Positions 1 through 32,000 of a stretch of 32,000 bases of DNA are shown piece after piece. The first letter of the stretch is position 1. Every line of letters begins with the position of its first letter. The stretch spans positions 1 through 32,000 of the forward strand of contig SHMX01000011.1 in assembly GCA_008080745.1 (NCBI GenBank), in the 5' to 3' direction. This stretch comes from Candidatus Thorarchaeota archaeon (GTDB taxonomy: Archaea; Asgardarchaeota; Thorarchaeia; Thorarchaeales; Thorarchaeaceae). The notes under the pieces are model-generated. The model ran no database searches and was not told the origin of the DNA. It was given only the letters and a program-made list of their open reading frames with translations. The translations under genes were made by a program, and so were the position numbers.

Positions 1-93
1 TCCCTGACCAGGACAGAGTTTCACCCAGTACCGTTGCCTGGGAGGACACCGCTCTGATGTCCAAGTTTGTCCATAAAACAATGAACGGTTTGA
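1..93. other. End of a putative structured non-coding element (runs off the left edge), related to the element at 19494-19810
   Basis: TGTCCA-agtt-TGTCCA at 58-73, then 10 nt and AACGGTT. TGACCAG (5-11) and GAGGAC (42-47) occur in the same order, and TGACCAG at nearly the same distance from the tandem, as in 19721-19807. Hairpin CCCAG/CTGGG at 24-42. GC is 35/60 in 1-60 versus 20/60 in 61-120. Confidence 0.5.
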
Positions 94-97
94 ATCA

Positions 98-203
98 ATG
101 GATAAAAGTCTAATTGGATGAGTTAATCACCTATGCTAGCTACCTAAATCCGTGACAGTTCAGTGTCAACAGTGTCCGCCACATCAACAAGCCTTTTATC
201 CAT
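98..203. promoter_or_regulatory. Divergent promoter region with mirror-image TATA-like boxes and a candidate operator
   Basis: ATGGATAAAAG (98-108) and CTTTTATCCAT (193-203) are exact reverse complements. TGACA-N6-TGTCA palindrome at 153-168 lies between them. Confidence 0.5.
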
Positions 204-245
204 CTATTTCTCACGAATCTTGTCCTCGAACGTGAGGGATAGCTA

Positions 246-1091
246 ATGACTGAAACTGCAGCTCCCGTCCTAAAACATCCTATGGCGAAATACATCCGTG
301 AAGATCGCCAACCATGGATATACTGCCCTGGTTGCTCTATCGGAATTGCTACTAACATGATTGCTCGAGCTATTGACAATCTTGGACTTGATATGAGCAA
401 GGTCGTCGTTGTATCTGGTATCGGATGCACTGGCCGTGTGTCTGGCTATTTCCAGACAGGAACCTATCACACCACTCATGGTCGTGCAATTGCTTTTGCC
501 GAAGGCGTCAAGATAGCCAATCCCGAACTAGAAGTCATCGTGGTTTCTGGTGATGGTGATCTCGCCGCAATCGGTGGTAACCACCTTATCCATGCTTGCA
601 GACGTAATATCGACCTAACTGTTGTATGTGTAAACAACTTCAATTATGGCATGACAGGAGGACAGTTTGGGCCCACTACGGAACATGAGAGGTATTCCCA
701 GACCAGTCCTAGGCCGATAGGCAATGTGGAACACCCATTCAACCTGGTGAAGTTGGCTGCATCATCTGGAGCGACTTTTGTGGCCAGATGGACAGCAATA
801 CAAGCTAGGCGAGCCACCCGTTCGATACAGAAAGGAATAGCCAAGGAAGGATTCTCGTTTATAGAAATTATAGGAGCTTGTCCCACAGCATATGGAAGAA
901 TGAACCGACTGGGTGATGGAGTTGGAATGCACAAACATCTTCTAGAGGTTGCGGAGATTCAGAACGGATTACCCCCACACGAGGCCGAATTGATTTATGA
1001 CGAGCGAATTGTCTGTGGAGAATTCGTAGACATAGTAAAACCAGAATACACAAGGGTCTTGAGAGAGAAGACCTCAAAGGTCAGGGAGTGA
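246..1091 (+). CDS. korB: 2-oxoacid:ferredoxin oxidoreductase beta subunit (TPP-binding)
   Basis: YCPGCS, SGIGC, HGRA, GDGD...NN TPP motif, YGMTGGQ and CPT motifs. Confidence 0.93.
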   Translation: MTETAAPVLKHPMAKYIREDRQPWIYCPGCSIGIATNMIARAIDNLGLDMSKVVVVSGIGCTGRVSGYFQTGTYHTTHGRAIAFAEGVKIANPELEVIVVSGDGDLAAIGGNHLIHACRRNIDLTVVCVNNFNYGMTGGQFGPTTEHERYSQTSPRPIGNVEHPFNLVKLAASSGATFVARWTAIQARRATRSIQKGIAKEGFSFIEIIGACPTAYGRMNRLGDGVGMHKHLLEVAEIQNGLPPHEAELIYDERIVCGEFVDIVKPEYTRVLREKTSKVRE

Positions 1092-1095
1092 AGAT

Positions 1096-1653
1096 ATGGG
1101 AAGATTCGAAGTACGGATTGGGGGATTCGGAGGACAAGGTGTTGTGACCATGGCAGTGGTCATGGGCGAGACCCTTTCATTATACGATAACAAATATTGT
1201 GTACAGACCCAGTCATACGGACCAGAGGCTAGAGGAGGAGCTAGTAAAAGTGAGGTAGTCATCTCTGATGAAGAGATCGATTATCCAAAGGTTCAGGAAC
1301 CAGACGTATTCATAGCTATGAGTAGAGCTGCATATCTTGAATACATAGATGGGCTGAAGGATGATGGAATCCTCATAATCGATCAAGATTTGGTCGACAT
1401 AGAGGGTGACCTCCCAGAAACAGTAACGGTCTACAAAGTACCAGCAACTCGAATTGCAGACAAGGATGTTGGAACCAAGCTTGCGACAAACGTTGTGATG
1501 TTGGGGGCCTTTGCTGCAATCACAGGACAGATATCAGTTGAGGGTCTTCGAGCACAGATTGAAGAACGTTGGCCAAGGTTCGTAAAGACCAACTTGCTGG
1601 CTCTTGATTTGGGGATGAAGGCTGGAAAAGAAGCCAAGGCCTCGCAAGAATAG
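1096..1653 (+). CDS. korC: 2-oxoacid:ferredoxin oxidoreductase gamma subunit
   Basis: IGGFGGQGV and SYGPEARGG motifs, N-x-V-M-L-G; starts 4 nt after korB. Confidence 0.92.
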   Translation: MGRFEVRIGGFGGQGVVTMAVVMGETLSLYDNKYCVQTQSYGPEARGGASKSEVVISDEEIDYPKVQEPDVFIAMSRAAYLEYIDGLKDDGILIIDQDLVDIEGDLPETVTVYKVPATRIADKDVGTKLATNVVMLGAFAAITGQISVEGLRAQIEERWPRFVKTNLLALDLGMKAGKEAKASQE

Positions 1654-1761
1654 ATGATTCCTCCTATCTCTGAGAGTCCATGTATTCCCCATCTTAGCAG
1701 AAGATAGATTGGTTATTAAAAAGCATAAAAGAGATATAGATGACAGACTCTATCTTTTGCC

Positions 1762-2208
1762 GTGTTAGGTATGAGTTCGTTCTGGTCTAAATGGATGTTC
1801 ATTATATCAATTATCATCAGTATCACAGGTTTTTGTTTCTGCGTGGTTTTCACATATCTCATTCCCCAGGTGCTGGAGGTCTTTTTCAAGGAGATAACGG
1901 GAATAGGTTTTGCCGAAATATCAGACAATCAATTACGATTCATGTTTCTTCTATCCGTTGTGATAGGAGCCACCATGATGGGGTGGGGAGTAATGCTGAT
2001 ACTACTGTGCTGTAGACTTGTTAGAGGAAGAGATGAATGGATATGGACGGTAATAGCAGTGGGAATCTTGACATGGTTTGTAGTAGATACCTCCCTCTCA
2101 TTCATCCTGGGTAGTATGCTTAATGTTGCATTGAACACGATCATTTTCCTTATGACATTGCCTCCACTTATCGCCAATAGAAAGGTGTTATTCAAAACCG
2201 TGAAATAG
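1762..2208 (+). CDS. Hypothetical membrane protein (about 4 TM segments)
   Basis: 148-aa ORF (GTG start, or ATG at 1771) with four hydrophobic stretches; fills the intergenic gap. Confidence 0.7.
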   Translation: MLGMSSFWSKWMFIISIIISITGFCFCVVFTYLIPQVLEVFFKEITGIGFAEISDNQLRFMFLLSVVIGATMMGWGVMLILLCCRLVRGRDEWIWTVIAVGILTWFVVDTSLSFILGSMLNVALNTIIFLMTLPPLIANRKVLFKTVK

Positions 2209-2273
2209 TGTGAACCATTTCAACTATGTCTTGACTGAATATTATTGGAATATAATAAAAAAAGAAGAGAAGA

Positions 2274-2292
2274 GTCGGGAACAGTTCCCGAC
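2274..2292 (-). terminator. Hairpin plus T-tract ending the hydrogenase operon
   Basis: Perfect inverted repeat GTCGGGAAC-A-GTTCCCGAC just past the stop at 2303, followed on the minus strand by TCTTCTCTTCTTTTTTT. Confidence 0.7.
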
Positions 2293-2302
2293 AATAGTAT
2301 TT

Positions 2303-2674
2303 CTAGTAGATGACCATGTCATCCCGACTTAGGTAAGCCATCTCGAATTCATCTGAGAGTTCCAAGACGTCTCTTGGACACGATTCCACACATTGGCCAC
2401 ATAGTAAGCATCTGTCAAAGTGGCAAATTGGGCGGAAACCAGTTCGAGTCTGTACATCTTCAGGTCTACATTCGATCATCTCGATTGCATCACTAGGGCA
2501 TACACGTTCACAAATCTTGCATCCAGTGCAATTATTGGGATTCTTGTAGACCCACTTCCCTCGAAGATCCGGTGGAACATTCAGGCCTTCCTTCGTGAAG
2601 GGATATATCACAGTAGCCTGCTTGGAACGTGCGCTTTTCAAAAGCTCTCTTTCCATTTTTCCTAGACTGGGCAT
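2303..2674 (-). CDS. Group 4 hydrogenase 2x[4Fe-4S] subunit (NuoI/EchF/HycF-like)
   Basis: Two CxxCxxCxxxCP motifs (CTGCKICERVCP, CLLCGQCVESCP); N-terminal T-x-x-YPF. Confidence 0.9.
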   Translation of the reverse strand: MPSLGKMERELLKSARSKQATVIYPFTKEGLNVPPDLRGKWVYKNPNNCTGCKICERVCPSDAIEMIECRPEDVQTRTGFRPICHFDRCLLCGQCVESCPRDVLELSDEFEMAYLSRDDMVIY

Positions 2675-2677
2675 ATT

Positions 2678-3778
2678 CTATACAACTCCTATAGCGGGAA
2701 ATACAAGATTCAGTACAATCTGAATCAGTAACATGTTAAATAATGCAATAGGTACCATGACCTTCCAACCAGCTCGGACAATCTGGTCAATTCGCCAACG
2801 AGCAAAGAGGGTCCTCATATTAGCAAGAACTAGAATTACCAAGGCGCTCTTAAACATAAACACAAGAGTGTAGTATAAGGCACCAAACCAATTGCTAGCC
2901 ATAAATAGACCAAACTCTTGGAAGATTGGAAGTGGAATCAACTCCAATAAGAACGGCCCACCAAGAAATAGTGTGGTTGCCATTCCAGCTCCAAAGACCA
3001 GAAGAATATCCTCTGCCATGTGAATCATAGCTAATTTCTTCCCACTGTACTCAACTTGCCATCCATGAACGATTTCGGTTTCTGCATGGCTTACATCAAA
3101 AGGTATCCGTTCTAACTCTGCTTGTAGAGAGATGATATATACTATGAACGGAATTATGAGTAACCATCCATAAGCCAATGATAGTCCAGAACCACCTCCA
3201 GTACCCAACATGGTATTCATGATAGTAGAGATGCTTAGACTTCCAGTAAGAATAGCTGGAGTGATAAGTGCAATTATGAGAGGAATCTCAAAACTGATCA
3301 AGAGCATTCCTGTACGAGCTGCCCCAGTTTGAGCATATGGACTTGACGAGAAATATCCACCAAGAACAATCAGGATAGCCATAAGAGTAGAAATGAAGAG
3401 AACAATCAGCAAGTCGCCTTCAAAACTGAGTATACCCTGTACACCTGGAGCAGGATTGAGATCAACAATTGGAAGGAACATGCAGAGAAGAATGCTAAGA
3501 ATAAGCATTATGACCGGTACTGCTGCAAAACTCCTCTTATCAGCACGTTTGGGTGTCAAGTCTTCTTTTCCTACTAGTTTTAGAAAGTCCGCCAGGGGCT
3601 GGAGTATCCCCCGCCAACCAGTGTGGAGAGGTCCCATTCTATTTTGTAAACGGGCATACACCTTTCTATCCATCCATTCCCATAGCAAAGCTAGAAATGT
3701 TATGAAAAAGATTCCAGGGAAGAAAAGAATCCAAAGTGCTGGGAATACCAATTCAGTCAATAGATTAATCTGCATCAT
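2678..3778 (-). CDS. Group 4 hydrogenase membrane subunit (NuoH/EchB/HycD-like)
   Basis: DRKVYARLQNRMGP, LQPLADFLKL, RIPFDVSHAETEI, EYSG and RWRIDQ motifs; about 8 TM; ATGA overlap with the upstream gene. Confidence 0.92.
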   Translation of the reverse strand: MMQINLLTELVFPALWILFFPGIFFITFLALLWEWMDRKVYARLQNRMGPLHTGWRGILQPLADFLKLVGKEDLTPKRADKRSFAAVPVIMLILSILLCMFLPIVDLNPAPGVQGILSFEGDLLIVLFISTLMAILIVLGGYFSSSPYAQTGAARTGMLLISFEIPLIIALITPAILTGSLSISTIMNTMLGTGGGSGLSLAYGWLLIIPFIVYIISLQAELERIPFDVSHAETEIVHGWQVEYSGKKLAMIHMAEDILLVFGAGMATTLFLGGPFLLELIPLPIFQEFGLFMASNWFGALYYTLVFMFKSALVILVLANMRTLFARWRIDQIVRAGWKVMVPIALFNMLLIQIVLNLVFPAIGVV

Positions 3779-5007
3779 GCCACCCTCCTTGGATTTTCAG
3801 CGTACCATTTGTTAGCTCGGACACGTAGAGTATCAAGTGTGACTAATTCCATAGACTCGTCTTTCGAGTCAACTATAGCAACACGATCGGTGCAACTGAA
3901 GCAGGGATCAATTGCTGCAAGAGTAATCGGTGCATCGGCAATATAGCCACCACGTAGGGTGTGAGCCATACTCACCCAGTTCGCATGGGTTGGGGCTCGA
4001 ATCTTCAATCGGTCTGGCTTGTCAGTTCCATTGGTGATGAGATAATGTATGCACTCGCCACGAGGAGCTTCATATCGAGCAAGAACCTCATTAGGTTGGA
4101 TACGAGGTCGTACACGTTCACGAATAGGCCCATCGGGTAAATTATTCAAGAGCCACCTACACATCTGAATTGACTGAATGGTCTCAAGAACTCGTACTAC
4201 TGCACGTCCTGCAATATCACAACGATCAGAGAGTATCATATCGAACTCTCCACTATCCCGAAGATTGACATAAGCCATGGTAGGATCATTGAAACGAACA
4301 TCTACAGGAACATTGCTTCCACGAGCAGTGGGTCCAACAGCTGAGGTGCTCTTGGCAACACTGGTGGGAAGCATTCCAACACCATTGATTCGGTCCCAGA
4401 AGGTCTTCTCATAGATTGCAGTATCTCTATAATATTCCATTCTTTCTTCGAGATGGTCAAGTCCTTTGAGGTGCCTCTGTTTTAAATCATCTGAAACATC
4501 TCTGCGGACACCACCAACTGTATTCATAGCGTAGTTCACACGATTACCACTGAGGTCTTCGAGCATATCCATAACCACTTCTCGGTCACGCCAAGTGTAC
4601 ATGAAAGCCGTATCAAAACCAACTTCGTGAAAGGCAACACCCAACCATAGGATATGTGAATGAATTCTTTCAAGTTCCCATGTAAGCGTTCTGATGAATT
4701 TAGCTCTATCGGGAATGTCTACCTCTGCTGCAAATTCGCTAGCTTGTGCGAAGTTTCCGTTATGGGTAGCTGAACAGATACCACAGATTCGTTCAACTAG
4801 ATAGAGTATCTGAGTGAAGGTCTTCTGTTCTGCCAGTTTCTCAATTCCACGATGGTTATATCCAATATTGACTTCTGCGTCAATTATCCTCTCTCCCTCA
4901 ACAGTTAGTTTGAACATCCCAGGTTCTTTCAGAGCGGGATGTTGAGGGCCGATTGGAATAGATACACGTGGAGGAGTAATTACTTTTCGTTTTTCAGATG
5001 AGGTCAT
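3775..5007 (-). CDS. Group 4 [NiFe]-hydrogenase large catalytic subunit (NuoD/EchE/HycE-like)
   Basis: GPQHP, HRGIEK, L1 motif ERICGIC, L2 motif DPCFSCTDR with a C-terminal extension, EAPRGE. Start moved to ATG 5007, which has an AGGAGG RBS; the ORF-track start at 5151 overlaps the upstream gene. Confidence 0.93.
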   Translation of the reverse strand: MTSSEKRKVITPPRVSIPIGPQHPALKEPGMFKLTVEGERIIDAEVNIGYNHRGIEKLAEQKTFTQILYLVERICGICSATHNGNFAQASEFAAEVDIPDRAKFIRTLTWELERIHSHILWLGVAFHEVGFDTAFMYTWRDREVVMDMLEDLSGNRVNYAMNTVGGVRRDVSDDLKQRHLKGLDHLEERMEYYRDTAIYEKTFWDRINGVGMLPTSVAKSTSAVGPTARGSNVPVDVRFNDPTMAYVNLRDSGEFDMILSDRCDIAGRAVVRVLETIQSIQMCRWLLNNLPDGPIRERVRPRIQPNEVLARYEAPRGECIHYLITNGTDKPDRLKIRAPTHANWVSMAHTLRGGYIADAPITLAAIDPCFSCTDRVAIVDSKDESMELVTLDTLRVRANKWYAENPRRVA

Positions 5008-5008
5008 C

Positions 5009-5569
5009 TTAGAGTTCCTCCTTTGGCTTTGGGCCAGTTGTCTTCGAACGTTCCATAAGGCCTCGAGGATCTTCCCAGTCTTTACGAAGGGGGAATTCAT
5101 TATCAGGCCAGTTTTCGGGCAACTCACATCTTCGGGGTTTTGGATGTCCAACAGGAACTAAACCATAGAGTTCCCGAATCTCATTCTCCACGAATTCGGC
5201 TGCTGGAACTAGATCAGTTATTGATGGATATTCTGGTTTTTCCCGTGGTACATTCAGGCGGAAGGTGATTGCAATTTTCTTATCGTTAAAGAAGAAATGA
5301 TAACACGCCTGCAAATCATCACCTAGATCACGTCCCGAGAGAGTTGATAGTTGCCATAGGTCATAAGTATCTAACATGTACTGAACCACATCACGAATAC
5401 TCTCGGGCTTGATTTGGATGAAGAGCCTTCGAGGTTGTTTATGTACATATGACTCGGATGAAATTGCATAGTCAGAAAGCTCATCCATAAGACTATCAAA
5501 CAGCGCATATTCTTCTTTATACTGATCCTCTCTAGGAGCGGGTCTTATTTCCGATTCAGCATCACTCAT
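5009..5569 (-). CDS. Group 4 hydrogenase NuoC/EchD-like subunit
   Basis: ENEIRELYG, GHP and FPLRKD motifs of the complex I 30-kDa subunit family. Confidence 0.9.
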   Translation of the reverse strand: MSDAESEIRPAPREDQYKEEYALFDSLMDELSDYAISSESYVHKQPRRLFIQIKPESIRDVVQYMLDTYDLWQLSTLSGRDLGDDLQACYHFFFNDKKIAITFRLNVPREKPEYPSITDLVPAAEFVENEIRELYGLVPVGHPKPRRCELPENWPDNEFPLRKDWEDPRGLMERSKTTGPKPKEEL

Positions 5570-6084
5570 GCTTCAACCTCCTCAACTTGTACCTCGACGG
5601 GTTCGGGAATTTTCTCTACTTCTTCCTTCTTTGGTGGAGCAACACCAAGAGCTTCAGCCAGAACCTCCAGGAGCTTATACGCACCAAAGGTGATTGCAGA
5701 CGGCTTGGGTGGACAACCCGGAATGTATGCGGTCACAGGAATAGCCTGATCAACGCCACCGAGTACATTATACCCTCCACGAAATACTCCACCACTACAG
5801 GCGCATGATCCGATAGCAACAACAAATTTCGGTTCTGCCATCTGGTCATATATTCGCTGTAGTCGTTCTTTGATTTGCTCAGTCACAGGTCCCGTAACAA
5901 GCATCACATCAGCATGCCGGGGGCTGCCTACGAGCTTCATCCCAAATCGTTCAATGTCAATTCTTGGCATGAGTGCAGCCACTATCTCGATGTCGCATCC
6001 ATTACAACTTCCACTATTGAAATGGAAGACATAAGGTGACTTCAGTCGTGCCTTATTGATTAGCCGTTGTAAAAATCCCATCAT
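5566..6084 (-). CDS. Group 4 hydrogenase small subunit (NuoB/EchC/HycG-like)
   Basis: SGSCNGCDIE, SPRHAD, GSCACSGG and PGCPP motifs. Start moved to ATG 6084, which has a GGAGGT RBS 5 nt upstream. Confidence 0.93.
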   Translation of the reverse strand: MMGFLQRLINKARLKSPYVFHFNSGSCNGCDIEIVAALMPRIDIERFGMKLVGSPRHADVMLVTGPVTEQIKERLQRIYDQMAEPKFVVAIGSCACSGGVFRGGYNVLGGVDQAIPVTAYIPGCPPKPSAITFGAYKLLEVLAEALGVAPPKKEEVEKIPEPVEVQVEEVEA

Positions 6085-6094
6085 TTTGTACCTC

Positions 6095-6427
6095 CTAATC
6101 CATACTCCCTGGAGCAACTGACAGATACGCTGCAGCAACAAGCGTTATGGCAAGATACCCTATTATCACAAGACCAGCATTGGCCCATGCAATAAACAAC
6201 ATGAAGCCAACGATATCAAATAACATGAAATAGAGTGCAAAATTGAACAATTCAAGATTGAATTGTACTTTGCCACCCAAAAACGCAGGTTCACCGCATG
6301 CGTAAGCGTCCACAACTGCACCCGTAGTACGAGCTTTTGGAGCAACAGCTCTACCAAGGAGGGCAATGACTCCTGCAAAAAGCAGGCTTAGTGCTATTAC
6401 TAATGTGAATCCAATCATAATATCCAT
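6095..6427 (-). CDS. NuoA-like membrane subunit
   Basis: TM segment, YACGE loop, then FALYFMLFDI; 3 TM. ATG 6427 has an AGGTG RBS (GTG 6436 is an alternative start). Confidence 0.85.
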   Translation of the reverse strand: MDIMIGFTLVIALSLLFAGVIALLGRAVAPKARTTGAVVDAYACGEPAFLGGKVQFNLELFNFALYFMLFDIVGFMLFIAWANAGLVIIGYLAITLVAAAYLSVAPGSMD

Positions 6428-6669
6428 GGGGGCCACCTATACACCTGCAGATGTCAAGTCGGAGCGCTTCATGGTTCACTAATATCCTTAATGGTTGCAC
6501 ACTAGAATTTTCACCTTGTAAAGGACATAAGAAACCCTGAATGGGCAACTTGATTGCACTTGGTCTATATACACATGAAAGTTCGTATGTGTTCTAATGA
6601 ACCCTAGCATAGCGGACATGAAATTGAGTAAATATTATTGGTAGAAATACTAGATTAGTCGCCATTCTA

Positions 6670-7455
6670 TCACAGTTTGCTCTGTGCAATAACAGCTGCT
6701 CCCAATGCACCAGTGAATTGAGGGTGTTCAGGAATCCATAGATCAGACCCAATATCAGCGGCAAGATGATGTTGAAATGCTTGATTGAGAGCTACCCCAC
6801 CAGTGAGTGCCACTGGTGATACAAGGCCCACTCGGCGGGCGAGAGTTCCAACTTTTGATGCCATTGACTGATGTATTCCTGCTGCAATGTCTGAGGCGCT
6901 CTCACCAGATCCAATATGACCAACAACCTCGCTCTCTGCAAACACCGTACAAGTACTACTAATCGTAGATGGGTTGTTTGATTCTAGAGCTATGCTTCCA
7001 AGCATGTCAATAGTAACACCAAGAACTCCAGCCATGACTTCTAGAAATCTACCCGTGCCAGCACTACATTTATCATTAAGTTCAAAATCAGATGGCTTTC
7101 CATGCTCATTGACACGAATCACTTTTGAGTCCTGTCCCCCAATATCAATCACCAGACGTATTGAGGGATTGAGATGATGAATTCCCACACAATGACAGGT
7201 AATTTCTGTCAAAAATTTTTCTGCAAAATCTACTTGACGTCGTCCATATCCTGTACTGATGGTTATGGTATCCAAAAGGGGTAGGCCAGATTCTTGAGTC
7301 ATGATTTGAAATACATCTTGAGCAGCATCGGATGCAGAAGAACCAGTCGCACGAATGCGCTTTGTGATAATCATACCATCTGTAGATAATACCACACCCT
7401 TGGTTGTAGTAGACCCCACATCGATACCAACCGTATAAGATGGTGTTTCAGACAC
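6670..7455 (-). CDS. ATP-dependent CoA-substrate enzyme activase (HgdC/HadI; BadF/BadG/BcrA/BcrD family)
   Basis: GIDVGSTTTK, TGYGR, EITCH, IDIGGQDSK, NDKCSAGTGRFLE and SSTCTVFAESE motifs. Confidence 0.93.
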   Translation of the reverse strand: MSETPSYTVGIDVGSTTTKGVVLSTDGMIITKRIRATGSSASDAAQDVFQIMTQESGLPLLDTITISTGYGRRQVDFAEKFLTEITCHCVGIHHLNPSIRLVIDIGGQDSKVIRVNEHGKPSDFELNDKCSAGTGRFLEVMAGVLGVTIDMLGSIALESNNPSTISSTCTVFAESEVVGHIGSGESASDIAAGIHQSMASKVGTLARRVGLVSPVALTGGVALNQAFQHHLAADIGSDLWIPEHPQFTGALGAAVIAQSKL

Positions 7456-7466
7456 GTTTTACCACC

Positions 7467-8678
7467 CTAGGCAAACATCTCGAGAAGAGCATCGACACGT
7501 GTCTGAATCTGTGCATCATTAAAGGCACGAGAATCAACCATATCGCCTTCAATAATCACACCAGGAACTCCAGTTTCTTCCGTAACTAATTCCTTCGAAA
7601 CCAATTGGCCAAGAGAATATCTCTTGCAGGATCTAACTGAAAACATAATGAATCCATCAAGATCGTAATCCCGAATTAGCTGACACATCTTCTCAACTTT
7701 GGCATCAAGGCCTTTGTTAAGGTACACATTACTATACAATTCAGCAACGTTTCTATAAAGATCTGTCCCTTCTATAGAACCTTGCCATGCATGTGTATAG
7801 GTATCAGCAGGAAAAACAACCCCACGTTTTGCTAGACCATTAAAGAATCGAAATATCTGAAACCAAGGCGGGATATTATCCCATAATAGACGGATCTTCT
7901 CATCTCTAATTGCTCCTATTCCCTGTTCTACTCGATCTTTGACCTCATCATATAGAGTCTGATAAAATTCAATTATGTAATCTGATCCACGTAATGCTAC
8001 TACTGGAGCCATGGTTAGAAACCGGTCAGCACAATTTAGAGGACTCGGTTTATTCTTGCATGCCTGCAAAGATTTGGTCCATAGGTCTATCGCAGTGGTA
8101 GAATTCTTTGCAACACTTCTCAGATGTTCTAATTCCATGGATGTGTCGAAAGTTGTAGAGATGAATTCAACCAATCTCTCAATACCCCTTTGAACATATT
8201 CTATATGATGTGGTGCTTGTTCTGCATCAATAGGAGGGGTATCTAGAAGAAACACTGGTGCATCGGTCATCTCGGATATTGCATCATACCACCTTAGAAC
8301 TGTGCCACAGATATTGTTACATGCAAGCAGTGCTTGTGGTGTTGGCAAACCCTCCATGGGACTGTTATCGGGCCTGTGCGTTGAGCCGATACTGGATCGC
8401 GCATATGAACACAGCTCTTGGGAATAACCCAATTCTTCTGCGTATCCACATAGGTCTGGACCTACCTTTTGAGATCCCACAACAGCACCATATTGTTCAG
8501 GGTAAGAGGGGGTTACTCCCATTGCAAGTGGTATCTCTACGGGGAAGCCCGATGTTACCCATGCAAGCTTTCCTTCTTCACTAGCATGCTGCCCCTCAAG
8601 CATGTAACGAAACATGACCTGTTGGAGATGAGTCTGAGATTCTAATGCACGATATGCTTTTTCTGTCTTATCAGCCAA
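7467..8678 (-). CDS. 2-hydroxyacyl-CoA dehydratase alpha-type subunit (HgdA/HadB/FldB/BcrB family)
   Basis: PEQYGA, LCSYARS, NNICGT, SCKRYS and IEGDMVD motifs. TTG 8678 follows a GGAGGTG RBS (ORF-track start 8702). Confidence 0.88.
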   Translation of the reverse strand: MADKTEKAYRALESQTHLQQVMFRYMLEGQHASEEGKLAWVTSGFPVEIPLAMGVTPSYPEQYGAVVGSQKVGPDLCGYAEELGYSQELCSYARSSIGSTHRPDNSPMEGLPTPQALLACNNICGTVLRWYDAISEMTDAPVFLLDTPPIDAEQAPHHIEYVQRGIERLVEFISTTFDTSMELEHLRSVAKNSTTAIDLWTKSLQACKNKPSPLNCADRFLTMAPVVALRGSDYIIEFYQTLYDEVKDRVEQGIGAIRDEKIRLLWDNIPPWFQIFRFFNGLAKRGVVFPADTYTHAWQGSIEGTDLYRNVAELYSNVYLNKGLDAKVEKMCQLIRDYDLDGFIMFSVRSCKRYSLGQLVSKELVTEETGVPGVIIEGDMVDSRAFNDAQIQTRVDALLEMFA

Positions 8679-8679
8679 T

Positions 8680-9879
8680 TCAAACACCTCCAATGGTTTC
8701 AAGAAAACTTTGTATTCTTGTGATGATACGCTGTTCGTCCGATAGTTCCGGGTCTAAAGGCAGCCTAAGTGCTTTGATTCCCAACTGATTAGCAGCTCCT
8801 TTCAGGGAGGGAGCCTCAAATTGATCAGGATCGCAAAATGACTGCTCACAAATTATTATACCATCGACATCGATGGCCGTAAATAGATTCTTCACATACT
8901 CTATTCTTTTGGGGAGACCCTCTTGTGTGGGCTCTAGTGGAGCACTAAGAATACTTTTTGCCAATTCAACGGACCATTCACCATTAGTATTGCAAGGAGG
9001 TGTAAAGATGGTTTTGAAACCGAGTGACAATAAATCCATCACAAGTTCATGAGGGTGGGTATTGGATACTGAATCAAATAGATTTGCAATAGTAGAGGGA
9101 GATATCATACCCCCAACAACCACAAGTCGTGGTGGTGATGCATTCGTTGTGAGTTTTTGTTTCCAAAAATTCCCAGTCAGAAGGGCACGATGTGCTTGTT
9201 CTAATGAAAGAGCTGATTCATCCTTCATTTCGATAGCCAAGTTGTGGGTTATTTCCTTCGCTTCCGTTGCTTTTTCATGACAGGGATGATTGTAAAAAGT
9301 ATCAATCAATGAGGCTAGTTGCAGATATGAAATTAGTTCTGGGTGTACCAGTCTTATGGTGTAGAGCTGTTGTATTGCGAGCCGCCACATATTTACTAGT
9401 TCTATCGCTTCACGAAACTGAGCATTTGTTGGACTAAAGCCATAGAGTCTTTGTAATTCTTTATTCAGTAAATCTAATTCAGCAGCGAAGAAAGCAATTG
9501 CATCATCATTTACCAGTCCAGCAGGATAAGTTAGCCGAAATACACGGTCGTCCGGAAAACGATACCGCCACACATCACCCATATTCTGCAGAGAATCACA
9601 TGTATTTCCTGGAAACACAATACCTGTTAATTCCCCCAATTTTCCAGATGCACGCTGACTAAAGATGTTACGAGAATATGCGCATGAGAATGTCTGCAGG
9701 CTTGATTCAAAACCACCCATAACACCTTTGATTGCAGTGACTAGTTTTGGTGTGAATCCATGTGCAATAAAAAGTTCAATTGGAGTGTGTTGATAGAGAT
9801 ATCCAATCATTTGTCTATTGGCATCCTCATCAGTATTCGACTTTAATCGAGCAGCATCCGTAACTTGACCATCACTCAC
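8680..9879 (-). CDS. 2-hydroxyacyl-CoA dehydratase beta-type subunit (HgdB/HadC/FldC/BcrC family)
   Basis: TPIELFIAHG, SCAYSR, GNTCDSLQ, FCDP and TRIQSFLE motifs. Likely start GTG 9879 with a GAGG RBS. Confidence 0.85.
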   Translation of the reverse strand: MSDGQVTDAARLKSNTDEDANRQMIGYLYQHTPIELFIAHGFTPKLVTAIKGVMGGFESSLQTFSCAYSRNIFSQRASGKLGELTGIVFPGNTCDSLQNMGDVWRYRFPDDRVFRLTYPAGLVNDDAIAFFAAELDLLNKELQRLYGFSPTNAQFREAIELVNMWRLAIQQLYTIRLVHPELISYLQLASLIDTFYNHPCHEKATEAKEITHNLAIEMKDESALSLEQAHRALLTGNFWKQKLTTNASPPRLVVVGGMISPSTIANLFDSVSNTHPHELVMDLLSLGFKTIFTPPCNTNGEWSVELAKSILSAPLEPTQEGLPKRIEYVKNLFTAIDVDGIIICEQSFCDPDQFEAPSLKGAANQLGIKALRLPLDPELSDEQRIITRIQSFLETIGGV

Positions 9880-10032
9880 AGTTCTAACCTCTCTCAAAGA
9901 ACTTGGCGTAACTAACAAAAGGTGCAATTGGTCTTATTTCTATCGAATTTGAAACGGATGGGAGTTTTTTACAAGCAGTAGAAGGAAATATCAGGTAGAA
10001 GTGTACAGAATAGATGTTCTAGGTCTTATAAT

Positions 10033-11808
10033 TTGGACCGGAAAGAGAGAGTAGAGCGTGAAAGAATGGACGAGATATGGCATAAACATAAATGGCCCCA
10101 AGATGTGGCCAAAAATCTTGACTACCCCAATGTTCCACTTTTTGAGATGCTTGATGTTACATCTTCTCGAAATGGAGATTTGCCTTATACAGTATATGAT
10201 GGGCAATCGTGGACATTTGATGAGGTAAAACGGAATTCAGACAGCATTGCGAATTTTCTCGCTAGTAAGGGAATCGGAAAAGGTGACAAGGTTGCAGTGT
10301 TCCTCCCCAATGTACCTCATTATCCACCTGTTTTCTTCGGGGCACTAAAAACAGGGGCAACAGTAGTAACTTGTAATCCGTCATACCGAGCAAACGAGCT
10401 AAATTTTCAATTGAATGACTCAGGGGCCAATGTGGTCTTTGTATTCGATCATCCAAAAATAACCCCCACCTGTTATGAAGCCATCAAAGGTACAGATGTG
10501 GAGATGGTTGTAGTATGCAGCATAAAACGATACTTGCCAAAAATCAAGGCTATTATTGGAGGGCTAGCAAAGAAGATTCCAAAGAGTCCGTATTATGAAG
10601 ATGACATAACCTACTTCTATGATGACATTGTCGATACATATGAACCGCATTCACCCGAGGTTGACATAGACTCACAGGATATTGCACTAATTCTGTATAC
10701 TGGAGGTACAACAGGAACACCAAAGGGTGCTGCCCTTAGACACAGTAACCTGTATTCAAATGTGCTTCAGATTTACGAGTGGGTTAATCTCTCTCCAGAG
10801 GATATCGATGCACCAAAGAAGATAGTGTATGGGGAGGAGGTCTTTGTTGGAGCACTGCCATGGTATCACAGCTATGGTCTAACTCTAACCATGCTGATGT
10901 CTACAAAATATGCATGCCAATTGGTATGTATTCCAGATCCACGAGCAGGAAATCCACCACTTTCTGATTTGCTTCGCGATCTTGAGAAGTATAGGGGAAC
11001 TGTTTTGAACTGTGTACCTGCACTCTATGCAGGAATAGTTAACCATCCTAATGTGGACAAATATGACCTCAGCTCAGTTAAAATCTGCAGCTCTGGTGCT
11101 GCTCCCTTGCCCCCTGAGTTAGCTAAGAGTTTCGAAGAGGTGACAGGAGCAATTCTTTTTGAGGGATATGGTCTGTCTGAAACATCTCCAGTCACACATA
11201 TTAATCCAACAAATAAACGGGACCGAAAATTTGGCTCGATTGGCCTTCCAGTTCCAGACACAATAGCTAGAATAGTGGATATTGAAACGGGAACAAAGGT
11301 GTTGGGAGTAGGAGAAACCGGTGAGATTGCCATCTCTGGCCCCCAAGTCATGGAAGGTTATTGGAATAAACTAGAAGAAACAGCAAATGTCATGCGGGAG
11401 ATAGATGGGAAAAGGTTCTTTCTAACTGGAGATATAGGTCACATGGATGAGGAGGGATACTTTGTGATTAGTGATCGAAAGAAGGATATGGTCAATGTAG
11501 GAGGTCTAAAGGCGTATCCAAGAGAGATAGAGGATATTTTCTATGAACATCCCAAGATTGCAATGGCAGCAGCTATCGGAGTACCCCGAGATGACGACCC
11601 CAGTAATGAATTTGTCAAGGCATTCATTGTTCTGAAGGAGGGAGAATCAGCTACCCCTGAGGAGTTCATCGAATGGGCCAGAGACAAGATGGCCGGATAC
11701 AAGAGGCCACGAGAGGTCGAACTAGTTGACGAATTACCTCTGAGCCAAGTTGGCAAGGTGCTTAGACGGGAACTTCGAAGAATGGAATTGGATAAGCGGA
11801 ATAGCTAA
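10033..11808 (+). CDS. Long-chain-fatty-acid-type acyl-CoA ligase (ANL/AMP-binding superfamily)
   Basis: YTGGTTGTPKG P-loop, EGYGLSE, TGDIG, DRKKDM and LPLSQVGKVLRR motifs. Confidence 0.93.
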   Translation: MDRKERVERERMDEIWHKHKWPQDVAKNLDYPNVPLFEMLDVTSSRNGDLPYTVYDGQSWTFDEVKRNSDSIANFLASKGIGKGDKVAVFLPNVPHYPPVFFGALKTGATVVTCNPSYRANELNFQLNDSGANVVFVFDHPKITPTCYEAIKGTDVEMVVVCSIKRYLPKIKAIIGGLAKKIPKSPYYEDDITYFYDDIVDTYEPHSPEVDIDSQDIALILYTGGTTGTPKGAALRHSNLYSNVLQIYEWVNLSPEDIDAPKKIVYGEEVFVGALPWYHSYGLTLTMLMSTKYACQLVCIPDPRAGNPPLSDLLRDLEKYRGTVLNCVPALYAGIVNHPNVDKYDLSSVKICSSGAAPLPPELAKSFEEVTGAILFEGYGLSETSPVTHINPTNKRDRKFGSIGLPVPDTIARIVDIETGTKVLGVGETGEIAISGPQVMEGYWNKLEETANVMREIDGKRFFLTGDIGHMDEEGYFVISDRKKDMVNVGGLKAYPREIEDIFYEHPKIAMAAAIGVPRDDDPSNEFVKAFIVLKEGESATPEEFIEWARDKMAGYKRPREVELVDELPLSQVGKVLRRELRRMELDKRNS

Positions 11809-11821
11809 AAAGAATGATAAA

Positions 11822-11862
11822 GGGCTCGGTGAATGTGACTGTGAGTCGTCATTCCTGAGCTC
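11822..11862 (+). other. Long stem-loop in the 3' UTR of the ligase gene
   Basis: GGGCTCGG/CTGAGCTC (8 bp including two G-U), GAATG/CATTC and GACT/AGTC nested stems, about 17 bp in 41 nt. Confidence 0.55.
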
Positions 11863-11988
11863 GAACTGATTTTGTAAATGATTCAATTGCTCAAGGTTAA
11901 AAAGAAAAAATACTCCGGCCTTGATGTTGCAATATAGGATGATGAGAAGTAGGTCGAATGAAAATTAAAACTATGAGAGGACAAACTG

Positions 11989-13194
11989 GTGATTAGCAGA
12001 ACTGCAAATAGAATGGTAAGCAACTCTTTCTCATCATTAGAATATGAATACTGTGAAATTAATTGGGATGACTTTGTCACTACTGAAATAGGAATATACA
12101 TTCATGTGCCATTCTGTCCCCGATTATGCACCTTCTGTCCCTTCCATCGAGTACTATACAATAGAGAATTGAAGGATAGATATGTTAAAGCACTAATTAG
12201 AGAGATAGAGCTGAGAGAGCTTCAGGGAGAAGTTGAATGGGTCTATATTGGGGGAGGAACTCCAAATCTATTAGAGGCGGAAGAAATAGGTGCTATTCTC
12301 GACAAACTTCGCGAGTATGTAAGGATTGAAGATATAGCAATCGAGGGAAAGCCACGATATTTCACCAGAGAATATCTTGAGGTTCTGAACAGATACGATG
12401 TTAGCAAACTCAGCATGGGAGTTGAATCGCTTAAGGAAGAAAGCCTTGATTCTGTAGAACGAGATGAAACAGGTATTTCATTAATAGAGCAAATAGTAAA
12501 TGACGCCCATAACCATGACATGGTAGTGAATGCCGACCTAATGGTGGGATTGCCTATGCAGTATAGTGGAGACGTTATTTCAGATGTTACAACTCTTTCA
12601 GAGGTCGGGCTGGATCAGATATCTACCTATCCCTTCACTAAAGCTCCAGGTGCTAAACATAGAAGAAGAACAACTTCAAAACACATTTTCGAGATGATTG
12701 AAAAAGCTGCTGACACCATAGAAGAGGCGGGATACGTCAGAGAGAACATCTGGGTCTTTTCGAAACCAAGTCTAGCTAAAAAATCTCTTACTGAAGATCC
12801 AATAGAATATATTGGATATGGTCCGTCAGCATTCAGTGTTGCGGGAAATCTTCAGGTGGTCAACCCCCATATTGAGAATTATCTGGACTCAATAAGTCAT
12901 GAGAAGACAATGGGCTTCAAAATTACATTTGATGAGGGATTTAATGCGTGGAGAAAATTTGCACACCGGTTGTACGACTTGCGTGTCAGTGAGGACTTTC
13001 TTTCTACCATGCCGAGAAATATCCGGTGGGTTTTAAAATTACTGAGGCTGATGGGATATATCAAAGGGGACAAAGTCACTAGGAAGGGGAGATATTTCAT
13101 CCATGATCTGACTACAACAGTCATTGAGAAGTTGCCGTTTCCACTTGGCAATCCTGTTTCCAGAGGAGTAGCATGCATGAATATTTTCTTTTGA
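11989..13194 (+). CDS. HemN/HemW-like radical SAM protein
   Basis: IYIHVPFCPRLCTFCPF (CxxxCxxC), YIGGGTP, SMGVES and DLMVGLP motifs. Confidence 0.88.
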   Translation: MISRTANRMVSNSFSSLEYEYCEINWDDFVTTEIGIYIHVPFCPRLCTFCPFHRVLYNRELKDRYVKALIREIELRELQGEVEWVYIGGGTPNLLEAEEIGAILDKLREYVRIEDIAIEGKPRYFTREYLEVLNRYDVSKLSMGVESLKEESLDSVERDETGISLIEQIVNDAHNHDMVVNADLMVGLPMQYSGDVISDVTTLSEVGLDQISTYPFTKAPGAKHRRRTTSKHIFEMIEKAADTIEEAGYVRENIWVFSKPSLAKKSLTEDPIEYIGYGPSAFSVAGNLQVVNPHIENYLDSISHEKTMGFKITFDEGFNAWRKFAHRLYDLRVSEDFLSTMPRNIRWVLKLLRLMGYIKGDKVTRKGRYFIHDLTTTVIEKLPFPLGNPVSRGVACMNIFF

Positions 13195-13262
13195 TAAAGC
13201 AAATCGTGTGATTCTTTAGGATGGGGATATCATATCCCTTTGTTCAAATCAAGGTGACCTTT

Positions 13263-15020
13263 ATGAAATTCCGCTCCAGATATATCGCACTTATTGTACT
13301 TACGGGTGTCATCGCATCATCATTATTTGCATCAAGCACAAGCGAAAGAGCTTTTGGAGAAATCACCATTGAACGAACTTCTTTCGTACGACAGAATGGT
13401 CGAGTTGTACATTTCTCAATCTACAAACCAAGTGAGTACAACTATGGTGAGCCCATGCCTGCCGTTGTTACCATTCATGGGATTTCAGGGTCTCGTGAAG
13501 CCATGGAATCATACAATATTGAATTGGCTCGAAGAAACTTCACGGTGGTATCAGTAGATACTGCAGGGCATGGGGTCTCAACAGAGAAGTTTGGATTTGC
13601 ATCATTCATGGAAGCGGTAACAGATGCCTACGAGGCCGTGAGACATGTACAGATGATTGATCCCTTTACGGATGATTATACATACGGTGTCATCGGCCAC
13701 TCACTTGGGGCAGGAATGGCTTTGCTTTTTCAAGAAATGCCAGTTCTTCCAAATGCTACAGTCATCATTGGTGGAGGGATGGGAGATTCTTTTGGAGGTC
13801 TAGAGCTACCGCTCAATGAAACTAATCCAGCAAATCTTCTCATCGCTTCGGGAATATATGATGAGCTAATAGACTCTGCTGTTGCGTATGAAACTCTGAG
13901 GCAGTCAACAGGACTTGAAACTGTGGAGGAGGATATTGTCTACGGAAGTTTCCAGAATGGAACTGCAAGAAAGTTAGTTCTCAGTGCCACCAACCATCTT
14001 TTTGAAATTTCCGACCATCTTTTGATTGCCAACACCCTAGAATGGATGGGACTCTCCCTGCAAGAGAGCAAATATTCCTATAATAAATACAGTGCAAATG
14101 ATCATATCTATCAATATAGAGGATTTGCAAACTTTATTCTAATTACGGGATTAATACTATCAATTTTTCCTATTGTACTAATCACTCAATCTAAACTTCC
14201 CAGCCAATTCAGGCCAAAACCACAAGTTACTCGAGAGTATCCAATCAAATCCAAACGAGCAGTGCAAATTAGTTTCATATTGAGTCTTCTCAGCGGGATA
14301 ATACTACTGGGAGTCGTATTCTTAGGATTCGGGTTTGAATTTGGAGGAATATCACTTCTTCCGATAGCCTTTGGTTCAACTATAATCCTCTATTCAATCA
14401 TCATGTTCTTCGTGAATCTATTCATTCTGAGGAGAGAGTTGGGAGAGAATCTAGAACTCTATCATGGAACAATAGAAAATGGTATTCTATCTCACCTGAA
14501 AAGAAATATCCCACGAGGAATTGTACTATTAGTACCAGTCATAGTCTGGATGATTGTGTGGTCAGCAATATCCACCTATGCCTTGCATACCAGATTTACT
14601 CTGATATGGCCAGTTGAAGGAATTTCAGCACTATATCGTACCATGTATCTATTCATACTATTATTCTCATTAATACCCATCTTTTACAGCGAGAAAATTT
14701 GGATAAATGCAACTATGGGAGCCAATAGAGAATGGAGCGGATTCAAAGGATTGACTTTAGATGTTCTAAAGACCATTTTATATCGCCTTTCAGGAATTGT
14801 GGTTCTGCTTCTGATACTCTATGGGCCATTTCTCATGGGAATCAGATTTGGTTTTATCATGTTTATTGCACTCTTGATGCTGCCATTTACCTTGATACTT
14901 GGAATATGTGTGGTACTAAACCTCTGGGTGGGGCGAGTCACAAAAAACGACCTTGCATCTGCAATGACCAGCGCCTTGATACTAGCTCTGATCATTGCGG
15001 GGACATTTCAATTGCTCTGA
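13263..15020 (+). CDS. Membrane-anchored alpha/beta hydrolase fused to a C-terminal multi-TM domain
   Basis: N-terminal TM, HG oxyanion motif, GHSLG nucleophile elbow, candidate Asp (GIYDE) and His (TNHLFE), then about 8 TM. ATG 13263 has an AGGTG RBS. Confidence 0.8.
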   Translation: MKFRSRYIALIVLTGVIASSLFASSTSERAFGEITIERTSFVRQNGRVVHFSIYKPSEYNYGEPMPAVVTIHGISGSREAMESYNIELARRNFTVVSVDTAGHGVSTEKFGFASFMEAVTDAYEAVRHVQMIDPFTDDYTYGVIGHSLGAGMALLFQEMPVLPNATVIIGGGMGDSFGGLELPLNETNPANLLIASGIYDELIDSAVAYETLRQSTGLETVEEDIVYGSFQNGTARKLVLSATNHLFEISDHLLIANTLEWMGLSLQESKYSYNKYSANDHIYQYRGFANFILITGLILSIFPIVLITQSKLPSQFRPKPQVTREYPIKSKRAVQISFILSLLSGIILLGVVFLGFGFEFGGISLLPIAFGSTIILYSIIMFFVNLFILRRELGENLELYHGTIENGILSHLKRNIPRGIVLLVPVIVWMIVWSAISTYALHTRFTLIWPVEGISALYRTMYLFILLFSLIPIFYSEKIWINATMGANREWSGFKGLTLDVLKTILYRLSGIVVLLLILYGPFLMGIRFGFIMFIALLMLPFTLILGICVVLNLWVGRVTKNDLASAMTSALILALIIAGTFQLL

Positions 15021-15027
15021 ATAAAAA

Positions 15028-15549
15028 TTACGAGCTTTCAGACTCTGCCTTGTGTTGTCTGGCCAGTTCAATGTAAAGTTCCGCATTACTCTTGAAGGAA
15101 TCTCGTAGGGTTGAAGGGACCTCCTTGATAACCTTACCAGGGATTCCAAGAACCAAAGAGTTGGGTGGTATTTCCGTACGTTCGGTAACAACCGCACCTG
15201 CTCCAATAACACTGCCCTCTCCGATTTTTACGCCCGATAAAACAATAGAACCAATCCCGACCACTGCATAGTCACCAATCTCTGCGCCATGAATCACACT
15301 GTTATGTCCAGCAGTCACATAGTCACCAATAACAGAGGGATTCATGAAATCGGTATGTACAGTAGCATTGTCTTGGATGGATGTACCTTTGCCAATACGG
15401 ATATAGTTCATATCAGCTCGGAGAACAGCAAACTCCCAAACACTTGACTCAGGACCTATTTCAATATCTCCAATCAATGAAGCTCTTGGAGAGATATATG
15501 CATCAGGGTCAATCTTAGGCATTTTTCCTTCAAATTTGTGTAATCCCAC
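15028..15549 (-). CDS. Gamma carbonic anhydrase family protein (left-handed beta-helix)
   Basis: LRAD, IQDN-x-T-x-H, GH-x-x-x-IHG and hexapeptide repeats, LVLGIPGK. Confidence 0.92.
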
Positions 15550-15603
15550 AATCTACACCAGCATGCAATTATATCCAACTAACTATAAGCCTATTGTCAA
15601 AGA

Positions 15604-16638
15604 CTAAGAAAAAGTGCTAATGGTTTCTTGAAATACCGAGGGGAACTTGTTAGCACACTTATGAATTTCTCTGGTTAATTTTGGACTTGCACCGGAGAGA
15701 CCACATTGTGTGGAAACCATACAGGATTTGGATATTAAATCGATTGAAACTCCACTTTTTACAAGTGCAGAAATAGTTGCATCAAGTCCTGAAGACAAGG
15801 TCTCAATTATGGGCAGGTCATAGGCTTCGTCAACGTTGGGAAGAACGCCAAGAGCAAGACCGCCACCAATCTCTAGAAAGTTATTGATTTTCTCGGCCTG
15901 TTCTGAGTCAACCTTTGTTTCATATCTTACACAGTCTATATGAGCTAGTTTAGGAGGGGTGTCCCATAGTAGATGACGACCATCGTATTGTAGTTCTCGC
16001 CAATCATCACAATAATGATATGCAGGAATAACTTCATCTGGATAAACTCGGTTTATAGCTCGGAGAATTTGTTCAACCTTGAGTCCACCTGTTTTTCCAG
16101 CTTCAATAAGTTGGATAACGAAACTAACAGCTGGGTCATCCTGACTCAGAATTAGCTTAGAGCAAATAGGAGAGAGATGCTCTACTAACCCTTTTGCAAC
16201 TCGTTCCATAAGAGAAGTATAGAAACGAAGCATCTGTTCAGAAACAAGTTGGCGACCATCAGGACCACGTGTACTGAAACACATAGTAGCCGGTGCGGTC
16301 TGTTGAGTCTTCAGGGCGTCAAAAGGACCGTATTCAGGAAGGATATAGAGGCTATGTGAATGTGCTTCATCAGGAAGTAGAGGTTCATCATGAGAAACAA
16401 TTTCCTGATAGGTATACATATCAACCTCTAGAATGAAATCACCCTGCGTTTCAAATCCTTCTATGAGACTTGCAAATTGACGGACCATATCTTCCTCACG
16501 AATTTTGGGTACCTGATAGGTATAAGGGAGTTGAAGTTTGGAAACATACTCGATGGGCTTTAATGGATCTATTTCTCCAACACTGCCAACGGCAAAGAAA
16601 GCGCCAATCAAGTTCTCTGGTAACAACGTCTTTGGCAA
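15604..16638 (-). CDS. Core-MetE-like (folate-independent, MesB-like) methionine synthase
   Basis: N-terminal VGS, QQTAPAT (GQITGP-like), QDDP (DEP-like), H-x-C (YHYC) and TQCGL zinc ligands, GLALGVLP; single barrel of 344 aa. Confidence 0.65.
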   Translation of the reverse strand: MPKTLLPENLIGAFFAVGSVGEIDPLKPIEYVSKLQLPYTYQVPKIREEDMVRQFASLIEGFETQGDFILEVDMYTYQEIVSHDEPLLPDEAHSHSLYILPEYGPFDALKTQQTAPATMCFSTRGPDGRQLVSEQMLRFYTSLMERVAKGLVEHLSPICSKLILSQDDPAVSFVIQLIEAGKTGGLKVEQILRAINRVYPDEVIPAYHYCDDWRELQYDGRHLLWDTPPKLAHIDCVRYETKVDSEQAEKINNFLEIGGGLALGVLPNVDEAYDLPIIETLSSGLDATISALVKSGVSIDLISKSCMVSTQCGLSGASPKLTREIHKCANKFPSVFQETISTFS

Positions 16639-16713
16639 CAGTCTATCTCCTGTAATTCAAAGCTACCTCTGAAACTAGATATTAATGTAGATGTCTATTC
16701 GAAGAGATATGTT

Positions 16714-17652
16714 TCAGGATTTTGCAGGAATATACCATTCTTCAAGAGAGATCTGGGATTGGGTATCGAGAATATCGGGATTTTGATATAACTTTCGTAG
16801 AAAAATATTGTAATCCCTTACACTTGGTATACGTACTGTAGCAAACAGACTGAATTCATCACCAACTCTCTGAAGGTCCCATATCTCATCAAATCCACAT
16901 ATACTCTGAGCCACTTGTGCAACCTTTCCCGGCCGAGAACGTATCCGAAGAAAGAATTTGATTGGTAACCCAATGTATGAAAAATCAATATCGATTGAAA
17001 ACCCCAGAATGCTACTATGTTTCTTTAGTTTCCTCAGAGATTTAGAGATAGCTGGTTGGCTTAGTTGATTCTCCATCATATCGCCAATATCCTGTTGAGT
17101 AGGTGGGAAAGGATGCTCAGTAGTAGCCTCACGTCTTCTAAGGATGCTCAAAAGTTCCCAATCGTTCTTCGATATGGATGGTGTCTTCAAATCAGTGATG
17201 GGTACGGGAAAACCATGCATTTTGTAAGTAGTTAGTACTTGTACAAGATTATAGGTCTGCATCAGAGACTTTGCAGTCACCTTGTCAACTACATCTAGAA
17301 AGTTCTCAAAGGCATGGGCATCTCTAAATCGGAATAAGCCAATTAGGGAATTTTCGCCTGAGAGACCATCCAACCACTCTAACTCTGACATTGCAAGCAG
17401 TGCTTGACTCACATCTGTTTCACGAGGATTTGTCTTTACTAGAAGTAGGCTACTGCGTTCGGCATACACGTAGGCAGGATTCAAAATCGTAACATAGGAA
17501 CGAAGAATATTATTTTGAACCAGTTTTTTTATTTTCCTGGATATCCAGTTTCTACTTTTATCCATACTTACCCCTAGTGATGAAATGCTTGAACGGGAAT
17601 TAGCCAGAAGTAAAACTAACAATTTTCTCTCACTATCAGTAATTTTTTGCAT
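16714..17652 (-). CDS. Lrp/AsnC-family regulator with two tandem HTH plus ligand-binding units
   Basis: Two Lrp-type wHTH units (ITDSERKLL...ISRKIKKL and ISKNDWELL...ISKSLRKL), each followed by a RAM-like domain. Likely start ATG 17652. Confidence 0.8.
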   Translation of the reverse strand: MQKITDSERKLLVLLLANSRSSISSLGVSMDKSRNWISRKIKKLVQNNILRSYVTILNPAYVYAERSSLLLVKTNPRETDVSQALLAMSELEWLDGLSGENSLIGLFRFRDAHAFENFLDVVDKVTAKSLMQTYNLVQVLTTYKMHGFPVPITDLKTPSISKNDWELLSILRRREATTEHPFPPTQQDIGDMMENQLSQPAISKSLRKLKKHSSILGFSIDIDFSYIGLPIKFFLRIRSRPGKVAQVAQSICGFDEIWDLQRVGDEFSLFATVRIPSVRDYNIFLRKLYQNPDILDTQSQISLEEWYIPAKS

Positions 17653-17730
17653 ATTGAATGGACTGTATTCATGCAAATTATTCTTTACGGTGATGTAGGA
17701 TTGATATAGAGGTGAGAAACAAGGGATACC

Positions 17731-18996
17731 GTGATTACAATGGTAGATTACAAGGTAAAAGACATCGGCCTTGCAGACGAAGGCAGGATGTTAATCGAAT
17801 ATGCAGAAAAACATATGCCTGTTCTCATGCACCTTAGGAAGAAGTACTCGGAATCAAAACCCCTCAAGGGTATGAGAGTTGCTGGATGTCTGCATGTCAC
17901 AAAGGAAACAGCAGTACTGGTTGAAACGCTTCGCGCAGTGGGGGCGGAAGTAGCATGGTCAGGATGTAACCCATTATCAACCAATGACAAGGTTGCAGCA
18001 GGACTTGCAGCAAATGATGTTTCAGTTTTCGCTTGGCATGGTCTTAATACTGAGGAATACTATTGGTGCATAGAACAGACACTGAAGATGGAACCCACCC
18101 TAACACTTGATGATGGCGCTGATTTGATTTTCACATTGCACAATAAACATGAGGAATTAATACCCAAACTTCATGGTGGATCCGAAGAAACAACAACGGG
18201 AGTAATTCGTATTCGAGCAATGGCTGAGGATGGAGCACTAAAATATCCAATAATGGCCGTCAATGATGCAGATACAAAACATCTGTTTGATAACAGATAC
18301 GGAACTGGACAGAGTGTCTTTGATGGTGTCCTGAGAGCCTCAGCCATACTCATTGCAGGTAAGACTGTAGTAATTGGAGGATACGGTTTCTGTGGCAGAG
18401 GTATGGCTGAACGAGCAGAGGGACTCGGAGCTAATGTAATTGTTACAGAAGTGGACCCAGTTCGTGCCCTTCAAGCAAGAATGGATGGATACCGAGTCAT
18501 GCAAATGGATGATGCCGCTCCTGAAGGAGATCTTTTCCTTACTGCTACAGGAATGAAGGATGTCATTACTGGTGAGCACATGAAAGTCATGAAAGATGGA
18601 GCAATGATGGGTAATGCAGGACATTATAATGTAGAGATTAATGAACCACATCTCATCAAGCTGAGCAAGGGTAAACGACGTGTTAGGCATGCACTTGATG
18701 AATATGAAATGAAGGATGGAAGACGCCTCTATCTACTTGGAGAGGGACGTCTGGTTAATCTTGCTGCCGCAGAAGGTCATCCTTCAGAAGTAATGGACCT
18801 ATCATTCGCGGGACAACTCAATGCAATGATCTGGATGGCAAAACATGGCAAAGACCTGAAACCAGCCGTCTACGAGTTCCCAGAGGAATTAGACAAACAG
18901 ACCGCTTTGGCAAAACTCGAAACCATGGGCATCAAAATTGACAAGTGGACTCCGGAGCAGAAAGCCTACGCCAGAGCATATGCGGAAGGAACTTAA
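17731..18996 (+). CDS. ahcY: S-adenosylhomocysteine hydrolase
   Basis: GCLH, CNPLST, LDDGADL, EETTTG, KHLFDNRYGTGQS, GYG-x-CGRG and GRLVNLAAAEGHPSEVMDLSF motifs. Confidence 0.97.
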   Translation: MITMVDYKVKDIGLADEGRMLIEYAEKHMPVLMHLRKKYSESKPLKGMRVAGCLHVTKETAVLVETLRAVGAEVAWSGCNPLSTNDKVAAGLAANDVSVFAWHGLNTEEYYWCIEQTLKMEPTLTLDDGADLIFTLHNKHEELIPKLHGGSEETTTGVIRIRAMAEDGALKYPIMAVNDADTKHLFDNRYGTGQSVFDGVLRASAILIAGKTVVIGGYGFCGRGMAERAEGLGANVIVTEVDPVRALQARMDGYRVMQMDDAAPEGDLFLTATGMKDVITGEHMKVMKDGAMMGNAGHYNVEINEPHLIKLSKGKRRVRHALDEYEMKDGRRLYLLGEGRLVNLAAAEGHPSEVMDLSFAGQLNAMIWMAKHGKDLKPAVYEFPEELDKQTALAKLETMGIKIDKWTPEQKAYARAYAEGT

Positions 18997-19037
18997 TGAG
19001 GGGACCTAAGCCACCTCAATTCTGATACAGGAGAGCT

Positions 19038-19337
19038 CTAAACTCTCTTGTACTCTTTTATTTTCATCATTATTTTGTAACCATCAATTCCGATAGCACG
19101 CAAATAGGTATCAAGAGGAAGGATATCGCCATCTTCTGAACTAATACCATCAAGATATTCAGTTACAACTTGAGTGACTTCACGAATCAGTCGTTTTTCT
19201 TTTCCAAACAGTTTTGCAAAGAAGCCCCAATCAAATATTTTCATGTGTTTTTTCAGAGAAGATGAGTCTTGATCGGTCTTCTTCTGAACTTCATTGATGA
19301 TATAATCGAGAAGATCTTGTTTAGATGACATTGTCAA
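19038..19337 (-). CDS. Hypothetical helical protein (99 aa)
   Basis: Protein-like composition; sits between ahcY and a long intergenic region. No recognised motif. Confidence 0.65.
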   Translation of the reverse strand: MTMSSKQDLLDYIINEVQKKTDQDSSSLKKHMKIFDWGFFAKLFGKEKRLIREVTQVVTEYLDGISSEDGDILPLDTYLRAIGIDGYKIMMKIKEYKRV

Positions 19338-19493
19338 TGGGCATCACCGAATATTCAGACCATTCAAAACGATATAAGGAAACGTTGTTTCAAAGATTTC
19401 AAAAATAATTGTAAGTGTCAGCGTGGAACCGCTTGCCACCCAATCAAATGATAACTATGAAAGAACTCCTTCGATGGATTGTACCATAGGGTA

Positions 19494-19810
19494 TGCAACA
19501 GCTGATCAAAACGTGGACAAGCTTGGACATATATCAATTAACTCTTTGATATATTGACCTGTATACGGTATCCCCTGCAGCTCGGCTATCGGGAGTGTAT
19601 ACCTTGACCATCAGAAGAGGGGGGTTATTAGGAATCATGTCTAAGATAAGTATGCCGCCGTGAGTTGCACGGAGGCATAAAATGCCTGTGAAGAGGAAGT
19701 AAGACATCATCAGTCCTCTGTGACCAGTGATGCAGCCTCGATGAAGCAGGAACCAGACAGCAAATGAGGACTCCTGTCCACCTTTGTCCAAGTTCTGTGC
19801 AACGGCTGCA
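19494..19810. ncRNA. Putative structured ncRNA or MITE-like element bounded by imperfect inverted repeats
   Basis: 36-nt inverted repeats at 19494-19529 and 19775-19810 (26/36 complementary; TG...CA ends), each containing TGGACA-N4-TGGACA. Internal helices: 19529-37/19546-54, 19561-66/19597-602, 19651-62/19668-79, 19637-42/19702-07, 19712-18/19766-72. Interior 19561-19800 is 50% GC. Confidence 0.55.
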
Positions 19811-19929
19811 AATACAACAACACTCAGTATGCTGGTTACGATGCTCTCCATCATAGAAGAATATCAAAATGTCAACGAGCAAAGCACTTTTGAGGGAGAG
19901 AATAAAATATAGTTAATGAGGTTAGAAAT

Positions 19930-20181
19930 TTGGGAGAAAAGAAGATTGGTGAAATCTCACAATATTTTCATAACATAAGTGTAGCAGCGATTATACTCGA
20001 AGACGAACTGAAAGAAGGCGACCAAATACATATCAAAGGTACAACCACCGACTTAGTCCAAGAGGTTAAGTCCATGGAAATTGATCGGGAATCCGTTGAA
20101 AAAGGTACAAAGGGACAAGAGATAGCAATCAAAGTCAAAGATAGAGTTCGTGAGAATGATGAGGTATATCTCGTCGAATAG
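19930..20181 (+). CDS. Small beta-barrel protein (translation elongation factor-like / peptidase U32 C-terminal-like domain)
   Basis: KKIGEISQYF...ISVAAI...LKEGDQIHIKG...QEVKSMEID...GQEIAIKV...VRENDEVY pattern; TTG start with a GAGGT RBS. Confidence 0.8.
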   Translation: MGEKKIGEISQYFHNISVAAIILEDELKEGDQIHIKGTTTDLVQEVKSMEIDRESVEKGTKGQEIAIKVKDRVRENDEVYLVE

Positions 20182-20257
20182 ATAAAAGACTAGAACAAGT
20201 AGATAAGAAAGTTGAATAATAAAAGATCGAGGGAAGATAAACTTCCCTCTGCTACTT

Positions 20258-21907
20258 CTATAACATAGCAAATAGCACGCCTTGAGGGAGAATTAGCATT
20301 TGCAAAAGGAATGCTTGAAATAAGGCTGTGAAAATGGTTCTGTTTCCTAACCTTTGAATGATGTTTCCACCGACCATTACAAGAGCTAAAATCAAAAGGC
20401 CCTGAAGTGATCCTATCATTCCAGATGTGGAGCCCAAAGCATACCATAATCCAGTTAGGAAGAAGAAAGGTAAGAAACCAATCAAAGTGTTCCATAGCAA
20501 CAGCCGTGACCCCTCAACCTCACGTTTTAATGCAATCTGAAATTCAACTTGTCCAACGTAGAATCCAAATGTAGTGAATATTGTGAAAATGATCAGCCAG
20601 ATGAACCGTTCATTTATTGGAAAGATATAGTAAATACCAGATCGTGCAAAAACGACAGACCAGAGAATAATAGCTACCGCGATAAGCAGAGAAAGTAGAA
20701 ACTTTTTACTCGTCAAAGAGGATATGTTTAGATTTCGGTTCAATTGGAAAGTTCCTTCTGTCCCTCCCACTTTTCCTCTCCAATATAATAAAACAAACAA
20801 AAGACCATAGCTTCCGATGAATCCAACATAGACTATATTGAAGACGGGAATGCCAAGAGGAATCATGAAAAATAGCAGTGCCAGCAAAAGAAAGATAGGT
20901 ATAGCACCTAACCACATGACTAGTTTTGTTTTGAGAAATTTTCTTTCCTCAATTATGTCAATTCCATATTCTCCACGTCCAGAATCATAGGCACTCAGGA
21001 GAGGATCCGCAACTCCCAATAGCAGGAAGACACCAACAATACCCATGAACCAGAAGACTACTCGTAGCAGTGCAGAAATAGCAGGTCCACCTGGGACCGA
21101 CAAAGAAAGGGATTCTGCAATGAAATCTTTAGAGATATCTATTGCCTGGGGGTTATATACCTCATAGTTATGAAGGAGCCATGGGAGAACGACTAGTTCT
21201 CGAGAGTATGATGACGTACCGCCTTCTGTCAGATTATTGAGAAGAATATTTGCAGATTGAGGAGGTAAAATATCGTCCAAGCTTCCAATCAATAGAAGAA
21301 TATCAGTTGATGGATTTGAGCTATTCAAAGCCTGAACCCATTCGAGGGCAGCATCTTGAACACCTGTAAAGAATTCTGATTGTATATTTGTTGCCAGATT
21401 GACTTGTGCACCAAACAATACCAAGCCAGCAACAGAAGCTGTGTCTAAGACCGCAGCTTGGAGTGCAACACGGGCGCCCATACTATGACCAAAGATTATG
21501 ATATCAGAATCATCCAAGCCTGATAATGTCTTAAATTGTTCTTTCGCCTCTAAAGCCTGTAATGCAAGCCTATCAGTAGCGGCATTGTCAAATTCAAGGG
21601 CCCCTGGAGACCGTCCATGTCCCGAGAAATCAAATGTGAAGATATGAAGCCCCATCTGATGGTATTCGGTGACCAAGCTTCTCAATGCAGTCTGATCACT
21701 CCCAAAACCTTCCAATAGAAGAACACCAGAAGATATTGAGCCCTCATAATAAAGCCCTACGAGTAAATCACCATCTGAATCTGTAAATTGAACTTCTTGA
21801 GTAAGTGTAAGACCAGAGTCTATCGCTACAAGTCCAACAACAGAACTGACAGCTAACAATCCACCAATGAGGGAAATTAGAAATAAGGTACGTTTGGAAA
21901 TGTTCAT
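20258..21907 (-). CDS. Second membrane-anchored alpha/beta hydrolase with a C-terminal multi-TM domain
   Basis: N-terminal TM, EGFG, FDFSGHG, GHSMG nucleophile, GSLDD Asp, LLHNYE His, about 8 TM. Likely start ATG 21907. Confidence 0.8.
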   Translation of the reverse strand: MNISKRTLFLISLIGGLLAVSSVVGLVAIDSGLTLTQEVQFTDSDGDLLVGLYYEGSISSGVLLLEGFGSDQTALRSLVTEYHQMGLHIFTFDFSGHGRSPGALEFDNAATDRLALQALEAKEQFKTLSGLDDSDIIIFGHSMGARVALQAAVLDTASVAGLVLFGAQVNLATNIQSEFFTGVQDAALEWVQALNSSNPSTDILLLIGSLDDILPPQSANILLNNLTEGGTSSYSRELVVLPWLLHNYEVYNPQAIDISKDFIAESLSLSVPGGPAISALLRVVFWFMGIVGVFLLLGVADPLLSAYDSGRGEYGIDIIEERKFLKTKLVMWLGAIPIFLLLALLFFMIPLGIPVFNIVYVGFIGSYGLLFVLLYWRGKVGGTEGTFQLNRNLNISSLTSKKFLLSLLIAVAIILWSVVFARSGIYYIFPINERFIWLIIFTIFTTFGFYVGQVEFQIALKREVEGSRLLLWNTLIGFLPFFFLTGLWYALGSTSGMIGSLQGLLILALVMVGGNIIQRLGNRTIFTALFQAFLLQMLILPQGVLFAML

Positions 21908-21981
21908 CCTTGATTCACTAATAAAGCAGATACAACACACTATATGTCTATTACCTAATCAGGTACAGATAATTCCCTTGG

Positions 21982-22446
21982 TCATAATTTTGTTATTTCA
22001 CCAACATCTAAGCCCATAGGGCGAAAGCCTTTGTGGATACTATCAATCCAATATTCATATTCTTCTCTGGAGCGGAGCCCCTCTACCCTTGAAACCATCA
22101 TCCCTTTTTTGAAAGCAACAACAACTGGAACACCAAGTATATTGAACTCTTCCTGAACACCTTCAACTTCGTCTACATTGACTTTTCCGAAATATACACG
22201 CAAAGCAAATTCTTCCGCCAGGTCTTCCAAGATTGGAAGAAGACGTTCACAGAATGGACAATGAGAACGATAGAAGATAAGAACAGATGTCTTTATTTTT
22301 CGGATAAGATTCATGAAGGATGGTTCACGCATATCATGGACTTTTCCATCTGCGAGAGGCTCTTTTGAGGTTTCAATGGATGTTTCAAGCTTCTTCGCTA
22401 AAGAATCAAAATTTGATGCCTCGATTTTTTTAGGCAAAATGCTCAC
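21982..22446 (-). CDS. Thioredoxin-family protein
   Basis: CPFC redox motif, KVNVDE and cis-Pro motif GVP; about 40-aa N-terminal extension. Confidence 0.88.
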   Translation of the reverse strand: MSILPKKIEASNFDSLAKKLETSIETSKEPLADGKVHDMREPSFMNLIRKIKTSVLIFYRSHCPFCERLLPILEDLAEEFALRVYFGKVNVDEVEGVQEEFNILGVPVVVAFKKGMMVSRVEGLRSREEYEYWIDSIHKGFRPMGLDVGEITKL

Positions 22447-22630
22447 CTCTATAATTCTAGCACTAAGCTACATTAGTTTTTTGTGAGGTCACTTGAAGGG
22501 ATTAAAGAAGCAGAGTTATTCAATATATTTGTTTCAATGAATGTATTGCAGTGTTCAAAGATATGGGATCGGATGGGAGTAGTATAGAGTTCCAGTACTT
22601 TTTATAGGTAGTAAATTCGCTTTGGTAGTT

Positions 22631-23035
22631 ATGAGCACCACCTCAAGCGCAAGAACGATATTGGTAATACTATTAGCAAGTTTTGGATTGCCATTGCTTT
22701 TTCTCCTCTTTCTCTTCGAGTACTTGGAAATCTCAGAATACGTATTGCCCATTTTGCTACCAATATTCGGATTTACATTACTAATGCTTATCGTCATATT
22801 CGGATTCATCTTTGGAGCTATCAAATGGGCATCAGGGAAAGCAGGTACTATGCAATACCAACATTCTCCACGCATTACAACCACAATGCATCATGCTCAA
22901 AGAAAGTTCTACTTGATTCCAGTAAACTGTCCACATTGCCAAAGTGAAATCGAGTTAGGGAGAGCAGAATGGCGAGATGACCGGACCATCATTTGCTCCC
23001 GATGTTTTACCGACATTGAGATTCAGAAGACGTAA
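22631..23035 (+). CDS. Small membrane protein with a C-terminal zinc ribbon
   Basis: Two TM segments, then CPHC-x17-CSRC. Confidence 0.75.
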   Translation: MSTTSSARTILVILLASFGLPLLFLLFLFEYLEISEYVLPILLPIFGFTLLMLIVIFGFIFGAIKWASGKAGTMQYQHSPRITTTMHHAQRKFYLIPVNCPHCQSEIELGRAEWRDDRTIICSRCFTDIEIQKT

Positions 23036-23104
23036 CAATATGCGATATTGGGAAAAAGAAGAGAAGGTATCTGTATAGAACATACAGATACATACCAGTA
23101 TTAA

Positions 23105-24052
23105 TCAGCCGACTCCAACAACTTCAAAGTCATCGAAATCTTCAGGACCTGAATTGCGCTTCGCCAACATCACTACAACGCCAATGATGACTATAGCACC
23201 AACTACACCGATACCAACAATCATGATTTGTGAAGCGTCCATCACCAAGGGAGGTGGTGTGTCGCTTGTTGTGGTAGCAATTCCGCCAGATCCCTCGTTA
23301 ATATCAATACCATAAGAAATAGTGACTGTGTCGTCTTGGTCTAGAGCTGAAAATACACAATACCATGTTCCAGAGGTGGGGACCTCAAATGGACCGATGT
23401 CAGCCTGATGGTAATCATCCTTTATTGCAAAACCTGTAGCACTGCCACCAGTCGTCCAAGCATTGTAGTTACTTTCATCACAGATGAAAAAATAGATTCC
23501 ATCCGATGAGAACCAAGTTGAAAAATGACCGTCTATTTCATCACCAGCATCGAGATTGAATGAGGTATACCACCATTCATCGGTCTCAAGAGTTTCTCCA
23601 TACCTAGTATAATCCCAGTTTGATGGGTTATAATAAGGAGAGTTGTCATCATCTAGATCCACACCAATATCCACAGTTACAGTGGTAGAACCTTCAGCAT
23701 TACTGAATACGATATGCCAAGTATTAGTGGTCTGCACAGTAAAGGAGATACCCATGGTGTGAATTCCTTCACTTAGCTCATATACGGAGGCACTTCTTCC
23801 GGCTTCCCACTCGCCCATATTGTAATCGTCAGCTATGAAGAAGTCAAGACCCTGCGTTTCAGAATGGGTTTCAAAAAAGCCAGAGATATCTGTACCAGAT
23901 GAGAGGGATCCCGAAACATCGTACCATTCACCCGCATTAAGAATAACATTTGTGTATTCGTTGTCCCAATCTGACGCAGCTACGTGCTGAGTCGAACTTG
24001 ACGAAATGAGAATGAAAGAGAAAAACAACAAAATCAAGAATTTTTTATCCAC
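23105..24052 (-). CDS. Type I membrane protein with two tandem beta-sandwich repeats (GOLD/emp24-like or PPC-like)
   Basis: Signal peptide, two alignable repeats of about 90 aa (W..L..GEW / FFI.D..N..W..G.SA / F.V.T..TW..VFS), Thr/Pro linker, C-terminal TM and a short tail. Confidence 0.75.
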   Translation of the reverse strand: MDKKFLILLFFSFILISSSSTQHVAASDWDNEYTNVILNAGEWYDVSGSLSSGTDISGFFETHSETQGLDFFIADDYNMGEWEAGRSASVYELSEGIHTMGISFTVQTTNTWHIVFSNAEGSTTVTVDIGVDLDDDNSPYYNPSNWDYTRYGETLETDEWWYTSFNLDAGDEIDGHFSTWFSSDGIYFFICDESNYNAWTTGGSATGFAIKDDYHQADIGPFEVPTSGTWYCVFSALDQDDTVTISYGIDINEGSGGIATTTSDTPPPLVMDASQIMIVGIGVVGAIVIIGVVVMLAKRNSGPEDFDDFEVVGVG

Positions 24053-24200
24053 AGTAAATTCACCTTTGTAGGCTGTAAATAGGAAAGTAGATACAGAAAT
24101 AGATTTTGGATACGTGGAAGAAAACCATAACTGAGAGGAGCTTTCTTTTTGAGGCTAATTCAAACACGTAAGAGGTATTAATGACAAAATCCATTGATTC

Positions 24201-26429
24201 ATGGTTGCAATGAGTGAAGTTCCACCTGTATGGCAGATGATAAAGGAAGCAATTGATGCGCTCGATGGACGGGCTACTCATGCGGAGATACGTGAATACA
24301 TTCAGACGAAATATGGCGATATTTCGGATGCGATGATTAAGACCGAGATAAATTTCTGTTCCGTCAATAGTCCAACAAGAATATACGGTCCAGAGAATCA
24401 AGACCCACGAAGTACTAGGAATCCAGATGATAGATACGACCTTTTGTATCGTGTAGAACGTGGAACTGTAATGAAATATGACCCATATATTCATGGATAC
24501 TGGGAGATAGCCCAGGACTCACAGGGAAGAATGGTTGTCAGACAAGATGTGATGGACGATGCAGATGTATTCCTTGAAACTAAAGACCCAGAAGAATTAC
24601 GCAGAATAGGAGACCGTCTTGAAGAGCGACGAAGATATGTTGAGGCGGAGCTTGTCTATAGGATTGCCATCGATTTGGATGAAGAATACCATGCAGCATG
24701 GAACAATCTTGCTCTAGTTTTGGAAAAGCAAGGACGATATGAGGAGGCAAAAGAAGCCTACGAAAAAGCAATTTCTTTGAATCCGAATGACCCTGCAACT
24801 TGGAGTAATCTTGCAGATGCTCTAATTGAAATGAAGGCATTCTCTGAAGCAGAGAAAGCCTACAAGAAGGCACTGGAACTAGACAAGGAGAACCCGGTAA
24901 CATGGAATAACTACGGTCTTGCCCTTGAAGAACAGGGATTTTATGAGGAGGCAGAACGGGCTTTTCGAACATCTGTAAGAATCAATCCAGAGGATGCAGT
25001 TGCTTGGGGAAACCTTGGTGACCTTTTAGAACGTGATGACAGACTTGAAGAGGCCGAACATGCATATCGACGCTCCGTTGAATTAGATCCAGATAATGCA
25101 GACATCTGGTATATGTTAGGATGGACACTAGAACAGATGGACCGTTATGATGAGGCAATTGAAGCATATCGCTGGTCATCAGACATCGACCCAAATGATA
25201 TCGAGATTTGGAAGAAGTTAGGAGAGGTTCTGCAATATGTAAATCAATACGCAGAGGCATCCGATGCATATAGGAGAGCAATTAGAATAGAACCGAATGA
25301 TTCCAAATTGTGGAGGTCATTTGGTTGGGTGCAACTGATGGTCAACGAATTGAATACTGCTGAAAAATCATTTCTCAAAGCTATCAGTTACGAGTCGAAT
25401 GATGTGATGTCCCGAATCGGAATTGCAGTCATCCAAACAGAGGGGGAACAGTATAGTAGAACTATAAAGACATGTGAACAAATACTATCAATTGAGCCCG
25501 ATAATCCATATGGGTTGGTATTTCGTGCTATAGCCAAATGGAAACAAGGAGATATGGACGAATCTGAAAGAATGCTACATCATGCAACCGACCTTCATCC
25601 CGATTTTTATCTTGGATGGAGACACTTGGGAATATTCTACCAAGAAAAAGAAAGCTACTCAGAAGCAGAAGATTCACTCAGAATGGCCCTGGATCTTGAA
25701 CCTACCTATGCAGATTTGCACTATGAATTAGGAGTTATTCTTCTGGAACTTGATCAAAAAGAGGAGGCACTCAAAGAATTTCAAAGAGCGGTTAAATTGG
25801 ATGACGGATTCGTCCAGGCATGGGCAAGATTAGCCCTCATAGCAGACGAACTATCAAAATCAACCATAATGGAGTCAGCCAAACAGAAATACAACGAACT
25901 GTCGAAAGAGGGTAAAAAGACACGTTCACCAGTTCTAATTCCACCAGAAATAGCTGACTACGATGATGCGGAAGAGGTAGAAGAAATAGAAACTAGAAAA
26001 CGAACTCGACGAACTTCACTTCAAACAGAAATAGATGAATTGGATTCATCCCAGACATTCACGACCCAGCTAATGGAACTGTTTGTGGACTGGTTAAAAA
26101 GAAAGGGGGTCAGTTCTAGGCAAGAGCCCGATCATGTTGATGTAATATTCCAAACAGAGAATCATACTTATGCTGTAGAGGTGAAAGCACTACGAAATCC
26201 AATAGATGATATTCGGGATGCGGTGGGTCGGCTGCTTCAGTACAATTTACTACCGGAAAGACGTCCTGCGGATATCTGGATTATCCTAACAGATGAAAAA
26301 CCTGCAGATGCAGGACTTGTATGGATTCATAATCTAAGACAGAGAATGGGTAAAGAAAGTTTTCCAGTGTATCTGGGATGGCAAGAAGGTTCCGAGTTTA
26401 TTTTTGATGAGATAGAATTGAATCTTTAG
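24201..26429 (+). CDS. N-terminal HTH-like domain plus 12-13 TPRs plus a C-terminal PD-(D/E)XK nuclease-like domain
   Basis: 34-aa TPR periodicity (W-x-x-LG/LA...A...Y..A...P). C-terminus HVDVIF...AVEVK...IRDAVGRLLQY...IWIIL. Confidence 0.8.
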   Translation: MVAMSEVPPVWQMIKEAIDALDGRATHAEIREYIQTKYGDISDAMIKTEINFCSVNSPTRIYGPENQDPRSTRNPDDRYDLLYRVERGTVMKYDPYIHGYWEIAQDSQGRMVVRQDVMDDADVFLETKDPEELRRIGDRLEERRRYVEAELVYRIAIDLDEEYHAAWNNLALVLEKQGRYEEAKEAYEKAISLNPNDPATWSNLADALIEMKAFSEAEKAYKKALELDKENPVTWNNYGLALEEQGFYEEAERAFRTSVRINPEDAVAWGNLGDLLERDDRLEEAEHAYRRSVELDPDNADIWYMLGWTLEQMDRYDEAIEAYRWSSDIDPNDIEIWKKLGEVLQYVNQYAEASDAYRRAIRIEPNDSKLWRSFGWVQLMVNELNTAEKSFLKAISYESNDVMSRIGIAVIQTEGEQYSRTIKTCEQILSIEPDNPYGLVFRAIAKWKQGDMDESERMLHHATDLHPDFYLGWRHLGIFYQEKESYSEAEDSLRMALDLEPTYADLHYELGVILLELDQKEEALKEFQRAVKLDDGFVQAWARLALIADELSKSTIMESAKQKYNELSKEGKKTRSPVLIPPEIADYDDAEEVEEIETRKRTRRTSLQTEIDELDSSQTFTTQLMELFVDWLKRKGVSSRQEPDHVDVIFQTENHTYAVEVKALRNPIDDIRDAVGRLLQYNLLPERRPADIWIILTDEKPADAGLVWIHNLRQRMGKESFPVYLGWQEGSEFIFDEIELNL

Positions 26430-27640
26430 TGTGTTCGAAGAGCAGCCAGAGGTACATCACGAACATAGCTTTGGTCTGTCTTCCATCCAATCTCATCATT
26501 GTGATTCTCATGATAGAAATAATAGGTAAAAGCTGAGTCAAACTGCATCTGGAGAACAGACACATTGTCGGCATGTTCCCATATAAACTCTGAAAATTCT
26601 GGAGCAAAGGAGGGAGACGAGGTAGTGAACAAAACAAAACTATCCTCGTCCGATACCAATTGACACTCGAAGGGAACAAGCTTGGATCGGACGAAATGAT
26701 GTAATGTCGAATTGTTCAATTCTGAATTCGGTCGGAAATAGCCAATAATCGCTTGTGGATATGTCAAATCGAATACAGACCGATCATAATAGAGTTGTTC
26801 ATCAGGGGCAACAGACTTGCGGATTTTCTTTACTCTGCGTGAAATAGTGGTCGGGTCACGATTATGATGATCTCCAAGATCTTTCTTAGGAATCTTGGAA
26901 TTGATGGTCAATTCTCGAAGAAGTAATTTGTCAAGAGAATCAAGGGAAACTTTCTTCTTCAATTCAAGAGCGGGAAGAGATGGAATCTCTTTTTCGTGTT
27001 CAATCATTTTGTCCCAGATAATATCAAGGGCACTCTGTTTTAATCCCGGTTCAGATTTCAGGGCAGATTCAATCTTCCATGTGTTTGACTTCTTATCCCA
27101 TTGACTAAAGTCAGCGGGAATTTTCGACGTATACAGTGAATTCTGAGTCTGAAAACTCTCGAAAAGACCCTGTTTCTGAAGGTCTTCAAACAGAGATTTC
27201 ATTTCATTTTCAGTTGCTGGAGGGATATCGAACTGAGCATAAAAAACAGCCCCACGCGAATATGCTACCGTGCGATAATGAGTGTATGGATGCTCATCAC
27301 ACAACAACTTCAATTTGTTCAAGCTTTTCCTATCAGGAACCTGATGGAAGAATACATGCTGACGCCTCAGACCGAGCTCATGTGGGAGGTAGACTACCTC
27401 TATCTCTGTCTGTATGCGTTTTCCAAGAATTGGATCTGTTATTTCCTTATCAACACGAAGGAAACCTTTCTCCTTCATCTGAAGCAGCCTAGTACGTACT
27501 GTTTCAATAGACACGGAAATCTCAGAGCTTGTATTCACAGCTGATTTAATCTCGTGAAGTGTAGATGATGGGTTATTCTTTAACTGAAGAAAGATTTCAT
27601 AATCCTTCATATCGAATTCATAACCCCTCCAAGCAACCAT
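26426..27640 (-). CDS. Twin winged-HTH (Lrp/AsnC-like) regulator
   Basis: HTH1 STLHEIK...SIETVRTRLLQMKEKG; HTH2 LDSLDKLLLRELTINSK...DPTTISRRVKKI. Its stop codon overlaps that of the TPR gene. Confidence 0.7.
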   Translation of the reverse strand: MVAWRGYEFDMKDYEIFLQLKNNPSSTLHEIKSAVNTSSEISVSIETVRTRLLQMKEKGFLRVDKEITDPILGKRIQTEIEVVYLPHELGLRRQHVFFHQVPDRKSLNKLKLLCDEHPYTHYRTVAYSRGAVFYAQFDIPPATENEMKSLFEDLQKQGLFESFQTQNSLYTSKIPADFSQWDKKSNTWKIESALKSEPGLKQSALDIIWDKMIEHEKEIPSLPALELKKKVSLDSLDKLLLRELTINSKIPKKDLGDHHNRDPTTISRRVKKIRKSVAPDEQLYYDRSVFDLTYPQAIIGYFRPNSELNNSTLHHFVRSKLVPFECQLVSDEDSFVLFTTSSPSFAPEFSEFIWEHADNVSVLQMQFDSAFTYYFYHENHNDEIGWKTDQSYVRDVPLAALRTH

Positions 27641-27694
27641 TTAGTTTCACCTTTTCATCAATGTTCTGTCGTTCTTCTGTTTCTTGAGTTGTTA

Positions 27695-28195
27695 CTAGTA
27701 TACAACTAGTGTTGGTTCTCCACCAGGCGACCCTCCAGGAGGATCAAAGGTATGACTCACTGTGTCAGAGTCCCAGTATGGTGAGATAAGCAGTGCATCG
27801 ACATGAATCGTATAATCACCACTCTCAGTAGCATAATCAAAGAATACATTTCTGAGATAAATTGTGTCGGTCCATGCAAATACATGAACTTCATAACAAT
27901 ATGAAGCCCCAGAGGGCAATTCAAGAGTTATCCAGTAATAGTATTCGTAAATCCAAGAACTTGATAACTCGAATTTAATTACCGAGAATACATCATTTTC
28001 CATACCATCTCCATCCAGACAAGTGTAGTATGCTGTTTCGATAGATACAGCAATACGAGGACTGGTAGGATAAGCAGGATATGCACTAACACCAGATACC
28101 GTGGACATAACAAAAAACAGTGAGAAGAGAACACCAAATAGAACAACCCGAGGGCGAAGTGATCGGCCAGAGTTGGCTTTGTTGGTCTTTGTCAT
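27695..28195 (-). CDS. Secreted beta-rich hypothetical protein
   Basis: Basic N-region, hydrophobic signal ending VSA, Tyr/Thr-rich beta strands, C-terminal DPPGGSPGGEP. Likely start ATG 28195. Confidence 0.7.
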   Translation of the reverse strand: MTKTNKANSGRSLRPRVVLFGVLFSLFFVMSTVSGVSAYPAYPTSPRIAVSIETAYYTCLDGDGMENDVFSVIKFELSSSWIYEYYYWITLELPSGASYCYEVHVFAWTDTIYLRNVFFDYATESGDYTIHVDALLISPYWDSDTVSHTFDPPGGSPGGEPTLVVY

Positions 28196-28275
28196 GTTTC
28201 CCAGCTCTATAGTGCAGGAATTACAAAAGGATATATATATCAATTCCGAAAAATCCCGCATGCCATTTTTTCAAC

Positions 28276-28292
28276 ATGTTTATATATAATAT
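28276..28292 (+). promoter_or_regulatory. TATA-like box upstream of the subtilase gene
   Basis: TTTATATATAA preceded by a purine-containing BRE-like segment, about 90 nt upstream of the start. Confidence 0.45.
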
Positions 28293-28378
28293 TTGACATT
28301 CGTGCAAGATAAGAAACTGACCTGATTGGGACCACCAAGACGGTCACGCTTCCGATTAACAATGATCGGGAGCATTCG

Positions 28379-30232
28379 GTGATGAGAATGAAGAACAGAC
28401 ACAAAATGGTGTTGTTCGCAGCCGTATTGGCAGCAGTACTTGTTTTTCCAAATCTATCTGCTATGCCCAATGCGACTGTTACAACAAGTTCGAATTATGT
28501 TGATGCTGTGATTATGTTTAATCCCGGTGTCGATGTGAATTTACAAGATTTTGACATTATTCACGAGTATAGCTCATTGAATGGTGTTACAGCAAGAATC
28601 CCCATGGTATTCTACAGAATACTGGAACAATCTTGGTTCGTATCAGCAATACAGATTGACCATGAAGTAACGATTTTCCAAGACACTCTAGATTGGGGTG
28701 TTGACGATGTCGAAGCAGAACGTGTATGGGGCGGTAGTGAGAACGCGATTGATGTCATCAGTGGTAATGTTGATGGTACCGGTATCAATGTAGCAATCTT
28801 AGATACTGGTATTGACTATACCCATCCTGATTTGGATGACATCTATGCTGGCGGTTATGACTTTGTCGAGAATGACAATGACCCCAAAGACGAAAATGGC
28901 CACGGTACTCATTGTGCAGGAATAGTTGCTGCAGAAGATAATGGACAAGGCGTCATTGGTGTCGCACCTCATGCCTCAATATATGCGGTACGAGTTCTTG
29001 ATGCACAAGGTTCTGGCTCTATCAGCGATATTGTTGCTGGGATTGATTGGGCTGTAAACAACAACATGGATATAATTTCCATGAGTCTAGGAGCTAGTTC
29101 GGGAGATTCATCCTTGGAGTCTGCAGTTGATCAGGCCTACAATGCTGGGCTTGTAGTGGTTGCAGCTTCTGGTAATGACGGACATAATGGAATCTCATAT
29201 CCGGCAGCATATTCAAGCGTAATTGCAGTTGGAGCTACCGATTCTAATCATAATCTGGCTAGCTTTAGCAACTATGGAGCTGAACAAGAGGTAGTTGCAC
29301 CAGGCGTGGACATCTATAGTACCATGCCAACATACAGAGTCACTCTGAACTCTTGGTGGTATGGTGGATTAAGCCAAGACTATTCCGAGATGGATGGTAC
29401 ATCAATGGCATGCCCGATGGTTGCTGGTGTTGCAGCACTGATTCTTGATGCAGATGCAACACTAAGTCCTTCAGAGGTAAGGGATATACTACACACTACT
29501 TCAGTAGACCTTGGCTCATCGGGTTGGGATAGCACCTATGGATATGGACTAGTCGATGCAGAGATGGCTGTTGAAGAGGCTGGCGGAGGAGGAACTCCAA
29601 CAGATGAGAAACCAACGGTTTCAATTGTTGATCCAAATAACGGTGAAACTGTTTCGGACACTCATAGAATCTACGTATCAGCCAGTGATGACAATGGTAT
29701 TTCAAAAGTAGAAATCAATGTTGATTCTGGAAACTGGATCGATATAACAAGCAATTTCGATGGAACATACTACTATTACGACTGGGACACCACTCAAGAG
29801 TCAGATGGTAGCCATACAATAAACGCTCGTGCCACAGACACAGCAAGTCAGACCGATACTGATTCAATATCCGTAACCGTGAACAACGGAGGTACTACTA
29901 CCGACACGATGCACGTTGCATCAATTGCAATGAGCTATGAAGAGGTACGCTGGTGGTTCTGGGTTATCGGATATGATGTATACACCGAGGTAACAGTACA
30001 TGATGGGAACGGAAACCCACTCGAAGGCGTAACTGTATACCTTGAAATGACTCTCCCAGATGGTTCAAGCGCAACTGGTAATGCTGATACCGGGTCTGAT
30101 GGAATTGTTACTTTTGTCTTAGAACAAGGTGATTCGGGAACCTACACTTCCACAGTGACAGACCTTCAGAAGACCGGATACAGCTACGTATCATCTGACA
30201 ACGTAGAAACCTCAGAAACTCTAACTATCTAA
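28379..30232 (+). CDS. Secreted S8 subtilisin-like serine protease with a propeptide and two C-terminal Ig-like domains
   Basis: Catalytic triad LDTG, HGTH and GTSMACP; oxyanion ASGN; C-terminal PTVSIVDPNNG...WDTT..DGSHTINARATD Ig-like domain. Confidence 0.93.
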   Translation: MMRMKNRHKMVLFAAVLAAVLVFPNLSAMPNATVTTSSNYVDAVIMFNPGVDVNLQDFDIIHEYSSLNGVTARIPMVFYRILEQSWFVSAIQIDHEVTIFQDTLDWGVDDVEAERVWGGSENAIDVISGNVDGTGINVAILDTGIDYTHPDLDDIYAGGYDFVENDNDPKDENGHGTHCAGIVAAEDNGQGVIGVAPHASIYAVRVLDAQGSGSISDIVAGIDWAVNNNMDIISMSLGASSGDSSLESAVDQAYNAGLVVVAASGNDGHNGISYPAAYSSVIAVGATDSNHNLASFSNYGAEQEVVAPGVDIYSTMPTYRVTLNSWWYGGLSQDYSEMDGTSMACPMVAGVAALILDADATLSPSEVRDILHTTSVDLGSSGWDSTYGYGLVDAEMAVEEAGGGGTPTDEKPTVSIVDPNNGETVSDTHRIYVSASDDNGISKVEINVDSGNWIDITSNFDGTYYYYDWDTTQESDGSHTINARATDTASQTDTDSISVTVNNGGTTTDTMHVASIAMSYEEVRWWFWVIGYDVYTEVTVHDGNGNPLEGVTVYLEMTLPDGSSATGNADTGSDGIVTFVLEQGDSGTYTSTVTDLQKTGYSYVSSDNVETSETLTI

Positions 30233-30247
30233 GAGTTGTCTTCCCCT

Positions 30248-30279
30248 AAGCCCGATTCTTTCGGGCTTCTTCTTTTTTT
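30248..30279 (+). terminator. Hairpin plus T-tract between the convergent protease and MFS genes
   Basis: AAGCCCGA-TTCTT-TCGGGCTT followed by CTTCTTTTTTT. Confidence 0.75.
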
Positions 30280-31768
30280 ATTCGAATTGTGGCCTCTTCT
30301 TCTTTTTGAAAACGCCTCTTACACTTTCTAATGGAAGTTGGAGAGTATGCCGCAAGCCATCAACAGTAGAGAGGTTGCGTACATTTCTTCGAGTTTCAGC
30401 AATGATTGCATCGATTATTACCTTCTCCTCAACTTCACCCTGTTCCTTAACCAGAGCTAATCGATGAATTGCATAAACACCAATCAATACGGAGAATAGA
30501 AAGAGGAAATCAATGCCGGAGAGATAGATTGTGTTGAATATGATTTGGCCCATAGGATTGTTCCAAGTGAAGGTGAATATGAGTTCATGTTCTGCTAAGA
30601 GATCCGCCGAAATGCCACCTATGATTGGAGCCACTGATGCCGCAGAAGATATGACAACACTTCTTGTTGCAATGTAACCAGGAGCCTGCCCTCTGGGTGC
30701 GAGTTTCAACCCGATATTAGTGGATGTCAGGTTAACACCTGCAGCAGACAGGCCAGTAAGAAGATGAATAATAACAAGAAGGGGAATATCTAGAAAAGCT
30801 TCCTGAGCAACGGTGGTAAATGCCCAGAGAAGAGTGCCCACAAGAAACAGAGGTGCAGTTATTTGCAGAACCGATTTGTTGGTGAACCGATCAGACAGCG
30901 AACCCCAAAACCTGAAGAATACGATACTGACAATCTGGGTCAATGCAGAGAGGCCTGTTGCAATAGGTAATTCAAGTCCCAACCGAGTCAAGAGATATAC
31001 AGTAAAGAATGGTGCTACTAAACTGGTGCTGAAACTCCATAGACCAGAAAAAATCATGAGATTTCTAAAATTATCGTTTTCAAAGGGGTGACGGATTTGG
31101 TCTAGGAAACCGAGCTGTTTCTCCGACACCTCCATTTTTGGCTCAGGTATAGATTGAGTAAGAATAAGAGAAACAATTCCAAAAGAGAAGGCCAGAAAGA
31201 AAAGAAAACTGTAACTGTAAACGGTTAATCCAAAACCCCAATTACTCCACTCACCTACAATAATGCCACCGAGGAAAGTTACTATTACCGCTATAATGGC
31301 ATTATAGGCTAAACGCCGTGAGAAGAAACGTCCCAACTTGTTTAACGGTACCAAATCACGCAACCAAGAATTCCAGCTAGGAGAACCAATTGCGATGAAT
31401 GCAGATTGGATTGCCACAGTACCAATGAGAAAAATCAATGATAAGTCGGGGGTACTGAGAAAGGGAATCAAAGCCATAAATAGGATGGCAAGCCGACTAC
31501 CAATTGTGGTAATCGTGTTAATACGCTTACGTGTTCGGTATTTCTCCACAATATAGATCGAGGGGATTTGCAAGAACTGAGTGATAGAGGGAGTTGCAGC
31601 TAAAAGACCAATGACAGTATTAGGAGCCCCCAATAGAATAGCAAATGCTACTAAGAAGACACCTTCTGTAAGAGTGATTTTTACTTGAGAAGCTAAACCT
31701 TGTTGAAGGACTCTTCTAAGTGCCTTATCATCCACTATTGTAGAAGATTCTGTCACTTTATCACTCAT
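30278..31768 (-). CDS. MFS-type transporter
   Basis: About 12 TM, WLRDLVP..LGRFF, FWGSLSDRFTNK (MFS motif A-like). Likely start ATG 31768. Confidence 0.85.
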   Translation of the reverse strand: MSDKVTESSTIVDDKALRRVLQQGLASQVKITLTEGVFLVAFAILLGAPNTVIGLLAATPSITQFLQIPSIYIVEKYRTRKRINTITTIGSRLAILFMALIPFLSTPDLSLIFLIGTVAIQSAFIAIGSPSWNSWLRDLVPLNKLGRFFSRRLAYNAIIAVIVTFLGGIIVGEWSNWGFGLTVYSYSFLFFLAFSFGIVSLILTQSIPEPKMEVSEKQLGFLDQIRHPFENDNFRNLMIFSGLWSFSTSLVAPFFTVYLLTRLGLELPIATGLSALTQIVSIVFFRFWGSLSDRFTNKSVLQITAPLFLVGTLLWAFTTVAQEAFLDIPLLVIIHLLTGLSAAGVNLTSTNIGLKLAPRGQAPGYIATRSVVISSAASVAPIIGGISADLLAEHELIFTFTWNNPMGQIIFNTIYLSGIDFLFLFSVLIGVYAIHRLALVKEQGEVEEKVIIDAIIAETRRNVRNLSTVDGLRHTLQLPLESVRGVFKKKKRPQFE

Positions 31769-32000
31769 TTCAGTTTTCTCCAAGAAACGACAACCATTAG
31801 ATGATACATTCAAACTAATGAACACTTGGTCTAAAATAGGAGTATAAATTGTGTTAGCGATAATAAGTAGGTAGGCTTCCAGCAAGGCGCACTATTTGGG
31901 TGTGGTAACGAAGGAACATGTGTTACCATAATGTCCCCTGCCAGGGGGCCTACCCACCTCTTTATGGAATTTGTATGCACTAAAATTTTTTGACTAAACA

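Follow-up and report, generated by a model that had tools for sequence, protein, structure and literature searches.

The window analyzed here, a 32,000-nucleotide stretch of DNA from a Candidatus Thorarchaeota archaeon, contains on its plus strand, at positions 19489 to 19805, a complete miniature element that is very probably a non-autonomous, internally deleted, MITE-like member of the IS607 family carrying an orphan TnpB guide-RNA scaffold. The 317-bp element is gene-less and consists, from left to right, of a left end, a remnant of the 5' end of tnpA (approximately 65 bp), a junction, a complete omegaRNA scaffold of approximately 156 nt, and a right end. The element adds a further member to a known type and does not represent a new class of RNA. 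A preliminary description of this DNA had proposed either a structured noncoding RNA (ncRNA) or a non-autonomous mobile element with TG...CA ends and internal transposase-binding repeats of the IS3/IS21 type; of the latter option, the non-autonomous element and its internal repeats were borne out by the analysis, and the IS3/IS21 assignment and the TG...CA ends were not.

The borders at 19489 and 19805 are given by an alignment of 12 copies, by a motif scan, and by the loose ends of metagenome contigs, all of which displace the borders proposed previously (19494 and 19810). Most of the sequence features already reported for the region were recovered. These include the 36-nt imperfect inverted repeat (19494-19529 and 19775-19810), in which 26 of 36 positions (72%) are complementary, and the tandem motifs with a 10-bp period, with TGGACA at 19514-19519 and 19524-19529 and TGTCCA at 19775-19780 and 19785-19790. 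A palindrome at 19529-19554 and a hairpin at 19651-19679 were likewise both found in the sequence. The intergenic gap, given earlier as 590 bp, measures approximately 592 bp between open reading frames (ORFs) at 19038-19337 (minus strand) and 19930-20181 (plus strand), and the GC fraction is 0.49 to 0.51 inside the element versus 0.34 to 0.37 in the flanking DNA. The TG...CA ends, in contrast, do not exist, because the right-hand CTGCA (19806-19810) is host flank that differs in every other copy; the left-hand TGCA lies 5 nt inside the element.

A search of the genome assembly (3.16 Mb in 19 contigs) for homologues, one of the checks that had been proposed, identified the element as a dispersed repeat with 12 near-full copies and a number of shorter derivatives. 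The near-full copies are 77 to 100% identical to each other and 85 to 96% identical to the window copy. When they are aligned together with their flanks, the flanks of all copies are unrelated, and every copy begins with GGGTATGCAACAGCTG and terminates with ...CTGTGCAACGG. Two copies, at C2:279776-280091 and C10:10387-10703, are 100% identical over 317 bp and have different flanks, which points to recent movement. The shorter members of the family include a 353-bp derivative (C1:555590-555942) that joins the left end and the first approximately 40 nt of tnpB to the scaffold and right end, a 146-bp derivative (C5:43641-43786) in which 26 nt of the left end are joined to 127 nt of the right end, and a fragment at C2:539333 to approximately 539640 with a right end and no recognizable left end. 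Contigs C14, C15, C17, C18, and C19 of the assembly have a GC content of 62 to 65%, compared to 39 to 43% in the rest of the assembly, and are probably contamination of the metagenome-assembled genome.

The same borders were seen in contigs, rather than raw reads, from two marine-sediment DNA runs. The metagenome contigs break at 19487-19489 and at 19805-19806, and the summed contig depth of the element is 15 to 30 times that of its flanks in the two runs. These contigs also include a form that skips 19513-19683 and corresponds to the internal-deletion derivative of C5:43641-43786. No contig of the two runs spans the element from end to end, so that no empty-site allele was seen. The element is, however, absent from the orthologous intergenic region of a same-genus genome, in which the matched blocks are separated by approximately 97 bp compared to 490 bp in the window. 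The intergenic DNA of the two genomes is too diverged (76 to 77% identity) for the empty junction to be aligned to the base.

The termini of the copies carry the hallmarks of IS607-type transposition. In the motif scan, the left border is GGG in 15 of 16 genuine left ends (AGG in the remaining one) and is preceded by a purine in 15 of 16. Of the 16 right ends, 15 terminate in GG (AG in one) and 14 are followed by a pyrimidine; the full tail AACGG is present in 14 of the 16. A GG dinucleotide is therefore found at both termini and in the target, the window copy included. In that copy, the left junction GGG (19489-19491, plus strand) comprises the predicted GG crossover dinucleotide and the preceding G and, together with A19488, forms a TAM-like (R)GGG comparable to the TGGG target and TAM of the CboIStron IS607 element. 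The right terminal GG (19804-19805, plus strand) is the predicted crossover dinucleotide at the other end, where the scaffold ends in ...ACGG. No target-site duplication was found, as the flanks of the 12 aligned copies share nothing beyond GG.

The inverted repeat is subterminal and lies at unequal distances from the two ends: the paired TGGACA motifs begin 25 nt from the left end, and the paired TGTCCA motifs end 15 nt from the right end. This layout agrees with published IS607-family ends, which have a subterminal imperfect inverted repeat with unequal end distances (PMC6188088) and contain short repeated motifs bound by TnpA dimers (PMC6188088). The left repeats, TGGACA-N4-TGGACA (19514-19529, plus strand), are present in all of the copies and in the tnpA- and tnpB-bearing relatives, and by analogy they may be binding sites for a TnpA with a MerR-type helix-turn-helix (HTH). 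The right repeats, TGTCCA-N4-TGTCCA (19775-19790, plus strand), are inverted copies of the left motif and occur also at the right ends of IS607 elements encoding large TnpB-like proteins and at window positions 58 to 73. The paired site at 58 to 73 is explained by another IS607 mini element of a different type, the right end of which occupies window positions 1 to 88 and is cut off by the start of the contig (...GATGTCCAAGTTTGTCCATAAAACAATGAACGG). This second element matches gene-less elements of approximately 190 bp at C4:186179-186368 and C4:200860-201049, the right ends of which resemble those of the large-TnpB IS607 elements.

These termini also bear on the alternatives in which the region is either a minus-strand protein gene (ORF 19534-19854, 106 amino acids) or a MITE of the DDE type whose TG...CA ends would be like those of IS3 and IS21. 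The ORF is open in the window copy, and TGCA strings are present, as such readings would have it. However, the ORF starts in the host flank and has no Pfam match, and of the 11 other copies at least 8 have stop codons or frameshifts in it, so that it failed the coding test set for it in the preliminary description, and a DDE-type element is contradicted by a right-hand TGCA that is host DNA and by the lack of a target duplication. We regard this pair of alternatives as extremely improbable. A classical DDE-derived MITE was rejected for the additional reason that the termini are not inverted relative to each other (GGGTATGC... versus ...GCAACGG).

The two halves of the element derive from different genes of an IS607-type transposon. 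The left 134 nt (19489-19622) could be aligned locally without gaps to the left end and the first approximately 65 nt of tnpA of the IS607-like element on C1 (C1:303315-303170), and also, more weakly, to a copy on C16. The C1 tnpA ORF encodes MerR-type HTH and Resolvase domains recognized by Pfam; together with the left-end alignment, these domains identify a serine-recombinase TnpA in the autonomous parent, as is characteristic of IS607. Within the left half, the tnpA 5'-end remnant extends from 19559 to 19622 (plus strand), with its start codon now CTG (19559-19561). Directly upstream of the former start is the AT-rich palindrome ATATATCAA...TTGATATAT (19529-19554, plus strand), the position of which corresponds to that of the DNA preceding the tnpA ATG in C1:303315-303170; it is possibly a TATA-like tnpA promoter or an operator. 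On the right side, 153 bp match, with 86% identity, the last approximately 115 nt of tnpB together with the adjoining right end at C2:236825-236977. The parent tnpB element (C2:235582-236977) is approximately 1.4 kb in length and has the same left end as the mini element. With a left half derived from tnpA and a right half derived from tnpB, the mini element thus arose by internal deletion from a tnpA-tnpB element of the IS607 type.

The TnpB encoded by the parent element (C2:235701-236936; 411 amino acids) appears from its sequence to be intact. It contains HTH_OrfB_IS605, OrfB_IS605, and Cas12f1-like TNB domains, together with the RuvC motifs GVDLG, IEDL, and DRDHNAA and two CxxC pairs, and it matches both the TnpB of ISDra2 (E value of 2e-75) and that of the IS607 element ISFba1 (8IAZ; 2e-54). 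Its closest relatives in public genomes are found in Thorarchaeota (60 to 66% identity), followed by Hermodarchaeota and other Asgard metagenome-assembled genomes and then by several bacterial phyla. Among 80 related loci, at least 36 have a serine-recombinase tnpA immediately upstream of tnpB. Both of the serine-recombinase genes in the assembly are truncated, to 124 and approximately 150 amino acids, so that mobilization may have been lost or an active gene may be unassembled; an active transposase would be one that is unassembled, lost very recently, or supplied from elsewhere.

Related elements in the assembly encode much larger proteins. An IS607-like element at C1:300752-303315 (minus strand) contains a truncated serine recombinase followed by a TnpB-like protein, and a similar arrangement is divided between the tail of C16 and the head of C5. 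The TnpB-like proteins of these elements are 719 to 735 amino acids long, and only the C-terminal TNB domain is recognized (Pfam E value of 4e-13), which leaves an N-terminal part of approximately 600 amino acids with no recognized domain; the best match to a solved structure has an E value of approximately 0.01. They are large, divergent TnpB/Cas12-like proteins.

A palindrome-associated element of the IS200/IS605 type, moved by a Y1 (HUH) transposase, would be in keeping with the stronger match of TnpB to ISDra2 (2e-75) than to ISFba1 (2e-54) among solved structures and with the overlap of the scaffold with the tnpB coding end, as in IS605. This origin is nonetheless very unlikely, since a search for Y1 transposases (PF01797) gave no match in the 98%-complete genome, the left end carries a serine-recombinase gene remnant, the TnpB lineage has a serine-recombinase tnpA upstream in the 36 or more of 80 loci mentioned above, and the termini are GG/GG with no conserved target motif of 4 to 5 nt except GGG. 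An IS200/IS605 PATE was rejected on the same lack of a Y1 partner and on left flanks that are variable apart from the purine before GGG.

The IS607 reading also accounts for the structured part of the element. Judged from its homology to the tnpB 3' end and from covariation, the right half (19650-19805, plus strand) is a TnpB omegaRNA/reRNA scaffold with a RAGATH-18-like core. The structured ncRNA of the preliminary description is thus retained for this half only and belongs to the known TnpB omegaRNA/reRNA class; neither its novelty nor the closure of the molecule by a terminal helix held. The scaffold helices, all on the plus strand, are P1 (19654-19676), P2 (19693-19696 with 19736-19739), P3 (19753-19758 with 19792-19798), P4 (19761-19764 with 19783-19786), and P5 (19768-19771 with 19776-19779), to which are added a variable hairpin (19705-19732) and a pairing of the 3' tail ACGG (19802-19805) with CCUG.U (19686-19689). 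At two positions in these helices, the window copy differs from all of the metagenome contigs of the family: at 19753 a C replaces A, and the outermost P3 pair is thereby broken, and at 19763 an A replaces G, with pairing retained.

Covariation, proposed earlier as a check, was examined in an alignment (A1) of 36 copies of the scaffold region from this genome and five related genera. Across seven helices, 95.5% of the cells are paired and 13 pairs show compensatory changes, compared to only 34 to 47% pairing in slid controls. The long variable hairpin is preserved despite quite different sequences. Pairing of CCUG.U with the terminal ACGG is found in 98.6% of cells versus 89.4% for an alternative, RAGATH-like closing stem, and it may be a pseudoknot or belong to an alternative fold. 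When A1 was used to build a covariance model (R1), the model matched all 73 of the 73 distant tnpB loci, and every match lies at the gene's 3' end. In an alignment of these loci (A2), which are an independent set but were aligned by fitting to R1 itself, a fact that bears on the pairing figures, 28 of 33 pairs are compensatory and 94% of cells are paired versus 36 to 49% in slid controls. P4 and P5 overlap the TGTCCA repeats, and part of the covariation of these two helices could therefore reflect coevolving protein-binding sites and not RNA pairing. As expected of an omegaRNA, the fold is conserved with compensatory changes in both A1 and A2, and the scaffold of the parent element (C2:236822-236978) overlaps the last approximately 115 nt of tnpB and ends at the right border. 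The modeled fold was observed at tnpB 3' ends in Asgard archaea, Chloroflexota, Bacillota, Actinomycetota, Chlamydiota, and others (73 loci).

The helices listed in the preliminary description fared unequally by the same measure, with covariation supporting the hairpin at 19651-19679 and none of the others. The proposed GTATAC/TCCC helix (19561-19602) lies inside the variable tnpA remnant and is not preserved in other copies, the upstream ATGTCT arm of the ATGTCT/AGACAT helix is missing from the tnpB-bearing element C2:235582-236977, and AGTCCTC/GAGGACT competes with helices that covary. A free-standing, novel ncRNA of approximately 317 nt, with ends that close a long terminal helix, would be consistent with a hairpin-rich interior and with minimum free energy (MFE) folds in which both arms are paired. 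It is scarcely credible, however, in view of whole-element MFE z-scores against shuffled sequences that are weak and do not identify a strand (-1.7 for plus and -2.2 for minus), a left half that is a tnpA remnant and varies between copies, and covariation that is confined to the right half. In addition, the same arms are approximately 1.3 kb apart in the tnpB-bearing relative, and one internal-deletion derivative keeps just the ends. The inverted repeat is a feature of the DNA and not the closing helix of an RNA.

Searches against Rfam agree with a guide-RNA scaffold in the right half. As the preliminary description had anticipated, the window showed no signal for signal recognition particle (SRP) RNA or RNase P, even at E values up to 10, and no family matched anywhere in the window at its gathering score. 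In E-value mode, RAGATH-18 (RF03064) matched 19685-19752 (plus strand) with 25.3 bits and an E value of 0.022, below the gathering score of 44.9; the matched segment is the core CCUGUG-AAG...CGAUGAAGCAGGAA. RF03064 was also found at the homologous place in 7 other loci, with 25.6 to 29.7 bits, and was the sole hit of its type there. Other matches obtained in E-value mode, to the SBWMV2 pseudoknot and the MS2 hairpin, were dismissed as chance. The reRNAs that direct the TnpB nucleases of IS607 elements are built around a RAGATH-18 core, with a conserved segment on its 5' side and another on its 3' side (Ren et al. 2024, PMC11061315). The element has the conserved nucleotides of the closing stem and of the loop, and scores of 25 to 30 bits fall short of formal membership (44.9); on sequence grounds, the core works like that of RAGATH-18 yet is not filed as a member of the Rfam family. 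With only 25 to 30 bits obtained by the RAGATH-18 model on this TnpB lineage, Rfam underdetects the lineage.

The mode of action of such an element can be proposed by analogy to characterized relatives. In the IS607 element of Clostridium botulinum, TnpA_S inserts at TGGG with a strict requirement for GG and excises without a scar (Zedaveinyte et al.). The omegaRNA scaffold of that element ends in ...UCGG, whereas its TnpB needs a TGGG TAM (Zedaveinyte et al.), and position -3 tells the empty donor joint from the occupied site (Zedaveinyte et al.). In the Thorarchaeota genome, a serine-recombinase TnpA supplied in trans would bind the TGGACA repeats, pair the ends, and recombine them at the GG dinucleotide, giving insertion at (R)GGG sites and scarless excision. 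Transcription would run rightward, with the former tnpA promoter in the area of the AT-rich palindrome (19529-19554) as its probable start, and the transcript would be trimmed to the scaffold and approximately 16 to 20 nt of right flank beginning at 19806. The one intact TnpB, of 411 amino acids (C2:235701-236936), could load this RNA in trans, and its cleavage of the empty donor joint (...AGGG + CTGCAAATAC...) would lead to restoration of the element by homologous recombination. Under this mechanism, the occupied site would be protected because the scaffold ends in ACGG rather than GGG.

The guide segment of a TnpB omegaRNA is formed by the 16 to 20 nt adjoining the right end (PMC11061315). 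By position, the predicted guide of the window copy is the host flank CTGCAAATACAACAACACTC (19806-19825, plus strand). This sequence matches only its own flank in the genome, the next best match being 17 of 18 nt at C7:133004, which lacks an upstream GGG. No secondary targets of the 16 predicted guides were found in the genome beyond their own flanks.

The R1 model detected 16 scaffolds in the genome, with scores of 118 to 172 bits, of which just one adjoins an intact cognate tnpB. An element of the same origin might instead be an inert relic, that is, a decayed mini-IS607 that is immobile and has a scaffold that is no longer transcribed or used. Such decay would fit the truncation of both tnpA genes in the assembly, the divergence of the copies to as low as 77% pairwise identity, and the broken terminal pair of P3 in the window copy. 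We consider it unlikely, as the pair of 100% identical copies with different flanks implies recent movement, all 16 scaffolds retain scores of 118 to 172 bits with the structure model, the TnpB with its GVDLG, IEDL, DRDHNAA, and CxxC motifs is apparently intact, and divergence in the scaffold does not exceed that in other parts of the element (mean identity of 0.92 versus 0.89). The 15 orphan scaffolds of these mini-IS607 elements might conceivably constitute a dispersed, trans-acting guide library for the single TnpB, possibly co-opted for host functions, although this proposal is a speculative one to which we attach a low probability. Such a library, if true, would be a natural arrangement of many guides and one nuclease, and co-option would extend its role beyond maintenance of the element to genome surveillance or gene regulation at insertion sites.

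With its borders corrected, an element missed by gene callers and by Rfam can be annotated (the two transposon ends, the remnant of tnpA, the scaffold of the guide RNA, and the predicted guide). The analysis also documents, with 16 scaffolds and one cognate TnpB, an IS607 counterpart of guide-RNA-bearing PATEs in an Asgard archaeon. With R1, the guide-RNA scaffold of one TnpB lineage can be recognized in Asgard archaea, Chloroflexota, Bacillota, Chlamydiota, and other groups, and the model could improve annotation, as the RAGATH-18 model of Rfam detects this lineage below threshold only. The element leaves the current understanding of IS607 and TnpB biology unchanged.

The element shares with IS607 of Helicobacter pylori, IS1535, ISC1926, and the mini-IS of CboIStron the GG at the termini and target and the lack of a target-site duplication. 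As in the IS607 family generally, there is no true terminal inverted repeat, and the imperfect repeat that is present is subterminal and includes short repeated motifs (PMC6188088); related elements encode a TnpA with MerR-HTH and resolvase-type domains, with tnpB and a guide RNA at the right end. The distinction between a TAM of xGGG and a scaffold end of xCGG in IS607 and CboIStron follows the same logic as (R)GGG versus ACGG here. Unlike these relatives, the element has no genes within its 317 bp, is archaeal (Asgard), and is found in an assembly without an intact TnpA. It is also distinct from them in consisting of a tnpA remnant fused to a tnpB 3' end. The group I intron of CboIStron is absent.

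The scaffold most closely parallels the ISFba1 reRNA (RF03064; PDB 8IAZ). Both contain a core of CCUGUG-(G/A)AG...CGAUGAAGCAGGAA with a long variable stem-loop; a hairpin precedes this core on the 5' side, and a structured domain of approximately 55 nt follows it on the 3' side and ends at the transposon border. Both have as a partner an IS607 TnpB of approximately 400 amino acids. The scaffold is shorter than the ISFba1 reRNA (approximately 156 versus 187 nt), and it extends into the coding end of tnpB in the parent element; the reRNA of ISFba1, in contrast, lies apart from the ORF. TAMs of AGGAG and GAGGG have been reported for the ISFba1 system, compared to the (R)GGG predicted here. The ISDra2 TnpB-omegaRNA complex (PDB 8H1J and 8EXA), which contains the closest solved TnpB homologue (2e-75), is similar in having an omegaRNA that overlaps the 3' end of tnpB and takes its guide from the right-hand flank. 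ISDra2, however, uses a Y1 transposase, single-stranded DNA, a TTGAT target, and hairpin ends, in contrast to the serine-recombinase-type ends and tnpA remnant of the element described here.

In Geobacillus, gene-less IS605 elements known as PATEs encode omegaRNAs that are served in trans by TnpB (Meers et al. 2023). Like PATEs, the Thorarchaeota element has lost its genes while keeping both ends and a guide-RNA scaffold, and it is present in many copies for few nuclease or transposase genes. PATEs belong to the IS200/IS605 family with its Y1 transposases; the element in the window is their IS607 counterpart in an archaeon.

Follow-up and report, generated by a model that had tools for sequence, protein, structure and literature searches.

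The stretch of DNA analysed here (the window) comprises 32,000 nucleotides of contig SHMX01000011.1 from a “Candidatus Thorarchaeota” archaeon and carries, on the forward strand at positions 24201 to 26429, a complete coding sequence for a protein of 742 amino acids (P0001) that ends with the stop codon TAG at 26427 to 26429. Three modules are joined in this one chain: a DUF7669 winged helix, 13 tetratricopeptide repeats (TPRs), and a PD-(D/E)XK nuclease fold. The full-length protein was found in G000 and G001 only, within one genus. The G001 orthologue has 741 amino acids, is 79.6% identical, and shares the start residues MVAMSE. Overall dN/dS between the two is ~0.03, dN is low in every module, and, judged from this pair of sequences, the gene is under strong purifying selection. 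A TATTAAT motif read from the sequence at positions 24176 to 24182 (forward strand), ~22 nucleotides upstream of the ATG, is a possible archaeal TATA-like box and hence a candidate promoter element. A pattern scan of the protein found no Walker A pattern, and no NACHT, NB-ARC, or AAA domain was among the Pfam matches shown. A search of sequencing runs for the gene listed no RNA run; the two DNA runs were marine-sediment metagenomes, perhaps representing the source sample.

The N-terminal module (amino acids 9 to 115; positions 24225 to 24545, forward strand) comprises the winged helix (amino acids ~9 to 95) and a beta-hairpin extension (amino acids 101 to 115). It matches Pfam DUF7669 (PF24706) over amino acids 9 to 89 (E value of 3e-14, 53.4 bits versus a gathering cutoff of 23), and its AF2 model (pLDDT 89) has the topology H1-b1-H2-H3-b2-b3 of a winged helix. 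All 50 top structural matches to this model in a VIA search were winged helices, including the cullin WHB domain (Z 7.3) and histone H5 (Z 7.1, rmsd 1.9 Å); these middling Z values support the predicted fold class only. An HTH-type accessory domain of restriction-type nucleases had been proposed for this region by an earlier, sequence-only reading, and both the Pfam match and the model bear this out. A DUF7669 profile search returned 141 relatives, and partner domains were taken from the 120 listed. Almost all of these carry NucS_C or HNH; a few have PF27257 or AAA domains or lack any further listed domain. DUF7669 is also fused to HNH_2 and BglII domains in Atlas clusters. The presumed reader of the thorarchaeal protein, DUF7669 by its Pfam match, is none of SRA, EVE/PUA, YTH, Mrr_N, or McrB_N. 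A literature search on DUF7669 found nothing relevant.

The TPRs span amino acids 130 to 571 (positions 24588 to 25913, forward strand) in a continuous 34-amino-acid register, and the 13 units agree with the 12 or 13 anticipated previously. Pfam TPR_1 matched with an E value of 1e-68 in 8 to 10 stretches, while a self-built HMM picked up ten of the 13 units: repeats 2 to 7 are canonical, repeat 8 is weak (i-E 0.017), and the three degenerate repeats (9, 10, and 13) were missed. The winged helix and TPRs 1 to 7 are 89 to 92% identical between the two orthologues despite saturation of synonymous sites, which does not suggest a sensor engaged in an arms race. The array is followed by a charged linker (amino acids 572 to 620; positions 25914 to 26060, forward strand), in which the peptide RSPVLIPPEIADYD, identical in the two aligned orthologues, precedes the acidic stretch EEVEEIE. 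Complex prediction for the TPR region (amino acids 125 to 575) with the linker and nuclease (amino acids 576 to 742) gave a score of 0.01, which provides no answer and is uninformative either way.

The C-terminal domain (amino acids 621 to 737; positions 26061 to 26411, forward strand) belongs to a family without a Pfam model. Neither its sequence alone nor a profile of 119 rows matched anything in Pfam or the PDB, and the protein had no Pfam match to NucS_C (PF01939) at E values of up to 10. The AF2 model of the domain (pLDDT 95.3) has the order a-bbb-a-b-a-bb, with helices at residues 2 to 20 and 53 to 69 and strands at residues 25 to 27, 34 to 37, 42 to 48, and 78 to 83 (domain numbering). 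Ranks 1 to 29 of the VIA search (Z ≥6.6) were all PD-(D/E)XK proteins, including AF1548 (Z 9.8), XisH (9.0), PaqCI (8.6), NucS (8.6), and McrC (8.3). The top Foldseek matches were MspJI (the best; E value of 2.7e-3, probability of 1.0), YaeQ, XisH, Hjc, and AF1548. Alignment of the nuclease family with DUF7669-linked NucS_C-type domains by hhalign gave a probability of 81% and an E value of 1.2e-5, over 48 columns only, with D, ExK, and GQxxxY in register. The modelled structure thus places the domain in the PD-(D/E)XK (restriction endonuclease-like) superfamily, a fold on which AF2, Foldseek, and VIA agree, and the earlier suggestion of a NucS/Mrr/McrC-like domain with a D...EVK motif is upheld by the model and by its NucS and McrC matches.

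An exhaustive representative search for relatives of this domain yielded 142 clusters (50% identity), and the resulting alignment has 119 rows. The putative catalytic residues are conserved in these homologues: E642 (codon at 26124 to 26126), D647 (26139 to 26141), and E660 (26178 to 26180) are each present in 118/119 rows and K662 (26184 to 26186) in 119/119. In the AF2 model, D647 lies just before beta2 and E660-V-K662 is on beta3. Residues conserved throughout the family, across ~140 clusters, are E, D, ExK, R, and QxxxY. In the thorarchaeal protein, the helix that follows motif III (positions 26214 to 26243, forward strand) contains R672, R677 (26229 to 26231), Q680, and Y681 and reads A-V-G-R677-L-L-Q-Y681, compared with GQLLEY in the family. 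The tyrosine of QxxxY is kept (Y681; Y in 119/119), but its glutamine, found in 118/119 rows, is replaced by R677. The arginine at the usual Q of AxGQL, already noticed in the sequence-only reading, is therefore real, and it is the sole such change among the 119 aligned members. Two other near-invariant positions are altered (E680Q and D705G); G705 is unique in a column where D or E makes up 98% of the 119 rows, and both R677 and G705 are fixed in the two species of the genus. R672, Y681, and N682 are intact, the first two being family-invariant positions. In EcoR124I, the analogous glutamine-to-lysine change, Q179K, left no detectable cleavage, and Q179A shifted the activity towards nicking (PMC2475608). 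On this analysis, Q677R raises doubt that the thorarchaeal protein would be fully competent in catalysis.

The nuclease domain is at or near the C terminus in all 142 clusters, and the N termini vary. Most relatives share, by BLAST grouping, an unnamed N-terminal domain of ~200 amino acids, with the motif CWNxxxWxxPxG...EEWNF, that is fused elsewhere in the Atlas to HNH_2, HNH, and NOV_C; other N-terminal partners are EVE (3 of 122), TPR (4), and LRR (1). Outside this protein, both end modules are, by domain composition, virtually confined to proteins that unite a reader and a nuclease in a single chain. The TPR-bearing members form one clade (SH-aLRT 98 in a quick IQ-TREE tree). The same layout is found in P0007, with DUF7669, two or three TPRs, and then the nuclease, and in P0077, with one or two or no TPRs. 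The array, unusually long at 13 repeats, is a lineage-specific insert, and the TPRs are considered dispensable for the basic enzyme because pairs of winged helix and nuclease exist with few or no TPRs.

Distribution is patchy rather than that of a universal housekeeping gene: 9 of 61 related genomes carry the nuclease domain, and DUF7669 is present in 9 of 301 genomes sampled from the phylum. The nuclease family is found mainly in Acidobacteriota, which have a type of 300 to 350 amino acids, with some archaea, and a family-pattern scan of IMG/VR viral contigs returned no relative. The PADLOC model for the Lamassu effector LmuA (PDLC03853) matched 11/122 family relatives at an E value of ≤1e-3 (best, 6.6e-9), and in P0018, the one relative checked, the match falls on the nuclease domain (model positions 520 to 612 of 655). 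These sequence matches suggest a link to defence.

The gene is solitary and accessory and lies in a variable region. A gene for a 404-amino-acid HTH protein and that for AdoHcyase are adjacent in G007 and 7.4 kb apart in the present genome, where the gap contains a miniature IS and the nuclease gene. Functional coupling to this downstream HTH gene was considered and rejected, as its orthologues (44 to 51% identity) occur in many genera without the nuclease. No methyltransferase is present among the neighbours in the window, as had been noted before, and neither are HerA, NurA, or, in Pfam and PADLOC scans, recognised defence genes. At 58 homologue loci, 68 flanking genes included no conserved neighbour family, and methyltransferases were not among the recurrent families. 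P0007 adjoins HerA (DUF87) and NurA, and the G016 homologue adjoins a HerA-like open reading frame. The earlier reading is partly borne out: its three domain calls were right, but the specific mechanism it proposed, a TPR-gated nuclease activated by a viral protein, gains no direct support. PADLOC models matched the protein only through its TPRs, and the surrounding genes do not form a defence island.

Proteins of ~260 amino acids that combine DUF7669 with NucS_C (annotated as endonuclease NucS domain-containing or DUF91) and proteins of ~381 amino acids that combine it with HNH (some annotated as 5-methylcytosine-specific restriction protein A) likewise carry the winged helix and then a nuclease in a single chain. 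Their DUF7669 domains are 33 to 51% identical to that of the thorarchaeal protein, and the NucS_C-type fusions have the same D, ExK, and GQxxxY motif order. Unlike these proteins, the thorarchaeal one has 13 TPRs (~440 amino acids) between the modules, and its nuclease is from a different sequence family and has R for the Q of QxxxY. The modification-dependent type IV and type IIM enzymes MspJI, AspBHI, DpnI, and Mrr also unite a reader and a PD-(D/E)XK domain in one chain with no cognate methyltransferase; AspBHI matches the C-terminal domain with a VIA Z value of 6.5, and DpnI pairs its PD-(D/E)XK domain with a winged helix. The domain order of the thorarchaeal protein differs from theirs, however, as does the presence of a TPR insert; there is no detectable sequence similarity, and its presumed reader is distinct from SRA, EVE, and the other known readers of modified bases. 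NucS/EndoMS of P. abyssi (PDB 2vld; Z 8.6, rmsd 3.2 Å, 100 residues) shares the RecB-like core, D, ExK, and QxxxY, but the thorarchaeal protein lacks the NucS N-terminal domain, has an accessory rather than repair-like distribution, and carries R in place of Q.

Avs proteins resemble the thorarchaeal protein in that one polypeptide carries both TPR-type repeats and an effector nuclease, and also in the proposed logic leading from sensing to cutting. The nuclease of the latter is C-terminal rather than N-terminal, however, an extra winged helix is present, and there is no STAND or other P-loop NTPase, so that both the missing P-loop and the consequent difference from Avs were correctly recognised in the earlier reading. 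An Avs or STAND identity was rejected, with no Walker A pattern or PADLOC Avs match in the protein and no NTPase among the Pfam matches shown. A Lamassu identity was also rejected, as the protein itself has no LmuA match and Pfam and PADLOC found no SMC-type (LmuB-like) partner among its neighbours. A literature search combining Asgard, TPR, and restriction found nothing relevant.

The comparisons with relatives favour a place among solitary, type IV-like combinations of reader and nuclease, in line with the second option of the earlier reading, that the protein may target modified DNA. The protein is best explained, with a probability of about 0.5, as a stand-alone, restriction-like DNA endonuclease that needs no methyltransferase and belongs to an archaeal accessory genome, with a TPR insert that is regulatory or serves as a scaffold. 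The winged helix would bind DNA and choose the target, and the NucS/RecB-like PD-(D/E)XK domain would cut or nick it via E642, D647, E660, and K662. The 13-TPR solenoid, most likely a protein-binding platform, would control or assemble the enzyme, either by associating with itself or through a bound protein of the host or of an invader. Such an enzyme would probably function in conflict with foreign DNA.

The substitutions in the nuclease domain could instead reflect a catalytically attenuated derivative, in which Q677R, E680Q, and D705G have produced a nickase or a DNA-binding-only module and the protein, instead of cutting both strands, serves as a scaffold or regulator whose TPRs are anchored to DNA. 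The uniqueness and fixation of R677 and G705 and the loss of cleavage or tendency to nick in the EcoR124I mutants are in keeping with this, but the metal-binding and general-base set (E642, D647, E660, and K662) is intact together with R672, Y681, and N682, an arginine could still contact phosphate, and the domain is under purifying selection, although selection alone need not imply catalysis; such attenuation is considered unlikely. A role as a housekeeping or repair nuclease of the structure-specific NucS/Hjc type, docked by its TPRs to replication or repair machinery such as HerA-NurA, is less probable again and indeed very unlikely. The structural matches include NucS and Hjc, there is profile similarity to NucS_C-type domains, and the HerA and NurA genes beside P0007 and the HerA-like gene at the G016 locus could point to DNA-end processing. 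Restriction of the full protein to one genus, the sporadic occurrence of both end modules, and a variable region beside a miniature IS, with neighbours that are not conserved and include no HerA or NurA in the window, weigh against such a role.

The TPRs might also make the protein an NTPase-free sensor-effector, with the nuclease held inactive until a viral protein binds and then guided by the winged helix to degrade DNA, either directly in defence or in abortive infection. In favour of this, TPR arrays bind proteins, the family has a supported clade in which they are repeatedly paired with the nuclease, the gene stands alone and belongs to the accessory genome, and the strictly conserved linker peptide could occupy the TPR groove. 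This mechanism is nevertheless improbable, given that the protein has no STAND or other NTPase and only TPR-driven PADLOC matches, that its TPRs differ little between the orthologues and give no hint of diversifying, that the winged helix and nuclease occur with one, two, or no TPRs in P0077, and that DUF7669 linked to other nuclease domains has no TPRs at all. A version in which the TPR ligand is a viral or host protein, or else the conserved linker peptide of the protein itself, and its binding licenses an NTPase-independent, winged-helix-guided nuclease of Asgard-type archaea, with Q677R tuning the latter for nicking or a special substrate, would amount to the logic of Avs with the STAND ATPase left out; it seems quite improbable.

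Prokaryotes have no simpler innate immune effectors than enzymes that combine reader and nuclease in one chain, and such enzymes also supply DNA tools, for example, modification-dependent cutters. The thorarchaeal locus defines the invariant residues of a PD-(D/E)XK family of ~140 clusters at 50% identity that has no Pfam model, and it provides further evidence for DUF7669 as a general-purpose targeting module shared by nucleases of at least four unrelated folds. Its own contribution is an architecture with a long TPR array between reader and cutter. If this array is merely a spacer or oligomerisation device, the protein would simply add one more unremarkable example to the solitary restriction-like nucleases. 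If it gates the nuclease, the protein would represent a minimal nuclease that senses proteins with no need of an ATPase, and this in the archaeal lineage discussed as the closest to eukaryotes.

The gene at window positions 24201-26429 (+) is a single ORF whose 742-aa product, P0001, is acidic (pI 4.6) and contains no long hydrophobic stretch and, in a sequence scan, no Walker A motif. Its orthologue in a genome of the same genus (G001) has 741 aa and the identical start residues, MVAMSE. The sequence-only reading had described an N-terminal helical or HTH domain, 12-13 TPRs and a PD-(D/E)XK nuclease, and all three modules were recovered, as a DUF7669 match, 13 TPR units and a predicted PD-(D/E)XK fold, respectively.

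Residues 9-89 match DUF7669 (PF24706) in Pfam (E 3e-14; 53 bits versus a cut-off of 23), and the N-terminal module also has a weak Pfam match to linker histone. The AF2 model of residues 1-125, from a 64-row DUF7669 domain alignment (pLDDT 89; element order H10-20, b24-26, H27-38, H43-53, b82-86/b89-92), has a predicted winged-helix topology followed by an additional hairpin at 101-115. Foldseek matches of the module are weak (best E 0.08); winged helices form the majority of the compact-domain rows, besides many GyrA/topoisomerase rows. All 50 rows of an exhaustive VIA search were winged helices, including cullin WHB (Z 7.3), histone H5 (Z 7.1, rmsd 1.9 A over 66 residues) and, further down, Fur, MCM, forkhead and Z-alpha domains. 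These Z values are middling and thus establish the fold class, not the function. Almost all of 120 listed DUF7669 relatives combine the domain with NucS_C (PF01939; proteins of ~260 aa) or HNH (~381 aa), some of the latter annotated as McrA-like, and a few have PF27257, AAA domains or no other listed domain. ESM Atlas clusters add fusions to HNH_2 and BglII, and two archaeal relatives of the same phylum consist of DUF7669 and a NucS-type domain. This variety of nuclease partners suggests that DUF7669 behaves as a targeting module swapped among nuclease folds.

The C-terminal domain has no sequence match in Pfam, NCBIfam or PDB, and precomputed annotations from a newer Pfam release place no domain on the C-terminus of the homologue P0007 either. 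Residues 596-742, searched exhaustively by phmmer against 1.84 billion representatives, retrieved 142 homologue clusters (best E 5e-23). The match covers ~115 residues and is located at or close to the C-terminal end in all of them; the listed proteins are 63 to 584 aa long, the majority 200-580. In a 119-row alignment of the family (A2; P0001 numbering), K662, R672 and Y681 are invariant, and E642, D647, E660, G676, the motif Q and N682 are at least 97% conserved. The AF2 model based on A2 (pLDDT 95.3; order a-bbb-a-b-a-bb) places D647 immediately ahead of beta2, E660-x-K662 on beta3, and R672, residue 677 and Y681 on the helix after beta3. The best Foldseek matches are the MspJI nuclease domain, YaeQ, XisH, Hjc and AF1548 (E ~3e-3, probability up to 1.0), and VIA returned AF1548 (Z 9.8), XisH (9.0), PaqCI (8.6), NucS (8.6) and McrC (8.3), followed by Cdn1, Can2, Card1, NucC, FokI and AspBHI. 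When A2 was compared by hhalign with the NucS_C-type domains attached to DUF7669, the D, ExK and GQxxxY motifs aligned (probability 81%, E 1.2e-5). Conserved residues, modelled fold, structural matches and profile alignment together indicate a predicted PD-(D/E)XK nuclease of the RecB/NucS-like QxxxY type, from a family matched by no Pfam model. The PADLOC LmuA model PDLC03853 matched 11 of 122 homologues (best E 6.6e-9) and did not match P0001 itself; in P0018, the sole relative where the match was located, it falls on the nuclease domain.

P0001 is alone among the 119 aligned sequences in carrying R677 in place of the motif Q. It also has Q680 where 108 rows have E, and G705 where 117 have D or E; all three residues are common to the G001 orthologue. 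In the RecB-type motif of EcoR124I HsdR, Q179A halved the rate of first-strand cleavage and left DNA mostly nicked, and cleavage by Q179K was undetectable (PMC2475608). By analogy, the basic R677 may weaken or alter catalysis, although the metal-binding and lysine residues are intact. Between P0001 and the G001 orthologue (Nei-Gojobori), dS is saturated and dN is low in the winged helix (0.037), TPRs 1-7 (0.073), TPRs 8-13 (0.20) and the nuclease domain (0.21), with an overall dN/dS of ~0.03, and every module has therefore been kept by selection.

Pfam TPR models match P0001 with E values down to 1e-68, and the 13 units run at 34-residue spacing in unbroken register from residue 130 to 571. 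A self-HMM built from six of the units finds 10 of the 13; units 9, 10 and 13 are degenerate. Within the linker (window 25914-26060, aa 572-620), the peptide RSPVLIPPEIADYD is the same in the G001 orthologue, whereas the remainder has diverged. Next to this peptide comes an acidic EEVEEIE stretch, reminiscent of the EEVD peptides that TPR clamps bind. The linker peptide may serve as a ligand of the TPR groove, in cis or in trans.

The full-length protein was found only in the source genome, an archaeal MAG, and in G001. Of 61 related genomes, 9 contain the nuclease domain, and DUF7669 is present in 9 of 301 genomes from the phylum, with one copy of each in the source genome. Marine-sediment metagenomes, possibly the source sample, are the only sequencing runs found to contain the window. 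Across 185,579 species genomes, 58 nuclease-family loci were detected, most of them in Acidobacteriota and the rest in Proteobacteria, Chloroflexota, Patescibacteria, Krumholzibacteriia and archaea, Thorarchaeota MAGs among them; a search of IMG/VR viral contigs with the family pattern gave no relatives. Among the 68 genes immediately flanking these loci, no neighbour family recurs beyond shared synteny; UvrC is present 3 times, integrase twice and IrrE twice, and methyltransferases are absent from the recurrent families.

Few Pfam domains accompany the nuclease in 122 full-length homologues (TPRs in 4, EVE in 3, LRR in 1, DUF7669 in 1). When the sequences preceding the nuclease domain were grouped by local BLAST, 94 homologues joined in one component with a common unnamed N-terminal domain of ~200 aa (motif CWNxxxWxxPxG...EEWNF). 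In the ESM Atlas, this domain is also fused to HNH_2, HNH and NOV_C nucleases, which again suggests an interchangeable reader, and it is a candidate for a previously undescribed DNA-reader domain. The domain, with the motif in the form CWNxxxWxxPxG...GFxxEEWNF, occupies the N-terminal ~200 aa of P0011 and most other family homologues; another homologue, P0012, has weak PADLOC PDC-S02 matches (E 0.007-0.008) across its first ~125 residues. In a quick ML tree, P0001 lies within an 11-row clade (SH-aLRT 98) that holds all five TPR-bearing rows and also rows with the majority N-domain, indicating that domains were shuffled inside the clade.

The closest architectural relative is P0007 (409 aa; Thorarchaeota MAG record), in which 2-3 TPRs accompany DUF7669 and the nuclease domain. 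In the region 1-4206 of its JGI contig (L089), its gene is divergent from a HerA (DUF87)-NurA pair, and a 134-aa HNH-like ORF comes after it. P0077 (ENA contig, L088, 8001-8945) combines DUF7669 and about one TPR with the nuclease domain; family similarity ends beyond the LIDEKP motif, a sign that the C-terminus may be frameshifted or decayed. Its 120-kb contig, mainly small genes without Pfam matches plus two dCMP-deaminase-domain genes, is possibly a mobile or viral element. At L010 (G120:C122, 959-2128), a truncated 80-aa DUF7669 ORF, closely P0001-like in its first 50 residues, lies directly upstream of two small ORFs resembling an antitoxin (RHH-like) and PIN-like toxin pair. A 313-aa archaeal homologue at L004 (G016:C165, 1477-2418, -) has a different N-terminal domain, possibly PUA/SRA-like. 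It is flanked by a HerA-like ATPase ORF on one side and, on the other, by an ORF carrying a DPPFG-type N6/N4 DNA methyltransferase motif; it is the only homologue seen adjoining a methyltransferase.

In the window, P0001 is encoded between a divergent 315-aa gene upstream and a convergent gene for a 404-aa double-HTH protein downstream (26426-27640, -; AsnC-type HTH at aa 233-272, the second near aa 15-54), the stop codon of the latter gene overlapping that of the P0001 gene. A tie to either neighbour was rejected; orthologues of the 404-aa gene (44-51% identity) are widespread in nuclease-free genera of the family, with several paralogues per genome. None of the neighbours matches a specific PADLOC defence model. 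In G007, the order is subtilase, a 188-aa gene, the 404-aa gene, ~430 bp and AdoHcyase, whereas 7.4 kb separate the latter two genes in the window. This variable segment (18997-26425), arranged in common with G001, contains a putative miniature IS607-type element, an alpha/beta hydrolase, a thioredoxin, small ORFs, the 315-aa gene and the P0001 gene.

The P0001 gene is accessory, partnerless and under purifying selection, and both end modules of its product are of the sort used by solitary reader-plus-nuclease enzymes. P0001 is most economically read as a stand-alone conflict nuclease of restriction-like type, in which the winged helix would select DNA, the PD-(D/E)XK domain would cut or nick it, and the TPR array would be an inserted platform for protein interactions that regulate the enzyme, assemble it with itself or recruit partners. 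The sequence-only reading had proposed a TPR-gated nuclease, possibly activated by a viral protein; this is improbable, as P0001 contains no NTPase, its TPRs are strongly conserved, and the winged-helix-plus-nuclease unit occurs elsewhere without TPRs. Given Q677R, P0001 could, with low probability, be a nickase or a derivative that only binds, and the HerA or HerA-NurA genes adjoining two archaeal relatives point faintly to a repair-linked role.

As a stand-alone conflict nuclease, P0001 would be of a kind already known, the single-chain winged-helix or reader-plus-nuclease enzyme. What is new is a nuclease family matched by no Pfam model, a 13-TPR insert separating reader from cutter with no ATPase, and the unique replacement of the motif Q.
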